From contig CAYNLY010000001.1 in assembly GCA_964398225.1 (NCBI GenBank), forward strand, positions 16,975 through 80,974: 64,000 bases of DNA. The letters are read 5' to 3'. Position 1 is the stretch's first letter. Every line of letters starts with the position of its first letter. The translations under genes and the position numbers were made by a program. The stretch is from an uncultured Zetaproteobacteria bacterium (GTDB lineage: Bacteria > Pseudomonadota > Zetaproteobacteria > Mariprofundales > Mariprofundaceae). Below are positions 1 through 64,000 of this stretch, one piece after another. Under the pieces are notes generated by a model. That model was not told the origin of the DNA, did not search any database, and saw only the letters and a list, made by a program, of their open reading frames with translations.

Positions 1-2
1 AT

Positions 3-548
3 GTGCGCGAAATGCGCAAGCTTTACCCGGAGGCGCGCCGGATCGTCGACAAGGCGCTGCCGAATCTGTGGATGATCGGAGCGATCCACCTCGCGCTTCC
101 GAAGGCGCGCATCATCCACTGCCGGCGCGATCCGATGGACAACTGTTTTTCCATCTACGCCAACCGCTTCGTCGGGGTGCTGTTCAAGTTCGGCTACGAC
201 CTGCGCGAACTGGGCGAGCACTACCGCCTCTATCAGCGGATGATGGCGCACTGGCGCGCCACGCTTTCTCCGGACCGTTTCCTGGAAGTGGACTACGAGC
301 GGCTGGTCGAGGACCCCGAGCGGGTGGTCCGGAGAATGCTCGCGTTCTGCGGGCTGGAGTGGCATGAGGACTGCCTGCACTTCTACCGCAGCCGCCGGAC
401 CGTGCGCACGACCAGTGTCGCCCAGGTGCGCCGCCCGATCTATCGGGACTCGGTGGCCCGCTGGCGGCGCTTCGAGCGGCATCTGGGCCCCCTGAAGGAG
501 GCGCTGGGCGCGAACGACGAGTCCGATCGAAAAACTAAAGTCGCCTGA
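3..548 (+). CDS. sulfotransferase family protein, C-terminal part (5' end lies outside the window)
   Basis: The ORF is open to the window edge. The translation carries conserved sulfotransferase C-terminal blocks (IIHCRRDPMDNCFSIY, DYERLVEDPE, RPIYRDSVARWRRF), as seen in TPR-sulfotransferase proteins. Confidence 0.6.
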   Translation: MREMRKLYPEARRIVDKALPNLWMIGAIHLALPKARIIHCRRDPMDNCFSIYANRFVGVLFKFGYDLRELGEHYRLYQRMMAHWRATLSPDRFLEVDYERLVEDPERVVRRMLAFCGLEWHEDCLHFYRSRRTVRTTSVAQVRRPIYRDSVARWRRFERHLGPLKEALGANDESDRKTKVA

Positions 549-562
549 TCCGCCCCCGATAG
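536..562 (+). promoter_or_regulatory. sigma-28 (FliA)-type promoter for the flagellin gene
   Basis: TAAAGTCG (536-543), an 11-nt spacer, then CCCGATAG (555-562). The consensus is TAAAGTTT-N11-GCCGATAA. It sits about 90 nt upstream of the fliC ATG and overlaps the stop of the upstream ORF. Confidence 0.65.
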
Positions 563-653
563 ATACCCCCAGACGCCAAGGCGTCGATTCCGGCAAAGCC
601 GGCATGGCAGGGCAGGAAGTCGCCATGAAACCACAACACAAGGAGAGTACACA

Positions 654-1511
654 ATGTCAGGACTCGTCGTTCAGACCAACAACGCCGCCATTACGGCACT
701 GAAGCACCTCAACGCGAACAACATCGACATGAACAAGTCGCTGGAGCGCTTGAGCTCGGGCTACCGGATCAACAGCGCGGGCGATGATGCCGCAGGCTAC
801 GGCATCGCGACCAAGCTGGAAGGTCAGGGTGCCCGGCTGAAGGCCGCCGCGCTCAACGCCACCCAGGCCCAGGCGATGGTGAAGATGGCCGATGCTGCGA
901 TCAATGAGATCCAGAACATGGTCATTCGCATCCAGACCCTGGCCACCCAGGCCGCGAGCGGCCAGAACTCGGGTGAACTCGGCAAGCTCGAGGCCGAGCG
1001 CAAGGCGCTGGAAGCCCAGATCGACCAGATCGCGAAGGGCACGAACTACAACGGCACCGCGCTGCTCGACGGCACGCTGAACAAGTCGTTCATCGTCGGT
1101 GACTCGACGAAGATCGGCACCGGTACGGGTGCTGCGACCTACAGCACGGTGAGCGTGGCCATGACTCAGGCATTCACGTCCACCGGTCTGGGACTCGCTG
1201 GCAGTGCGGCCTCGGCCTTCACGACCGTCACCGCGGCCAAGACCTACATCCAGACCGCCCAGACGGCACTGGATACGATCGCCAGCAAGCGCGCGGACTT
1301 TGGCGCGGTTCAGAACCGCCTCGAATACGTCAGCGCGAACCTGGCCACGCAGATCGAGCAGAACGCCGCGAGCGTGTCCGTCATCAAGGATGCCGACATG
1401 GCCTCCGAGATGGCGAACTTCACGAAGAGCAAGATCCTGGTGCAGGCCGGTACGGCCATGCTGGCCCAGGCCAACCAGGCATCGCAGAACGTCCTGAGCC
1501 TGTTCAGGTAA
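654..1511 (+). CDS. fliC: flagellin (short, 285 aa, no large variable domain)
   Basis: The N-terminus has NKSLERLSSGYRINSAGDDAAG. The C-terminus has DFGAVQNRLE...IKDADMASEMANFTKSKILVQAGTAMLAQANQASQNVLSLFR. These are the canonical flagellin D0/D1 segments. Confidence 0.95.
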   Translation: MSGLVVQTNNAAITALKHLNANNIDMNKSLERLSSGYRINSAGDDAAGYGIATKLEGQGARLKAAALNATQAQAMVKMADAAINEIQNMVIRIQTLATQAASGQNSGELGKLEAERKALEAQIDQIAKGTNYNGTALLDGTLNKSFIVGDSTKIGTGTGAATYSTVSVAMTQAFTSTGLGLAGSAASAFTTVTAAKTYIQTAQTALDTIASKRADFGAVQNRLEYVSANLATQIEQNAASVSVIKDADMASEMANFTKSKILVQAGTAMLAQANQASQNVLSLFR

Positions 1512-1525
1512 GGATGAGACGGCAG

Positions 1526-1552
1526 GATCCCCCGGCTCCGCGCCGGGGGATC
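1526..1552 (+). terminator. GC-rich stem-loop after fliC (possible attenuator; no U-tract)
   Basis: Perfect 11-bp stem, GATCCCCCGGC (1526-1536) pairing with GCCGGGGGATC (1542-1552), with a 5-nt loop. It starts 15 nt after the fliC stop. No T-run follows, so it is not a classical intrinsic terminator. Confidence 0.4.
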
Positions 1553-1585
1553 TAGGCCGATCCAACGGATAAGGAGGTAACCGCC

Positions 1586-1960
1586 ATGGTCGCTGTCGTT
1601 GCAACCAGTGTCGGCGCCGTGCTGTCTCCGGCATCCGTTGACGTTCGTCCTTCCCCTTCTGCCGGTACGCCGGCCAATGCCCAGCCCGAACAGCGGCCGC
1701 AGGCTCCCCTGGCCGAGAAGGCGTCCCGCCAGCCGACGGAACAGGACGTTCAGAAGGCGGTTGAGCAGGCGAATCGCGAGCTTGCCGGCATGAACCGGAC
1801 GATCGGATTCGGGTACGAGGAGCGGCTCGGCCAGATTTATGTCCAGGTACGTGATGCCCGCACCGGCGAGGTGGTCAAGGAAATCCCGCCCAAGGAGTTC
1901 ATCGAGCACCAGGTCGCCATGCGCGAGATGCTCGGGCTGCTTCTGGACCGGAAGGCCTGA
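1586..1960 (+). CDS. flaG: flagellar protein FlaG
   Basis: AAGGAGG Shine-Dalgarno site 8 nt upstream. The C-terminal block LGQIYVQVRDARTGEVVKEIPPKEFIEH is typical of FlaG. It sits between fliC and fliD. Confidence 0.8.
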   Translation: MVAVVATSVGAVLSPASVDVRPSPSAGTPANAQPEQRPQAPLAEKASRQPTEQDVQKAVEQANRELAGMNRTIGFGYEERLGQIYVQVRDARTGEVVKEIPPKEFIEHQVAMREMLGLLLDRKA

Positions 1961-1961
1961 T

Positions 1962-4304
1962 ATGGCCGGGCTTTCCTCCATCTCGGGGCTTGTTGCGGGC
2001 TTCGACACGAAAGGGGCGGTCGACGAACTGTTGGCCGCCCGTCGTGTTCAGATCGACAATCTGAACGCCAAGAAGGATCGGGTGCTGGCGCGCCAGGATG
2101 CGCTGGCCACGCTGAACGCGGCGATGCTGGACCTGAAGAACACCGCGCTGAACCTTTCCGATCCATCCACCTTCTACAGTTATACGGCGACGCTGGCTTC
2201 GAGCAATCCGTCGGTGCCGGCCTCATCCCTGATCGACGTAAGCGGCACCACAGGTCTTGCCGCGGGCGCCCATACCATCGTCGTCCAGCAGCTTGCTCAG
2301 GCGCAGCGGGAGGCATCTTCGGCCGCCGTCCAGGATTCCACGGGGGCGGCCGCGGCCAGCGACACCCAGGCGCTGGGCCTTTCCGGAAGCTTCCAGGTCA
2401 ACGGCGCCACCATCACGGTTCAGGCCGGCGATTCGCTGCGGGATATCGCGGCCGCGATCAACCAGGCCAACAGCGGCAGCAACCCGACGGGCGTAACCGC
2501 CACGATCATCAAGTCGGCCGCCGGCGATTACCGGCTGGTGCTCACCAGCGATGCGACCGGAGCAACCGGATTCACGCTCACCGGAGCCGATCTCGACGCG
2601 GGCGGCCCGCTGGCGGGTCTCAATCTGGGCTCGGCGGGTCAGACCAACGCGCGCCAGACGCTGCAGACACCCCAGGACGCCGTCATCACGCTCGACGGCC
2701 TGACCGTCACGCGCTCCAGCAACAAGATTTCCGATGCCCTGGCGGGCGTCACGATCGATTTGAAGCAGGCCGATCCCAACACCACGATCACGATGGACAT
2801 CAATGTGGACCGGGAGGCGGTGCGCGCATCCGTGCAGTCCTTCGTGGACCAGTTCAATGCGGTGCAGGATTTCATCAACGAGCAGTTCAAGTTCGATGAG
2901 AAGACCGGCACGGGCGGTGTGCTCGCCGGCGACCCGCTGCTGACCAGCATCCAGCGCGCGCTGACCGACAGCCTGATGGCGACGGTTCCGGGTCTGGCCC
3001 CGGATCGGAATTCGCTGGTCAAGATCGGCGTGGAACCCGATGCTCAGGGCCACCTTCAGATCAATCCCGACCTGTTCGACAGCTTTCTGAACACCGATGT
3101 CGACGCGATCCGCGACGTGTTCGTGGCCAGCGGCACGAGCAACAACGATCTTCTGAGCTACATCACCAGCCAGAACAGCCCCTCGGGCACCTACAGCGTC
3201 AACATCACCCAGCCGGCCACACGCGCGGCCGTGACCGGCACGACCGACCTGGTTGCGGGTACGCTGGCTTCAGCCGAAACAGTGACCATCACGACCGGCG
3301 CCGGCGCCCAGGCGGTCGTCGCGCTTACGGCAGGCATGAACCAGCAGCAGGTGATCGATGCGTTGAATGCCGAGTTTGCCAAGAGCTATACCGAAACCCA
3401 TCAGCTGAGCGCCGCGCTTACGGCTGGAGGGCAGCCGGCCACCGGTTCGACAACCTTCGCCCAGCTGGGCCTGGGTGTTGCCGCCGGCGATACCATCACG
3501 ATCGGCGGCACCACGCGGTCGGGGGCCAGCGTCAACGCAAGCTTCACGATTCTCGATCCCGCCACGGATACGCTCGGCGACTTGCTGACGACCATCAACC
3601 AGGCCTTCGGCCAGCAGGCCACCGCGGCGATCGATGCGTCCGGGCACATCACGCTCACCGAGAACCAGAGTGGTGCCAGCCAGCTTTCGCTTGCGCTCAC
3701 CGCCAACAACGAAGGCGGGGGAACGCTCGATTTCGGCACCGATACGGTCGTGACCGAAGGGCGTTCCGCACTCCGGCTGGAAGCGCTGGCTGCCGGCACA
3801 GGGGTGCGCATTCAGGCTCGCGACTATGGCTCCGCCTACTCGTTCAGCATCAGCCAGAGTGTGGATGGCCTGGGCATTCCGAACCAGACCGCATCGGGAC
3901 AGGACGTGGCCGGCACGATCAACGGTCTTGCGGCCACGGGCTCAGGTCAGCTGCTGACCGGAACCACAGGGGATGTCAACGGGCTTGTGGTGATGTACCA
4001 GGGCTCGGCCACCGGAGCGGTCGGCGACATTTCCCTCGGGGTCGGAATTGCCGCCTCCTATCGCGGACTTCTGGACATGTTCGCGAACCCGGTTGTGGGG
4101 CTGATCAACCAGGCGGTCCAGGCCGAGCAGTCGGTGGCCGATGCAATCGATGCCCAGATCAGCGATCTGGAGCGACAGCTCGCGATCAAGCGGGAGCAGC
4201 TCACCAAGTCGTTCGCCCGCATGGAGGAGGCGATGGCGCTGTTTCAGTCGACGGGCGACTACCTCACCGCCCAGATCGACGCGATGAATGCGAAGAACAA
4301 CTAA
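1962..4304 (+). CDS. fliD: flagellar filament capping protein FliD (long form, about 780 aa)
   Basis: ATG at 1962, one nt after the flaG stop. The ORF-track start at 1839 overlaps flaG and was trimmed. The N-terminus (GLSSISGLVAGFDTKGAVDELLAARR) and the C-terminus (LTKSFARMEEAMALFQSTGDYLTAQIDAM) are characteristic of FliD. Confidence 0.88.
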   Translation: MAGLSSISGLVAGFDTKGAVDELLAARRVQIDNLNAKKDRVLARQDALATLNAAMLDLKNTALNLSDPSTFYSYTATLASSNPSVPASSLIDVSGTTGLAAGAHTIVVQQLAQAQREASSAAVQDSTGAAAASDTQALGLSGSFQVNGATITVQAGDSLRDIAAAINQANSGSNPTGVTATIIKSAAGDYRLVLTSDATGATGFTLTGADLDAGGPLAGLNLGSAGQTNARQTLQTPQDAVITLDGLTVTRSSNKISDALAGVTIDLKQADPNTTITMDINVDREAVRASVQSFVDQFNAVQDFINEQFKFDEKTGTGGVLAGDPLLTSIQRALTDSLMATVPGLAPDRNSLVKIGVEPDAQGHLQINPDLFDSFLNTDVDAIRDVFVASGTSNNDLLSYITSQNSPSGTYSVNITQPATRAAVTGTTDLVAGTLASAETVTITTGAGAQAVVALTAGMNQQQVIDALNAEFAKSYTETHQLSAALTAGGQPATGSTTFAQLGLGVAAGDTITIGGTTRSGASVNASFTILDPATDTLGDLLTTINQAFGQQATAAIDASGHITLTENQSGASQLSLALTANNEGGGTLDFGTDTVVTEGRSALRLEALAAGTGVRIQARDYGSAYSFSISQSVDGLGIPNQTASGQDVAGTINGLAATGSGQLLTGTTGDVNGLVVMYQGSATGAVGDISLGVGIAASYRGLLDMFANPVVGLINQAVQAEQSVADAIDAQISDLERQLAIKREQLTKSFARMEEAMALFQSTGDYLTAQIDAMNAKNN

Positions 4305-4384
4305 TCGCTTCAGTCGGCCCTCCGGCAGCCGATAAATCCTATCAGCGCGAGGAACGCCGGATGAATCGGGCAAGGAGGCAGGAG

Positions 4385-4801
4385 ATGACCGGATACAAGG
4401 CATATCAGGGACAGCAGGTGCAGGGGGCGGGACCGCTGGGGCTCGTGCTTCTCACCTACGAGGCATTGTTCAGGTCCCTGGCCAGGGCGCGTCAGGCGAT
4501 CGAGGCGCGGGATCTGGCCGCCGAGGCCGAACACACCGGCCGGGCGATGGAAGCATTGATTGAACTGTCCACCTCGCTCGACATGGAGGCGGGCGGCGAC
4601 ATCGCGGCGAGCCTCGCAAGCCTCTACCAGTACATGATGAACCGGCTGACCGACGGGCTGTGCTCACGTTCGACCGAGGCGGTGGACGAGGTCATGCAGC
4701 TCGTTCAGACGCTGCGCGAAGGCTGGACGGAGCTCGCCAACCGTCAGAATGCGGCCGCTTCTGCTGAGTCGGGGAGCGAGGCTCATGTCGCCCACGCCTG
4801 A
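4385..4801 (+). CDS. fliS: flagellar export chaperone FliS
   Basis: Start chosen at ATG 4385, 7 nt after AAGGAGG; an alternative ATG lies at 4361. The translation aligns with the FliS helical bundle (LVLLTYEALFRSL..., LASLYQYMMNRL). Confidence 0.85.
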   Translation: MTGYKAYQGQQVQGAGPLGLVLLTYEALFRSLARARQAIEARDLAAEAEHTGRAMEALIELSTSLDMEAGGDIAASLASLYQYMMNRLTDGLCSRSTEAVDEVMQLVQTLREGWTELANRQNAAASAESGSEAHVAHA

Positions 4802-5162
4802 GGATCCCACCGCGCTGATGGAGCACGCCCGCAGCGAACTTGCGCATTGCGAGGCGCTGGTCCGGGCGGGCCGCTGGGATCGGCTTGGAGTTCAGACCGA
4901 AGCCTATCGACAGGCGCTGGATCGCCTGGTCCGGGCATGCCAGTCGGCTCCCGAAGCCGAGAGGGCACGATGGCGGGAGGAACTGGTGCAGCTTTCCCGC
5001 CGCCAGCGCCGGGTGATGGCCCTTGTGGAGCGCGCGATGCAGGATGCGCTTGAAGGTCGTCACGCCATCGGCCAGGCACTGGCTCTGCTGGCCGCCCAGC
5101 GGCGGTTTGTGGCGATGCTTCCGACGGCGCCATCCGCCCCGGCCTACGCCTGCGCAGGCTGA
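4785..5162 (+). CDS. hypothetical helical protein in the FliT position (possible flagellar chaperone)
   Basis: ATG at 4785 overlaps the end of fliS. The 125-aa Ala/Arg/Glu-rich helical protein sits immediately after fliS, where fliT is usually found. I recognise no diagnostic motif. Confidence 0.35.
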   Translation: MSPTPEDPTALMEHARSELAHCEALVRAGRWDRLGVQTEAYRQALDRLVRACQSAPEAERARWREELVQLSRRQRRVMALVERAMQDALEGRHAIGQALALLAAQRRFVAMLPTAPSAPAYACAG

Positions 5163-5233
5163 AGGAGCCGGCCTTTTTTCCACGCTCCCCGGTTGCGCTA
5201 TACTGATGAAAGGCAACGGCCGGCGGAGGGGGC

Positions 5234-6526
5234 GTGGGCGTCACGGATACGGCTTCGTCGAAGGCGCTTGGACTGATCGAGCTTCTCGCGATCGGCATCG
5301 GCGGCATGATCGGCGGCGGCATCTTCTCGGTGCTGGGGCTTGCCGTGGGTATTGCCGGCAATGCGGCGCCGCTGGCCTTCGCCCTGGGTGGGGCCGTGGC
5401 GATGTTTGCCGGCTACTCCTATGTGCGTCTGGCGCTCCGGTATCGAACCGAGGGCGCAAGCTTCACCTACCTTGACTACGCATTTCCGGACAGCCCCTGG
5501 ATCGCCGCCGTCACCGGCTGGACGGTCATTGTCGGATACATCGGCACGCTGGCGCTGTATGCGTTCACCTTCGGAGCCTACGGCGCCGATCTTCTGGGCT
5601 GGCCCGGCTCCGTAGCGCTTCGGCACGGACTTTCGGTTCTGGTGCTCGTCGCATTCATGTACGTCAACCTTCGGGGCGCAAGAATGAGCGGGCTTACCGA
5701 GGATGCCTTCGTCTATGGCAAGCTGATCCTGCTTGCGGGGCTTGCGCTGGCGGGTCTGGGCGCGGTTGAACCGGACAGGTTCCGGCCCTGGCCCGACCGC
5801 GGGTGGCTCGCTCCCTTGATGGCGGGTGCGCTGGTGTTCGTTGCCTTCGAGGGCTTTCAGCTGATCACGAACGCCGTGCTCGAGGCAAGGGATCCCGAAA
5901 GGAACCTGCCCCGGGCGATCTACGGTTCGGTGCTCGCGGTGAGTCTGGTGTATGTTCTTCTTGCCGTCGTGGCCGTCGGAGCGCTTGATCAGCACACCCT
6001 GGTGAAGGCGAGGGAATACGCGCTGGCGGTGGCCGCCCGGCCCGTGCTTGGGGACGCCGGGCCGGTGCTGGTTGATCTGGCCGCGATGATGGCCACGGCC
6101 TCGGCCATCAACGCCACGATGTTCGGTGCCGCCCGGATGATGGCCGATATGGCGCGCAATCACGAGATGCCCCGTCCGTTCTCGTTTCGCAATCGGGTCC
6201 GGGTTCCCTGGGCGGCCGTGGCGACGATGACGGCGCTTGCGCTGGTGTTCACGCTGCTTGGCGGTCTCGGGCTGATCGCGTCGTTTTCGAGCCTTACGTT
6301 CCTGATTGTCTGCTTTTCGGTCAGCGTGGCGCACTGGCGTCTTGTGGGAAGGACCGGAGGGCGGCGCCCGGTGATCCTGACCGGATGGCTGCTCATGCTG
6401 GGTTCGATCGCGATGCTGCTCGAGCACCTGGCCCGGAACGATCCGGAAACACTGCTCTGGATCGCTGCAATCTACGGATTCGTCGCGCTCGCCGAAGCCG
6501 GGTACCGCACGCTGGGGCGCGACTAG
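5234..6526 (+). CDS. APC-superfamily amino acid permease
   Basis: GTG start. Polytopic membrane protein with the N-terminal APC signature LIELLAIGIGGMIGGGIFSVLG and about 12 hydrophobic spans. Confidence 0.8.
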   Translation: MGVTDTASSKALGLIELLAIGIGGMIGGGIFSVLGLAVGIAGNAAPLAFALGGAVAMFAGYSYVRLALRYRTEGASFTYLDYAFPDSPWIAAVTGWTVIVGYIGTLALYAFTFGAYGADLLGWPGSVALRHGLSVLVLVAFMYVNLRGARMSGLTEDAFVYGKLILLAGLALAGLGAVEPDRFRPWPDRGWLAPLMAGALVFVAFEGFQLITNAVLEARDPERNLPRAIYGSVLAVSLVYVLLAVVAVGALDQHTLVKAREYALAVAARPVLGDAGPVLVDLAAMMATASAINATMFGAARMMADMARNHEMPRPFSFRNRVRVPWAAVATMTALALVFTLLGGLGLIASFSSLTFLIVCFSVSVAHWRLVGRTGGRRPVILTGWLLMLGSIAMLLEHLARNDPETLLWIAAIYGFVALAEAGYRTLGRD

Positions 6527-7896
6527 CCGGCCTCGGTTTCCAGGTGTTCGGAGAGCCAGCCTTCGATCATTTCGCGCACTTCCTTCAGACGCGCGGGATC
6601 GGGCGCCTCGAAACGGAGCACGAGTGAGGGCTGGGTGTTGGAAGCCCGCAAGAGACCCCAGGCATCCCCAAGGTCGATCCGGACGCCGTCCACGTCGATG
6701 ATCCGGTAGCCCTGGGCCTGGAAGTGGGCGCGGGCCTCCTCGACCAGGGCGAACTTTCGGTCGTCCGGGCATGCGATGCGGATTTCCGGCGTGGTCACCG
6801 AGGGGGGGATGTCGGCCAGAATCGTGGAGATCGGACCGTCGTGGCGGCTCGCGACCTCGAGGATGCGCGCGCCCGCATAGACGGCGTCATCAAAGCCGTG
6901 GTAGCGGTCGGCGAAGAAGATGTGCCCGCTCATCTCGCCGGCAAGCAGCGCACCGGTTTCCTTCATCTTGGCCTTGATCGGGGAATGCCCGGTGCGCCAC
7001 ATGATGGCGCGACCGCCTCGGCGCTCGATGTCCTCGTACATGTGGCGCGAGCATTTGACCTCGGAGATGATCGTCGCGCCCGGGTGCCTCTCGAGCAGGT
7101 CGCGGGCCAGCATCGTCAGCAGCATGTCGCCCCAGATGATGCGTCCCTGCTCGTCCACGACGCCGATCCGGTCGCCGTCGCCGTCGAAGGCCAGCCCCAG
7201 GTCCGCCTGCTCGGCGCGAACCGTGCGGGCAAGATCCGTCATGTTTTCCTCGACGGTGGGGTCCGGATGGTGATTCGGGAAGCGGCCGTCGGGCTCGCAA
7301 AAGAGTTCGATGACCTCGCAGCCCAGCCGGCGGTAGATGGGCGCGGCGAGCAGCCCCGAAGGGCCGTTGCCCGCATCGATCACGACCTTCAGCGGGCGCG
7401 CAAGCCTGCAGTCCGAGACAACGAAATCGATGAATTCCTCACGGACGTCCTCGTGACGGACGGTGCCGGCCTCTTCCAGCGGTTCCCCCCCGATCATGCG
7501 CATCGCCGCCTTCAGATGCTGGATGTCGGCGCCGTGCAGCGATTCGCGGCCGCGCATCATCTTGAAGCCGTTGTATTCCGCCGGATTGTGGCTGGCGGTG
7601 ACCATCACGCAGCCGGCCGCATCGCGCCGGAAGGTGGCGAAGTAGGCCAGCGGCGTGGGCACCATGCCGATGTCCAGAACATGCGCGCCGCCTTCGTTCA
7701 AACCGCGGTGGAGCGCCTGCTGCAGTTCCGGACCCGACAGGCGGACGTCCCGGCCCGTGATCACCGGATGGGACTCGCGATCGGGCAGAAAGGCGGCGAA
7801 GGCGCGCCCCAGGCGGTAGGCGAAGTCCTCGGTGATTTCGCGGCCCGCAATGCCCCGGATGTCGTATTCGCGAAAGACCTGTTCCGGCAGTTGCAT
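6523..7896 (-). CDS. algC: phosphomannomutase/phosphoglucomutase
   Basis: FREYDIRG, active-site TASHNPAEYNGFK, metal loop AFDGDGDR, and GEMSGH. The match to AlgC-type PMM/PGM is close and collinear. Confidence 0.88.
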   Translation of the reverse strand: MQLPEQVFREYDIRGIAGREITEDFAYRLGRAFAAFLPDRESHPVITGRDVRLSGPELQQALHRGLNEGGAHVLDIGMVPTPLAYFATFRRDAAGCVMVTASHNPAEYNGFKMMRGRESLHGADIQHLKAAMRMIGGEPLEEAGTVRHEDVREEFIDFVVSDCRLARPLKVVIDAGNGPSGLLAAPIYRRLGCEVIELFCEPDGRFPNHHPDPTVEENMTDLARTVRAEQADLGLAFDGDGDRIGVVDEQGRIIWGDMLLTMLARDLLERHPGATIISEVKCSRHMYEDIERRGGRAIMWRTGHSPIKAKMKETGALLAGEMSGHIFFADRYHGFDDAVYAGARILEVASRHDGPISTILADIPPSVTTPEIRIACPDDRKFALVEEARAHFQAQGYRIIDVDGVRIDLGDAWGLLRASNTQPSLVLRFEAPDPARLKEVREMIEGWLSEHLETEAG

Positions 7897-7976
7897 CGGC
7901 TTTCCCCCTTTGCGCTTCGCGGCAGGCTAGGCTGCGCCCTTGCGTCCGCCAAGCGCACGCCTAAAGTTGGCCGCCC

Positions 7977-9926
7977 ATGTCCGCTTCATCCCTCAACGAG
8001 GCGCAGTATCGCGCGGTCTTCCATCGTGGCGGGCCGCTCTTGGTGCTGGCGGGCGCGGGCTCGGGCAAGACGCGCGTGATCACCGAGCGGATTGCCGCCT
8101 TGATCGAGCGTGACGTGCCGCCCGATGCGATCACGGCGGTGACCTTCACGAACAAGGCGGCGCGCGAGATGCGGGAGCGGCTCCGGGCACGCCTTGGAGA
8201 GGTGGCGCGCAGGCTCAGGATCTGCACCTTCCACGCGCTGGGGCTGATGATCGTGCGCGAGCATGCGGACCTCGTCGGCAGGCGGCCGAACCTGACGGTG
8301 TTCGGGCCGGCCGAGCAGCGGGGGGCGATGCGGAGCGTGCTAGCGGAGCTGGGCCTTGCCGCCGACGCGGATGCGGTCGCCCGGATGCTGGAGGCGGTCT
8401 CGCGGCGGAAAAACGGTCTGCCGGTGCCGGAACGCGCGAGGGTGGATGAGGTCCGCACGCGCTACGACCGGCTGCTCACCGAAATGAACGCGGTGGATTT
8501 CGACGATCTGATGCTGCTGCCGATCCGGCTGCTCGAGGAGCATGACGAGGTCCGGGCGCTGTGGCGGATGCGGTGCCGTCACTTCCTCGTGGACGAGTAT
8601 CAGGATTCCAGCCGCGTGCAGTACGAGCTGATTCGCTGTCTGGTGCCGCCCGACGGCAACCTGACCGTGGTTGGTGACGACGATCAGTCGATCTACGGCT
8701 GGCGGGGCGCGGAAATCCGGAACCTTTTTGCGCTTGAGCGGGACTATCCGGGACTGACCGTGATCCGGCTCGAAGAAAACTACCGCTCCACCGAAGCCAT
8801 CCTGACTGCGGCGAACAGCCTGATCGAGCACAACGGCGAACGGCTTGGCAAGCGCCTTCGCTCGAATCTGGGGCCCGGCAGGCCGGTCCGCATCTGGGAG
8901 TGTGCGGACGGGGACGAGGAAGCCCGCCGTGTGGCGGCCGACATCCGCGCCCTGCATGCCGGCGGCCGGGCCCGCTGGGATGACTTCTGCGTGCTCTATC
9001 GGGCCTCCCATCAGTCGCGGCCGGTGGAGCGAGCGCTGCGCGAGGCCGGGATTCCCTACCATGTGAGCGGCGGGGTGTCGTTCTTCGACCGGGCCGAGAT
9101 CCAGGATGTTCTCGCCTATCTGCGGCTCATCGCCAACTTCGCCGACGATCTGGCCTTCATGCGCGCCATCGCCCGGCCACGGCGCGGCATCGGCGCACGG
9201 GCTCTGGAAGCGCTGGGCGCTCAGGCCCGGGAGCTTCGGTGTTCGCTGCTGGAAGCCTGTTTGCACGAGGGGCTCGATCACCGCCAGGCCGAAAAGCTCC
9301 GCTCGTTCGGAGAGCTGATCGTCGCGCTCGAGCACCGCTTTCTGCACGGCGAGCCGGACGATGCCTTCGACGCGTTGCTGGCCATGTCGGGCCTAGAGCA
9401 GGCGATCCGCGACGACGCCGCCGATCCTGCCGAGGCCGAGCGCCGGATGGGCAACGTCTTGGATCTGCGCCGGTGGTGGCTGGCCCATGCCCGCGACGGT
9501 GGGGATCTCACCGGTTTTGTGCAGCAGCTCCATCTTCGGAGCGACCGGGACGAGGAGGCGCCGGACGGGCGGGTGCGGCTGATGACCGTGCATGCGGCCA
9601 AAGGGCTGGAGTTCGATCATGTCTACCTGATCGGCATGGAGGACGGCCTGTTTCCGCATCGCAACGCGCTGGACGAGGGACGCATCGAGGAGGAACGCCG
9701 CCTGATGTATGTCGCAATGACCCGGGCCCGGTACCGGCTGACGCTGTCGCTCGCCCGGGTGCGGCGGCGCTACGGCAAGGCCGAGGCGAGCCGGCCATCG
9801 CCGTTTCTGGCCGAGATTGACGATTCGGTGGTGCTCTGGTCGGACCGGGACTCCGGCAGCGAGGCCGCCGCGGAGGAAGCGGAGGAACACATCGAGGCGA
9901 TTCGCCGGATGCTCGGCCTGGCCTGA
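7977..9926 (+). CDS. rep: ATP-dependent DNA helicase, Rep-like (UvrD/Rep family)
   Basis: Walker A AGAGSGKTRV, FTNKAAREM, VDEYQDS, VVGDDDQSIYGWRGA, YRS, and LMTVHAAKGLEFDHVYLIGMEDGLFPH...EEERRLMYVAMTRA. The length (649 aa) and C-terminus resemble Rep more than UvrD. Confidence 0.8.
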   Translation: MSASSLNEAQYRAVFHRGGPLLVLAGAGSGKTRVITERIAALIERDVPPDAITAVTFTNKAAREMRERLRARLGEVARRLRICTFHALGLMIVREHADLVGRRPNLTVFGPAEQRGAMRSVLAELGLAADADAVARMLEAVSRRKNGLPVPERARVDEVRTRYDRLLTEMNAVDFDDLMLLPIRLLEEHDEVRALWRMRCRHFLVDEYQDSSRVQYELIRCLVPPDGNLTVVGDDDQSIYGWRGAEIRNLFALERDYPGLTVIRLEENYRSTEAILTAANSLIEHNGERLGKRLRSNLGPGRPVRIWECADGDEEARRVAADIRALHAGGRARWDDFCVLYRASHQSRPVERALREAGIPYHVSGGVSFFDRAEIQDVLAYLRLIANFADDLAFMRAIARPRRGIGARALEALGAQARELRCSLLEACLHEGLDHRQAEKLRSFGELIVALEHRFLHGEPDDAFDALLAMSGLEQAIRDDAADPAEAERRMGNVLDLRRWWLAHARDGGDLTGFVQQLHLRSDRDEEAPDGRVRLMTVHAAKGLEFDHVYLIGMEDGLFPHRNALDEGRIEEERRLMYVAMTRARYRLTLSLARVRRRYGKAEASRPSPFLAEIDDSVVLWSDRDSGSEAAAEEAEEHIEAIRRMLGLA

Positions 9927-9939
9927 AGGGGTAAGGGCC

Positions 9940-11583
9940 TCAGTCCTCGGAGAAGTCGAAGCCTCGGCTGGTCTTGAGTTCTTCGGCCCGGACGATTTCG
10001 CACAGGCTGTAGTTGGGGCCGGAGCGGATCACGCGTTGCACCTTGAAATGGGCGCTCTTGCCCTCGTGCGAAACGACGAAGGCCATGTTGCGGAAAATCC
10101 TCGGATCCGGGAACAGGGCCAGATGATGCTTTTTCCCGGGCTTGATCAGGATGGGCCAGCTGCGGTGCGCGGTCAGATCGTCGCCGCCGCCGATCAGCGC
10201 GCCCTTGACCAGCTTGTAGCGCTCGCGGATGAACTCGATGCCCATGCGCTGTTCCCCGGGCTTCGGTTCCTTGATCCAGCGGATGAAGCCGAGCATCGGT
10301 TCGCCTTCGTGCGGAATCCAGCTCAGCCCCACAAGCGTGCCCACGCCGGTCGGGAAGCCCTCGAAATGGACGCGCTCCAGTCCCACGCCGTGGTTGCTCA
10401 GGTTCACGACCGACCAGGCCTGTTCGCTCTGGGCCTTGCTCGGCGCATATTCGTAGTCGCTCATGACCAGCGCCGTATAGGCTTCCTTGATCGCCTTGGC
10501 CGCATCCCATTCGAGAATCACGCGGGCGCCGGCCGTGTCCTTGCGCTCGGCCTTGCGCTGCTTCTCGCGCAGCGCGTCGAGAATCGCATTGCCGCCGGTG
10601 AGCGTCGTATAAAGGGATTCCTCGGTGTGCAGATCGCGCTTCTGGGCGTCGATGTTCAGCAGTACGTTCTCAACGCGGTTGACCGCGGTCACGATGCGGT
10701 CGACGAACTCGTCCAGCGGGATCACGATCGCATCATAGATCAGCGGATCCGGGAGGGATTCCATGACTTCGGCCGGCGCGTTGGGCTTGAGCGTGTTCGT
10801 GACCAGAATGGTCGAATCCTTGATCTCGGGCCGCTTGCTGCCTTTGCGCAGAAACATCGGGCGGAGCACGCCGACATGGTGCTGCAACTCTTCCCAGCAC
10901 ATCTTCTGCTCGGCGTGCGATTTGCCGTACATGTCCATGCAGCGCAGCAGTTCGTGGTTGGCCACGGCCTTCTGGACGCGCTCCCGTTCGGCCAGGGCGT
11001 CCTCGCCGAGCACGGGCACGACGCTCAGGCCCAGCCGGGCCAGATCGAACACCTGCCGGGTGGCAATCACGGCCGGTGCCTGATACTGCTCGAGCGAGAT
11101 ACGCAGCAGCTTGACCGCAAGCTCGATGGCATTGGCGACCATGTCGACCAGCACGCGGTAATAGCTCGGCTGACTGCGCGCGGCCTTCTGGACCATCTCG
11201 ATGCCGATCTTGTGCGCGTTCAGAACGGCGGCGGTCATCTCGCCGTCGAACAGCTCGAGCTCGCGCTCGAAGCGGTTGAGCACCTTGAGCCGGAAATGCA
11301 GCGGAATCAGCGGGTTCGCATTGAGCCGGGCCAGGTAGTTCTTCATCTTCTTGCGCAGCAGCTCGGTTTCGGCCTCGGAAGCGCCGGCGATGTAGCGGGC
11401 CAGATGCTTCTCGATGTCGACGAACGGCAGCGTCAGGGCATCGGTCAGAAGCTCGGGCTTGCCGAGTTCAAGCTTCGACGGATGCAGCCTGAGATCGGTG
11501 TCCAGCTCGAAGTTGACCGTTTCCAGCAGCTTCTTCGCAGATTCGTCCGGAATCCCGTTGCTCACGTGTTTCACATCCTCCAT
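9940..11583 (-). CDS. hypothetical protein with a PilZ-like C-terminal beta-barrel (candidate c-di-GMP receptor)
   Basis: 547 aa. The N-terminal part (about 330 aa) is helical. The C-terminus has RKAER ... VVNLSNHGVGLERV ... GFIRWIKEPKPGEQRMGIEFI, which resembles the PilZ RxxxR / (D/N)xSxxG motifs and fold. Composition is normal, unlike the antisense ORF 9817-11610. Confidence 0.55.
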   Translation of the reverse strand: MEDVKHVSNGIPDESAKKLLETVNFELDTDLRLHPSKLELGKPELLTDALTLPFVDIEKHLARYIAGASEAETELLRKKMKNYLARLNANPLIPLHFRLKVLNRFERELELFDGEMTAAVLNAHKIGIEMVQKAARSQPSYYRVLVDMVANAIELAVKLLRISLEQYQAPAVIATRQVFDLARLGLSVVPVLGEDALAERERVQKAVANHELLRCMDMYGKSHAEQKMCWEELQHHVGVLRPMFLRKGSKRPEIKDSTILVTNTLKPNAPAEVMESLPDPLIYDAIVIPLDEFVDRIVTAVNRVENVLLNIDAQKRDLHTEESLYTTLTGGNAILDALREKQRKAERKDTAGARVILEWDAAKAIKEAYTALVMSDYEYAPSKAQSEQAWSVVNLSNHGVGLERVHFEGFPTGVGTLVGLSWIPHEGEPMLGFIRWIKEPKPGEQRMGIEFIRERYKLVKGALIGGGDDLTAHRSWPILIKPGKKHHLALFPDPRIFRNMAFVVSHEGKSAHFKVQRVIRSGPNYSLCEIVRAEELKTSRGFDFSED

Positions 11584-11610
11584 GACCGGTCGGGCACCGG
11601 CTCAAACTGA

Positions 11611-11639
11611 TTGATAGATGCCCTGAGGCCCGATGTCAA
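11611..11639 (-). promoter_or_regulatory. putative sigma-70 promoter for the 547-aa PilZ-like gene
   Basis: On the minus strand: TTGACA (11639-11634), a 17-nt spacer, then TATCAA (11616-11611). The -10 element ends about 27 nt upstream of the ATG at 11583. Confidence 0.45.
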
Positions 11640-11652
11640 AGGATGGATGGAG

Positions 11653-13053
11653 CTATTCTCCGGTCCGGATGCGCTCGATCAGCTGCCGGACGGTCGGAAT
11701 GAATCCGTTGGCGTAGAACGGATCCTCGGCAAAGCGGTAGGCGATGTGCCCGGCGAACATCAGGTTCCGGTCCGGATCGCCGCCGTGGGCGATGTCCTGC
11801 AACGTCTTCTGGATGCAGAAACTGCGCGGATCGGCCTTGCGCCCGGTCGTGCCGCGCTCGTTCGCCGCCCAGTTCGAGAACAGGCACTGGGACAGACAGC
11901 CCATGCAGTCCAGCTGGTCCTGCCGGATCTCCCGGGCCTTTTCGGGCGTGACGAAGATCAGCGTCGAGTCCGGAGTGGGCAGGGCCTTCGTGCGCCCCTC
12001 GCGGATGTATTCCCTGGCGCGCTTCAGGTCGGTCCGGGTGAGGTACACGGTCTTGTGGCGCACACCGAAGGTGAACGGCTCGGTGTGCTCGCCCGCCGGG
12101 TGGTCGGTGTAGGCCATCTCGGTGTCGGAGCGCTCGTACAGCTCGTGCAGGAAGCTGTTGTAGACGGCCGAGGAATAGAAACCGGTCGGCGAGAAACGGT
12201 TCAGGCGGATGTCGCCGGGCTTCAGTTTCAGCAGCCGCTGCTTCCATGCATCCGAGATCGGGCTTTCCTTGGTGAGCAGGGGTCGGGTGCCGAACTGGAA
12301 CGCGATCGGTCCGATCTCCGGATTGTCGATCCAGTCCTGCCACTCCTTCAGCCACCAGACTCCGCCGGCCATGATGATCGGCACGCGCTCAAGGCCGAAC
12401 TCGTTCATCGTTTTCCTGAGCAGCGCCACACGCGGGTAGGGCGGCTCGGGATGCTCGGGGTCCTCACTGTTGGACAGCCCGTTGTGGCCGCCGGCGCGCC
12501 AGGGATCCTCGTAGACGACGCCGCCCAGCCATTCCGGATACTTGCGGTAGGAACGCAGCCACAGGGCGCGGAAGGCGCGCGCCGAGGAGACGATCGGGTA
12601 GTAGTAGACGCGGTAGCGCGCGGCAAGCGGCGCAAGCCGGAACGGCATGCCCGCCCCGCAGGTGATGCCGTGGATCAGCCCCCGGGCGCCTTCCATCACG
12701 CCTTCCAGCACGCGCTCCGCACCGCCCATTTCCCAGAGCACGTTCATGTGAATCCGCCCTTCGCCGCCGGAAAGCTCGTGGGCGATCTTCGCCTGGCTGA
12801 TGCCGCCCTCGATGGCCTGGCTTACGAGCTCCTCGAAGCGCTCCTTGCGGGTCCGGCCGTGGTAGACGTTGCGCTGAATCGTGCCATCCGGCAGCACCTT
12901 GTCCGCATTCACCGCGGAAAACGTGCCCACGCCGCCGGCGGCCGCCCAGGCGCCGGAGCTTTCGCCGTTGGATACGCCGATGCCCTTGCCTCCCTCGACG
13001 AGCGGAAGCACTTCCTTTCCGGAAAGCTCGATGGAAGGCAGCCGAAAGCCCAT
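11653..13053 (-). CDS. nitronate monooxygenase / NAD(P)H-dependent flavin oxidoreductase family protein
   Basis: Start trimmed to ATG 13053, preceded by a GGAGG site (CAGGAGGC). The N-terminus PLVEGGKGIGVSNGESSGAWAAAGGVGTFS and the block GITCGAGMP are typical of the NMO (2-nitropropane dioxygenase-like) TIM-barrel family. Confidence 0.7.
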   Translation of the reverse strand: MGFRLPSIELSGKEVLPLVEGGKGIGVSNGESSGAWAAAGGVGTFSAVNADKVLPDGTIQRNVYHGRTRKERFEELVSQAIEGGISQAKIAHELSGGEGRIHMNVLWEMGGAERVLEGVMEGARGLIHGITCGAGMPFRLAPLAARYRVYYYPIVSSARAFRALWLRSYRKYPEWLGGVVYEDPWRAGGHNGLSNSEDPEHPEPPYPRVALLRKTMNEFGLERVPIIMAGGVWWLKEWQDWIDNPEIGPIAFQFGTRPLLTKESPISDAWKQRLLKLKPGDIRLNRFSPTGFYSSAVYNSFLHELYERSDTEMAYTDHPAGEHTEPFTFGVRHKTVYLTRTDLKRAREYIREGRTKALPTPDSTLIFVTPEKAREIRQDQLDCMGCLSQCLFSNWAANERGTTGRKADPRSFCIQKTLQDIAHGGDPDRNLMFAGHIAYRFAEDPFYANGFIPTVRQLIERIRTGE

Positions 13054-13182
13054 GGAACGCGCCTCCTGACAGCACGGATGCCGGCCGGAACCCATGTCCG
13101 CATAAACCCCGGCCGCTGGAATCGCGGACGCTAGCAAGCGCGCCGCGCTAGGCCAACCGGGGCCTGACGCTACAATGCCGCC

Positions 13183-14319
13183 ATGGGGCGCCATGTCTGT
13201 CACGCCACCGTGCTTCCGGGCCTGGAGAAGCTCGCGCAACTGGAGCTTGGGGCCATGGCGGTCGATGCCGACGCGCACGAGGGATTCCTGCGCTTTTCGG
13301 CAACCGACGCCCAGCTGTATCGCCTTCACCTTCGTTCCCGGCTGCTCACACGCGTGTTTGTGCGCGTCGGCGGGTTTGAGGCACGAACATGGTCCGAACT
13401 TGCGGCGGGGCTCCGATCGCTTGATTGGCCGCGCTATCTCCCCGAGCGGGCTGCGCTATGCGTCGAGGTGATCTGCAGGCGCTCGCGGTGGCGGCATACC
13501 GGTCGCATCGCCGAAGCTGCGGCCGAGGCGCTTGGGCGCAGTCTCCACAACGGCGCCGAAGCGGACGGCGCGCGGGTTGCCCGCATTCAGCTGAGGATCG
13601 AGGGACCGCGCGTGACGGCCCGGGTGGATGCGAGCGGCGAGCGGCTGGACCGGCGGGGATACCGGCGCCGGACCGGCCCCGCCCCGATGCGTCCGACGCT
13701 TGCGGCCGGCGTGCTCGCCGCCGCCGGATGGCGCGGCGACGCTCCGCTGATCGTGCCGATGTGCGGCAGCGGCACGCTGGCCATCGAGGCGGCAATGATT
13801 GCGGCCCGCTTAAGCCCCGGACTCGGGCGGGATTTCGCGCTGATGCACTGGCCCGGATTCCGGCCGAAGGTGTTCGCGCGCGAACGGGAAAAGGCGGAAG
13901 GGATGGTCGTTCGAAGCGCCCGTCCCGTGGTTGAGGCGAGCGATATCGATGCGCGCATCCTTGAATCTGCGAGGCTCAACGCGGAATCGGCCGGGGTTGA
14001 GGGCCGGATTGCATGGAGCGTGGCCGATTTCTTCGCTCTCAGGCCCGCAGGCGCGGGCGGCCTTGTCGTGCTGAATCCGCCCTACGGGCGGCGCCTGCGG
14101 GTGGCCGTCCGGCAATTCTACGGACGCATCGGGCGGCATCTGCGCACGGCTTTTGCGGGCTGGCGGGCGATCGTGCTCTGTCCAGATGCGGCCGCTCGGG
14201 AGGCGCTGGGTAAAGGCGCCGGCAACGCGCTGCTTCGCGCGCGCCATGGAGGGCGGTGGGTTGAGGCCGTGGCGCTCCGCCCCGTGTCGGAGGATGCGGA
14301 GGGCGGCCCGTGCCGCTAG
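13183..14319 (+). CDS. THUMP-domain class I SAM-dependent RNA methyltransferase (RlmL/COG0116-like)
   Basis: THUMP-like N-terminus, SAM-binding loop PMCGSGTLAIEA, and catalytic VLNPPYG(RR) motif. Confidence 0.75.
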   Translation: MGRHVCHATVLPGLEKLAQLELGAMAVDADAHEGFLRFSATDAQLYRLHLRSRLLTRVFVRVGGFEARTWSELAAGLRSLDWPRYLPERAALCVEVICRRSRWRHTGRIAEAAAEALGRSLHNGAEADGARVARIQLRIEGPRVTARVDASGERLDRRGYRRRTGPAPMRPTLAAGVLAAAGWRGDAPLIVPMCGSGTLAIEAAMIAARLSPGLGRDFALMHWPGFRPKVFAREREKAEGMVVRSARPVVEASDIDARILESARLNAESAGVEGRIAWSVADFFALRPAGAGGLVVLNPPYGRRLRVAVRQFYGRIGRHLRTAFAGWRAIVLCPDAAAREALGKGAGNALLRARHGGRWVEAVALRPVSEDAEGGPCR

Positions 14320-14331
14320 GCTGGCCCGGTC

Positions 14332-16224
14332 ATGGCGGATTCGGAACAGGCGTTGAACGGACTTAAGCTTCCTTCCCCTCCGGAAGGCTGGCGCGCGCCC
14401 GCCATGTGGCTTGCGCTGACGCCGCTCGTGTTCCTGCTTCCGATCCTGAATCTGCGTGTCTTTCCCTTTGTTGCGCCCAACGAGGAGCCGAAATGGGCCG
14501 CGCTCGTGCTCTGCGGCCTGGCCATGGGCCTGCTGTTTGCGGCTTCGATCTGGCGGGATCGGGGTTTGCGTCCGGGGTTTTCCTGGCCGGCGGCCGGGCT
14601 TTCGCTCTTTTTCGTCATTCTGTTCGTCGGCGTCTGGATCGGTCCGAACACGGTCGAGGGTCTGATCCGCTTTGCCTTCTGGCTGGCAAGCCTCGGTGTC
14701 TGGCTGGTGGCGGTCTGGGCCTGGCGCGCGAATCCCGCCTGGCGCGACTGGCTGGCCTGGGCGGTGACGGTTGCCGCGGCGGTGTTTTCCCTGCGCTACT
14801 GGTGGGGCTACGTGATCGACTACGGCAAACCGGGCTACAACGTCAGCGTGCTGTTCTCGCCGATCGGGCATGTGAACTTTACGGGCGACGTGCTCGTGAT
14901 GCTCGTGCCGATGCTGATGTGGCTGCTGCTCTTCTTCACGCATCCCGTGGCCCGGGTGCTGAACTGGTTTTCGGTGTTCACCACCGTCACCGTGCTGCTC
15001 GTGGCGGCCTCCCGCGGCGCCTTGGGCGGCATGGTTCTGGGCCTGGTTGCGATGCTTGCCGCGCTTGCGCCGCATCTTGCGCGCCTGCGCGCCGGGATCC
15101 CGCCCTTTCCGAAGGGCTGGATGCCTGCGTTCTGGCTGGGCTCGGCCCTGATCACGGCCGCCGCGGTCAACGCGATGCTGCCCTATCATTACCGGGATCT
15201 CGTTCGGGTGTCCGCCACCCTGGGCGCCGCCGCCGAGGTGCCCGAGCAGGTGACCCTCACACCGGGCGCGCCGCAGCCTCCGCTTGCCGAGTTCTGGGCG
15301 AAGACTTCACCGATTCTGACGACGCGAACGCCGATGTATGCCAGCGCTCTGGCGATGGCGCTGGATGCGCCCTGGCTGGGGCAGGGCACCGGAAACTTCT
15401 ACATCGTCTACCCTGACTGGAGCAACCGCTTTCCGGACTTCCGCGATCCGCTGAGCAACGACCGGACCTTCACGACCAATCCGCACAACGTCGTGCTCCA
15501 GATCGCAACGCAGAACGGATTTCCGGCGACGGTGCTCTTTCTCGCGCTGCTTGCAACATTCTGGCTCAGGCTTGTCGTTGCCGTGTGGCGTCGGGGCGAT
15601 GCCTGGCACGCCGCCGGCCTGATGGCGCTCACCGCCGCAATCTTCGATGCGATGTTCAACCATGTGTTTTTCAATCCGGCCTCGATGTTCACCTTCGCGC
15701 TGCTCGGGGGCGCATGGTGGGCGTCGCTGGAGCCGATGCGCGCGGCACATTTGTCGCTTCCGTCGCCGAAGGTGGCGGCAGCGCTCATCGGACTTGCCAC
15801 GGTGGCGCTCAGCATCTGGCCGCTTCGCTGGGTGGCCAGCGAATGGCATGTGGGCCGGGCGATGGCCATGGCCCGCGCCCCCCAGCTGGCCGCGGCCGAA
15901 TACCGCCGCGCCTATGCGCTCGATCCCTACAACTTCCGCGCCGTGTTCGGGATGATGAGCACGGCCTACATGCAGCGCCGGTTCGACGAGGCGCTGCGGT
16001 ACGGGCTTGAGTTCCAGCGGATCTATCCCTTCAACCCGCCGGCGCTGAACCTCTTGGGCGCGATCTACCTGATGAAGGGGGATCTTCATCGGGCGGAGGC
16101 CACGTTCCGCGAGGCGCTCCGGGTGCTGCCCGGCTACGAGATGGCCGAGCAGAACCTGAAGCGGGTGCTTGCCCTCAAGCGCCCGCGCGCGCCCGCGCCG
16201 GACTACTTGAGAAAGCGCAGATAG
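14332..16224 (+). CDS. O-antigen ligase (Wzy_C) family membrane protein with C-terminal TPR repeats
   Basis: About 10-12 TM segments. The Wzy_C-type loop is SRGALGGMVLGL ... TTNPHNVVLQIATQNGFPATVLFL. The C-terminal soluble region has TPR-like repeats (AEYRRAYALDPYNFRAVFGM..., LNLLGAIYLMKGDLHRAEATFREALRVLPGY). Confidence 0.75.
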   Translation: MADSEQALNGLKLPSPPEGWRAPAMWLALTPLVFLLPILNLRVFPFVAPNEEPKWAALVLCGLAMGLLFAASIWRDRGLRPGFSWPAAGLSLFFVILFVGVWIGPNTVEGLIRFAFWLASLGVWLVAVWAWRANPAWRDWLAWAVTVAAAVFSLRYWWGYVIDYGKPGYNVSVLFSPIGHVNFTGDVLVMLVPMLMWLLLFFTHPVARVLNWFSVFTTVTVLLVAASRGALGGMVLGLVAMLAALAPHLARLRAGIPPFPKGWMPAFWLGSALITAAAVNAMLPYHYRDLVRVSATLGAAAEVPEQVTLTPGAPQPPLAEFWAKTSPILTTRTPMYASALAMALDAPWLGQGTGNFYIVYPDWSNRFPDFRDPLSNDRTFTTNPHNVVLQIATQNGFPATVLFLALLATFWLRLVVAVWRRGDAWHAAGLMALTAAIFDAMFNHVFFNPASMFTFALLGGAWWASLEPMRAAHLSLPSPKVAAALIGLATVALSIWPLRWVASEWHVGRAMAMARAPQLAAAEYRRAYALDPYNFRAVFGMMSTAYMQRRFDEALRYGLEFQRIYPFNPPALNLLGAIYLMKGDLHRAEATFREALRVLPGYEMAEQNLKRVLALKRPRAPAPDYLRKRR

Positions 16225-17714
16225 GCCGGATTGCCCGTCTCCTCCACGTAGGGGAAGCCGAGTCCCTTCAGATAGCGCTCGAAGGCATCCCGCTCCCCGG
16301 GCGGCACCTCGAGCCCCGCCAGCACCCGGCCGAAGGCCGCGCCGTGGTTGCGGTAGTGGAACAGCGAGATGTTCCAGCGCCCGGCCGCCCGGGTCAGAAA
16401 CTCGAGCAGGGCGCCCGGCCGCTCGGGAAACTCGAAGCGGTACAGCACCTCATGCTTAACGAGCGGCGCATGCCCGCCGACCATGTGCCGGATGTGCAGC
16501 TTGGCAAGCTCGTTGTCGTGCAGGTCGATCACCGAAAGCCCCGCCCGCACCATCCGCTCGCGCAGCTCGTGGCGCTCCTGTTCGCCCTCGATCGTCACCC
16601 CGACGAAGACATGCGCCTCGTCCCGGGATGAGAGCCGGTAGTTGAACTCGGTGATGTTGCGCTCCCCGATCAGGCGGCAGAACTCGAGAAACGAGCCCGG
16701 GCGCTCGGGAATCGTCACCGCGAAGAGCGCCTCGCGGCCTTCGCCCATCTCGGTGCGCTCGGCGACATGCCGGAGACGGTCGAAGTTCATGTTCGCGCCG
16801 CTGTTGATGCAGACGAACACCCGCCCCCGTTCCTGGATCCGTCGGGCGTATTTCTTCATTCCGGCCACGGCCAGAGCGCCGGCCGGCTCGACGATCGTCC
16901 GGTTGTCCTCGTAGATGTCCTTGATCGCCGCGCAGATCTCGTCGGTATCCACGAGCAGGATTTCGTCCACGTAGCGCCGGGCGAGATCGAAGGTGTGCCT
17001 GCCCACCTGTTTGACCGCCACGCCGTCAGCGAAGATCCCGACATGGTCGAGCCGGATGCGTCGCCCCGCGCGCAGCGAATCGTGCATCGCCGCCGAATCC
17101 GTCGGCTCCACCCCGATCACGCGCGTGTTCGGGGACATATGCTTGATGTAGACGGCCATGCCCCCGATCAGTCCGCCGCCGCCGACCGGCACGAACACCG
17201 CGTCGATGTCGTTCGCGCACTGGCGGAGCACCTCCTCGGCGATCGTGCCCTGGCCCGCGATGACCAGCGGGTCGTCGTAGGGATGCACGAACACCCGGCC
17301 TTCCTCGGCGCAGAGCTTTTTCGCATGTTCGCTCGCATCCGAATACGAGTCGCCGGCGAGCACGACGCGCGCGCCCATCCGCTCGACCGCCTGAACCTTG
17401 ATCGGCGGCGTCGTGCGCGGCATGACGATCGTGGCGGCAATGCCCAGCCGGTGGCTGGCCAGCGCCACGCCCTGGGCATGGTTGCCGGCGGATGCGCAGA
17501 TCACGCCTTGCGCGCGTTCCCGCTCGCCGAGCTGCGCGATGCGGTTGTAGGCGCCGCGCAGCTTGAACGAAAACACCGGCTGCAGGTCTTCGCGCTTGAA
17601 GAGCACCTCGTGGTTGAGCCGGGCCGAAAGCTTCGGCGCAAGCTCAAGCGGCGTTTCGATTGCGACGTCGTAGACACGTGCGTGTTCGATGGCTTGCAGG
17701 TAGAAATCGCTCAT
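16203..17714 (-). CDS. ilvA: biosynthetic threonine ammonia-lyase (threonine dehydratase)
   Basis: PLP lysine motif FSFKLRGAYN, ASAGNHAQGVA, and two C-terminal ACT-like regulatory repeats. Collinear with E. coli IlvA. Confidence 0.93.
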   Translation of the reverse strand: MSDFYLQAIEHARVYDVAIETPLELAPKLSARLNHEVLFKREDLQPVFSFKLRGAYNRIAQLGERERAQGVICASAGNHAQGVALASHRLGIAATIVMPRTTPPIKVQAVERMGARVVLAGDSYSDASEHAKKLCAEEGRVFVHPYDDPLVIAGQGTIAEEVLRQCANDIDAVFVPVGGGGLIGGMAVYIKHMSPNTRVIGVEPTDSAAMHDSLRAGRRIRLDHVGIFADGVAVKQVGRHTFDLARRYVDEILLVDTDEICAAIKDIYEDNRTIVEPAGALAVAGMKKYARRIQERGRVFVCINSGANMNFDRLRHVAERTEMGEGREALFAVTIPERPGSFLEFCRLIGERNITEFNYRLSSRDEAHVFVGVTIEGEQERHELRERMVRAGLSVIDLHDNELAKLHIRHMVGGHAPLVKHEVLYRFEFPERPGALLEFLTRAAGRWNISLFHYRNHGAAFGRVLAGLEVPPGERDAFERYLKGLGFPYVEETGNPAYLRFLK

Positions 17715-18576
17715 GGGCGGCTTCTACCATGAAGACGGCGGGCATGCGACCCTCGAGGCCGAAGCGCCCCTGGTGCGGGCGGCCGGGCCCGGGCAAGCCG
17801 AGGATTACGGCGTGCAGGTCATCGAGACGATGCGCGTGGTCCGGGGAAGAGTGCTGAACCCCGGGCACCATGTGGCGCGGGCCAGCCGGGGGCTTGCGCG
17901 CCTTTCGGCGCTGCCGGTGGACGCCGAAGCCGTCGGCCGCGCGGTGGATCGTGCGATCGCTGAAGCCCGGGAATACGGCCCGGATGTCGTGCTCAGGCTG
18001 GCCTGGAAGCCTTCCGGAGACGAATGGCCGGCTAGGCGCTGGAAGCTCGTGTGCACGGTCCGCTCGGCGCCGGAGCCGTCCGCGTATGCACCCGTGAAGC
18101 TGCGTTCGCTGCGCGTGCCCCCGATGGCGATGACCGAGGCCAAGTTCGGCGCCGACTACGGGCGCATGATGCTGCGGGTGGCTTTCGATGCGCCGTCCGT
18201 TCCCTTCGCTCAGGTGCTTCGCTGCTGGCGCTCGCGGGTGCTGGGCGCGACGACGGCAAACCTTTGCCTTCGCGTTGCCGGCCAATGGTTGACGCCGGCC
18301 GACGGCGCCGGCGTGCTGCCGGGCAAGGTCCGCGCACTGCTTCTGAGGCTGGAGGCGGTATTGCCGGCGCGCATCACGGTTCCGATGCTGGCCGAGGCGG
18401 AAGCCGCGGCGCTGTGCAACGCCGGCTGGCTGATCCGCCCCGTGGCCGGCATCGACGACCGACCGCTTCCCCGGCCCGAGCTCGTCAGCGAGCTTGCCCG
18501 AGTGCTCGAGGGCATGCCAGGGGTGCCCGGCTGGCTGGGCAAGACCGTCATGGAGGGCGGCAGGGCATGCGGCTGA
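17713..18576 (+). CDS. pabC: class IV aminotransferase-fold protein, aminodeoxychorismate lyase-like
   Basis: Fold-type IV blocks are present (YGVQVIETMRVVRGRV..., GATTANLCLRVAGQWLTPADGAGVLPGKVR). It occupies the pabC position upstream of mltG-tmk-holB. The start is uncertain: ATG 17713 overlaps the ilvA start codon, and an in-frame GTG lies at 17773. Confidence 0.6.
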   Translation: MGGFYHEDGGHATLEAEAPLVRAAGPGQAEDYGVQVIETMRVVRGRVLNPGHHVARASRGLARLSALPVDAEAVGRAVDRAIAEAREYGPDVVLRLAWKPSGDEWPARRWKLVCTVRSAPEPSAYAPVKLRSLRVPPMAMTEAKFGADYGRMMLRVAFDAPSVPFAQVLRCWRSRVLGATTANLCLRVAGQWLTPADGAGVLPGKVRALLLRLEAVLPARITVPMLAEAEAAALCNAGWLIRPVAGIDDRPLPRPELVSELARVLEGMPGVPGWLGKTVMEGGRACG

Positions 18577-19577
18577 GGTTCGATCGCATGGGCTGGATGC
18601 GGCTGAGCGCCGCGGTTGCCGGGATCCTGTTCCTGAGCCTTGCCGCCGCATGCTGGCACGAGCTCAGCGAACGCCGGGCGCCGCCGAGCGCGGTCGAAAT
18701 GATGATTCCGAAGGGGGCCTCGGTGCGGACGATCGCCCGGCTGCTGGCCGAGCGCGGGATAATCGCCTCACCGCTGCTGTTCCGCGTGGCGGCAAGGCTC
18801 CGGGGGGATGCCGCGCGCCTTCGTCATGGCTACTACCGTTTTGCGGAGCCGGCGAGCATGCTCGAGGTCCTCGACCGGCTGGTCCGCGGCGACGTGATGC
18901 GGTTTTCCGTGACCGTGCCCGAAGGGCTGCGCACCGAGGAAGTGCTGGCGCTTCTCGCCGAGCGGACCGGTGTTCCTCTTTCCCGCTGGCGCGCGGCGAT
19001 GCGGGAGCTGGCAGGCCAAGAGATCGAGGGCAGGCTTCTGCCCGAGACCTACGACTATACGCTGCCGCTTTCTCCGAAGGCGCTGCTTGAGCGGATGATG
19101 AAGGCGCAGCGGGCCGTGCTCGAATCCTTGAGTCCGGACCGGAGGCAATGGCGTCGCCTGGTTATCATCGCCTCGATCATCGAGAAGGAAACCGGCATCG
19201 ACCGGGAGCGCCCGCTGGTGTCGGCCGTGATCCACAACCGCCTGAAGAAGCGGATGCGCCTGCAGATGGACCCGACCGTGATCTACGGCATCCTCCGGAC
19301 CGAAGGCGGCTTTTCGGGCAATCTGCGCCGCCGCGATCTGCGCACCGACACGCCCTGGAACACCTATACGCGCTACGGGCTGCCGCCGACCCCGATCTGC
19401 AACCCGGGACGGGCGTCCCTTGAGGCCGCGGCGCATCCCGCCGACGTGGACTACCTCTATTTCGTGGCCGATGGCACCGGCGGGCATGTGTTTGCGTCCA
19501 CGCGCGCCGAGCACGAGCGCAACGTCCGCGCCTGGGTGAACATCGAGCGGCGGCGCAGCCGGGGAGGATCACCCTGA
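18567..19577 (+). CDS. mltG: endolytic murein transglycosylase MltG (YceG family)
   Basis: Start trimmed to ATG 18567. N-terminal TM segment, then IPKGASVRTIARLLAERGII ... ASIIEKETG ... PTVIYG ... YNTY...GLPPTPICNPG, which are the YceG signatures. Confidence 0.88.
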   Translation: MRLRFDRMGWMRLSAAVAGILFLSLAAACWHELSERRAPPSAVEMMIPKGASVRTIARLLAERGIIASPLLFRVAARLRGDAARLRHGYYRFAEPASMLEVLDRLVRGDVMRFSVTVPEGLRTEEVLALLAERTGVPLSRWRAAMRELAGQEIEGRLLPETYDYTLPLSPKALLERMMKAQRAVLESLSPDRRQWRRLVIIASIIEKETGIDRERPLVSAVIHNRLKKRMRLQMDPTVIYGILRTEGGFSGNLRRRDLRTDTPWNTYTRYGLPPTPICNPGRASLEAAAHPADVDYLYFVADGTGGHVFASTRAEHERNVRAWVNIERRRSRGGSP

Positions 19578-19834
19578 TGGGCCGCGAGGAGGAGGTCTGG
19601 GTGGTTCGCCTCGAGATGCCGCCCGAGACGATGGTGCGATTCCAGTTCCTGCTTCAGGGCGAGGACGGGCTGGCGATCGACCGGGGCGGCGGCAGGTCCG
19701 CGCACGAACTCTGGACCGTGGCCGACCGTCTCGACGAGCTTTACGCATTTCTCGAAGAGTTGCCGGAGCACTGGGGCATCCGCGTTCTGGGCGTGCGGCG
19801 CTGGGTTCCGGAGGTAGGAGGAAGGCCATCATGA
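19577..19834 (+). CDS. small hypothetical protein (85 aa) between mltG and tmk
   Basis: The ATG overlaps the mltG stop (TGATG). A GGAGGA site lies about 9 nt upstream. Its stop overlaps the tmk ATG (ATGA). I recognise no motif. Confidence 0.5.
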   Translation: MGREEEVWVVRLEMPPETMVRFQFLLQGEDGLAIDRGGGRSAHELWTVADRLDELYAFLEELPEHWGIRVLGVRRWVPEVGGRPS

Positions 19835-20481
19835 ACAGGCGCGGCCGGTTCATCACGCTTGAGGGCATCGACGGCTCGGGCAAGTCCACGCAGGCCGGGC
19901 GCCTCGCAAAGCGGCTGGAAGCGCGGGGGCTCAAGGTGGTGCGCACGCGCGAGCCCGGCGGCACGGCGCTGGGGCGGGAGATCCGACGGCTGCTGCTCGA
20001 TGGCAGGCATGCGCCCGTGGCCGAGGCCGAGCTGCTGCTGTTTCTGGCCGATCGCGCCCAGCATGTGCGCACGCTTGTGGCTCCGGCGCTGGCCGAAGGC
20101 GCCTGGGTGCTGTGCGACCGCTATTCCGATTCGACGCTGGCCTATCAGGCCGCCGCCCGCGGACTGGGCGCGATCGATGAGGTGCGCGAACTCATCGGCT
20201 TCGCCGAATGCGGCTGCCGGCCGGATCTGACGCTGTGGTTCGATCTGCCGGTCGAGCAGGCCCGGAGCCGGATGCGCGCCCGGACGGATGCCGGCACGGT
20301 GCCAAGCCGGCTCGATTCCGAAAGCCTCGCGTTTCATCGGCGGGTTGCGGAGGCGTTCGCCGATCTGGCCCGGGCCGAGCCCGACCGCATCGTGCGCATC
20401 GATGCGGAGGCGGATGAGGATGCGGTCGAACGCTGCGCCTGGGCGGCATTGACGCGCGCGTTTCCGGAGCTGTCCACATGA
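19831..20481 (+). CDS. tmk: dTMP kinase (thymidylate kinase)
   Basis: P-loop FITLEGIDGSGKSTQ, DRY motif, and the conserved position before holB. Confidence 0.93.
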   Translation: MNRRGRFITLEGIDGSGKSTQAGRLAKRLEARGLKVVRTREPGGTALGREIRRLLLDGRHAPVAEAELLLFLADRAQHVRTLVAPALAEGAWVLCDRYSDSTLAYQAAARGLGAIDEVRELIGFAECGCRPDLTLWFDLPVEQARSRMRARTDAGTVPSRLDSESLAFHRRVAEAFADLARAEPDRIVRIDAEADEDAVERCAWAALTRAFPELST

Positions 20482-21404
20482 TCCGGGTGATCGGGCACGG
20501 CGCTCTGCGTCGGCGTTTCGCCGAGGCACTCACGGCGGGGCGACTTCATCATGCCTGGCTTCTGCACGGTCCGCGCGGCATCGGCAAGCGCCGGCTCGCC
20601 CTCGTGCTTGCGATGCGCGTGCTCTGCGAGCGCCCGGACGGGGAGGAGCCCTGTTTCGAGTGCCATGCCTGCCGGATGTCCGAAGCCGGCGCGCATCCCG
20701 ATCTGCTGATCGTGGAGCGGGAGGAGAAACGGCGCGACGTGCGCATCGATCAGGTTCGCGAACTGCTGTCCTTTCTGTCGCTTTCCGGGGCCGAGAGCGA
20801 GCGCAGGGTTGTCGTGCTCGACGATGCCGAGCGCCTGAACGCGCAGGCTGCGAACGCGCTGCTCAAGGGGCTTGAGGAGCCGGCTCCGGGAAGCCTGCTG
20901 CTGATGGTCTGCGCCGATGCGATGCGGCTTCCGGCCACCGTCCGATCGCGTTGCCTGATGGCGCATTGCCCGCCGCTTTCCGAGCCGGAATCCCGGCAGG
21001 TGCTGATCGAGCTGGGCGTGGATGAGGCCCATCTTGCCTTTGCCCTGCGCCATGCGGAGGGGTGCCCCGGCATCATGGCGCCGCTTGCCGATCCGGCCGT
21101 GGCCGAGGCGCTTTCCGCCTGGGAGAAGATGTGCGCGGAGCTTGCCCGCGCGGACGTCGCCGGCATCGAGGCATGGATCCGCGAACATCTGCCGCGCCTG
21201 CCGCATGACCTGGTCGCGCGCATCGCCGGGCGCGTGCTGCTGGATCAGGCGGCATCCGGCGCGTTCGCAGGTCGCGCCGAGGCCGCCTATGAAGCACTGG
21301 GCGGACTGATGCGCTGGCCGGCAGAGGTGCAGCGCCACTCGCTCAGGCCCGCAACCTCGCTGTTCGCCGCAGTGCTGAACATGCGCGCCGCCCTCCGCAG
21401 CTGA
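20478..21404 (+). CDS. holB: DNA polymerase III subunit delta'
   Basis: HAWLLHGPRGIGKRRLA, zinc module CFECHACR, and SRC motif TVRSRC. Follows tmk with an ATGA overlap. Confidence 0.88.
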   Translation: MIRVIGHGALRRRFAEALTAGRLHHAWLLHGPRGIGKRRLALVLAMRVLCERPDGEEPCFECHACRMSEAGAHPDLLIVEREEKRRDVRIDQVRELLSFLSLSGAESERRVVVLDDAERLNAQAANALLKGLEEPAPGSLLLMVCADAMRLPATVRSRCLMAHCPPLSEPESRQVLIELGVDEAHLAFALRHAEGCPGIMAPLADPAVAEALSAWEKMCAELARADVAGIEAWIREHLPRLPHDLVARIAGRVLLDQAASGAFAGRAEAAYEALGGLMRWPAEVQRHSLRPATSLFAAVLNMRAALRS

Positions 21405-21482
21405 CGGCTGACGGCTGGCGGCGCACGCAAGCCGCGCTAGAGTGCCGGTCCGGCAACAGCCAGTCAGGGGGCACGGGCATCG

Positions 21483-23027
21483 ATGAGCAACACCTTCTAT
21501 GTGACGACGCCGATCTACTACGTCAACGACGAACCTCATCTCGGCCACATCTACACGACGGTCGCGGCCGATGCGCTGGCCCGATACCACCGCCTGGCCG
21601 GCAGGGACGTGTTCTTTCTGACCGGCGTGGACGAGCACGGCCAGAAGGTGCAGCAGGCGGCCGAGGCGAAGGGAATGGCGCCGATCGAGCTTGCCGACCG
21701 GGTGGTCGAACGCTACCGGACGCTGTGGCCGCGGCTGTCGATCAGCAACGACGACTTCATCCGCACCAGCTCCGAGCGTCACAAGAAGGCGGTGCAGGCG
21801 ATGTGGCGGCGGCTGGATGCGGCGGGCTGCATCTACAAGGGTGTCTACGAGGACTGGTACTGCGTGCCCTGCGAAACCTACTGGACCGAAACCCAGCTCA
21901 AGGAGGCCGGGCTGTGGGAGAACCGGCTTTGCCCTGACTGTCGGCGTCCGGTCGAGCGGGTGGAGGAGGAGTCCTACTTTTTCCGGCTGAGCCGCTTCCA
22001 GGAGCCGCTGCTTGAGCACATCCGCACGCATCCCGATTTCATCATGCCCGAAAGCCGCCGCAACGAGGTGGTGAGCTTCATCGAGCGTGGGCTGAACGAC
22101 CTGTCGATCTCCCGCACGACCTTCTCCTGGGGCGTGCCCGTGCCCGGAGACGAGGCGCATGTGGTCTACGTCTGGATCGACGCTCTGACGAACTATCTGT
22201 CCGCGCTCGGTTTTCCCGATCCGGAGGTGCCCAAATACTGGCCCGCGGACGTGCACCTGATCGGCAAGGACATCCTTCGCTTTCATGCGATCTACTGGCC
22301 GGCGATGCTGATGGCCGCTGGCCTCCCGCTGCCCAGGCGGGTGTTCGCGCACGGCTGGTGGACGGTCGAGGGCGAGAAGATGAGCAAGTCGCGCGGCAAC
22401 GCGCTTCGGCCCGACGATCTGCTTGCGCGCTACGAGGCCGACGTGCTGCGCTATTTCCTGCTCCGGGAAGTGCCGTTCGGGCAGGACGGCGATTTCTCGT
22501 TCCGGGCGCTGGCCGCGCGCTACAACACGGAGCTCGCCAACGACGTTGGCAACCTGCTCAACCGCTCGCTGTCGATGCTGCATCGCTACCGCGACGGCGT
22601 GCTGGGCGCGCCCGCCGAGGAGACCGAATCGGACCGGGCCCTGATCGCGGACGTCGAGGGAATGCTTGCCGATGTCGCCGAAGCCATGGAGGTGCAGGCG
22701 TTCCATCGCGCGCTGGAGCGGGTCAATGCGGTCGTCCGCCACGGCAACCGCTATGTCGAGGAAAACGCGCCCTGGGTGCTCGCCAAATCGGGCGAGGATG
22801 CCCGCCTGGATGCCGTGCTCTACCACCTGATCGAGACGCTGCGCCTGGTGGGCCTGATGCTTGCGCCGTTCATGCCGGAAAAGGCACGCGCGATGCTCGG
22901 GCAGATCCTGAACGGGGAGCCCGAGATGCGGGAGCTCAGGCTTGCCGAGCACGGCGGCTGGGGGCTGTTGAAGCCGGGGCACCGCTGCGCGCGGCCCACG
23001 CCCGTGTTTCCGAGGATGCAGGACTGA
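21483..23027 (+). CDS. metG: methionine--tRNA ligase (short form, no C-terminal EMAP/Trbp domain)
   Basis: HIGH-type motif (PHLGHIYT), zinc knuckle CVPCE...CPDC, and KMSKS. Confidence 0.95.
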   Translation: MSNTFYVTTPIYYVNDEPHLGHIYTTVAADALARYHRLAGRDVFFLTGVDEHGQKVQQAAEAKGMAPIELADRVVERYRTLWPRLSISNDDFIRTSSERHKKAVQAMWRRLDAAGCIYKGVYEDWYCVPCETYWTETQLKEAGLWENRLCPDCRRPVERVEEESYFFRLSRFQEPLLEHIRTHPDFIMPESRRNEVVSFIERGLNDLSISRTTFSWGVPVPGDEAHVVYVWIDALTNYLSALGFPDPEVPKYWPADVHLIGKDILRFHAIYWPAMLMAAGLPLPRRVFAHGWWTVEGEKMSKSRGNALRPDDLLARYEADVLRYFLLREVPFGQDGDFSFRALAARYNTELANDVGNLLNRSLSMLHRYRDGVLGAPAEETESDRALIADVEGMLADVAEAMEVQAFHRALERVNAVVRHGNRYVEENAPWVLAKSGEDARLDAVLYHLIETLRLVGLMLAPFMPEKARAMLGQILNGEPEMRELRLAEHGGWGLLKPGHRCARPTPVFPRMQD

Positions 23028-23094
23028 GCGGAAAACCGTGATCTGCGTCACGAAGGGGATTGTCAACCGCGCCTGATCGGCGCATCCTTGGCGC

Positions 23095-23631
23095 ATGCCA
23101 CGGAAGGTCATCCAGCGCTACATGCCGGATCATGAAAAGGTGCGCAATCACCGGCACCTTCAGTGCCTTTCCTGCTTCTTCCACCGCCCGGGGCTGTGGC
23201 ATCTGAACCGGCATTCGGTGGCGCGGGCGATGGCGATCGGCCTGTTCTTCGCCTTCGTGCCGGTGCCGTTCCAGATGCTGCTTGCCGCCACCGGCGCGGT
23301 GATGTTCAACAGCAACCTGCCGGTTTCGGTCGGCATGGTCTGGCTGACCAATCCGTTGACGATGCCTCCGATCTTCTATTTCGCCTATCTTCTCGGCGCA
23401 TGGCTGATGGGCATGGATGCGCAGGCGGCCTCGTTTGCCGATTTCGAGCTTTCCTGGGCCTGGCTCAGTTCGGCGCTGGCCGCGGGCTGGAAGCCGTTTC
23501 TGCTCGGCTGCTTCGTGCTGGGCGTGATCAGCTCGCTGCTGGGCTATGTCGGCACCCAGGCGATGTGGCGCATCGCGGTGCTTCGGCGCTGGCGCCGCCG
23601 GCGGGCCTACCGTCTCGCGCACGCGGCCTGA
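23095..23631 (+). CDS. DUF2062 family membrane protein
   Basis: The N-terminal block HSVARAMAIGLFFAFVPVPFQMLLA and WLTNPLTMPPIFYFAY are typical of DUF2062. Confidence 0.7.
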   Translation: MPRKVIQRYMPDHEKVRNHRHLQCLSCFFHRPGLWHLNRHSVARAMAIGLFFAFVPVPFQMLLAATGAVMFNSNLPVSVGMVWLTNPLTMPPIFYFAYLLGAWLMGMDAQAASFADFELSWAWLSSALAAGWKPFLLGCFVLGVISSLLGYVGTQAMWRIAVLRRWRRRRAYRLAHAA

Positions 23632-23648
23632 ACGGGCTGCCGGTCCGC

Positions 23649-24560
23649 ATGCCCGGCGGGCGACTGCACCAGGACATCCGCGCTGCCCTCGAGGCGGTGG
23701 CGCCCGGGCTTGAGCTGAAGGACGTTCGTCCCGTTTCCGGCGGAAGCATCAACCGGGCCTATGTGCTTGAGGGCGCGAGCAAGAGGGGGCCGTGCCGGTT
23801 CTTCGTCAAGGTCAACGACGCCCGATTCGGGGACATGTTCGAGGCCGAACGCGAGGGGCTCGCCGAGCTTGCAGGGGCGGGCGCGATCCGCGTACCCCGG
23901 CCGCTCGCGTTCGGCGAAAGCGAGGGGCAGTGCTGGCTCGCATGCGAATACATCGCATTTGGCCGGGAGCGGTCCGGTTCGATGGCCCGGCTGGGCGAAC
24001 AGCTGGCCCGGCTGCACCGGCATACGGCGCCGCGCTTCGGCTGGCATCGTGACAACACGATCGGTTCCACGCCGCAGCCCAACGGCTGGCATGAGGACTG
24101 GCTGGCGTTCTACCGCGAGCGCCGGCTTCTGCATCAGCTGGATCTTCTGAAATCCCGCGGCGCGTCCTCAAGGCTCATCGACCGGGGCCGGAGGCTTGCG
24201 CAGCATCTTGAAGCATTCTTTTCCGGATATCGGCCCGTGCCCTCGCTGCTGCACGGCGATCTGTGGGGCGGGAATCGTGGCTTCGACGAACACGGCGAAC
24301 CGGTTCTGTTCGATCCCGCGGTCTACTACGGGGACCGGGAGGCGGATCTAGCCATGACCGAGCTGTTCGGCGGATTCAGCGACGCGTTCTACGACGCCTA
24401 TCGCGCCGCCTGGCCGCTTGATCCCGGCTACCGGGTGCGCCGGGATCTCTACAACCTCTACCATGTGCTCAACCACGCCAATCTGTTCGGCGGCGGCTAT
24501 GCAAGCCAGGCGGCGGGCATGATCGATCGGCTGCTGGCCGAAGCGGGGCTTGGCGGATGA
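23649..24560 (+). CDS. fructosamine/ketosamine kinase family protein
   Basis: Start trimmed to ATG 23649. The translation has VSGGSINRAYVL, FVKVN, LLHGDLWGGN and DPAVYYGDREADLAM. Confidence 0.85.
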   Translation: MPGGRLHQDIRAALEAVAPGLELKDVRPVSGGSINRAYVLEGASKRGPCRFFVKVNDARFGDMFEAEREGLAELAGAGAIRVPRPLAFGESEGQCWLACEYIAFGRERSGSMARLGEQLARLHRHTAPRFGWHRDNTIGSTPQPNGWHEDWLAFYRERRLLHQLDLLKSRGASSRLIDRGRRLAQHLEAFFSGYRPVPSLLHGDLWGGNRGFDEHGEPVLFDPAVYYGDREADLAMTELFGGFSDAFYDAYRAAWPLDPGYRVRRDLYNLYHVLNHANLFGGGYASQAAGMIDRLLAEAGLGG

Positions 24561-24970
24561 GTCCTGCGGCCGCGAGCGCCCGCGTGCGGCTGACCTTCAG
24601 TTTCCGGGGCGAAATCTTCCAGCCGTGCGCGCGGCTGGATCTGGACCGCTGGATGCGGGAGACGGACGGCCGCATCGAAGCGCTCTACGACTGGCTGGCG
24701 GACGCCGCGGGCATCGACCGCTATTCGTACGAATACGAGGTCATGGTGCTCGAGCCGCTCGAGTTTCTCGAACCCGAAGGGCTTGCCCGCGACTTCGTCG
24801 AGGACGGCAGGCTCGACGTGGAGGGATTCGCGCGCGCCTGGCACCGGGCGCATGCGCTGGAGATCGTCGCGCCGATCGCGCGCCGGCATCTGGGGGTGGA
24901 GGATCTTGCGCGCGAGCCGGAGCTTGCGGAGGCGCTGATCGCGGCCTGGAACGCCGGCCGCCGGGGCTGA
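24557..24970 (+). CDS. hypothetical protein (137 aa)
   Basis: The ATG overlaps the preceding stop (ATGA). The acidic protein has normal composition. Its stop abuts the cmoB stop on the opposite strand. I recognise no family. Confidence 0.45.
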   Translation: MSPAAASARVRLTFSFRGEIFQPCARLDLDRWMRETDGRIEALYDWLADAAGIDRYSYEYEVMVLEPLEFLEPEGLARDFVEDGRLDVEGFARAWHRAHALEIVAPIARRHLGVEDLAREPELAEALIAAWNAGRRG

Positions 24971-25933
24971 CTACGGGCGGGCTATGGTCACGGCCCGGAG
25001 CGGCGCCGGATGCCCCTCGATCGTGCGGGAAGAATCGTCCGGGTCGAGAAAATCGGCCAGGGATTCAAAGCGCATCCACGGCGTGCGGCGCTGCTCCGCA
25101 GGCGTCGTCGGCGTGATGTCGACGATGTCCACCTTCGAGAACCCCGAGCGCTTCAGCCAGATTTCCAGCATGCCGGGCGAGGGGATGAACCAGACGTTGC
25201 GCATCTTCGCATAGCGCCCGGGCGGCACGAGGCAGGCATCGGCCTTGCCGCGAACGACCAGGGTTTCCAGCACCAGAAGCCCGTCGTCGGAAAGATGGGC
25301 GCGCAGCGCCTGCAGGTGTTCGATCGGCGAGCGGCGATGGTAGAGCACGCCCATCGAAAGCACGCGCTCGAAGCGCACGGGGCGGCGCGCAAGCTCCTCG
25401 AAGCCCCCCGGGATCAGCATCACGTCCGGATCGCGCAGATAGCGCCAGACGGCCGCAAACTGATGGGCATAGAGCGCGACCGGATCCACGCCCAGGCAGA
25501 AGCGCGCGCCCGCATCGCGCAGCCGCCAGAGGAAATAGCCGTTGCCGCATCCGACGTCGAGCACCCGGCATCCTTCAAGCGCGCCCAGATGCGGCGCGAT
25601 GCGGTTCCATTTCATGTCCGAGCGCCATTCGGCGTCCACGCGCAGGCCGAAGAAGTCGAACGGGCCCTTGCGCCAGGGATGCAGCGCCCTCAGCGCGGGC
25701 TCAAGGCGCGCGGCGTCCGCCTCCGCAAGGGCCCCGCGGAGGGCCACGGCGCCTTCGCGGACGGCGAGCCTGGCGGATGCGTCGGGAAGCCCGGCCAGCG
25801 CCTTCCGCCATCGGGGCGCATCGCCGTGGCGGGCGGCGCGCGTCCAGCCTTCGGCGTTCAGCGCCGTGAGCCTTCGCGCCGCGTCGGCTCCGAGTTCGTC
25901 CGGGGCGCGCCAGTGCAGGGGCATCGGGCTCAT
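24971..25933 (-). CDS. cmoB: tRNA U34 carboxymethyltransferase CmoB
   Basis: Start trimmed to ATG 25933; the ORF-track ORF runs on through cmoA. The translation has LHPWRKGPFDFFGLRVDAEWRSDMKW and SAM motif VLDVGCGNGY. Confidence 0.9.
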   Translation of the reverse strand: MSPMPLHWRAPDELGADAARRLTALNAEGWTRAARHGDAPRWRKALAGLPDASARLAVREGAVALRGALAEADAARLEPALRALHPWRKGPFDFFGLRVDAEWRSDMKWNRIAPHLGALEGCRVLDVGCGNGYFLWRLRDAGARFCLGVDPVALYAHQFAAVWRYLRDPDVMLIPGGFEELARRPVRFERVLSMGVLYHRRSPIEHLQALRAHLSDDGLLVLETLVVRGKADACLVPPGRYAKMRNVWFIPSPGMLEIWLKRSGFSKVDIVDITPTTPAEQRRTPWMRFESLADFLDPDDSSRTIEGHPAPLRAVTIARP

Positions 25934-25941
25934 CGTCGCCT

Positions 25942-26661
25942 TCAGCGGATCGCGAGCAGGGTGACGAAGTGCAGGCAGCGGCTGAGTTCGGTGATGCGGG
26001 AAAATCCCGCGCGTTTCAGCCTGCGGCGGTGGGTGGATATGGGCTCCGGGATCAGCACCCGCGAAAGCGCCTGCCGCTTGCGGGCGATCTCCAGCTCCGA
26101 GTAGCCGCGGGCGCGCTTGAAGTCCTCGTGCAGCGCGATCAGCGCCTCCCGGGCCCAAGGCTCGGCGGGCTCGATCTTTTCCGAGAGCACGAGCGCATCG
26201 CCCGGGCGCATCGCCCGGGCCAGCCGGGCAAGCAGGGCGGCGCGGTCCCGCCGGGGCAGGAACTGAAGCACGAAGTTCAGCGCGGCCACCGAGACGTTCG
26301 CCGGCCGCAGGTCGCGGATGTCCGCGCAGACGAGCCGGACGGGCAGGCCGGCAAGATGCGCGCGTGCCCGGGTCAGCATCGCGGGGGAGCGGTCCACGGC
26401 GACGATCCGGCAGTCGAGGGCGCCGACGGCTTCGGCCATGGCCCGCGCGCCATCGCCCAGCGAGCAGCCGAGATCGAGCAGCAGGCTTCCCGGCCGGGCG
26501 TGGCGGCGGGCAATCGATCCGATGATTTCGAGCGTGAGCTCGTACCCCGGCACCGAGCGCCGGATCATGTCCTCGAATACGGACGCGACCGCCTCGTCGA
26601 AACGGAAGCGGTCGGGTGCATCGGGGCGCCGGAAGAGCTCGTCGCGCTTGAGCCTGCTCAT
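25942..26661 (-). CDS. cmoA: carboxy-S-adenosyl-L-methionine synthase CmoA
   Basis: FRFDEAVASVFEDMIRRSVPGY, LLDLGCSLGD and ALNFVLQFL. Lies immediately upstream of cmoB. Confidence 0.9.
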   Translation of the reverse strand: MSRLKRDELFRRPDAPDRFRFDEAVASVFEDMIRRSVPGYELTLEIIGSIARRHARPGSLLLDLGCSLGDGARAMAEAVGALDCRIVAVDRSPAMLTRARAHLAGLPVRLVCADIRDLRPANVSVAALNFVLQFLPRRDRAALLARLARAMRPGDALVLSEKIEPAEPWAREALIALHEDFKRARGYSELEIARKRQALSRVLIPEPISTHRRRLKRAGFSRITELSRCLHFVTLLAIR

Positions 26662-26710
26662 GGCCTGCGAGGCTACGCCGGCCCGCGGATGCGCGCACCC
26701 CGCTTGCCTG

Positions 26711-26726
26711 GTGAACGATCGTTCAC
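26711..26726. promoter_or_regulatory. perfect 16-bp palindrome, candidate LexA-type operator (GAAC-N4-GTTC core)
   Basis: GTGAACGATCGTTCAC lies 13 nt upstream of the ATG of the LexA-like gene, in the divergent cmoA/lexA-like intergenic region. The core matches the Cheo-box architecture GAAC-N4-GTTC. Confidence 0.6.
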
Positions 26727-26738
26727 TATGCTTCCGGC

Positions 26739-27317
26739 ATGGATGCGGATCGGGAGCGGCTGGGGCGCCTTCAGGACTATGTCGCGGAGCACGGCGTGCT
26801 TCCCTCGTATGCGGCGATGGGGACGCTGATCGGGCTTCGCTCGAAGGCGGGCGTGGCCAAGTTCGTGGACCGGCTCGTGCGTCGCGGCGTGTTGCGCCGG
26901 GCGCCGAACGGGCGGCTTGCGCCGACGCGCGCGTTCTTCGCGCGCCCGCGCGTGGGGGCGGCGCCCGCGGGGTTTCCGAGCCCGGCGGACGAGCTGCTCG
27001 AGGATGCGATCACGATCGACGACTATCTGGTCGATCATCCCTCGCGCACGGTGCTGGTCGAGGTGCGGGGCGATTCGATGATCGGCGCGGGCATCCTCGA
27101 CGGCGATTACGTCGTGGTCGAGCGCCGGGACCGCGCGCACGAGGGGCAGATCGTCGTGGCCCGGATCGACGGCGAGTTCACGATCAAGTATCTGGCGCGC
27201 GACGCCCGGGGCTATTTCCTGCGCCCGGCCAATCCGCACTATCCCGATCTTCGCCCGGACGGCGCGCTGGATCTGTTCGGCGTCGTGGTGGGACAGTTTC
27301 GCCGCTATCCGGGCTGA
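26739..27317 (+). CDS. LexA-family repressor / S24 self-cleaving peptidase (LexA-UmuD hybrid features)
   Basis: N-terminal LexA-type winged helix (VAEHGVLPSYAAMGTLIGLRSKAGVAKFVDRLVRRGVL). UmuD-like cleavage region AGFPSPADE. Catalytic Ser in GDSM and catalytic Lys in FTIKYL. Confidence 0.8.
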   Translation: MDADRERLGRLQDYVAEHGVLPSYAAMGTLIGLRSKAGVAKFVDRLVRRGVLRRAPNGRLAPTRAFFARPRVGAAPAGFPSPADELLEDAITIDDYLVDHPSRTVLVEVRGDSMIGAGILDGDYVVVERRDRAHEGQIVVARIDGEFTIKYLARDARGYFLRPANPHYPDLRPDGALDLFGVVVGQFRRYPG

Positions 27318-27323
27318 GCGCGG

Positions 27324-28556
27324 ATGCTGATTCACGACTGGCCGCGGGCGATCGCGCACATCGACGCCGACTGCTTCTACGCCGCCTGCGAGCTGGTGCG
27401 CCGCCCGGATCTGGCCGGCCGGCCGCTGGCCGTGATGTCCAGCCAGGATGCCTGCATCGTGGCCAAAACCTACGACGCCAAGGCGCGGGGAATCTCCACC
27501 GGCATGCCGGTCTGGGAGGCGCGCAGGCTCATGCCGGAGCTGGTGTTGCTGCCGGCCGATTTCCGCTACTACGGGCTGATGTCGCGACGGATGTTCGCGG
27601 TGCTCGAGCGCTTCTCGCCGGGCGTGGAACGCTATTCGATCGATGAGGGATTCGCGGACTTCGAGGGCCTGCGCGGCCTGCATCGCTGCGGCTACGAGGC
27701 GCTGGCCGAGCGCATCCGGCGCGCGGTGCGCGAGGAGGTGGGGATTCCCGTCTCCATCGGGGTATCGGTGAACAAGCTGCTGGCCAAGATGGCCTCGGAA
27801 TCGGCCAAGCCGGACGGCTGCCGCGTCGTGCCGGGCCGGCGGATCGAGCCGTTTCTCGAAACCCGGAGGCTCGAGGATGTTCCCGGCATCGGCAGGCGGC
27901 GGGCTGCGCTGCTTTCCCGCTTCGGGATGCGCTCGGCCCGGGATCTGGCGCGGGCAGCCCCCGCCGATGTGCGGCGATGGCTGGGCAAGACGGGCCGGGA
28001 TCTGCAGCGGGAGCTGAACGGGGAGGTGGTGTTCCCGCTGGAGCTTGTGCCAAGGCTGCCGAAGACGATGGCCCGAACCGCAAGCCTGGGCCTGCGCACG
28101 CGCGATCCCGCCCTGGTGCGGCGGCATCTGATGCGGCATGCCTTCCGCCTGTCGATGGATCTCGTTCGCCGCGGCATCGCGGCCGGGGAGCTGACGGTGA
28201 TGCTGCGGCTCGGGAACTTCGAGCGTATCGGCGCCGAGGTGCCGCTCGGGATGCCCACCCAGGACTACCGGCGGCTGGCGCGGGCGGCGGCGCGGGGGCT
28301 TACGGCGGTGTGGCCGGAGGATGCGGAGGTCAGCGGCTGCGGGGTGATCGGAAGGCGTCTGTGCTGGATGCGGCGGCGGCAGCCCGACCTGTTCGGCGAG
28401 CTCGCCGCCGAGGAGCGCGCGCTTCCGCTGTGGCAGGCGGTGGACGAGGTCAATCACCGCTTCGGCTCAGGCCGGCTGCGCCCGGCGCGGTGCCTGGAGG
28501 GAAAGACCGAGTCTTCGCCGGCGCGCTTCCGCTATCCGCTGCTGAGCGCGCGCTAG
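27324..28556 (+). CDS. Y-family (translesion) DNA polymerase, UmuC-like
   Basis: IAHIDADCFYAACE and SIDEGFADF catalytic motifs, plus SIGVSVNKLLAKMAS. About 410 aa. Starts 7 nt after the S24 gene. Confidence 0.85.
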   Translation: MLIHDWPRAIAHIDADCFYAACELVRRPDLAGRPLAVMSSQDACIVAKTYDAKARGISTGMPVWEARRLMPELVLLPADFRYYGLMSRRMFAVLERFSPGVERYSIDEGFADFEGLRGLHRCGYEALAERIRRAVREEVGIPVSIGVSVNKLLAKMASESAKPDGCRVVPGRRIEPFLETRRLEDVPGIGRRRAALLSRFGMRSARDLARAAPADVRRWLGKTGRDLQRELNGEVVFPLELVPRLPKTMARTASLGLRTRDPALVRRHLMRHAFRLSMDLVRRGIAAGELTVMLRLGNFERIGAEVPLGMPTQDYRRLARAAARGLTAVWPEDAEVSGCGVIGRRLCWMRRRQPDLFGELAAEERALPLWQAVDEVNHRFGSGRLRPARCLEGKTESSPARFRYPLLSAR

Positions 28557-29986
28557 AGCGCGGGGGTGATGATCCGGATCAGGTTTTCGCGCACGCGCTT
28601 GATCCGGGAATCCGGCGGATGGTGGCGGGTCGAGGGCGCGGCCAGCGTTTCGATGATTTCATCCAGCCGCCGGAGCGTGTCGTCGTCGAAACAGAAGGTC
28701 GCGATTTCGTAGTTGAGCAGCAGCGAGCGGAAATCGAGGTTGGCCGAGCCGATCATCGCCAGGGCGTCGTCCACGAGCACCATCTTCGCATGCAGCATCC
28801 GGTGGGGAAGGCAACGGACGTCGGCGCCCGCCTCGACCAGTTCGCGCATGTAGGGTTCGCGCCCCCAGTCGAAAATGCGATGGTCGGTCCGCTCAGGCGT
28901 GAGCAGGCGGACCCGGACGCCGCGCTTGAGGGCCATCAGCACGGCCTCGAGCACGAACTGATCCGGAATGAAATAGGGCGTGACGATCTCGATTCGGCGT
29001 TCGGCCCGATGGAAGGCGCAGGCCAGAGCCTCCCTCAGCGTGTCCGCGGGCATGTCCGGCCCCGAGGGAACGGCCTGGACGACGGCGGTTGCGGCGCCGT
29101 CGCTGTCCGCCTGCGGATGCGGCTTCAGCGCCTGCCCCGTCGCATAGAGCCAGTCCGCGGCAAACGTCCGGGCATAGTGGGCGAGCACGGGCCCTTCGAT
29201 GCGGAAGGTCAGATCCGCCCAGGCTTGGGGGTGGGGGGCCAGGTATTCGTCACCGATGTTGATGCCGCCGGCGATCAGCAGGCGCTCGTCGAACAGATAC
29301 AGCTTGCGATGATTGCGCAGGTTGATGCGGCTCTGGAGAAGCGAGCCCAGCGGCTGGAAGAACACCACCTCGCCGCCCGCTTCGAGCAGCGGCCGGAAGA
29401 AGCCGCGCCGAAGGTAGGCGCCCATGCTTCCGAAGGCATCGACCAGAAGGCGCACCTTCACGCCTTCGCGCGCGCGTTCGGCCAGAAGATCGAGCAGCGC
29501 CCGGCCGGTGCCGTCGGCCCGGAAGATGTAGGTTTCCAGATGGATCGTCCGGCGGGCCTTGCGGCAGGCATCGAACAGCCACGAGCGGGCCGTGTCCGGT
29601 TCGGTCGTGAACATCAGCCGGTTGCCGCGTGTCGGTTGAGGCAGGCCGTTGGCCTCGCCCAGCCGGAACAGCGCGTGCTGCAGCGGAACATCCGCGGCGG
29701 GCACCGAGGTGGCGTCGAAGTCGAGCCTCGGTTTCGGATGCCGGGCGAACACCTTGCGCGAACCGAACGCGAGATAGAACAGCGCCCCGATCCACGGCAG
29801 CAGCATCACGACGAGCAGCCAGATGATCAGCGTCTGGGCGGGCCTGCGGTGGTAGAGCACGTGAACGAGCACGAGCAGGCTGAACAGCAGGTTCAGATCG
29901 TAGATCAGGCCAAGCTCCAACGATGCGCCTCCACGATGCCGATGGTACCGGCGGGCAGGGGGGCGACAAGGCCTGTGTGGTGGCAT
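28553..29986 (-). CDS. cls: cardiolipin synthase (PLD superfamily, two HKD motifs)
   Basis: HKD motifs NHRKLYLFD and [10 protein letters not shown]...GSANLD. The N-terminal TM pair has [13 protein letters not shown]. The true start is probably TTG at 29920, 7 nt after GGAGG, rather than ATG 29986. Confidence 0.88.
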
Positions 29987-30018
29987 GCGGGTGGGCTCAG
30001 GGCTACACTGCCGCGTCC

Positions 30019-31839
30019 ATGAGCAGCGACAACCGGCAGCGCAGAATCCGCAATTTCTCGATCATCGCCCACATCGATCACGGCAAGTCCACGCTGGCCG
30101 ACCGCCTGATCGAGGACACCGGGGCGCTGACCGAGCGCGAGATGAAGAAGCAGGTGCTCGACTCGATGGATCTCGAGCAGGAGCGCGGCATCACGATCAA
30201 GGCCCAGACCGCGCGCCTGAGCTACCGGGCATCCGACGGCGAGGTCTACACGCTCAATCTCATCGACACACCCGGGCATGTCGATTTCACCTATGAGGTT
30301 TCGCGCTCGCTTCAGGCCTGCGAGGGCGCGCTGTTGATCGTCGACGCAACCCAGGGCGTGGAGGCGCAGACGCTGGCCAACGTCTACCTTGCGCTCGAGA
30401 ACGACCTCGAAATCATTCCAGTGATCAACAAGATCGACCTTCCGAGCGCCGATGTTCCGGAGGCGAGGCGGCAGATCACCGAGGTCATCGGGCTGGACGG
30501 GGACGAAGCGATTCCGGTTTCGGCCAAGACCGGCGAGGGCGTGCCCGAGGTGCTCGAGGCCATCGTCCGGCGCATCCCGCCGCCGGAAAACCGGAACGGG
30601 GAGCCGCTTCGAGCGCTGATCGTCGATTCGTGGTTCGACGCCTATGTGGGCGCGGTCGCGCTGGTGCGTGTTTTCGAGGGAGTATTGGCCCGCGGCGACC
30701 GGATCCGGCTGATGTCCACGGGCTCGGCCTACGAGGTTCAGGATCTGGGCGTGTTCCTGCCGCAGGCGGCGCCGGTTGAGCGGCTCGAATCCGGCGAGGT
30801 GGGCTTCGTGGTCGCCGGCATCAAGCGGCTGGCCGATCTGAAGGTGGGGGATACGATCACCCACGACCGGAGGCCCGCCGCGGATCCGCTGCCGGGGTTC
30901 CGGGAGCCGAAGCCGATGGTGTTTTCGGGGCTGTATCCGGTGGATTCCGGCGACTACGCGGAGCTGCGCGATGCGCTGGAGAAGCTGCATCTGAACGATC
31001 CGGCCTTCACCTTCGAGCCCGAAAGCTCCGCCGCGCTCGGCCTGGGCTTCCGCTGCGGGTATCTCGGCATGCTGCACATGGAGATCGTCCAGGAGCGGCT
31101 CGAGCGCGAGTTCGGGCTCGATCTGATCTCGACCGCGCCCTCGGTGATCTACCGGGTGACGATGACCGACGGGAGCGTGCGCGAGATTTCCAATCCGAGC
31201 GAGTTTCCCGAGCCGCAGCGCATCGCGCGGATCGAGGAACCGACCGTGAACGCGCACATCTTCACGCCCGAGGAATACGTCGGCGCGATGATGCGGCTGT
31301 GCCAGGAGCGGCGGGGCATCCAGAAGGACATGAAGTTCATCGGCCAGGGCCGGGTGATGCTGACCTACAACCTGCCGCTGGCCGAGATGGTGATTGATTT
31401 CTACGACCGGTTGAAGTCGCTCTCGCGCGGCTATGCCTCGATGGACTACGAACTGGCCGGCTACCGGGAGGACGATGTCGTCAAGCTCGACGTGCTCGTG
31501 CACGGCGAACCGGTGGACGCGCTGAGTCTGATCGTGCATCGCTCGGTGGCCGAGACGCGCGGCCGGGAGCTGGTGAAGAAGCTGCGCGAGTTGATCCCGC
31601 GCCAGCAGTTCGACGTGCCCTTGCAGGCGGCCATCGGCGGCCGTATCTTGGCCCGCGAAACCGTCAAGGCCGTGCGCAAGAACGTGACCGCGAAATGCTA
31701 CGGCGGGGATGTCACCCGCAAGCGCAAGCTTCTGGAGAAACAGAAGGCCGGCAAGAAGCGGATGAAGGCCATCGGGCGCGTCGAGGTGCCTCAGGAGGCC
31801 TTTCTGGCGGTGCTCAAGCTCGGTGAGGGGAAGGATTGA
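30019..31839 (+). CDS. lepA: translation elongation factor 4 (LepA)
   Basis: Start trimmed to ATG 30019. The translation has [33 protein letters not shown] and the LepA-specific C-terminus. Confidence 0.95.
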
Positions 31840-32507
31840 TGAAACAGGCCAAACCCGTCTGGCGCGAATGGCTGGAAAGCCTGCTGGTCATCGCGGCGCT
31901 GGCGATCGTGATCCGCTCCTTTGTCGTTGCGCCGTTCAAGATTCCTTCCTCGAGCATGGTGCCGACGCTGGAGGTGGGCGACTATCTGTTCGTGCTCCGG
32001 TATCCGTACGGTTTCCGGATTCCGTTCACCGACATCCAGCTCTTTCCGAGGCCCGCGCATCGGGGCGATGTCGCGGTGTTCGTCTATCCCGAGGACAAGG
32101 ACAAGGACTACATCAAGCGCATCGTCGGCCTGCCCGGCGATCACATCGTGTACCGCGACAACGAGCTGTACATCAACGGCAAGAAAATGCCGCTGGTGCG
32201 CAAGGGTGAGCGCGCCTACTTCCTGGGCGACGGCAGCGTGGACGTCTCCGGCCTCTACGAGGAGGACCTGATGGGCGTGCGGCACATGGTGCTGCGCAAG
32301 GACTACTCGATCCGCGACGGGGAATGGATCGTTCCCGAAGGCCACTACTTCATGCTCGGGGACAACCGGAACAACTCGCGCGATTCCCGCTTCTGGGGTT
32401 TTGTGCCACAATCCTACCTGGTGGGCCGGGCCGCCATCGTCTGGTGGTCGTGGGATCCGGCCAAAGGCGAGGTGCGCTGGAGCCGGCTCGGGCATCTGAT
32501 CCATTAG
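31836..32507 (+). CDS. lepB: signal peptidase I
   Basis: Catalytic-Ser motif [10 protein letters not shown], catalytic-Lys motif [11 protein letters not shown], and [16 protein letters not shown]. Confidence 0.92.
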
Positions 32508-32508
32508 C

Positions 32509-32961
32509 ATGGAGGGCGGAATGCGCGGCGAGCGTGGGTTTTCTCTGTTCAAGTTCCTGATGCTGGTTGCGGCGCTGGCCGTCGGCGTCTGGTATGGCTG
32601 GCTTCTGATTCCGGTCTACAACGCCGAGTGGAAGGTCGAGGACATGTTCGAGTCGATCGCGCGCAACATGTCCGACGCCTCCGAGGCCGAGATCCGCGCA
32701 CGTCTCCCCGAACTGTTCAAGATCAAGTACATCGATCGCGACGATCTTCCCGAGGAGTTCTACGACAACATCGAAATCAAGGCGGAGAACGGGCGGGTTG
32801 AGATTTCGTCCTTCTACCATGTGACGATCTGGCCTCTGGGTCCGGTCGAGGAGGTCGATCCGGAATCGGAGTACGATCCCGAGGAGCTTCGCGGCCTGGA
32901 CCGGGTCCGCGACGCGCTGCGACTGGATTTCGATTTCGAGCCCCATGCCGAAACGCCCTGA
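32509..32961 (+). CDS. DUF4845-like small membrane-anchored protein
   Basis: The N-terminus is GFSLFKFLMLVAALAVGVWYG. It occupies the conserved position between lepB and rnc. An alternative ATG at 32521 has a better GGAGGG site. Confidence 0.6.
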   Translation: MEGGMRGERGFSLFKFLMLVAALAVGVWYGWLLIPVYNAEWKVEDMFESIARNMSDASEAEIRARLPELFKIKYIDRDDLPEEFYDNIEIKAENGRVEISSFYHVTIWPLGPVEEVDPESEYDPEELRGLDRVRDALRLDFDFEPHAETP

Positions 32962-33625
32962 CGAGGAGGCGCTGCGCGCGCTCTGCGCGCGGATCGGGCA
33001 CCGGTTTGCCGACGAGGCGCTGCTTTTGCGGGCGCTCACGCACCGCTCGGCGGCCGCGGAGCATATGGAACGGCTCGAGTTTCTCGGCGATGCGGTGCTG
33101 AATCTCGTGATCGCGCGCGCGCTGTTCGAACGCTTCCCGAATCAGGACGAAGGCATGCTCACGCGCATGCGCGCGCGACTGGTCTGCCGCGAGCAGCTCG
33201 GCCGGATCGCACGCCGCTGGCGGCTTCCCGAGGTGCTGATCGTCGGCGAGGGCGAACGTGTGAACGGGCGCCTGAAATCGCCGTCGATCGCGGCGAACGC
33301 GGTCGAGGCGCTGATCGGGGCCGTGTTCGCCGATGCGGGCTTCGACCGGGCGGCCTCGGTCGTGCTTGCCGCCTGGGAGGAGGATCTTTCGCACGTCGTC
33401 GACGAGGATGTGCGCGATCCGAAAACGCGGCTTCAGGAGTTCACCCAGGCACGGGGATGGGGGCTGCCGGACTACCGGGTGACCGATCGCGGCGCGGGCC
33501 GGCATCCGCGTTTTCTGGCCAGTTGCCGCATCCAGGGCCGGGAACTCGGACAGGGCACGGGCGAGCGGAAAAAGCAGGCCGAAACGGCCGCCGCCGCGGC
33601 CGCGCTGCGCGCGCTTGAAGCATGA
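32945..33625 (+). CDS. rnc: ribonuclease III
   Basis: The signature ERLEFLGDAVL is followed by a C-terminal dsRBD. Confidence 0.93.
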   Translation: MPKRPDEEALRALCARIGHRFADEALLLRALTHRSAAAEHMERLEFLGDAVLNLVIARALFERFPNQDEGMLTRMRARLVCREQLGRIARRWRLPEVLIVGEGERVNGRLKSPSIAANAVEALIGAVFADAGFDRAASVVLAAWEEDLSHVVDEDVRDPKTRLQEFTQARGWGLPDYRVTDRGAGRHPRFLASCRIQGRELGQGTGERKKQAETAAAAAALRALEA

Positions 33626-34512
33626 GCTTCCGCGCCGGCATCGTCGCGCTTCTCGGCCGGCCGAACGTCGGCAAGTCCACGCTGATGAACCGCATCGTCG
33701 GCGCCAAGGTCGCGATCGTCACGCCGAAACCGCAGACGACCCGGCACCGGATTCTCGGCATCCGCACCGATCCGGACCGGCAGTTCGTGTTCGTCGATAC
33801 GCCCGGCATCCACCGCGGAAAAAGCCGGCTGAACCGCGCGATGGTCCGCACCGCCTACGCGGCCGCCGAGGAGGCCGATGTGCTGGTGCTGATGCAGGAT
33901 GCGAGCCGTCCGCTCGATGCCGGAACGCGCGCGCTGATCGAGCGCTTTGCGGGCTCCCGGCTCGGGATTCCCCGGATTCATGTGCTGAACAAGGTGGACC
34001 GGGTGAACAAGGCGGCGCTTCTGCCCCGGCTCGACGAGCTCCGGCAGCTGGACCCCGATGCGGTCGCCTACGTGCCGCTGTCGGCCAGGCGCGGCACGCA
34101 GGTGGATGCGCTGCTTGAGGAGATTGCGCGCCATCTGCCCGAACAGCCGCCGCTGTACGATCCGGACTGGTTCACCGACCAGTCCCAGCGGATGCTTGCG
34201 GCCGAATACGTGCGCGAGCAGGTGTTTCTGGCCATGCACGAGGAGGTGCCGTTCCAGACCGCGGTCGAGGTGGAACGCTTCTCCGAGCAGCCGGGCGCCG
34301 TGGAGATCGACGCGGTGATTCTCGTGGGCTCCGAGCGGCACAAGCCGATGATCATCGGACGCGGCGGCCAGCGGCTGAAGACGATCGGGATGCGGGCGCG
34401 GCAGGGGCTCGAGGATCTGCTCGGCGTGCACGTCCGGCTCCATCTGTTCGTCAAGGTGGATCCGGAGTGGTTCGAGCGTCCCGCCCGGCTGTCCGAGCTC
34501 GGCATCGGCTGA
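33622..34512 (+). CDS. era: GTPase Era
   Basis: G1 GRPNVGKST, G3 DTPG, G4 NKVD, and a C-terminal KH domain. Confidence 0.94.
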   Translation: MSFRAGIVALLGRPNVGKSTLMNRIVGAKVAIVTPKPQTTRHRILGIRTDPDRQFVFVDTPGIHRGKSRLNRAMVRTAYAAAEEADVLVLMQDASRPLDAGTRALIERFAGSRLGIPRIHVLNKVDRVNKAALLPRLDELRQLDPDAVAYVPLSARRGTQVDALLEEIARHLPEQPPLYDPDWFTDQSQRMLAAEYVREQVFLAMHEEVPFQTAVEVERFSEQPGAVEIDAVILVGSERHKPMIIGRGGQRLKTIGMRARQGLEDLLGVHVRLHLFVKVDPEWFERPARLSELGIG

Positions 34513-34527
34513 GGGCCGGGCCGGTCG

Positions 34528-35214
34528 GTGAATGAGGTTCGGGAACACGCGCTCCTGCTGCGCCGCATTCCCTACGGGGAAAGCTCGCTCGTCTGTCATT
34601 TTCTCGGCTCCGAGCGCGGACGCATTGCGCTGATGGCCCGCGGCGTCCGGCGTGCGCGCGGGCATCTGAAGGCCGCGCTCGCACCGCTGCACGATCTTGT
34701 GATTCGCTACCGCCCCGGGCGCCGGGGCATGGGCACACTGCTCGAGGCCGAACGCGGCGAACTGCTTGTTCCCGAGGCCGGGCTTCTCGAGGGAATGGAG
34801 ATCGTCGCGCTTGCCGGCCGGCTGTTTCCCGAGGGCGACCCGCACGGCTACCGCGAGCTTCGCCGGGCGCTCGCGCATCTGGCCCATCGCGAGCCCGGCA
34901 CCGGGCTTCTGGCCGGCGTCTGGAGCCTGCTTGCCGACGCCGGCTGGGCGGGGGAGGCCGGCCGGTGCTGGCACTGTGGCCGCTGCTCGGAGCGCATGGT
35001 CCTGAGCCGCGAGGGGCGGCTTGCCTGCGCATCCTGCGGCCGGGGGCGGCCGGTGGCGCCGGAGGGGCTCCGCCGGATCGCCGACGCGCTCGAGGACGAG
35101 GCCGTCCGCCTGGGTCCGGACGATGCGGCCTTGTGGCGCGGATGGATTGCGGACATCCTGCGCCATCATGGCATCCGCCCGACGGACGGTCTGGCCGCAT
35201 CCGGCGGGTGGTGA
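34528..35214 (+). CDS. recO: DNA repair protein RecO
   Basis: GTG start. OB-fold N-terminus ([19 protein letters not shown]) and zinc motif CWHCGRC...CASCG. Follows era. Confidence 0.85.
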
Positions 35215-35236
35215 TTCGAGCCGGTCAGGAGGGGGC

Positions 35237-35959
35237 ATGCATCTGGGCGTGAACATCGATCATGTGGCGACGATCCGCGAAGCGAGGAAGGTCGAGTATC
35301 CCGATCCCGTGGCGGCGGCGAAGGAGGCGCTGGCGGGCGGCGCGGACGGCATCACCGCGCATCTTCGCGAGGACCGCCGGCACATCCAGGACGCCGACAT
35401 GGAACGGCTCGCCCGGCTTGCCCGCGAGGGCGCGCTGCACCTGAACATGGAAATGGCCGCGACGAACGAAATGGTGCTGATCGCCCGCAGGCTCCGGCCT
35501 CAGGCCTGCTGCCTCGTTCCCGAGCGGCGGGAGGAGCTGACCACCGAGGGCGGGCTGGACGTGCGCGGGCATGAGGCGCGGCTTGCCTCCGTGGTCGCGA
35601 AGCTCGCCGAGGCGGGCGTGCGCGTTTCCCTGTTCATCGATCCCGAGCCGGAGCAGGTGCGCGCCGCGCACCGGATCGGCGCGCCGGTCGTCGAGCTTCA
35701 TACCGGACACTATGCAAACCTCACGGCCGAGGCGCGAGCCAAAGAGCTTGCCGCGATTCGAGATGCGGCGAAACTCGCCGCCGATCTGGGGCTGGTGGTG
35801 CATGCGGGCCACGGACTGACGCTGGCCAACACGCCGCCCATCGTCGAAATCGCCGAGATCTCCGGGCTCAACATCGGGCACGCGATCGTGGCCGATGCGA
35901 TCTTCAAGGGCATGCGCCGGGCGGTGGCCGATTTCAAGGCGCTGATGGAGCGGCGGTGA
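35237..35959 (+). CDS. pdxJ: pyridoxine 5'-phosphate synthase
   Basis: Start trimmed to ATG 35237. The translation has [27 protein letters not shown] and VELHTGHYA. Confidence 0.93.
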
Positions 35960-36366
35960 GCGGCCGGATCGCGGGCATCGGCGTGGACCGGATCCGGATT
36001 GCGCGCATCGAGCAAAGTCTGGAGCGCTTCGGCGGCCGCTTCGAACGGCGCGTCTTCACCGAGCGGGAACAGGAGCAGGCGCGGCGGAAGAACCCTTGCG
36101 CGCGCCGCTACGCGATGCTGTTCGCGGCCAAGGAGGCCGTGGCCAAGGCGCTGGGAACCGGCTTCCGCCAGGGCGTGGCGCCCCGGCATATCGAAACGCT
36201 GCACGAGCCTTCCGGAAAGCCCGTCGTGCGGCTGCACGAAGGCGCGGCAACGGCGGCGGCGCGCCTCGGGGTGGCGTGCGTGCATGTGTCGCTCACCGAC
36301 GACGACGGCGTGGCGATGGCCTTTGCGGTGGCCGAACGTGAGGGGATCCCGGGAGGGGAGCGGTGA
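35956..36366 (+). CDS. acpS: holo-[acyl-carrier-protein] synthase
   Basis: [15 protein letters not shown] and [14 protein letters not shown] motifs. Follows pdxJ with an overlap. Confidence 0.9.
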
Positions 36367-37877
36367 AACCCGTGCTGACCGCCGCGCAGATGCGCTGGGC
36401 CGATCGGCGGACGATCGAAGCCGGCACGCCGGGCTTCGAGCTGATGCGCCGGGCGGGCAATGCGCTGGCCCGCCGGGCGCTGGACGTGATGCCCGAGGCG
36501 GGGCGGATCCTGGTGCTGGCCGGTGCCGGCAACAACGCCGGCGACGGCTATGCGGCGGCCGCCGAGCTTGCCCGGCGCACGCCGGTGACCGTGCTCGCGC
36601 TCCGGCCCGTCGAGTCGCTGCCGGAGGACGCGGCGCGCCATGCCGGGCTTGCGGACCGGGCGGGCGCGAAAATCCGAAGCCTTGCCGAGGGCGACCTCGA
36701 GCGACTCACGCACTGGCTGTCGCGTTCGGTGCTCGTGCTCGACTGCCTGCTCGGCACCGGCGTATCCCGGCCGGTCGCCGGCTGGTGGGCCGAGGTGATC
36801 CGGACGGTCAACGCCTCGGGCCGCGCCGTGCTCGCCTGCGACATTCCGAGCGGGATTTCGGCCGACGACGGTTCGGTGCTGGGCGAGGCGGTGTGCGCGG
36901 ACTGGACGCTGCCGATGGCCGCCGACAAATGGGGTGTCTGGCTCAACGAGGGCCTGGAGCATGCGGGCGTGGTGTTCGAGCCCGCCGGGATCGGCATCCC
37001 GGAGCAGACGCTGATCGAAGCCCAGCGCGCGGAGCCCGGCCCCTGCGCGACGGCCCATCGCATGCCGTGGGAGGCGCTCGGCGGCTGGTTTCCGCCGCCG
37101 CTGCCGCGCGCGCACAAGCGCCGGCTCGGGCATGTCTGGGTCTTTGGTGGTAGCATGGGATTTACCGGCGCGCCAAGGCTTGCCGCCGAGGGCGCGCTGG
37201 CCGCGGGGGCGGGGCTTGCCAGCATCGCCTGTCCGCGCGAGGTGTATCCGATCGTGGCCGGGGCCTGCCTTGAGGTCATGGTCCATCCGGACGATGCGAC
37301 CGAGGCGCAGGGCGCGGATGCGATCGTGGCCGGACCCGGCTGGGGAGGGGGAAGGGAGAAACTGCTTGCACGCCTGCTTGCTCGGGAGCTGCCGCTCGTG
37401 CTCGATGCGGATGCGCTGAACACACTCGCGGGGGATCCGGAGCTTGCCCGGCAAGTTTCCGGTCGGGAGAGCCCGACGGTGCTCACGCCCCACCCGGGCG
37501 AGGCGGGGCGCCTGCTCGGGGAGCCGGCATCCAGCATCGACCGGAACCGGGTTCGCGCGGCCGTGGAACTGGCCGGGAGATACGGCTGCATCGTCGTGCT
37601 CAAGGGGGCGCCGACGATCGTCGCGGACCCGGGCGGCCGGGCGCTGCTGTGCCCGTTCGGCAACGCCAACCTGGCCGTGGCTGGAACGGGCGATGTGCTG
37701 GCCGGATGCATCGCGGCCCGGCTTGCGCGGCTTCCGAACGAGGATCCCAGCCTGGTCGCGGCCTCGGCCGTCGCGCTGCATGGAAAGGCGGGGGAGGATT
37801 CGCGCTGGTATCGGGCCGGCGAGCTGCCCGCGCGGGTGGCGGAACTCCGGAAGCGGCTGGAGCGGGCCGGTCTTTGA
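36363..37877 (+). CDS. nnr: bifunctional NAD(P)H-hydrate epimerase / ADP-dependent dehydratase
   Basis: YjeF_N domain (LAGAGNNAGDGY) fused to the carbohydrate-kinase-like C-domain (GPGWG..., LDADALN, TPHPGE, VLKGAPT, GTGDVLAG). Confidence 0.88.
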   Translation: MKPVLTAAQMRWADRRTIEAGTPGFELMRRAGNALARRALDVMPEAGRILVLAGAGNNAGDGYAAAAELARRTPVTVLALRPVESLPEDAARHAGLADRAGAKIRSLAEGDLERLTHWLSRSVLVLDCLLGTGVSRPVAGWWAEVIRTVNASGRAVLACDIPSGISADDGSVLGEAVCADWTLPMAADKWGVWLNEGLEHAGVVFEPAGIGIPEQTLIEAQRAEPGPCATAHRMPWEALGGWFPPPLPRAHKRRLGHVWVFGGSMGFTGAPRLAAEGALAAGAGLASIACPREVYPIVAGACLEVMVHPDDATEAQGADAIVAGPGWGGGREKLLARLLARELPLVLDADALNTLAGDPELARQVSGRESPTVLTPHPGEAGRLLGEPASSIDRNRVRAAVELAGRYGCIVVLKGAPTIVADPGGRALLCPFGNANLAVAGTGDVLAGCIAARLARLPNEDPSLVAASAVALHGKAGEDSRWYRAGELPARVAELRKRLERAGL

Positions 37878-37938
37878 AGTTTCGGGCTTTTTCTAGGAGC
37901 ATCCGCGCCTCGATGCGATACCGGACGGAGGCGGGATC

Positions 37939-39462
37939 ATGAAGAAGGCGGCGTGGATGCTGGGTCTGGGACTCGTGCTTCTGCTTGCGGCCAGCCAGGC
38001 CCAGGCCTACGAGATTGCCCAGAACGTCGACGATTTCTTCGGTCGCTTGAACGGCTGGCTTGCGAGCATCCTGTTCCACGACGTGATGCCGGGCGAAGCC
38101 AAGATGCCGTTCATTGTTGGCTGGCTTGTTGTCGGCGCGATCTATCTCACCTTCCGGTTTGGCTTCATCAATCTGCGGATGTTCCGCCATGCCTTCGACA
38201 TCCTGCGCGGCAAGTATCAGTCGCCCGAGGCCAAGGGCGAGGTGACCCCGTTTCAGGCGCTGTCGGCGGCGCTTTCGGCCACGGTGGGGCTGGGCAACAT
38301 CGCCGGCGTGGCGATTGCGGTCAGCGTCGGCGGGCCCGGGGCGACGTTCTGGATGATTGTCGCCGGCTTCTTCGGCATGACCTCGAAGTTCACCGAGGTG
38401 ACGCTGGCCCAGACCTACCGCGAGTTCCGGCCGGACGGGCATGTGCTGGGCGGAGCGATGGAATACCTGTCCCGGGGCTTCGCGGAGTTCGGCTGGGCGA
38501 GGCTCGGCAAGGCGCTCGCCGTGCTGTTCGCCTTTTGCTGCATGTTTGCCTCGATGGGCGGGGGCAACGCGTTTCAGGTCTCGCAGGCGCTGGGCGCGGT
38601 GCAGAACGTGCTGCCGTTCTTCAAGGAATATCCCTGGGTGTTCGGCGTGTTCATGGCCGGTGCGGTCGCGCTCGTGATCATCGGCGGCATCCGCTCGATC
38701 GCGCGCGCGGCCGAGGCGATCGTGCCGACGATGGTGTTCATCTACCTTTCCGCCTGCCTGTACATCATCCTTTCGCATGCGGACCAGCTTCCCGCCGCGC
38801 TGGCCAGCATCGTGACCGAGGCCTTTCATCCCACCGCGGTCGCGGGCGGCATGATCGGCGTGCTCGTCGTCGGCTTCCAGCGCGCGGCGTTCTCGAGCGA
38901 GGCGGGCATCGGCTCGGCCGCGATCGCGCATTCGGCGGCGAGCGTCAAGTATCCGATCCGGCAGGGGTTCGTGGCCCTGTACGAGCCGTTCATCGACACC
39001 GTCGTGATCTGCACGATGACCGCGCTGGTCATCATCATCACCGGCGTCTGGAACGATCCGGCGAATGCGGAGCTCGTGCAGCAGAGCAAGGGTGCCGCGC
39101 TGACCGCGGTCGCGTTCGGCTCGGTGCTGAGCTGGTTTCCGGTCGTGCTGTCGATCTCGGTCGTGCTGTTCGCCTATTCGACGATGATTTCCTGGAGCTA
39201 CTACGGCGAGCGCTGCTGGACCTACATGTTCGGCGAACGCTATTCGATGGTGTACCGGATCCTGTTCGTGATGGTCGTCGTGCTCGCAAGCCTCGTGAGC
39301 GCGGGCAACATCCTCGATTTCTCCGATCTGCTGCTGCTTTCGATGGCGTTCCCGAACTTCCTCGGGCTGTACCTGCTGCAGGGCAAAGTGGCCAGCCAGC
39401 TCAAGGAGTATCTTGCGAAGCTCAAGAGCGGCGAGCTCGACCGCGAAGTCGGCAGGGCCTGA
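37939..39462 (+). CDS. alanine/glycine:cation symporter (AGCS) family transporter
   Basis: The translation has FQALSAALSATVGLGNIAGVAIAVSVGGPGATFWM and AFSSEAGIGSAAIAHSAA, which are typical AGCS blocks. Confidence 0.88.
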   Translation: MKKAAWMLGLGLVLLLAASQAQAYEIAQNVDDFFGRLNGWLASILFHDVMPGEAKMPFIVGWLVVGAIYLTFRFGFINLRMFRHAFDILRGKYQSPEAKGEVTPFQALSAALSATVGLGNIAGVAIAVSVGGPGATFWMIVAGFFGMTSKFTEVTLAQTYREFRPDGHVLGGAMEYLSRGFAEFGWARLGKALAVLFAFCCMFASMGGGNAFQVSQALGAVQNVLPFFKEYPWVFGVFMAGAVALVIIGGIRSIARAAEAIVPTMVFIYLSACLYIILSHADQLPAALASIVTEAFHPTAVAGGMIGVLVVGFQRAAFSSEAGIGSAAIAHSAASVKYPIRQGFVALYEPFIDTVVICTMTALVIIITGVWNDPANAELVQQSKGAALTAVAFGSVLSWFPVVLSISVVLFAYSTMISWSYYGERCWTYMFGERYSMVYRILFVMVVVLASLVSAGNILDFSDLLLLSMAFPNFLGLYLLQGKVASQLKEYLAKLKSGELDREVGRA

Positions 39463-40283
<821 letters not shown>

Positions 40284-40346
40284 GCGCTTGCTTTTTCCCG
40301 CCCGCAGGCAAGGATTCGCCAGATCCGCGAACGGAGGTGTTCACGC

Positions 40347-40619
40347 ATGGCTCGCGTAACCGTTGAAGATTGCACCCAGTATTTCCCGAACCGCTTCGAG
40401 CTTGTGCTCGCGGCCTCCCGGCGCGCGCGCCAGCTGCTGCGCGGGATGCCCAAGCTTCTCGACGACGGCGAGCAGCACAAGCCGACCGTTCAGGCGCTGA
40501 AGGAGATCGGCGAAGGTCTGGTCAGCTGGGACACGATCTTCGAACTCGAGCGCCGCGAGCAGGAACGCCTGGCCGCGATGGCCGCGGAGGATGACTCCGA
40601 GGAGGACGCCGGCGTCTGA
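40347..40619 (+). CDS. rpoZ: DNA-directed RNA polymerase subunit omega
   Basis: MARVTVEDC...NRFELVLAASRRARQL is the canonical omega N-terminus. Confidence 0.95.
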   Translation: MARVTVEDCTQYFPNRFELVLAASRRARQLLRGMPKLLDDGEQHKPTVQALKEIGEGLVSWDTIFELERREQERLAAMAAEDDSEEDAGV

Positions 40620-40658
40620 GGGCTCGCCTGAGATGGCCGCTTCTGCCATCCTTGCAGC

Positions 40659-42833
40659 GTGAGCCGCATCCATGAAATCACCGACAAGGTCCGTCGCCAC
40701 AACCCGAAGGCCGATCTGGACCTGATCAACCGGGCCTATGTGTTCGCCGCCAACGCCCATGCGGGACAGACGCGGCGATCCGGAGATCCCTACATCACCC
40801 ATCCGCTCGCGGTGGCGGACATCCTGGCCAGCCTCGGCATGGACGAAACGACCGTCGTCACCGGGCTGCTGCATGACACGGTCGAGGACACCCCGGCCAC
40901 GCTCGACGAGGTGGCCGGCAGGTTCGGCGAGGAGATCGCCCGCCTCGTCGACGGGGTGACGAAGGTCGGCCAGATCCGGTTCCGATCGTCCGCGCACAAG
41001 CAGGCGGAGAACTTCCGCAAGATGATTCTCGCCACGGCGAAGGATCTTCGGGTTCTGATCGTCAAGCTTGCCGACCGGCTGCACAACATGCGGACGCTGG
41101 GCTTCATGCCGGAGGAGAAGCGGCGGGGGATCTCCGAGGAAACGATGCAGATCTACGCGCCGCTGGCGCATCGCCTGGGCATCCACTGGATCAAGCAGGA
41201 GATGGAGGATCTGGCGTTTTCCCATCTGGAGCCGGAGGCATACCGCGAGCTGGTGGCCCGGCTTGGCGAGCGTCTGGATTCGCTGAACCAGACCCGGGAG
41301 CGTCTGGAGCAGGTGATCCAGCAGGCGCTCGAGCGCAAGGGGCTCAAGGCGCGAGTCCAGGGCCGGATGAAGCATCTGTACAGCATCCACGACAAGATGC
41401 AGCGCAAGCACGTGGACTTCGACGAAATCTACGATCTCGTCGCGTTCCGCGTGATCGTCGACGACATGCCGACCTGCTACCAGGCGCTGGGCATCATCCA
41501 CAGCCTCTACCGTCCGATTCCCGGCCGCTTCAAGGACTACATCGCCCTGCCCAAGCCGAACGGCTACCAGTCGCTGCACACCGCGGTGATCGGACCGGAG
41601 AACTACCGGATCGAGGTTCAGATCCGGACCGAGGCGATGCACGCCTATGCCGAGGACGGCATCGCCGCGCACTGGATCTACAAGGGCAAGGGGCTTAGCG
41701 AAAAGGAAAAGGAAAGCTTCCGCTGGCTCCGGCAGTTGACCGATCTTCTGCATGCAGCCGACAACCCGGACGAGTTCCTCGAGAACATGCGTCTGGACCT
41801 GTTCGTGAACGAGGTCTACGTCTTCAGCCGCGACGGAGACATCTTCGCGCTGCCGCGCGGGGCGCGGCCGCTGGACTTCGCCTATGCGATCCACACCGAC
41901 GTCGGCCATCACTGCATCGGCGTGCGGATCAACGGCGAAATGGCCGATTTTTCCACCCGGCTCAGGAACGGCGATCAGATCGAGATTCTGACCAGCCCCG
42001 ATCAGACGCCGAGCCGGCAGTGGCTTCAGTACGTGCGGACGCCGCGCGCCCGTCAGGCGATCCGCCAGTGGTTCCGCAGGCAGGAGCGGGAAACGAGCAT
42101 TCGGCTGGGCGATCAGGTGTTGCGCGATGCGCTCGGGCGAAGGGAGCCGCCGCAGTCGCTGATCCGGCGCTTCGGCTGCGAAAACGCCGATCAGCTGCGC
42201 GAACGCATCGGCCGGGGGGAGATCCCCGTGCACGACCTGCTCGAGGCGATCGACCGCGACCAGACCCGGCCGCTGCGCATCCGCGGGCTTGCCCGCACGC
42301 TGATGACGGCGGCGGACTGCTGCCACCCGATCCCCGGGGATCCGGTGCTCGGCCAGTTCATCAGCGGCCAGGGGATGCTGCTGCATCATCGCAAGTGTCC
42401 GGTCGTGGCCGAGAGCAGGGATGGAGACTGGCTCGAGGTGAACTGGGAGCCCCAGCCCGGGCAGATGTTCCGCACCGGGATCGAGGTCCTGGCCAAAAAC
42501 GAGCGGGGGATGCTTGCGCGGATCACGACCGCGATTGCCGAATCCGGATCGAGCATTGAGGATTTGCGCCTCCGGCAGCGCGGGGGGGCCATGTCCGAGC
42601 TTCTGTTCCTCGTCGAGGTCGAGGACCGGGTGCATCTGGCCCGGGTGCTGCGCGCGATCCGCTCGGTCGAGGGGGTGGCGCGGGTGGGCAGGCGCAACCG
42701 CGAGGGTCTGGGGCTCCGGCGCGCCGGCCGCTCGATCGCCGATGCGCTGCGCGAACTGTTCGGCCGCGGGCGCAGAAGCGGCGGCGAGCGCAGCCATGCC
42801 GGGGATGAAGCCGTTTCAGGAGGGAAGGAATGA
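40659..42833 (+). CDS. spoT: bifunctional (p)ppGpp synthetase/hydrolase (RelA/SpoT homolog)
   Basis: An HD hydrolase domain (HPLAVADIL...LLHDTVEDT) is present. The synthetase block YRPIPGRFKDYIALPKPNGYQSLHT is followed by TGS and ACT domains. The gene follows rpoZ, as spoT does. Confidence 0.92.
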   Translation: MSRIHEITDKVRRHNPKADLDLINRAYVFAANAHAGQTRRSGDPYITHPLAVADILASLGMDETTVVTGLLHDTVEDTPATLDEVAGRFGEEIARLVDGVTKVGQIRFRSSAHKQAENFRKMILATAKDLRVLIVKLADRLHNMRTLGFMPEEKRRGISEETMQIYAPLAHRLGIHWIKQEMEDLAFSHLEPEAYRELVARLGERLDSLNQTRERLEQVIQQALERKGLKARVQGRMKHLYSIHDKMQRKHVDFDEIYDLVAFRVIVDDMPTCYQALGIIHSLYRPIPGRFKDYIALPKPNGYQSLHTAVIGPENYRIEVQIRTEAMHAYAEDGIAAHWIYKGKGLSEKEKESFRWLRQLTDLLHAADNPDEFLENMRLDLFVNEVYVFSRDGDIFALPRGARPLDFAYAIHTDVGHHCIGVRINGEMADFSTRLRNGDQIEILTSPDQTPSRQWLQYVRTPRARQAIRQWFRRQERETSIRLGDQVLRDALGRREPPQSLIRRFGCENADQLRERIGRGEIPVHDLLEAIDRDQTRPLRIRGLARTLMTAADCCHPIPGDPVLGQFISGQGMLLHHRKCPVVAESRDGDWLEVNWEPQPGQMFRTGIEVLAKNERGMLARITTAIAESGSSIEDLRLRQRGGAMSELLFLVEVEDRVHLARVLRAIRSVEGVARVGRRNREGLGLRRAGRSIADALRELFGRGRRSGGERSHAGDEAVSGGKE

Positions 42834-43216
42834 GCAGGCTGGAAATCGTGAACACCGACCGTGCCCCGAAGGCGGTCGGACCGTACAGCCAGGGCATCGT
42901 CGTGGACGGCTGGCTGTATGCCTCGGGTCAGATCGGGCTGGATCCGGAGCGGGGAAGCCTCGTCGGTCCCGACACCGAGTCCCAGACCCGGCAGGTGCTG
43001 GCCAACCTCGGTGCGGTGCTCGAGGCGGCGGGTGCCCGGAAGTCGGACATCGTCAAGGTGACGATCTTTCTCGTGGACATGGACGACTTTCCCGCCGTCA
43101 ACGCGCTGTATGCCGACTGGCTGGGCGAGCATCGTCCGGCCCGGGCGACGGTTGCGGTGGCCCGGCTTCCGCTTGGTGCGCGCGTGGAGATGGACCTCGT
43201 GGCCCGCATGGGCTGA
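42830..43216 (+). CDS. ridA: RidA family reactive-intermediate deaminase
   Basis: AVGPYSQG...SGQIGLDP...RATVAVARLPLGARVE is a YjgF/RidA signature. Confidence 0.9.
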   Translation: MSRLEIVNTDRAPKAVGPYSQGIVVDGWLYASGQIGLDPERGSLVGPDTESQTRQVLANLGAVLEAAGARKSDIVKVTIFLVDMDDFPAVNALYADWLGEHRPARATVAVARLPLGARVEMDLVARMG

Positions 43217-43236
43217 CGCGCGGGTATTCCGGCACG

Positions 43237-43270
43237 AAAAAAGGCGCCCACAGGGCGCCTTTGTTGTTTG
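43237..43270. terminator. bidirectional intrinsic terminator between convergent ridA and rpmB
   Basis: A-run, then stem AAGGCGCCC (43241-43249) / GGGCGCCTT (43253-43261) with a 3-nt loop, then a T-rich tail TTGTTGTTTG. Confidence 0.8.
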
Positions 43271-43286
43271 TGTTCGCTGATGCGGA

Positions 43287-43478
43287 TCAGGCGGCCTTCT
43301 GCACCCGGCCGGAGCGCAGGCAGCTCGTGCACACCCGGATGCGCCGCGCCTGCCCGTTCACGAGCGCCCGCACCGTCTTGAGGTTCGGCAGGAAACGCCG
43401 CCGGGTCACATTGTGGGCATGACTGATGTTGTTCCCGCTCATCGGACCCTTTCCGCAAACTTCGCAACGCTTGGCCAT
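43287..43478 (-). CDS. rpmB: 50S ribosomal protein L28 (short 63-aa form with four cysteines)
   Basis: The N-terminus [33 protein letters not shown] is followed by VCTSCLRSG. The CxxC...CxxC pairs indicate the zinc-ribbon (C+) form. No rpmG lies downstream. Confidence 0.9.
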
Positions 43479-43583
43479 GACTGCTACCTCCGTCTGAGGC
43501 GGCGCACTTTAGGCAAAACGGCTCCGCTTCACAAGCAAAATCTTGACATCCCCTCCGGATCACGCCGCCGGATTTCACGGGTT

Positions 43584-43599
43584 TGGCACGGTTTCTGCT
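43584..43599 (+). promoter_or_regulatory. candidate sigma-54 (-24/-12) promoter upstream of the pilin gene
   Basis: TGGCACG-GTTT-CTGCT against the consensus TGGCACG-N4-TTGCW (one mismatch). It ends about 50 nt upstream of the pilin ATG at 43649. Confidence 0.55.
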
Positions 43600-43648
43600 T
43601 GCCTTCCTGCAAGACCGGCAATGGAGCCGTGACCAAGGAGCAAGGAAC

Positions 43649-44242
43649 ATGAACGAACAGGTGGATTGCTACACCAGCAAGGAGGAGCAGGCCCGCCGCC
43701 AGCGGGGCTTTACGCTGATCGAACTCGTGATCGTGATCGCGATCATCGGCATTCTGGCCGCGTTTATCGCGCCGCGCGGCGGCGAAGTCTTCAAGGATGC
43801 GCAGATTGCCTCGGTCTCGGAGGCGGTTCATTCCCTGAAGACAGCCGTGGCACAGTACGTGGTGAAGAACAAGCAGCTGCCTCCGGCAACCAATCCCGAG
43901 GCTGCACTGATTCAGCAGAAATACCTCGATGGCGCCGCCACCTCGACCGTGGCCGTCGGAACAAGTGCAACGCTTGTCGAAACGGCGGGCGGTGGCACGC
44001 CGCCGGCTGCTGGCGCATTTGATCTCGATGGTGATGGAACCGTTGATACGAAGGCGACCGAACAGGTCATCGAACTTCAGATTGCCGGTGTGCCGGGAAC
44101 GGATGCCTATGCCATCAGCCAGAGTCTCGATGGAACTCTGACGGCTGCGAGCACGACGGTTGCGGATACGAAGGGGCGCGTGACCTATGCAGCCCCGACA
44201 GGGGGGACCACGACCGTCCATGTCTACGTCGACAGCCTGTAA
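43649..44242 (+). CDS. type IV pilin / pseudopilin with class III signal peptide (major subunit candidate)
   Basis: AAGGAG lies upstream of ATG 43649. The 20-aa leader MNEQVDCYTSKEEQARRQRG is followed by FTLIELVIVIAIIGILAA (Phe+1, Glu+5). The mature protein is 177 aa with no Cys and contains a DLDGDGTVD loop. Confidence 0.85.
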   Translation: MNEQVDCYTSKEEQARRQRGFTLIELVIVIAIIGILAAFIAPRGGEVFKDAQIASVSEAVHSLKTAVAQYVVKNKQLPPATNPEAALIQQKYLDGAATSTVAVGTSATLVETAGGGTPPAAGAFDLDGDGTVDTKATEQVIELQIAGVPGTDAYAISQSLDGTLTAASTTVADTKGRVTYAAPTGGTTTVHVYVDSL

Positions 44243-44251
44243 TCCTTAGCC

Positions 44252-44277
44252 CGGCGCCCGCCATCGCGCGGGCGCCG
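44252..44277 (+). terminator. GC-rich stem-loop just after the pilin gene (probable partial terminator/attenuator)
   Basis: CGGCGCCCGC (44252-44261) pairs with GCGGGCGCCG (44268-44277), a perfect 10-bp stem with a 6-nt loop. It starts 10 nt after the pilin stop. There is no U-tract. Confidence 0.45.
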
Positions 44278-44315
44278 ACCCCTTCCAAGCAACTGGACGC
44301 CGGAAAGCGAGGAAC

Positions 44316-45998
44316 GTGATGGGCGCAAACGCAGTGCAGAACCTGGGCAAGATGCGGCTGGGCGACCGGCTGATCAAGCTCGGCCTGATCGACGAGGAAT
44401 GCCTGAAACTTGCGCTGCGCAAGCAGAAGAAGGACGGCATCCTGCTCGGCGAGGCGCTTGTCGAGCTGGGCTTCATCGACGAGGACGTCGTCACCAAGGT
44501 GCTGGCCTCGGACATCGACATCGACTTCGTCGATCTTCGCAATCTCGACGTGGATCCCGAGGCAATCGCCAAGGTTCCTCTGGCTATTGCGCGCAAATAT
44601 CACGTGCTTCCCTATGCGGTCGACGACTCCACCATATATGTGGCCATCGACGATCCCCTGAATCTCGTTCCGCTGGACATCATCTGGAAGCAGACGGGGC
44701 TCCGGGTTCAGCCGGCGGTGGCGCCGCTTGCCGACATCGAGGCCGCGATCGAACGCCATTATTCCTCGGTCGAAACCATCGACGACATCATCGACGAGAT
44801 CATCGAGGGCAAGATCGACGAGCAGCAGCTCGAGGCCCCGGTGGTCCGGCTGCTGGACAAGGTCATCGCGCACGCTGTCCGCCACCATGCCACGGACGTT
44901 CACATCGAGCCGGCGGAGAAAACGCTCGGCATCCGGATGCGCGTGGACGGCCTTTTGCAGGATGTCTGCCTGCTTCCCGTCAATGTATTGGCGCCCCTGA
45001 CATCCCGTGTCAAGATTTTGGCTAAACTGGATCTGTCCGAACGGCGTCTTCCCCAGGACGGCAGCTTCGCCACCCGGATTGGCCATCGCCAGGTCGAGGT
45101 GCGGGTGTCAACCTTGCCAACCATCTATGGCGAGAAGTCGGTGCTCCGGATCCTCGACCGGAGTTCGGTCGAGATGACGCTTGCCGGCATCGAGCTGCCG
45201 TATGCGATGCGGGAGCATCCGGAACAGCGGCTGCATCTGAACGATCCCTACGGGATGGTGCTCGTGACCGGTCCTACGGGCTCCGGCAAGACCACGACGC
45301 TGTATTCGATGCTCAACGCGGTGAAATCGGACGAAAAGGCGATCTTCACGATCGAGGATCCGGTCGAATACCGGATCAAGGGCCTGCAGCAGGTGTCGGT
45401 GCGCGAGGAGATCGGATTCACGTTTTCCAATGTGCTCCGCTCCATCCTCCGGCAGGATCCCGACATCATCATGGTGGGCGAAATCCGCGACACCGACACA
45501 GCCTCACTGGCCGTGCAGGCCGCGCTCACCGGCCATCTCGTGCTTTCGACGCTGCACACGAACAACGCGATCGAGACGGTCTTCCGCCTGATCGAAATGG
45601 GTGTTGAGCCCTACCTGATTCCGCCGTCCCTGCACGGCGTGCTCGCCCAGAGGCTGGTCCGGCGGCTGTGCCCGCACTGCCGCAAGCCGATGCCCGAGCC
45701 GTTCGTCCGCTCGGTGGTCGAGGCGCACGGGCTTGATCCCGATCGCGAATGGGTGTTCTGGCAGCCGGTCGGATGCCGGAACTGCGTGAACGGTTATGCC
45801 GGACGGATCGCGATTTTCGAATGGCTCGACCTGGACGAAAGGTTCCATGAGGTGATTCATCACCGGACGACGCTCGCCGAGCTCGAGCACGCCGCGCTCG
45901 AGGCGGGCTACCGGCCGATGGTCTTCGACGGCCTGGAAAAGGCCGCCGAGGGGCTGACGACCGTCAATGAGGTGCTGCGGGTGACCCGCCATGCCTGA
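44316..45998 (+). CDS. GspE/PilB/MshE-family assembly ATPase with N-terminal MshEN-type domain
   Basis: Walker A GPTGSGKTTT, Asp box, Walker B, and tetracysteine CPHC...CRNC. The N-terminus has RLGDRLIKLGLIDEECLKLALRKQ followed by LLGEALVELGFIDEDVVTKVLASD. The start is GTG 44316 or ATG 44319. Confidence 0.92.
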   Translation: MMGANAVQNLGKMRLGDRLIKLGLIDEECLKLALRKQKKDGILLGEALVELGFIDEDVVTKVLASDIDIDFVDLRNLDVDPEAIAKVPLAIARKYHVLPYAVDDSTIYVAIDDPLNLVPLDIIWKQTGLRVQPAVAPLADIEAAIERHYSSVETIDDIIDEIIEGKIDEQQLEAPVVRLLDKVIAHAVRHHATDVHIEPAEKTLGIRMRVDGLLQDVCLLPVNVLAPLTSRVKILAKLDLSERRLPQDGSFATRIGHRQVEVRVSTLPTIYGEKSVLRILDRSSVEMTLAGIELPYAMREHPEQRLHLNDPYGMVLVTGPTGSGKTTTLYSMLNAVKSDEKAIFTIEDPVEYRIKGLQQVSVREEIGFTFSNVLRSILRQDPDIIMVGEIRDTDTASLAVQAALTGHLVLSTLHTNNAIETVFRLIEMGVEPYLIPPSLHGVLAQRLVRRLCPHCRKPMPEPFVRSVVEAHGLDPDREWVFWQPVGCRNCVNGYAGRIAIFEWLDLDERFHEVIHHRTTLAELEHAALEAGYRPMVFDGLEKAAEGLTTVNEVLRVTRHA

Positions 45999-47205
45999 GT
46001 TTTCCTATGTCGCGGTCAGTCCCTCGGGGGAGCTCGAGCGCGGGCGGCTGAATCTGCCCTCGGAGCGCATTCTGGAGCATACGCTGGCCGAGCGGGGGCT
46101 GCAGCTGATCTCGAGCCGGCCGGCCTGGTCCTTGAAGCCCGGATTCGGCTCCCGGCGCATTACGCGGCGGGACATCATCGAGATGCTGATTCCCTGGCTT
46201 TCGATGGAGAAGGCGGGCGTGCCTCTGCTCGATGCGATCCGCGACTCGCTCGAGGAAATCGAGAATCCCGCGCTGCGCGACGTGGCCCGGAGCATCGCGG
46301 CCGATCTTGAGGCCGGCGAAAGCCTGGTGGATGCCGCGGCGAAGCATCCGAAGGTGTTCGACGAGCTCAGCCTCGGCATTCTGCGCGCCGGCGTGGAATC
46401 CGGGCGCCTGGATGCCTCCTTCGAGTTCCTGATCCGGCACCACACCTGGCTCGAGAAAATGAAAAAGAACGTGATGCAGCTGATGCTGGAGCCGGGGATT
46501 CTGCTCGTCGTGATCGTGCTGTTCATCATCCTGATGTTCAGCTTTGTCGTGCCCCAGATCATGGAAACGGTGGCGATGTTCAATGTTCCGATGCCCTGGC
46601 CCACGCGGATGATGATGCACCTGAATGCGTTCTTCCGTGCCTATGGGCTCTGGGTGCTCGCGGGACTGGGCCTTCTGTTTCTGGCGCTGCCCGCGATGTA
46701 TCTGAAATGGGAAGCGTTCCGCGAGCGGGTGGATGCGTTCAAGCTCCGGATGCCTTTCTTCGGCCCGCTGAACCGAATGATCGTCGGCTCCCGCTTCGCG
46801 CATCACATGTCGGCGCTGTTCCGCTCCGGCATCAATCTCGTGGACGGTCTGGAGATCGCCGCCAAGGCGGTGGGCAATCGCGTGGCGGAAAAGGAGATTC
46901 TGGAAGCGCGGGATCGCGTCGTGCAGGGGCAGACGGTCTACGAGGCCATGAGCGCAACCACCGTGCTCAGCCCGATGGTGCTGCGCATGCTCAAGGTTGG
47001 CGAGGACTCCGGAAACATCGACGGCACGCTCGATTACGTCTCCGAATACTACGACGAGGAAGTGCCACGCCGGATTGCGCGGGCGTTCACGCTGCTCACC
47101 CCCGCGATCACGATGGTGCTTGGTGTCGTCGTGCTGTTCATCGCGCTCGCGGTGTTCATGCCGATGCTGGACATGATCGACAAGGTCCACTCGATGCGCC
47201 ACTGA
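45991..47205 (+). CDS. GspF/PilC/MshG-family inner-membrane platform protein
   Basis: 404 aa with two T2SSF repeats and three TM segments. The start overlaps the ATPase stop by 8 nt. Confidence 0.88.
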   Translation: MPEFSYVAVSPSGELERGRLNLPSERILEHTLAERGLQLISSRPAWSLKPGFGSRRITRRDIIEMLIPWLSMEKAGVPLLDAIRDSLEEIENPALRDVARSIAADLEAGESLVDAAAKHPKVFDELSLGILRAGVESGRLDASFEFLIRHHTWLEKMKKNVMQLMLEPGILLVVIVLFIILMFSFVVPQIMETVAMFNVPMPWPTRMMMHLNAFFRAYGLWVLAGLGLLFLALPAMYLKWEAFRERVDAFKLRMPFFGPLNRMIVGSRFAHHMSALFRSGINLVDGLEIAAKAVGNRVAEKEILEARDRVVQGQTVYEAMSATTVLSPMVLRMLKVGEDSGNIDGTLDYVSEYYDEEVPRRIARAFTLLTPAITMVLGVVVLFIALAVFMPMLDMIDKVHSMRH

Positions 47206-47223
47206 CAGGGAAGGGAGAAAGAA

Positions 47224-48381
47224 ATGAAGCAGAGCAAGGAACGGGGATTTTCGATGATCGGCATCGTCATCGCGCTGGCGGTGATCGGGATGCTTCTGGC
47301 CGCGGTGATGCCGAAAACCCTGAAAAGCCGTTTTCTTGACATCCAGCTCGAAGAGGTGGCGCGTCTGGGCGCATTGCACGAGGCGCTGACCAGCTACGTG
47401 ATCGCCAATCACCTTGTGCCCGGTTCGGCCACATGGGCCCAGGCGATCAGCCAGTATGCCAATGAATCGCCGCAGCAGATCGTCGTCTCCGGGATGAATC
47501 AGCAGGTGATCTATCTGTATCCGGACGACTTCATCGCCGCCGGCAACACGCTGCCCTACGATCAGAAGGCCAATGCGCAGGCGGGCAACTTTCTGACCGC
47601 GGCCCCCGTGGATCCGCGCATCATGATCGTCTCCAACCTTGGGCAGACGGCGCTGGCCACGACTTCGGGCGCGATGCCGGCGGCCACGTTCGACGCGGTC
47701 TGGAACCAGACCGGAACCTTTCCCGCCGAGCTCACCGAGGGCGATACGCTGAAGATCGAACGGGTGAATCTCAGCGGCCTGTTCGAGCCGGTGACGCTGA
47801 ACAACAACGATCCGGCAACGAGCGCAAGCTTTGCCGTGGACGGCCAGCCCAATCCGCCGGCCACGCTGGCCGCGGCCTCGAGCATGACGCTGCACCTGAT
47901 CCGTTCCACCCGTCTCGATCTGTACGACGGCGCCGGCGCGATCTACTACCGGCACACGGTCACCGGACCCGATTCGTTCGTGTTCAGCGGCGGTGTCTGG
48001 GGCGGCACGCTGGGCGGCGCCGGCGGTGGCGGCACCGGCGGGGGTGGCGGCACCGGCGGTTCCGGAGTGGGCCCGATCTTCGACCAGACCCAGGGCGGCA
48101 GGCTCGTCAACTGGAATCCCGATCCGGCCTGCAGTCCGACCGGAACGACCTACAACCTGACGGTCCAGAACAACACGGCCAAGGACACCTACTGGGTTTA
48201 TGCCGGTGTGGGCGGTGTGCCCACCACGCTGGGCAAGGTGAAGAACGGCAAGACCGGCACTTTCCCGGTGGCCGAATGCGAGCTCTACCTCGTCGTACCC
48301 GAGGTGAAGCAGAACGGTTCCCAGCCCGTCGTCTACGCCGGCTACATGCCGCACAACAATCTGACCGTGACGGCCCCCTGA
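47224..48381 (+). CDS. large minor pilin-like protein (prepilin-type N-terminus lacking Glu5, poly-Gly linker, C-terminal Cys-pair domain)
   Basis: The leader MKQSKERG is followed by FSMIGIVIALAVIGMLLAAV, with Gly at +5 rather than Glu. The linker is GGTLGGAGGGGTGGGGGTGGSGVG. The C-terminal module (about 105 aa) has two Cys residues (ACSPTG...VAECELY). Confidence 0.7.
   Translation: MKQSKERGFSMIGIVIALAVIGMLLAAVMPKTLKSRFLDIQLEEVARLGALHEALTSYVIANHLVPGSATWAQAISQYANESPQQIVVSGMNQQVIYLYPDDFIAAGNTLPYDQKANAQAGNFLTAAPVDPRIMIVSNLGQTALATTSGAMPAATFDAVWNQTGTFPAELTEGDTLKIERVNLSGLFEPVTLNNNDPATSASFAVDGQPNPPATLAAASSMTLHLIRSTRLDLYDGAGAIYYRHTVTGPDSFVFSGGVWGGTLGGAGGGGTGGGGGTGGSGVGPIFDQTQGGRLVNWNPDPACSPTGTTYNLTVQNNTAKDTYWVYAGVGGVPTTLGKVKNGKTGTFPVAECELYLVVPEVKQNGSQPVVYAGYMPHNNLTVTAP
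48025..48060 (+). repeat. 18-bp tandem duplication inside the Gly-linker coding region
   Basis: GGTGGCGGCACCGGCGGG (48025-42) is followed directly by GGTGGCGGCACCGGCGGT (48043-60), 17/18 identical. Each copy encodes GGGTGG. Confidence 0.85.
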
Positions 48382-49706
48382 TGGACCGGCTGCACCTGCT
48401 CTGGATCAACGACCAGGTCACGCTGTTCACCGACAGCGGGGAAGTCCGCACGGACTCGGGCTGGTCGGAGCCGGATGCGGAGCGCCTGGGCCTTGCCATC
48501 CGGCAACTGGGCTTTAAGGGCAAAAGCGCCGTCGTCGTATACGAGGGCGAATACATCTCCCATCACGAGCTCGAAGTGCCTCCGCTCGACGATGCGATGA
48601 CGCTTGCGCTGATCCAGAGGCGCATGCCCACGGAGCTTCAGGGCGCGGATCCTGCCGGCAGGGTGGGATTCATGCGCGCGGCCGACAATCGGCGCGTGCT
48701 GATCGAGGTGCTGGATTCCCGTTTCTACGATGCGCTCGTCGAGGCGTTCCGCGTCAACGGCATGACGCTGGATCTGGTATGCGGTCTGACACCCGTGCTG
48801 GCCCGAATGGCGGCGGGATCGGGACACGATTCGCCGATGCTGGTCGAGTTCGCCGACCGTGATGCGGGCATGAACTTCATGCTTTACTACCATGCCGAAA
48901 AGCGCAGGCCCGCGCTGTTCCGTGTCGCCCCTCTGGCCTGGGATCCGGAGCACCTCGAGCAGGACATGCGGCGCAGCATCCAGCTTGGACGGCAGCTGTT
49001 TGCGGGGCGGGAGCCGGAGGTGTTTCTCGTCGGCGATCCGGAGTTTGTCACCGAAGGCGTCACCCATCTGGGCGAAGCGGAGGCGCTGCTGGATGCGGTG
49101 GCCAGACTTCCGGTGCAGAGCACGGCCAACCTGGTGCCGCCCGAGGATCGGGGCATGGCGAAGCAGCGCCTGCGCATGTATCTGGCGCTGGCCCTGCTGG
49201 TGCCGTTCGTGCTCGGCAGTCTGGCGGTGCATATCGTGCTCGACCACAAGATCGGCGAATACCGCGCGGCGCTGTCCGACATCCGCGAACTGATGCACGA
49301 GCGCGAACGCTATCTGGAGCGCATCGGCGATTACGAACGGCGCAACCGCTTCATCCGGGATGCCGGGCGGACCGACATCCTGCCGGCTGTCGTTCTGGCC
49401 AATGTCGGCAACGATCTTCCCTGGGATTTCACGCTGCGCCGTTTCGAGTGCGGGCGAGCGGGCCCGGTCGGGCGGATGGACGGCGAGGTTTCCTTCCGGC
49501 TCGGTGGCGAGGTCGATACCGACCCCGTGCATGCACCCGAGCTGCTGCGCCGGCTCGAGGCCAGATTCGGGCAGCCGCCCTACAACGGCCGCGTGATCCA
49601 TTCCTGGCGCGAATACTGGCTGAAGGCCATCCAGACATGGTCCAACGCGCGCAATGGGGGCGGGGCGGGTATTCCCTTCGAGATCGAGGTGGCCCTCCAT
49701 GAATAG
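48381..49706 (+). CDS. bitopic assembly protein, PilM-PilN fusion-like (MshI/GspL-like architecture)
   Basis: ATG 48381 overlaps the previous stop (TGATG). The protein has a cytoplasmic N-domain of about 270 aa, a single TM segment (MYLALALLVPFVLGSLAVHIVL), a coiled-coil and a periplasmic domain of about 120 aa. The call rests on architecture and gene position, not on a diagnostic motif. Confidence 0.55.
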   Translation: MDRLHLLWINDQVTLFTDSGEVRTDSGWSEPDAERLGLAIRQLGFKGKSAVVVYEGEYISHHELEVPPLDDAMTLALIQRRMPTELQGADPAGRVGFMRAADNRRVLIEVLDSRFYDALVEAFRVNGMTLDLVCGLTPVLARMAAGSGHDSPMLVEFADRDAGMNFMLYYHAEKRRPALFRVAPLAWDPEHLEQDMRRSIQLGRQLFAGREPEVFLVGDPEFVTEGVTHLGEAEALLDAVARLPVQSTANLVPPEDRGMAKQRLRMYLALALLVPFVLGSLAVHIVLDHKIGEYRAALSDIRELMHERERYLERIGDYERRNRFIRDAGRTDILPAVVLANVGNDLPWDFTLRRFECGRAGPVGRMDGEVSFRLGGEVDTDPVHAPELLRRLEARFGQPPYNGRVIHSWREYWLKAIQTWSNARNGGGAGIPFEIEVALHE

Positions 49707-50313
49707 GACGGCCCTGCAGCTGTTCGCCCGGCTCAAGCGCCGGCGCCGGCTGATCGGGCGCCTGCTCGTGGGCGGAACGCTCGTGCTGGCCGTGCTGCTT
49801 GCGCTGGACATCTACTTCCGCCTGATTCCCGAAACCCGCGCGATGACCCGCGCCATTCAGGACGGCAGCCAGACCGTGGCCGATCTGGACCTGATCAAGA
49901 GGCGGGCGATCGAGCTGGAACGGGCCTTCGACAGGCAGGCATTCGAGCGCGCGGAGCGCCGCGTGTTCGACGATGTGGATTCCGTATCCGCATTCATCAA
50001 TGCACTGACCGAGTCATTGAAGTCAGCGGGCTTCTTCGTCAATACGCATGTGGCGCCGCTTCGGGACGAATCCTTCGATGGCGAGCAGCGATACGGGCGT
50101 CCGATCCAGCTGATCGCGCTCGATCTGACGATTCGCAATCCGAGGGTGCGGCCCGACACGCACGAACGGCTTCTCGAAGTGCTGCGCCGGATTCCGGACC
50201 TCGGGCGCAAGGCGGATCTGGTTTCCCTGCGCATCGAGGGCAGCGGCGCGGACCTTGCTTCGGCGTCGATGCGATTCCTTCTCTGGAGCAGTTTCCGGTA
50301 TGAACCGAGATAG
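49699..50313 (+). CDS. bitopic assembly protein, PilO/MshJ/GspM-like
   Basis: The ATG overlaps the upstream gene by 8 nt. The protein has a short basic N-terminus, one TM segment (LLVGGTLVLAVLLALDIYF), a coiled-coil and a periplasmic domain. The call is by architecture and position. Confidence 0.5.
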   Translation: MNRTALQLFARLKRRRRLIGRLLVGGTLVLAVLLALDIYFRLIPETRAMTRAIQDGSQTVADLDLIKRRAIELERAFDRQAFERAERRVFDDVDSVSAFINALTESLKSAGFFVNTHVAPLRDESFDGEQRYGRPIQLIALDLTIRNPRVRPDTHERLLEVLRRIPDLGRKADLVSLRIEGSGADLASASMRFLLWSSFRYEPR

Positions 50314-50752
50314 GCTGAAGCAGGCGCTGGCGGGGGTTCTCGTGATCGCACTGATTGCGGTTCTTGCGGTGCGTTTTTCCGGGTCCGCACCCAAGCGCGC
50401 CGTGCCACAAGCTTCGATTGCCGGCGGGAGCGCCCCTGCCGCGGCCGGCCCCACCGGCAAGGCCGGGGCGGTCGGCCACCGGCACGCCCTGCACATGCCA
50501 GAGCAGTTGCTGCGCAATCCGTTCGCCCCTCGATCGGGAAGCGGCAGGGCCGTTGCGGTTCCCGACTTCCGGCGGCTGCATCTGGACATGGTGGCGGTGG
50601 GGCCCAACCGGAAACAGACCTTCGCCCGCATCAACGGCCGCATCGTCCATGTGGGCGGCGAAGTCGGAGGCTATCGGGTGCTTGCGATCCGCAGCCGCGG
50701 CGTCTGGGTGCAGCGCGCCGGCGAAAAGAAACGTTTCATTCCAATCTTCTGA
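50300..50752 (+). CDS. PilP/MshK/GspC-HR-like secretin-interacting protein
   Basis: The ATG overlaps the upstream gene by 14 nt. The protein has an N-terminal TM segment, an Ala/Pro/Gly linker and a C-terminal beta domain (ARINGRIVHVGGEVGGYRVLAIRSRGVWVQRAG) that resembles the GspC HR / PilP fold motif. Confidence 0.55.
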   Translation: MNRDRLKQALAGVLVIALIAVLAVRFSGSAPKRAVPQASIAGGSAPAAAGPTGKAGAVGHRHALHMPEQLLRNPFAPRSGSGRAVAVPDFRRLHLDMVAVGPNRKQTFARINGRIVHVGGEVGGYRVLAIRSRGVWVQRAGEKKRFIPIF

Positions 50753-50766
50753 ATCAGGGGAGTGCC

Positions 50767-52344
50767 ATGAACATCCGAATCCTTCACCTGAGCATCGCCA
50801 TTCTGGCCCTGGGGCTGATGGCCGGATGCGCAAAGAAACCGCCGAGCCCCAAAGCGGGTCCGACCGATCTCAAGCTGAGCACGCATCTGGACGAGGCAAT
50901 GGAGAAGCTCAAGCAGGACTCCGCGAAGGCGCTGCTGGCGATGGCCGACGTCCGGCGTCAGCACGAGATGGAGATGCGTTCCCGGAAAACCCGCGTGGAG
51001 ATCGACGACGACCGGCTTTATTCGCTTTCGGTCCGCCGGATGCGGATCAAGACGGCGCTGGCGACCTTCGCCCGCAAGTACGGTCTGAACATCGTGCCGG
51101 ACCCGGACGTGACCGGAAGGGTGACGGTGTCCTTCTCGAATCTCACGCTCTCGCAGGCGATGAACGCACTCCTGGACGCTCAGGGCTACTATTTCGAGAA
51201 ACAGGGCGACATCATCCGCGTCCGCAACCTCGAAAGCCGGATCTTCGAGATCAACTATCCCCGGTTCGTGCGCAGCGGCGAGGGCAACGTCGAAACGAGC
51301 ATGACCTCGTCCTCGACAACCGGCGCCGGCGCAACGGGAGCGGGCGGCGGCGCGACCGCTTCGCAGGCTGCCGGCACAGGTTCCGCCGGTACCGGCGGCG
51401 GGGGGATGTCCTCCTCGAGCGTTTCGATCCGGAGCAGCGACACGATCGACTTCTGGGGCGAGCTTGAATCGAACCTGAAGGCGCTGCTTGCGGGCGACGA
51501 CGAGCGCAGCCATTACACGATCAACCGCCTGTCCGGCATCGTCAGCGTCACCGCGCGTCACAGGACGATGGAGCGCATCGCCCGATATCTGGACTGGGTG
51601 AACGATTCCGTGCACCGGCAGGTCGTGATCACGGCGCAGATCATCGAGGTCAGCCGCAACGACACCGACAAGTTCGCGGTGGACTGGGAACGGGTCACGA
51701 ACCGCCTGTCGCTGACCTCGGCCGTGGCTTCGGTGACGCCCTTTGGCGTCGTGACCGGCGCGCCCGCCTCGCCGACGCTGCTCGGTCAGTATCAGAACAA
51801 CAACCGGACCTTCAAGAACATCATCGAGGCGCTCAAGGAGCAGGGCGACCTGCGCATCGTCTCCAAGCCCCAGGTGCGCACGATCAACAACCAGCCCGCG
51901 ATCATCAAGGTCGGCACCGACCGGACCTTTTTCCGTGTCGAGAGCGTGACGGACACGACGACGGCGGGCTCGACGACGACGACCAACGACATCCCCCAGA
52001 CGATCACCGTCGGCCTGGTCATGAGCATCACGCCGCAGATTTCCGCCGACGGAAAGGTGACGCTGGACATTTCCCCGGTCATCACCGCACTCAGCGGCGA
52101 GGAGGTGTCCGCGAACGGATCCAAGGCGCCGATCCTGGACATCAAGCAGGTCTCGTCGGTGGTCTCGGTCCGCTCCGGTCAGCCGGTCATCATCGGGGGG
52201 CTGATCAAGCACGAAAACTCCCGCGCGGACCGGAAGGTTCCGCTGCTCGGCGATATCCCGCTGATCGGGGGCCTGTTCCGCGGCACGCACCGGATCAAGC
52301 AGTCCAGCGAGCTGGTGATCTTCATTACGCCGTACGTGATCTGA
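50767..52344 (+). CDS. secretin (GspD/PilQ superfamily), lipoprotein, MshL-like
   Basis: Lipobox LGLMAG-C (signal peptide MNIRILHLSIAILALGLMAGC), an N-domain, and the canonical C-terminal secretin block (VPLLGDIPLIGGLFR...ELVIFITPYVI). A Thr/Gly/Ala/Ser-rich insert (SSSTTGAGATGAGGGATASQAAGTGSAGTGGGGMSSSS) is also present. Confidence 0.9.
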   Translation: MNIRILHLSIAILALGLMAGCAKKPPSPKAGPTDLKLSTHLDEAMEKLKQDSAKALLAMADVRRQHEMEMRSRKTRVEIDDDRLYSLSVRRMRIKTALATFARKYGLNIVPDPDVTGRVTVSFSNLTLSQAMNALLDAQGYYFEKQGDIIRVRNLESRIFEINYPRFVRSGEGNVETSMTSSSTTGAGATGAGGGATASQAAGTGSAGTGGGGMSSSSVSIRSSDTIDFWGELESNLKALLAGDDERSHYTINRLSGIVSVTARHRTMERIARYLDWVNDSVHRQVVITAQIIEVSRNDTDKFAVDWERVTNRLSLTSAVASVTPFGVVTGAPASPTLLGQYQNNNRTFKNIIEALKEQGDLRIVSKPQVRTINNQPAIIKVGTDRTFFRVESVTDTTTAGSTTTTNDIPQTITVGLVMSITPQISADGKVTLDISPVITALSGEEVSANGSKAPILDIKQVSSVVSVRSGQPVIIGGLIKHENSRADRKVPLLGDIPLIGGLFRGTHRIKQSSELVIFITPYVI

Positions 52345-52349
52345 TCCGC

Positions 52350-52374
52350 AAGCCGGATCGGGATCAGCCGGCTT
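52350..52374. terminator. possible weak hairpin between convergent secretin and crp-family genes
   Basis: AAGCCGG (52350-56) pairs with CCGGCTT (52368-74) across an 11-nt loop. It overlaps the 3' end of the minus-strand gene and has no clear U-tract. Confidence 0.25.
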
Positions 52375-53032
52375 CTTCCAGGAAGGCCTGCGCGCGTTCG
52401 CGGTTGATCGTGTGGGTCCGGTCCTCGTTGGCGCGGACGACGCCGAGCGTGGCCAGCTGGCGCATGGCGCGAGTCACGGTTTCCCGCTGGCAGCTCAGCA
52501 TGTGGGCAAGTTCCGAATGGCTGGGCAGGCGCAGCGTCAGCGCGCGTTCCGCGTCCTTCCACTCGGGCAGGCTGAGCAGGTAGCGGCAGAGCTTGGCTGC
52601 GATCGTCGGCTGGCTCAGCCGGCAGACGACCTCGTGCGAGCGCAGGTAGCGGTCCAGAAACAGCGCCGTGATCCGGCGATGGAAACCGGGATCCCGCATG
52701 CGCTCATGGAAGCGTTCGGGCGCAATCCGGAGCAGGCGCGAAGGCGTGCGCGCGAGGATGCTGGCCGTTCGGGAAGGCCGGCCGAAGGCGCCGATTTCAC
52801 CGACCAGATCGCCCGGCCCGAGCTCGTAGAGCAGGGTTTCGTGGCCGCCGGGCGTGACCAGGCGGACGTCGAGTTTTCCTTCCAGCACGAGGTAGCAGGT
52901 GCCCGCGTGTTCCTCGCCCTCAAAAAGAACGAAGCGCCCCTTCGGCACCTCGATCTCGGGGCAGCCGGGAAAATCCTCGGCGGAGAACTTCGGCTCCGGC
53001 AGGGAGGAACGGGAGGAGGTCGCATTGGCCAT
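52364..53032 (-). CDS. Crp/Fnr family transcriptional regulator (cNMP-binding domain + HTH)
   Basis: Beta-roll cNMP domain (FEGEEHAGTCYLVLEGKL...GPGDLVGEIGAFG...RTASILA) and C-terminal HTH (SHSELAHMLSCQRETVTRAMRQL). The Fnr-type N-terminal Cys cluster is absent. Confidence 0.85.
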   Translation of the reverse strand: MANATSSRSSLPEPKFSAEDFPGCPEIEVPKGRFVLFEGEEHAGTCYLVLEGKLDVRLVTPGGHETLLYELGPGDLVGEIGAFGRPSRTASILARTPSRLLRIAPERFHERMRDPGFHRRITALFLDRYLRSHEVVCRLSQPTIAAKLCRYLLSLPEWKDAERALTLRLPSHSELAHMLSCQRETVTRAMRQLATLGVVRANEDRTHTINRERAQAFLEEAG

Positions 53033-53060
53033 GAGGCTATTCTAGCGGAACCATGCCGTA

Positions 53061-53993
53061 TCACGAAGGTCGCCGGCGCCAGAACGCGGCCAGCATTGGA
53101 CCCGAGAGGTTGTGCCAGAGGCTGAACAGCGCGCCGGCGAGTGCCGCTTCAGGAGAAAAATGCGCCACCGCCAGCGCCACCGCGAGCCCCGAGTTCTGCA
53201 TCCCGACCTCGATGGCCACGGTCCGGCTGCGCGTGACATCCAGCCCCGCGCGGCGCGCTCCGAAATACCCCGCGCCCAGCCCGGCGAGATTCAGCATGAC
53301 GACCGCCGCGGCCGTCCAGGGCGCGAGCGCGAGCAGCTGGCCGTGGTTGAGGCCCGCGATCACGCCGACGATCCAGGCGATCACGAGCACGGCCACAAGC
53401 GGCAACAGATGATCGCTCAGCCAGGAAGGAATGCGCACCATCCGGCGGATCAGTGCGCCCGCCAGCACCGGAAGCAGGACGATCTTGGCCACCGAAAGCA
53501 TCAATGCGCCGGCATCCACCGGCAGTCGGCTTCCCGCCAGCAGCCAGACCCACAGCGGGGTCATGATCGGCGCGGCCAGGGTCGAGGCCGTGGTCATCGC
53601 CACCGAAAGCGCCACGTCCCCGCGGGCAAGCCAGGTCACGACGTTCGAGGCGGTGCCCCCCGGGCAGGCGCCGACCAGAATCACGCCCAGCGCGATCTCG
53701 GGCGGCAGATCGAGGGCTAGCGTCAACAGCCATGCGGCAAGCGGCATGACAAGAAACTGCAGGCAGAAGCCGACCACCACCGGCCGGCCCGCATCCTTGA
53801 GTCCGCGCCACTGGCGCTCCTCGATGCCCAGCCCCATGGCCAGCATCACCGCGGCGAGGAGCCACGGGATCCAGGGCTTTCCGGCCGATGCCGTATCCGG
53901 AAAGGCCAGACCCCAGACCGCTCCGAGCGCGACCCAGAGAGCCAGCGGCCGGGAAAGAAGCGCAAGCAGCCGGCGCGCCGATTCAGCCGCCAA
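53061..53993 (-). CDS. bile acid:sodium symporter (BASS) family transporter
   Basis: Polytopic 310-aa protein with BASS blocks (LAAVMLAMGLGI, GVILVGACPGGTASNVVTWLARGDVALSV, GMQNSGLAVALA). Confidence 0.82.
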   Translation of the reverse strand: MAAESARRLLALLSRPLALWVALGAVWGLAFPDTASAGKPWIPWLLAAVMLAMGLGIEERQWRGLKDAGRPVVVGFCLQFLVMPLAAWLLTLALDLPPEIALGVILVGACPGGTASNVVTWLARGDVALSVAMTTASTLAAPIMTPLWVWLLAGSRLPVDAGALMLSVAKIVLLPVLAGALIRRMVRIPSWLSDHLLPLVAVLVIAWIVGVIAGLNHGQLLALAPWTAAAVVMLNLAGLGAGYFGARRAGLDVTRSRTVAIEVGMQNSGLAVALAVAHFSPEAALAGALFSLWHNLSGPMLAAFWRRRPS

Positions 53994-54627
53994 CGGCGAC
54001 CCCCGCCTGATTTGCCAGTTGCGCCAGCTTGGCGGTCATGCGCCTCCGGCGCAGAAGGAAGTCCCACTGCCGGCCGCCAGCCTGATGCCAATGGTGTGCC
54101 GCCCGGATCCCGCTCAGCAGCAAGGCGCGGATCATCGCCTGGATTTCGCTTCGGGCCAGATGCTCGCGCCGGCCGCGAACGACGATACGCGGCGTGGTCC
54201 GGCTCAGGCTTTCGCCGTACAGCTGCGCGATCGCGGCAACCACGCTCGGATGCGCGGCCTCCCCGAAATATTCGCGCTGGCGTTCGATCCGGTTCATGCC
54301 CTCCGCCAGTTGCCCGCGCAGCGCCGCATCCCGCCGGATTTTCCGGGAAAGGCTCATCATCCCGCCGATACAGCCCATGATCCGCCGGAAGGAGGGCTGC
54401 TCCCGCCCTTCGAGCAGTGCGCGTGCGAGGTCCAGACCCCGGGCGAGATTGCGCGCATCGGGCAACGGATCACGGGAAAACAGGCTTTCCAGCAGTGGCG
54501 CGACATCGGCCGGATCCGCCCCGCCCGTGCGCGCAAGGCCGTCCACGCAGGAGGCGGCCTGGACCATCGCGGCCAGCGCAAGCATGCGCCGCTCGAAGCG
54601 GGTTGGAGATTTTGCTGTCTCGGACAT
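53983..54627 (-). CDS. hflD: high-frequency-of-lysogenization protein HflD homolog
   Basis: Start trimmed to ATG 54627. Collinear with E. coli HflD, including the LLSGIRAAHHWHQAGG block (E. coli has LLAGIRAAVLWHQVGG). Confidence 0.75.
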   Translation of the reverse strand: MSETAKSPTRFERRMLALAAMVQAASCVDGLARTGGADPADVAPLLESLFSRDPLPDARNLARGLDLARALLEGREQPSFRRIMGCIGGMMSLSRKIRRDAALRGQLAEGMNRIERQREYFGEAAHPSVVAAIAQLYGESLSRTTPRIVVRGRREHLARSEIQAMIRALLLSGIRAAHHWHQAGGRQWDFLLRRRRMTAKLAQLANQAGVAVGG

Positions 54628-54682
54628 GGCGGCATGCTGGTTTTCGGGGCAGCATCGCACAAGCCGAACCGTGGGGAGAGCG

Positions 54683-55501
54683 ATGAACGATCGTGAACAG
54701 GGCCGGGAGCTTCGCCGTCGGGCGCTCGAGGCGCTCCGAACTCCGGATCCCGACGCGAAACTGAGCCGGGTGCGCGAGCTTGCCCGCGGGCGGGGTGCAC
54801 TTACCGTCGATCCGAAACTGCGGCTTTCGATGGACGGCGTGCCCGGCCGTCCCGAACGCCCCGAACTCGTGCCTCCGCAGTCCGTGCCGCGCCGGGGCTT
54901 CGGCACGCGTGAGGGCAGGGCCGCGACGATGCATGCGATCGCGCACATCGAGTTCAACGCGATCAATCTGGCGCTGGATGCCGTGTGCCGGTTTGCCGGG
55001 ATGCCGGAGGAGTATTACCGGGACTGGGCGCGGGTGGCGGCCGAGGAGGCCTACCATTTCGAGCTCGTGCGCGCGCATCTGCGCCATCTGGGCTTCGACT
55101 ACGGCGATTTCGCCGCCCACAACGGGCTGTGGGAGATGGCCGAGAAGACGGCCGGCGATGTGCTCGAGCGCATGGCGCTGGTGCCGCGGGTGCTCGAGGC
55201 GCGGGGGCTGGACGTGACGCCCCGCATCCAGGCGAAGCTTCGCGCGGCAGGCGATGCGCACGCGGCGCGGATTCTCGACATCATTCATCAGGACGAGGTG
55301 GGGCATGTGGCCCTGGGCGGGCGATGGTTCGCGTGGTTGTGCCGGAGGCGGGGGCTGGATGTCGCGGAAACCTTCCGGAGGCTTCTCGCCCGTCACTTCC
55401 CGAACGGTCTGAGCGGGCCGTTCGGTCTCGATATTCGCCGTCGGGCCGGATTTTCCGAAGCGGAGCTCAGGGTGCTGACCGCGATGGACGCCCCGGATTG
55501 A
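54683..55501 (+). CDS. ferritin-like DUF455 family protein
   Basis: Start trimmed to ATG 54683. Di-iron-like motifs HIEFNAINLALD, EEAYHFELV and HQDEVGHVALG. Confidence 0.7.
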   Translation: MNDREQGRELRRRALEALRTPDPDAKLSRVRELARGRGALTVDPKLRLSMDGVPGRPERPELVPPQSVPRRGFGTREGRAATMHAIAHIEFNAINLALDAVCRFAGMPEEYYRDWARVAAEEAYHFELVRAHLRHLGFDYGDFAAHNGLWEMAEKTAGDVLERMALVPRVLEARGLDVTPRIQAKLRAAGDAHAARILDIIHQDEVGHVALGGRWFAWLCRRRGLDVAETFRRLLARHFPNGLSGPFGLDIRRRAGFSEAELRVLTAMDAPD

Positions 55502-56144
55502 GGATGTCGAGGATCTCGTCGAGTCCGCCGGAGCGGATGCAGACGTCGGCTTCGGCTTCCACCTTCGGTTTGGCGTGGAAGGCGATGCCAAGGCCTGCCG
55601 CCCGGATCATCGGCAGATCGTTGGCTCCGTCGCCCACGGCGACGGTCTGTTCGATGGGAATGCCGAACGCGGCCGCCTGCTCGAGCAGCGTGCGCCGCTT
55701 GACCTCGCCATCCACGATGTCGCCCAGGACCGCGCCGGTCAGGCGCCCGTCCCGGATTTCCAGCTCGTTCGCGCACGCATAGTCCAGACCGAGCCTTGCC
55801 TTCAGGCGCTCGGTGAAGCGTGTGAAGCCGCCGGAAACGAGCCCCACCTTCCAGCCGTGGCGCTTGAGTTCGCCGATCAGTCGCTCCGCGCCGTCGGTGA
55901 GCCGCACACGGTCCCGGTACACCTCATCGAGCACCGAGGCCTCAAGGCCGGCCAGCAGTTGCACGCGCGCGATCAGCGATTCGGCGAAGTCGATTTCGCC
56001 ACGCATCGCGCGCTCGGTGATCGCGGCCACTTCCTTCCTGATGCCGAGGAAGTCGGCGATTTCGTCGATGCATTCGCACCGGATCAGCGTGGAGTCCATG
56101 TCCATCTGCAGCAGGCCGGGGCGGCTCAGGGTGGGGCGGTTCAC
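55467..56144 (-). CDS. serB: phosphoserine phosphatase SerB (HAD domain only)
   Basis: HAD motif I DMDSTLI, motif II VSGGF and motif IV GDGANDL. The GTG start at 56144 overlaps the mfd stop (GTGA). The ORF-track extension to 57002 lies inside mfd and was rejected. Confidence 0.82.
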   Translation of the reverse strand: MNRPTLSRPGLLQMDMDSTLIRCECIDEIADFLGIRKEVAAITERAMRGEIDFAESLIARVQLLAGLEASVLDEVYRDRVRLTDGAERLIGELKRHGWKVGLVSGGFTRFTERLKARLGLDYACANELEIRDGRLTGAVLGDIVDGEVKRRTLLEQAAAFGIPIEQTVAVGDGANDLPMIRAAGLGIAFHAKPKVEAEADVCIRSGGLDEILDILNPGRPSRSAP

Positions 56145-59100
56145 GAGGGCATCTCCTGGGTGTCGGCGGCGTGGGCCGCATCCTCGATAAGCTCGTCGAG
56201 GAAGGCAACGGCCGCGGCAAGCCATGCCCGAGGCTCCTCGTCCGGAAACAGCAGGGTTAGGTTGCCGTCGGGCGTCAGGCGGAAGCGATGGGGCTCGGCC
56301 TGAACGCGGGCGATCATCCGCGCCGGATCCACCGGCGAGTCGGGGGTGAAATCGAGCTTCAGGCCCTGGGCGGTGCGGCGGATCGCGGAAATCGCGAGGC
56401 GCTGCGCGCGCCAGCGCAGCCGTGCGCCTTCGAGGGCCAGACGCGCCTCGTCCGGCATTCGCCCGAACCGGTCGGTCATTTCCTCGAACAGGGCCGTGAT
56501 CCCGGCATCGGAATGCACGCGCGCAAGCCTCCGGTACATCGCCAGGCGTTCGCCCTGCTGCGGGATGTAGTCGGGCGGCAGGATCATCGGAAGCCCCAGA
56601 TGCATTTCGACCGGCTGCAAACGCGGCCGGGCCTCGCCGCGGGCCTCGGCGATCGCCTCGGCGAGCATTTCCATGTACAGATCCAGGCCGATGTCCTCGA
56701 TGCGTCCGCTCTGTTCCGCGCCCAGCAGGTTGCCCGCGCCGCGAATCTCCATGTCCTGCCGGGCCAGCAGAAAGCCCGCCCCCAGTTCCGTATGCTCGGC
56801 GATCGCCTGGAGCCGTTCGCGCGCATCCGGCGTCATCGCGCGGGGATCGGGCGTGAACAGATAGGCATAGGCCTGGCGGTGGCTTCGGCCGACGCGACCC
56901 CGAATCTGATGCAGCTGCGCAAGCCCGAGAAGGTCGGCGCGCTCGACGATCAGGGTGTTCGCGTTCGGCACGTCCAGCCCCGATTCGATGATCGTCGTGC
57001 ACACCAGCACGTTCAGCCGCCCCTCGTAGAAGGCCAGCATCTGGCGGTCCAGCATCGCCGAGGACATCTGGCCGTGGGCGACACCCACCCGCGCCTCGGG
57101 CACCTGTTCGCGGATGCGGCGGGCGATGCGCTCGATGCTGCCGACGTGGTTGTGCAGGTAATAGACCTGGCCGCCGCGGTAGAGCTCGCGGCGGATCGCC
57201 TCGTTGGCCAGGCCCGGATCGAACGGCGCGATCATCGTCCGGATCGCTTCGCGTTCAGCGGGCGGGGTGGCGATGACCGAAACCGAGCGCAGCCCCGAAA
57301 GCGTCTGATTGAGCGTGCGCGGGATCGGTGTCGCGGTGAGCGTCAGCAGGTCGCAGGACGCGTGCAGCGCCTTCAGCTTCTGCTTGTGGCGGACACCGAA
57401 ACGCTGCTCCTCGTCCACGATGACGAGCCCCAGGTTCGAAAACCGGAAGCGGTCGGACAAAAGCCGATGCGTGCCGATCACGATGTCGATGCGTCCGCGC
57501 CCGAGGCGGTCGGCGATGCGTTCGATTTCCGCCTTGCCCTGCAGGCGCGAGACGAGCGCAATCTCAAGCCCCGTGCCGGCGAAACGGTCGCTGAAGCTCG
57601 CAAAATGCTGGTTTGCGAGCACCGTTGTCGGCGCAAGCAGCGCGACCTGGCGGCCGGATGCGGCCACCAGGAAGGCGGCCCGCATCGCCACCTCGGTCTT
57701 GCCGAAACCCACGTCGCCGCAGATCACGCGGTCCATCGGCCGGTCGCTTTCGGTCAGGTCGCGCACCACCTGATCGATGGCCTCGGCCTGGTCGTCGGTC
57801 TCCTCGAACGGGAAGCGCGCGACGAACTCCTCGTAGGCGTCGAACAGCGCGCCCTCAAGCCTCAGGGGTTCGCGCCGCGCCCGCATCCTGCGCGCCTCGG
57901 TCTCGATCAGTTCGTGGGCCATGGCCAGAAGATCGCGCCGGACGCGCTCGCGCGTGCGCCGCCAGGCCTCGGAGCCCAGACGGTTCAGTTTCGGTTCGTC
58001 CGCCCCGGTGTAGCGGTGCAGCCGCGCCAGATCCTCGACCGGCACGTAGACCGAGGCCTGATCGGCGTATTCGATCCGGATGAAGTCGGCGCGCTCCTCG
58101 CCGTCGCCGATTGTTTCGATGCCGGTGAAGCGCCCGATGCCGTGGTCCTCGTGAACGACCGGATCGCCGGGTCTGAGTTCGGTGAGACTTGCGAACACGT
58201 CGGCGGCAAGCCTGCGGCTGCCACCGCGCCGGCGCGGAAGCTTCTGGCCCAGCAGTTCGCGGCCGGTCAGAAACAGACGCCGGGATTCCGGGTCGGCGAA
58301 CCCGCGCGAAAGCCACCCCAAAACCGCCACCAGGGGGGCGCTGCCGTCGTCCTCGTCGAGACGATCGAGCGCGCGCACGGCGCCAAGCGAACTTGCGGCT
58401 TCGATCAGCCGCTCCCGCTGGCCCGGACCGTGGCCGACGAGAACGATCCGCCATCCCGCCTGCAGCCGCTCGTTCAGCGCCGCAATCAGCGCGTGCAGCG
58501 GGCGCGGGTGTTCCTGGAAATCGTCGAGGCCTGGGGCGGACTCAAGGCGGGAAGGGGGAAGCGAGCGCGCCTCGATTTTTGTTTCGGTCGCGTACAGCTC
58601 CTGCGGAGCGATCACGGGCTCGCCGCTTGCGCGTACGAGCTCGAACTGATCGCGCACTTGCGCCGCAAAGCGCAGCCGGGCTTCCTCGATGTCCGCCGGC
58701 GCCAGAATCCGCGCGTTTGCGGGGAGATAGTCGCCCAGGCGCGCGGTGCGCGGGTAGGCGAGCGGAAGCAGGGATTCGATGCCGGGATGCGGCCGGCCTT
58801 CCTGCGCCGAGACGAGAAGCGGATGCTTTCGGTGCTGAGGAAAGCGGGCGCGGAACGCGGCCACGAAGCGCCTGATGCCCGCCTCGTCCAGGATCACCTC
58901 GCGCGCGGGCACCGATTCGAAGCGATCGAGGTGCTCGGTCGAACGCTGGGTTTCCGGATCGAAATGCCGGATCGAGTCGATCTCGTCGCCGAACATCTCG
59001 ATCCGGATCGGCCGCTCCTCGTTGGCCGGCCAGACATCGAGCAGGCCTCCGCGGATCGAGAACTCGCCCGGCGCCAGCACGCGCTCGGTTGCCATCATGC

Positions 59101-59521
59101 CGCTTTCGGCAAGCCGGCGGCGGATTTCGGCCAGATCCAGGCGGGCGCCTGTTGCAAGGCGCCAGACGTGCGCGCGCACCGATTCCGGCGGCGGAATCCG
59201 CTGAAGCCAGGCGGGCAGCGGGGTGAGGACAAGCCCCTGGGGTTCGGGTTCGTTCAACAGCCGGGCGAGTGTGGCGAACCGTTCGCCGACGATCGCCTGA
59301 TGCGGGCTTACCCGGTCGTAGGGAAGCATCTCCCAGGCGGGGAAGCGCCAGAGCCGCTCCCTTTGGCCCTGGAGGAAGAAGGCCAGCTCCTCGGACAGCT
59401 GCCGGTAGGCGGCCAGATCCGGGCAGATCCACACATGCAGACCCGGCTGGAGCGCAAGCCGCGCCAGCCGCCAGGCCAGTCCGATCGGTTCGGAGCTAAG
59501 ATCAGGCATCGGGCGCGGCAT
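56141..59521 (-). CDS. mfd: transcription-repair coupling factor
   Basis: Start trimmed to ATG 59521. The protein has a UvrB-homology N-terminus and a CarD/RID block (GDPVVHEDHGIGRF). Its superfamily 2 helicase motifs are GDVGFGKTEVA, DEEQRFG and QLHQIRGRVGRS, followed by a TRG motif. Confidence 0.95.
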   Translation of the reverse strand: MPRPMPDLSSEPIGLAWRLARLALQPGLHVWICPDLAAYRQLSEELAFFLQGQRERLWRFPAWEMLPYDRVSPHQAIVGERFATLARLLNEPEPQGLVLTPLPAWLQRIPPPESVRAHVWRLATGARLDLAEIRRRLAESGMMATERVLAPGEFSIRGGLLDVWPANEERPIRIEMFGDEIDSIRHFDPETQRSTEHLDRFESVPAREVILDEAGIRRFVAAFRARFPQHRKHPLLVSAQEGRPHPGIESLLPLAYPRTARLGDYLPANARILAPADIEEARLRFAAQVRDQFELVRASGEPVIAPQELYATETKIEARSLPPSRLESAPGLDDFQEHPRPLHALIAALNERLQAGWRIVLVGHGPGQRERLIEAASSLGAVRALDRLDEDDGSAPLVAVLGWLSRGFADPESRRLFLTGRELLGQKLPRRRGGSRRLAADVFASLTELRPGDPVVHEDHGIGRFTGIETIGDGEERADFIRIEYADQASVYVPVEDLARLHRYTGADEPKLNRLGSEAWRRTRERVRRDLLAMAHELIETEARRMRARREPLRLEGALFDAYEEFVARFPFEETDDQAEAIDQVVRDLTESDRPMDRVICGDVGFGKTEVAMRAAFLVAASGRQVALLAPTTVLANQHFASFSDRFAGTGLEIALVSRLQGKAEIERIADRLGRGRIDIVIGTHRLLSDRFRFSNLGLVIVDEEQRFGVRHKQKLKALHASCDLLTLTATPIPRTLNQTLSGLRSVSVIATPPAEREAIRTMIAPFDPGLANEAIRRELYRGGQVYYLHNHVGSIERIARRIREQVPEARVGVAHGQMSSAMLDRQMLAFYEGRLNVLVCTTIIESGLDVPNANTLIVERADLLGLAQLHQIRGRVGRSHRQAYAYLFTPDPRAMTPDARERLQAIAEHTELGAGFLLARQDMEIRGAGNLLGAEQSGRIEDIGLDLYMEMLAEAIAEARGEARPRLQPVEMHLGLPMILPPDYIPQQGERLAMYRRLARVHSDAGITALFEEMTDRFGRMPDEARLALEGARLRWRAQRLAISAIRRTAQGLKLDFTPDSPVDPARMIARVQAEPHRFRLTPDGNLTLLFPDEEPRAWLAAAVAFLDELIEDAAHAADTQEMPS

Positions 59522-59559
59522 GCTGCCGAAAGCCCGGCTCGCCTGCCACCGCCGGCGCT

Positions 59560-62500
59560 TCAGTTTTCGCCCAAAAAGCCCTTGAGGTCGGTCTGGTCGA
59601 ACTTGAAGCGGAAGCGCAGGTACGGGCCCTGGCGGGTGTATTCGCTGGCCGCGAAGTCCTTGTCGTAGAAGCCGGCGAAGTTGTAGCCAAGGCTCAGCCA
59701 GAGGTTGTCCACCAGCCGGTGGCCGACGGCCAGGCCGTAGGCCGGCGCGAACTGCCCGCCGTGCCAGGTGTGGAAGAGGCCCCCCTGGGCGGAGATGTCC
59801 CAGCTTTCGTTCAGGTCGTAGGTGGCCTGAAGGCCGAGCACGTCGGTGAAGGCGTTGAATCCGCCTTGGGTGAACTGTTCGCGCGCCCACTTCGCGCCGT
59901 AGTGGAAGCCGAGCTGGAAGCTCGCGGTGGGCTGCCAGTTGCCGGCCAGGTTGTTGATGTAGCGCCAGCTGGAGATGCTCGTGGCGGGATCAAGGCGACG
60001 GTCGTACAGCGCTTCAAAACGGTCGAGCAGCATCCAGCCGTCGTAATCCGGGCGCCAGGCAAGCGCCAGCGAGCCGCCGGCGGTCGTCGTCCGGGTTCCG
60101 CCCGTGCCGCGGGTGTCGCTCCACATCATGCTGAACTGCGTGCGCAGCCACTCGGCGGGATCGCCCTGGATGCCGGCCGAGAGGTTCAGCTTGCGGTCGA
60201 TGGCCGCGGTGCGGTACTCGACGCGCGTGTTCCAGACCCAGTCGCCCGGGCGGTAGGTGAGCCCGGCCGAATAGGCCGTGAAGTCGTTGTCCGTGCCGAG
60301 GCCGCTTGTGCCCGATGCGAGCGGGACGTTCAGGTTGAGCGGCGTCGCGCCCGGATGGCGGAGCGTCTTCGTCCGGTCGAAGCCTAAGTCGATCGAAAGC
60401 CGCTCGGTCGCCTGCCAGGTCTGCTGGAGCCCCACGTTCGCAAAGCTTCGGGGTCCGCTTTCGCCGAGCTGCTGCTCGTAGCTCGTCGAAAGCTGCGCGC
60501 CGTTCCAGGGCCGCGTCTTCACGCCCAGCCGGGTCGTGGCGCTGTTCTGCAGGTCGCCGACGGTCCATTCGTGCGTCGCCGACAGCGTCGTTGCGTCGGT
60601 CAGGCGGTAGTCGGCGCCGATGCTGGTCCGGGTCGGGAAGTCCACGCTGTTCGTGCCCTTGCCCAGGTTCTGTTCGCGGTTGACCTGCAGCGAGAGCCGG
60701 TCGGTCACCTGCACGCCGGCGCCCGCCGTCAGCTGATTCGAGCGCGTCCGGTTGCCGGCGCCGTCCCGGTCGCGGACCGAACGGGCGCCGAGCTGCGCGT
60801 TGAAGCGCCCGTTCTGCCAGCGGGTCTGCGCCTGCGCCATGTCCCGGCGCGCGCCGGTGCCGAGATTCTCCTGCCGGAAGCCTTCGCCCGTGACGCTGAG
60901 ATGCTCGGTCGCGCGGAGCTCGGCCTGCGCACCGATCTTGCGGGTCGCATCCTCGCTGCCCAGCGTCTGGCCGAGGCCGAAGCCACCGTCGAGCTGGCGG
61001 GCGTAGGCCTGGGCGCGAACGCGTTGGCCCGTGTGCGTCACCTCCGCCTTCCAGGCTTTCCTGCGGGCGTTCGCCGCCGTGTCGCTCTGGGCGAGCTCGG
61101 CCTTGAGTTCGGTGCCCGCGCCCACACGCAGCGTGGCGTCCACGCCGGCCAGCCGGTTGTCCTTGCCCAGCTGGCCTTCCTGAACGAAGCTCGCGCCGAG
61201 CTCGAGCGAATCGGTCGGCTTGAAGCTTGCGCGTCCGCCGAAGTTCGTCAGCTGATCCTTCCGGTCGTCGGCCTCGTACTCGACGCGGATGTAGATCGGG
61301 TTGAGGTTCGCGTCGTGCGCCTGCACCGGCTGCTTGAAGAACAGCGTGCCCGCGATGTAGTCGATGTCGTAGTCCACGTGCCGCGTAAGCTGCCGGGACT
61401 CCAGAATCACCTCGCTGCGGAAGCGGTCGCGCGTTTCGACGAACACGGTTTCGGAGTTCGCGAGCACGTTCTTGCGCGACAGATGATACAGCCCGCTCGT
61501 GCCGTCGCCGCGGATCTCGTCCTTGACCTTGGTCTGGCTCGTGCGGCTGGCGAACGCCGTGTAGCCGAAGCGCTTGCCGCGATATTCGGACTTCAGGCCG
61601 TTCAGCGTGCGCGAGTAGCGCGAAAGCTCGGTCACCGTAAGCCCTGTGTCGAAGTCGCCGAACATCGCGTAGAAGGTGTCGCGCTCGATCTTCAGATAGA
61701 GCTTCGCGCGGCTTGAGGCGTCGTAGCGCTGCTCGGTCGCATCGCCGTAAATCGTGTAGTACCGGTTCGGATCGATCGTCTGCCGGATGCTGTTGCCGAC
61801 CACGCCCTTCGTCTTGGCCGTGTCGTAGGCGAGCGTGAGCAGGAAGTCGCCCTTCACCCGGCCCTTCGCGTAGAACGCGAGCCGGCCGTCGCGGTAGTAG
61901 CCGTCCTTCTCGGACTGCTTCGTGATCGGCTGGATGGCGCCCTTGAGGCGGTTGTAGCCCAGCGTGCCCTCGCCGAAGCCGACCAGGATCCAGTCGCGGG
62001 TTTCCGGCCGGATCCAGGCCTTGACCTCGCGCACGCCGTCTTCGAGCCGGAAGCGGAGCGTGACCTCGCCGGCCTGCATCGTGGGCTTGAGCCGGATTTC
62101 GGCGATGCCGCCGGGGCCGACGCGGTACTGCGGCTTGTAGTCGGCCGAGCGCATCGGATCGTTGGGAACACCGGCCGGGAAGTAGGGCGGCGCCACCTCG
62201 AAGTCGCCGATCATGCCCTCGCGGGCGGGGTTACCCGCGCGGTCCAGCATCCGCACGGCAATGACCGGCTCGCTGCGCCCGTCGGCGACGGCGCGGGTGT
62301 GTTCACGGTCCCATTCGACAATCGCCGGGCCGCCGGCGTAGACGACCGTGCGCTCGATCCGGGCGAGCTCCTTGCCGTTGTTGTCTTCAATCGTGGCCAC
62401 GAAGCGGTTCTCGCCGTCCTTCAGGTGCACGTTGCGCCAGTGGCTGATGGCAATCGTTCCGGCCGGATTGCGCGTTGCGCCCTCGAAGAACAGGGAGCTC

Positions 62501-64000
62501 ACCGCTTCGCCGTTGAGCCGCAGCCGCACCTTCTGGCCCGGCTTATGCCGGATCAGAACGTGCGTGGCCGGGATCGACGGCAGATCGGTTTCGGCCGGAT
62601 AGAGCCACGCCGGCTCGGCCGAGGTCTGGCGCGCAAGCCAGGCCTTCACGTCCGAGGGCTTGGGCGCTGCTACGGAAGCCTTCTTCGGAAGCGGGGCGCG
62701 CTCGTTCCAGTCGCCATGCGCCTTGGCCTCGCCCTCCGCGTGGGCGGAGCGAATTTCGGTGTCGAGGATCCGCCGCACCTGGGCGGCGTAGACGTTGACT
62801 TCGGTTCGGCGGTTCAGGGCACGGCCCGCGGCGGTCCGGTTCGAGGCGATCGGCCGGCGAGCGCCCATGCCCTTGACCGTCATCTGCTCGGGCGCAAGCC
62901 CCAGCGCCTGCCGCAGGTAGTCGGCCACCGAGCGCGCGCGCGCCTCGGACAGCACCTGATTGTTCGCGAAAATCTTGCGATGATCGGGGCGGATCCGGCG
63001 GTTGTCGGTGTGGCCGATCACCTCGATCCGGGTGATTTCGAGCTTCTTCAACTCGTTCACCAGAGCTTCGAGCTTGCCCATCATCTCGGGTTTCAGATCC
63101 GCGCTCAGCGTGTCGAAGTTCAGGTGCAGATCCACGGTTCGGGCCAGCCGCTCTTCGGCAAGTTCGTCGTGAATCGTATTCACCGCAAGTCCCGTGCGCC
63201 CGTTCGGCGTGCCCGGAGAGGCGAATCGGGCGTAGGCCACCGCCTTCTTGTCGCCGGGTTCGCCGTCGCCGGCAAGCGCCAGCCGGATCACATGCTCGGG
63301 CCTGGCCGGATCGAGTTTCCAGACGAGCCCGGTGATCGTCTGCTCGGGCTCGGCAGGATTGCCGTCCACGGTCGCGGTTCCCTTCACATAGTGCCAGCCG
63401 GCCGGGGGCAGATAGACGCCTTCGAGGCGATCGAGCCGCACCTTGTCTTCGTGCCGGATCGTCACCGTTGCCCAGACGCGCGCGCCGTCGGTGGAAAGCG
63501 CGTGATCCACGCTCAGCCGCGCAGCCGGCGGCTCGCGCCGGATCAGCCGGAAGTTCGCGCGCCAGATGCCTCCGCCACGCACCTCGACGAACTGCGAGAA
63601 CGCCCGGCCGGCAAAGCGCGTGTTCGGAAGCGGGGCGAGTTCGTACTGCCGGTGCAGCGAGTCGAGATCAATCTGCACCACATGCGTGCCGGGCGTAACC
63701 CCCTCGAAGTGGTAGAAGCCGTTTTCATCGGTCACCGTGAACGTCCCGTCCTCGAGGAACACCTTGACGCCGGCCACGCCTTCCTCGCCGGGATCGTTCC
63801 AGGCGTTGCCGTCCGTGGCCGGATGCTTGCCGTCCGCGCGCCAGCCGCCGTCGACGAACACGCGACCGACGATGAAGCCCTTGGTTCGAATCAGATCGTC
63901 GACGATCTCAAGGCTCGCGGTTGCGCGGTTCGAGCCGACCGGAAGTCCCGCGCGCTGCCCCGTAGCCGTCGCCGTATTCACGGCCGTCCCGATCCGCGCG
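59560..64000 (-). CDS. giant multidomain outer-membrane-associated protein, N-terminus outside window (Cna-B/SdrD-like + OmpA-like + Ig-like + about 810-aa beta-rich C-terminal region)
   Basis: The reading frame stays open to the window edge, and the GTG at 63981 is probably internal. The recognisable modules are:
- Cna-B/carboxypeptidase-regulatory-like module GVKVFLEDGTFTVTDENGFYHFEGVTPGTHVV (about nt 63667-63879).
- OmpA_C-like module IEVIGHTDNRRI...NQVLSEARARSVADYL...NRRTEVNV (about nt 62782-63129).
- Big_1-like segment AVADGRSEPVIAVRMLDRAGNP.
- Long C-terminal region of alternating-hydrophobic beta-strand character, ending YLRFRFKFDQTDLKGFLGEN. Confidence 0.7.
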   Translation of the reverse strand, partial: ARIGTAVNTATATGQRAGLPVGSNRATASLEIVDDLIRTKGFIVGRVFVDGGWRADGKHPATDGNAWNDPGEEGVAGVKVFLEDGTFTVTDENGFYHFEGVTPGTHVVQIDLDSLHRQYELAPLPNTRFAGRAFSQFVEVRGGGIWRANFRLIRREPPAARLSVDHALSTDGARVWATVTIRHEDKVRLDRLEGVYLPPAGWHYVKGTATVDGNPAEPEQTITGLVWKLDPARPEHVIRLALAGDGEPGDKKAVAYARFASPGTPNGRTGLAVNTIHDELAEERLARTVDLHLNFDTLSADLKPEMMGKLEALVNELKKLEITRIEVIGHTDNRRIRPDHRKIFANNQVLSEARARSVADYLRQALGLAPEQMTVKGMGARRPIASNRTAAGRALNRRTEVNVYAAQVRRILDTEIRSAHAEGEAKAHGDWNERAPLPKKASVAAPKPSDVKAWLARQTSAEPAWLYPAETDLPSIPATHVLIRHKPGQKVRLRLNGEAVSSLFFEGATRNPAGTIAISHWRNVHLKDGENRFVATIEDNNGKELARIERTVVYAGGPAIVEWDREHTRAVADGRSEPVIAVRMLDRAGNPAREGMIGDFEVAPPYFPAGVPNDPMRSADYKPQYRVGPGGIAEIRLKPTMQAGEVTLRFRLEDGVREVKAWIRPETRDWILVGFGEGTLGYNRLKGAIQPITKQSEKDGYYRDGRLAFYAKGRVKGDFLLTLAYDTAKTKGVVGNSIRQTIDPNRYYTIYGDATEQRYDASSRAKLYLKIERDTFYAMFGDFDTGLTVTELSRYSRTLNGLKSEYRGKRFGYTAFASRTSQTKVKDEIRGDGTSGLYHLSRKNVLANSETVFVETRDRFRSEVILESRQLTRHVDYDIDYIAGTLFFKQPVQAHDANLNPIYIRVEYEADDRKDQLTNFGGRASFKPTDSLELGASFVQEGQLGKDNRLAGVDATLRVGAGTELKAELAQSDTAANARRKAWKAEVTHTGQRVRAQAYARQLDGGFGLGQTLGSEDATRKIGAQAELRATEHLSVTGEGFRQENLGTGARRDMAQAQTRWQNGRFNAQLGARSVRDRDGAGNRTRSNQLTAGAGVQVTDRLSLQVNREQNLGKGTNSVDFPTRTSIGADYRLTDATTLSATHEWTVGDLQNSATTRLGVKTRPWNGAQLSTSYEQQLGESGPRSFANVGLQQTWQATERLSIDLGFDRTKTLRHPGATPLNLNVPLASGTSGLGTDNDFTAYSAGLTYRPGDWVWNTRVEYRTAAIDRKLNLSAGIQGDPAEWLRTQFSMMWSDTRGTGGTRTTTAGGSLALAWRPDYDGWMLLDRFEALYDRRLDPATSISSWRYINNLAGNWQPTASFQLGFHYGAKWAREQFTQGGFNAFTDVLGLQATYDLNESWDISAQGGLFHTWHGGQFAPAYGLAVGHRLVDNLWLSLGYNFAGFYDKDFAASEYTRQGPYLRFRFKFDQTDLKGFLGEN

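Follow-up and report, generated by a model that had tools for sequence, protein, structure and literature searches.

A giant barrel protein with a peptidoglycan-binding domain, linked to a cassette of truncated DUF11 proteins: possible last unit of a fibre in diderm bacteria

The window analysed here, a whole stretch of 64,000 nucleotides from an uncultured Zetaproteobacteria bacterium, contains the C-terminal ~70% of an outer-membrane protein that is exported by Sec and counts about 2,050-2,100 residues. This protein, referred to below as the giant, belongs to a large uncharacterised family. A barrel that makes up its C-terminal third is tethered to an OmpA-type peptidoglycan-binding domain via two beta-sandwich domains and a flexible linker, and the OmpA domain is preceded on its N-terminal side by a stalk made up of beta-sandwich domains of the isopeptide type (DUF11/CLIPPER, CnaB-like). 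The giant is the sole outer-membrane component of a conserved gene cassette. With a probability that we put at about one half, the products of this cassette would assemble head-to-tail into a possibly self-ligating fibre, of which the giant would be the last unit, the outer-membrane pore and the cell-wall anchor.

The open reading frame is located on the minus strand, like all the features described below. The C-terminal part of the gene (59560..63999) comprises 1,479 readable codons and a TGA stop (59560-59562), without in-frame stop up to 63999, and its start lies beyond the window end, in line with the initial annotation, which had also correctly placed the end of the gene 38 nt upstream of mfd (start at 59521). 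A functional tie between the giant and mfd was considered and rejected, since other loci have different neighbours. Relatives were found at E = 0 in a database search, so that the ORF is not due to chance. The closest of them, P0001 (2,078 aa, 70% identical), is a syntenic relative, the window sharing with locus L001 the order giant-mfd-HAD-DUF455-DUF489-Crp. From the offset of the OmpA domains, window residue 1 corresponds to P0001 residue 597 (full-length relatives have about 1,950-2,100 aa), and the N-terminus of the giant and its hairpin, located outside the window, are taken from this relative. Scans for tRNA genes and Rfam families gave no match in the window.

As for the family, relatives of the giant form 3,635 clusters (50% identity) at E<=1e-3 and 1,559 at E<=1e-30, with the family module C-terminal in every case among the clusters found. 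They are present in at least 592 species genomes and were found in Zetaproteobacteria, Desulfobacterota, Geobacter, Nitrospirota, Steroidobacteraceae, Krumholzibacteriota and Lentisphaeria. Povalibacter uvarum DSM 26723 and Geomonas limicola are cultured hosts. The expectation that the architecture lies outside any characterised family held in Pfam, NCBIfam, PDB sequences and the literature searched: no relative covering the C-terminal ~1,000 residues was found in the three sequence collections, a profile of 42 sequences compared with all PDB chains retrieved only OmpA-type domains and no solved relative of this region, and full-text searches gave no description of the family or of its cassette. 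An Acinetobacter adhesin described as having an 'OmpA-like anchoring domain' (PMC12617251) combines, by that description, an adhesive domain at the N-terminus with an anchor in terminal position. A link to the Zetaproteobacteria stalk-formation (sfz) cluster was also rejected, the sfz genes coding for BcsB-like, GT2, GH10 and CotH proteins.

From its N-terminal side, the readable part begins with the last two strands (beta8-beta9, GTAVNTATATG...SNRATASLEIV; 63901..63999) of a complete DUF11/CLIPPER domain, the body of which is outside the window. The Pfam DUF11 match of P0001 (aa 500-612) corresponds to window aa 1-16, and the family consensus for the beta8-beta9 stretch is G.AvNTA.A...SNtA.AtV. 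It is followed by an SdrD_B/CnaB-type (carboxypeptidase-regulatory-like) beta-sandwich domain (63526..63882), as had been proposed from the letters: PF17210 (SdrD_B) matches aa 62-112 with a marginal score of 30.8 bits (cut-off 29.7, E 3.6e-7), the same domain in P0001 scores higher (47.7 bits), and PF13620 matches aa 69-115 under its cut-off. The next segment (aa 159-280; 63160..63525), which had been described as DUF11-like, has no Pfam match even at E<=10; in profile-profile comparison (hhalign), it aligns with the internal, Pfam-recognised DUF11 domain of the family at a probability of 98.4% (E 4.9e-15). This DUF11/CLIPPER-like beta-sandwich lacks the isopeptide-type Asn in its beta8 and directly adjoins the OmpA domain.

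The OmpA_C-like peptidoglycan-binding domain (aa 281-403; 62791..63159) was found close to where the initial annotation had drawn it (62782-63129). PF00691 (OmpA_C) matches aa 295-397 with 63.8 bits (cut-off 27.2, E 1.9e-17), NCBIfam OmpA-type models span aa 281-403, PDB profile matches reach E 2e-20, and Foldseek gives target-normalised TM-scores of 0.76-0.84 to 3td3 (0.84), 5u1h and 7rjj. The domain has an OmpA-like alpha/beta fold and carries the motifs GHTD (aa 329-332), LSEARA and NRRTE. The conserved Asp and Arg of GHTD and LSEARA are presumably the diaminopimelate-binding site, after the A. baumannii OmpA complex, and binding is predicted here. The linker rich in Ala, Pro and Lys (aa 409-443; 62671..62775), also seen beforehand, is disordered in the AlphaFold2 model (residues 130-164, pLDDT <50). 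It leads to two beta-sandwich domains defined by AlphaFold2 strands, at aa 464-563 (62311..62610; model residues 185-284, pLDDT 80-91) and aa 579-677 (61969..62265; model residues 300-398, pLDDT 82-91). What had been read as one Ig-like (Big_1-like) segment therefore stands as two domains, the first of them 'Ig-like', but not under the Big_1 name: with isolated sub-segments, Pfam gave no match at E<=10 for either beta-sandwich, nor for the conserved module or the barrel that follow. This conserved beta-rich module (aa 706-889; 61333..61884; model residues 427-609), with the motifs RDWILVG, GDGTSGLY, ETRDRFRSE and GTLFFK, is the most conserved part of the family, with many invariant alignment columns. 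As read from the DSSP strings of the model, it may act as a plug or gate; alternatively, it would comprise the first strands of the barrel wall and a plug inserted among them.

The module is followed by ~32 consecutive long antiparallel strands (aa 901-1465; 59605..61299) forming a very large outer-membrane beta-barrel, the strand number being taken from the DSSP strings of the AlphaFold2 model. The strands have alternating hydrophobicity and mostly a pLDDT of 80-93, and the turns between them, of 2-6 residues, are short on both faces. The best Foldseek matches of the C-terminal region (probability 1.0) were SlpA (8agd/8ae1), SprA (8gl8/6h3i), LptD, MtrB, TonB-dependent receptors, also BtuB, and FimD. 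SlpA came first (E 3e-9) and SprA second (E 1e-8), with TM of only 0.11-0.23, and the TM-scores for the barrel are low (0.17-0.27). No single-chain membrane barrels larger than those of SlpA and SprA are known. The antiparallel hairpins, the hydrophobicity pattern and the Foldseek matches support a membrane-barrel-type fold for the modelled region, not a solenoid, as the initial annotation had anticipated, and with ~32 strands against 12 the barrel is indeed far larger than that of an autotransporter. The ~810 aa of beta strands described earlier are beta-rich but composite, the conserved module preceding a barrel of ~565 aa. The supposed lack of a terminal aromatic had to be corrected: the last strand, GPYLRFRF, is completed by K1466 and F1467 into the motif YLRFRFKF, with its canonical aromatic end, and only then comes a conserved extension. 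This extension, KFDQTDLKGFLGEN (59563..59604), with which the protein ends as annotated, counts 14 residues by the DSSP strand limit (aa 1466-1479) or 12 from the final Phe, includes a short helix (AlphaFold2 model residues 1190-1199), and has its K, D and Q invariant in the family (columns K1187, D1189 and Q1190).

An OmpA domain N-terminal to a barrel had been regarded as a topology puzzle. Since a barrel with an even number of strands has its two ends on the periplasmic side, a peptidoglycan-binding domain in this place is not paradoxical, and precedents are given by SlpA/OmpM (SLH then barrel) and intimin (LysM then barrel). The remaining puzzle is the location of the N-terminal adhesin-type domains, to which the conserved upstream cassette offers an answer.

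The order of this cassette is A (~330 aa), B (~165 aa), C (~370-430 aa) and giant, the giant being almost always last, and a large DUF11 adhesin (L) is often found beside it. The cassette precedes the giant in 35 of the 36 loci where the giant is full-length and 3.3 kb or more of upstream sequence is available. A, B and C were all found in four distant loci, and a fifth one, L006, has A- and B-type genes only, without a C-type gene. At locus L005, a multihaem cytochrome gene is located nearby. All the cassette proteins carry Sec signal peptides only, and the flanking L proteins are large, multi-repeat and adhesin-like (600-2,050 aa). Among NCBIfam models, only the generic TIGR01451 DUF11 repeat matched the cassette proteins, and neither these nor the giant have an usher or chaperone profile.

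The DUF11 domain at the C-terminus of A, C and L has the isopeptide Lys and the catalytic Asp and breaks off after strand 7; together with B, these proteins all terminate directly past the strand 'TitF.VtIn'. Aligned with the complete DUF11 domain of the giant (probability 97.9%, E 4.7e-13), the C-terminal domains of A/C end at template column 103 of 139. At the two columns of strands 8 and 9 that bear the Asn residues, 110-111 of the 111 A/C proteins and all of the 56 B and 17 L proteins have gaps, and the Asp column is D in 109 of the 111 A/C proteins. In B proteins, N replaces the catalytic Asp in 41 of 56. The giants' internal complete DUF11 domain, of which only the last two strands are in the window, has K in 100%, D in 100% and N in 93%. 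Concerning the L proteins, in which the Asp was partly selected by the filter used to pick them, the Lys is kept in 17 of 17 and the Asn-bearing strand is nowhere present in cis, a finding in favour of complementation in trans. The AlphaFold2 model of subunit A (pLDDT 94.1; hairpin 90-97) has a C-terminal domain of seven strands, and Foldseek retrieved with it only generic tandem beta-sandwiches at low TM (integrin legs, AgI/II C-terminal domains, Cnm and CfaE-CfaB).

In A/C proteins and giants, a conserved hairpin (GT.aGT.I.N.A...SN...) with an isopeptide Asn is located directly after the AxA cleavage site, and its sequence resembles the missing DUF11 strands 8-9. By strict motif, this donor hairpin is present in 86 of 111 A/C proteins and 36 of 45 giants, and in none of the 56 B or 17 L proteins; the domains downstream of it differ between A/C and giant. 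Among 103 A-type proteins, N37, K229 and D274 vary little or not at all. When the hairpin is appended to the truncated A domain, the Pfam DUF11 alignment extends from profile position 80 to 113 of 114, and with the truncated B domain the gain is 7.7 bits, the alignment then reaching position 98 instead of 56. Single hairpins score ~2 bits, with 82% on the right profile columns vs. 13% of shuffles. A statistical proof of the equivalence of hairpin and DUF11 strands 8-9 failed, the hairpin profile reaching 8.4 bits against real domains vs. 10.8 for the reversed-sequence control, and hhalign gave no match; the proposed equivalence is based on motif, position, profile extension and complementarity, its score not being significant. 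Docked on its own C-terminal domain, the A/C hairpin would give a closed, self-complemented two-domain protein, for which no polymer would be needed.

In the fibre that we propose from the sequences and monomer models, the N-terminal hairpin of each unit would enter the C-terminal domain that the unit before it leaves open, where it may be locked in place by a spontaneous Lys-Asn isopeptide bond. The chain would run from a tip (L or B, acceptor only) through (A/C)n to the giant (donor only). The latter would supply the pore by which folded units leave the periplasm and would then turn into the final unit, its stalk running through its own pore and its OmpA domain fastening the whole fibre to the cell wall. 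B, with its Asn for the catalytic Asp and no donor hairpin, might be a non-covalent cap, an initiator or a chaperone for hairpins. The placing of the stalk and of A/C at the surface vs. in the periplasm is likewise a proposal. A more specific version is put forward tentatively: a sortase-independent pilus or fibre pathway of diderms, in which natural 'split CLIPPER' subunits would be joined head to tail by hairpin insertion and a spontaneous Lys-Asn bond into a natural polymer of the SpyTag/SpyCatcher kind, and the giant would act as ~32-strand secretion pore, last covalent unit and peptidoglycan anchor.

A first alternative, which we consider unlikely, differs in the placing of the stalk and of A/C. 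The giant would be an envelope tether or scaffold, with the barrel in the outer membrane as a plugged or porin-like channel and no protein translocon, the OmpA domain on peptidoglycan, and the stalk and A/B/C as a periplasmic lattice or spacer, as in SlpA/OmpM-type tethers or the chlamydial OmcB layer. The DUF11-like domain (aa 159-280) adjoins the OmpA domain without linker, which places at least that domain in the periplasm, where OmcB, a DUF11 protein of Chlamydia, is at least partly found; the Sec-only signal peptides of the cassette proteins point the same way. The order OmpA, linker, beta-sandwiches and barrel also has its parallel in tethers with SLH followed by a barrel, which gave the best Foldseek matches. 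Deinococcus SlpA and Negativicutes OmpM share with the giant a peptidoglycan-binding domain, a spacer and a very large single-chain barrel. However, there is no sequence similarity, the giant has OmpA_C instead of SLH, beta-sandwich domains instead of a coiled-coil spacer, ~880 extra N-terminal residues with adhesin-type domains, and an obligate link to a DUF11 cassette. The extra conserved module and a ~32-strand barrel with short turns would be needless for a simple anchor, the size and repeats of the flanking L proteins suggest adhesins, and donor-only and acceptor-only complementarity suits a polar fibre better than a lattice. CLIPPER domains, moreover, are described as extracellular stalk domains (PMC12617251).

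A second alternative, which we find improbable, is a self-exporting giant adhesin that would thread its own stalk through its own barrel, like an oversized autotransporter with the OmpA domain fixing its base; A, B and C would be independent accessory surface proteins, and the shared hairpin a homologous first structural element. The giant does have passenger-like repeats on its N-terminal side and a barrel at its C-terminus, and repeat 'passenger' domains joined to a barrel on one polypeptide are known from autotransporters and inverse autotransporters (type Va/Ve), intimin even having a periplasmic peptidoglycan-binding domain, and the 93-100% conservation of Lys, Asp and Asn in the internal DUF11 domain is what is expected of a load-bearing stalk. 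The domain order differs, however, the peptidoglycan-binding domain of the giant lying between repeats and barrel, and the 12-strand autotransporter barrels have no profile that matches it. A classical type Va protein has its PF03797 barrel straight after the passenger, whereas OmpA and two further domains intervene here; as for inverse autotransporters (intimin/invasin, type Ve), in which an N-terminal LysM is followed by the 12-strand barrel and this by Big_1 repeats at the C-terminus, no LysM, intimin-barrel or Big_1 profile was found in the giant and its barrel is C-terminal. Such an adhesin would also leave unexplained why A, B, C and L stop right past DUF11 strand 7 with Lys and Asp kept, why the same hairpin is followed by unrelated domains in A/C and the giant, and why the genes are nearly obligately linked. 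Finally, it is highly improbable that the barrel is a large conduit for solutes, lipids or electrons in the manner of LptD, MtrB/PioB or TonB-dependent receptors, with the other domains accessory: even though Foldseek matches these barrels at E 1e-6 to 1e-5, a cytochrome gene lies near one locus and several host lineages are iron or sulfur cyclers, the TM-scores are low, neither Pfam nor NCBIfam matches these families, no TonB box or plug profile was found, and the conserved neighbours are DUF11 proteins and not cytochrome, Lpt or TonB genes, the MtrB/PioB-type electron conduit having been rejected for its lack of conserved cytochrome partners.

With regard to known fibre systems, the proposed fibre is closest in plan to chaperone-usher pili (FimD/PapC): a gene cluster codes for small Sec-exported beta-sandwich subunits and one large outer-membrane barrel, the C-terminal fold of the subunits is incomplete and, as read here from sequence, an N-terminal extension could complete that of a neighbour, an acceptor-only tip and a donor-bearing terminator are proposed, and a candidate plug lies beside or within the barrel, FimD being among the Foldseek matches. 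The usher barrel has 24 strands, with a plug domain inserted after strand 6; in the giant, with ~32 strands, the DSSP strings place a conserved small beta module after ~7 candidate strands (target-normalised TM to FimD 0.25). In contrast to ushers, the giant has no PF00577 profile and its cassette no PapD-like chaperone gene, the donor is a two-strand CnaA/CLIPPER-type hairpin and not a single Ig pilin strand, conservation extends to the residues that a covalent Lys-Asn lock would need, and donor hairpin, long stalk and OmpA anchor to peptidoglycan are all part of the 'usher' itself.

The proposed principle, i.e. a strand that completes the next subunit and a spontaneous isopeptide that makes the link covalent, is shared with the strand-complemented, isopeptide-locked fibres of the archaeal thread filament (PMC9715654) and of C. 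perfringens BsaA (PMC11580942), and with SpyTag/SpyCatcher, a man-made split of an isopeptide domain (PMC6539128). These are archaeal, Gram-positive or artificial, with no outer membrane to cross, whereas the split would here be natural, CLIPPER-type (CnaA-like) and diderm, with a giant outer-membrane component. As a very large single-chain barrel for the passage of folded proteins across the outer membrane, SprA (36 strands), the T9SS translocon, offers a parallel, but it has no sequence similarity with the giant, and PorV, PPI, SkpA and SprE, known from SprA complex structures, are absent from the cassette genes. The likeness of the giant to both SprA and SlpA is at the level of fold class only, without sequence match or characteristic neighbours. 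Many phyla with the giant family are not known to have a T9SS.

If the fibre model is right, it would add a new class to the few ways in which diderm bacteria build surface fibres, a covalent fibre made beyond the inner membrane without sortase or ATP, in which the pore-forming protein itself would anchor the fibre to the cell wall. It would also provide a natural counterpart of the split isopeptide tags used in engineering and a further very large single-chain barrel passing folded proteins. Taken by themselves, the ~3,600 clusters of the family, spread over at least 592 species genomes and with ~1,000 residues outside the profile libraries, represent a clear gap in outer-membrane biology, and lineages that cycle iron, sulfur and nitrogen in sediments, groundwater and vents are among the hosts.

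The giant gene lies on the minus strand and ends with a TGA stop codon at 59560-59562; 1,479 codons are readable and, as the initial annotation had stated, the start lies outside the window, the ORF being still open, with no in-frame stop, at the window end. The spacing of 38 nt to mfd, downstream, also holds (mfd start at 59521). That the giant is a real gene follows from its close relatives, found at E = 0. Long ORFs on the opposite strand (e.g. 60571-61716, plus strand, 381 aa) are explained by the 68% G+C and give no sign of overlapping genes. In terms of residues of the readable codons, the predicted OmpA module corresponds to a Pfam match at aa 295-397 (E 1.9e-17), to which NCBIfam adds OmpA-type models only, and the Cna-B/SdrD-B-like module to a Pfam SdrD_B/CnaB-type match at aa 62-112, just over the cut-off; no other Pfam domain was found in the readable part. 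The DUF11-like segment (aa 159-280) has no Pfam match of its own; it was recovered by a profile-profile match to the family's Pfam-recognised DUF11 domain (Prob 98.4%, E 4.9e-15). The first 33 readable residues form the final two strands of an upstream DUF11 domain.

The C-terminal 1,200 residues were modelled with AlphaFold2 from a 42-sequence alignment (mean pLDDT 77.5, pTM 0.60; window aa = model residue, m, + 279). After the OmpA fold, the model has a linker that is disordered (aa 409-443), then a pair of beta-sandwich domains (aa 464-563 and aa 579-677) and a conserved, beta-rich module (aa 706-889), which may be a plug. Next come 32 long antiparallel strands in unbroken succession (aa 901-1465), with turns of 2-6 residues on both sides and alternating hydrophobicity. 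The predicted wall would comprise 32 strands; counting the hairpins at m427-551 as part of it would raise the number to as many as about 38. Two earlier statements have to be corrected: the barrel proper covers about 565 aa, not 810, and a terminal aromatic residue is not lacking, since the last strand closes in YLRFRFKF. Beyond this strand, there is a conserved C-terminal extension, which spans aa 1466-1479 (14 residues) if the strand limit is taken from DSSP and 12 residues if the count starts at the final Phe. K, D and Q of the KFDQ motif are invariant in the alignment.

Searching the PDB, Foldseek ranks highest the largest single-chain membrane barrels, SlpA of Deinococcus (E 3e-9) and SprA of the T9SS (E 1e-8); LptD, MtrB, TonB-dependent receptors and FimD come next. 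The TM-scores are low (0.1-0.27), which therefore indicates similarity of fold class, not homology. By its modelled strands and these matches, the region is a membrane barrel and not the solenoid named at first as the alternative. No related Pfam family or PDB sequence was matched C-terminal to the OmpA domain. In membership tests, the giant fell outside the ushers, autotransporters, inverse autotransporters, SprA/SlpA and LptD/MtrB, its known-family membership being limited to OmpA, SdrD_B and DUF11-type domains.

A phmmer search of 1.84 billion representatives, with aa 460-1479 as the query, yielded a family of 3,635 clusters at E<=1e-3, of which 1,559 also reach E<=1e-30, in proteins of about 1.8-3.0 kaa whose matched part is always C-terminal. 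Scanning one genome per species, at least 592 relatives were confirmed. Among the matches listed in that scan, the nearest relatives are in Zetaproteobacteria (68%), and the hosts include Zetaproteobacteria, Desulfobacterota, Geobacter, Nitrospirota, Steroidobacteraceae (with the cultured Povalibacter uvarum), Krumholzibacteriota, Lentisphaeria, Methylophilaceae and others. Databases name these relatives only "OmpA family protein" and "TIGR01451 repeat protein", and no published description of the family or its cassette was found in the full-text literature searched.

The closest relative (locus L001, contig of GCA_054041735.1) has a giant 70% identical. Downstream of the giant, mfd (56147-59521, minus), a HAD hydrolase (55491-56144, minus), a DUF455 protein (54842-55483, plus), a DUF489 protein (54094-54642, minus) and a Crp-family regulator (52379-53032, minus) follow the same order in the window and L001, with 39-76% amino-acid identity. 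Farther off in the window, a T2SS/T4P-type ATPase (GspE/MshE-like; 44301-45995, plus) shows 48% amino-acid identity to L001. The mfd-side neighbours are not conserved in other phyla. A few genes downstream of mfd, L001 also encodes a 223 aa DUF4398 + OmpA protein (21685-22356), for which tblastn found no counterpart in the window, the sole match being the giant's own OmpA domain. Over the whole window (1-64000), scans found neither tRNA nor tmRNA genes, and no Rfam family reached its gathering threshold.

Upstream of the giant, L001 carries four further secreted DUF11 proteins. Similar cassettes occur in Geomonas, a Moraxellaceae MAG and a MAG labelled Pedobacter, and a fifth genome (L006) has A- and B-type genes only; neighbours other than the cassette genes are not conserved across these loci. 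Profiles of the small secreted proteins A (~330 aa), B (~165 aa) and C (~370-430 aa) were searched in the 36 loci that combine a full-length giant with 3.3 kb or more of upstream sequence. In 35 of them, B and one to three A/C-type genes lie directly upstream on the giant's strand, most commonly in the order A-B-C-giant, and large DUF11 adhesins (L, 600-2,050 aa) are often found beside the cassette.

The Zetaproteobacteria/Ghiorsea loci L019, L022, L028, L029 and L034 have the order B-S-S-giant, not A-B-C-giant, and L019 has two B genes, which suggests that subunit order and number are lineage-specific. The position of L also varies: it may precede A or come directly after the giant (L003, 16168-20268; downstream in L026, L059, L065, L071, L074, L077 and L078). 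In the Moraxellaceae L, a SpaA_4 (Gram-positive pilin-type) domain replaces the DUF11 repeats, and the conserved C-terminal end (...HIRLRPKG...FRMRVK) is shared.

All A, B, C and L chains end right behind a strand of type TitF.VtIn. The A/C C-terminal domain matches the complete DUF11 domain found inside the giants (Prob 97.9%, E 4.7e-13), the alignment ending at column 103 of 139, ahead of strands 8-9. Aligned to the profile of this internal domain, 110-111 of 111 A/C, 56 of 56 B and 17 of 17 L have gaps at both conserved Asn columns (strands 8 and 9). The catalytic-position Asp is present in 109 of 111 A/C and replaced by Asn in 41 of 56 B; in A, the Lys of strand 1 (K229) hardly varies, and all 17 L have it.

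Directly after the AxA signal-peptidase site, A, C and the giants carry a hairpin (GT.aGT.I.N.A.v.Y...SN...) whose pattern repeats that of strands 8-9 in the complete domain (G.AvNTA.A...SNtA.AtV); it was found by strict motif in 86 of 111 A/C, 36 of 45 giants, 0 of 56 B and 0 of 17 L. Taken alone, this likeness is not statistically significant; when the hairpin is appended to the truncated domain, the Pfam DUF11 alignment reaches the profile end. The domains after the hairpin differ between A/C and the giant. For the giant of the window, the N-terminus, where such a hairpin would sit, falls beyond the window end. The solved CLIPPER domain, spanning 708-828, has K715, D748 and N806 (PMC12617251), and by relative position the hairpin would carry its isopeptide Asn. 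The subunit A model (pLDDT 94.1) has a seven-strand C-terminal domain and a confidently structured hairpin, which may dock in cis in this monomer.

From these ends, we infer that A and C are donor and acceptor, L and B acceptor-only, and the giant the sole donor-only unit. Among the acceptor-only units, L keeps Lys and Asp and B lacks them; L, with no Asn-bearing strand of its own, is the best argument for complementation between chains. Units of these kinds would form a polar head-to-tail fibre, tip-(A/C)n-giant, with a probable spontaneous covalent lock whose chemistry would be like that of archaeal threads and BsaA. Since the giant is the cassette's only outer-membrane protein and its barrel is probably wide enough for folded beta-sandwich domains, it would serve first as translocon and then as terminal unit, with its stalk passing through the pore that it forms itself and the OmpA domain fixing the fibre to peptidoglycan. 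The periplasm would contain this OmpA domain, the linker, the pair of beta-sandwich domains and the two ends of the barrel; only the distal stalk would have to lie outside. Such a pore-anchor would resolve the topology puzzle seen initially in an OmpA module N-terminal to a barrel. A purely periplasmic scaffold from outer membrane to wall is unlikely, and a self-exporting giant adhesin, to which the accessory proteins would be unrelated, slightly more so. A solute, lipid or electron conduit is very improbable.

The anatomy and family of the giant can be given with high confidence, and the fibre mechanism is given a probability of about 0.5. Chaperone-usher pili come closest in the proposed working of the whole system, the fibre logic being analogous to donor-strand exchange; the giant system differs, however, in its folds, its hairpin donor, its probable covalent lock and its proposed fused pore-anchor. 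There is a substantial chance that the giant cassette represents a new class of system.
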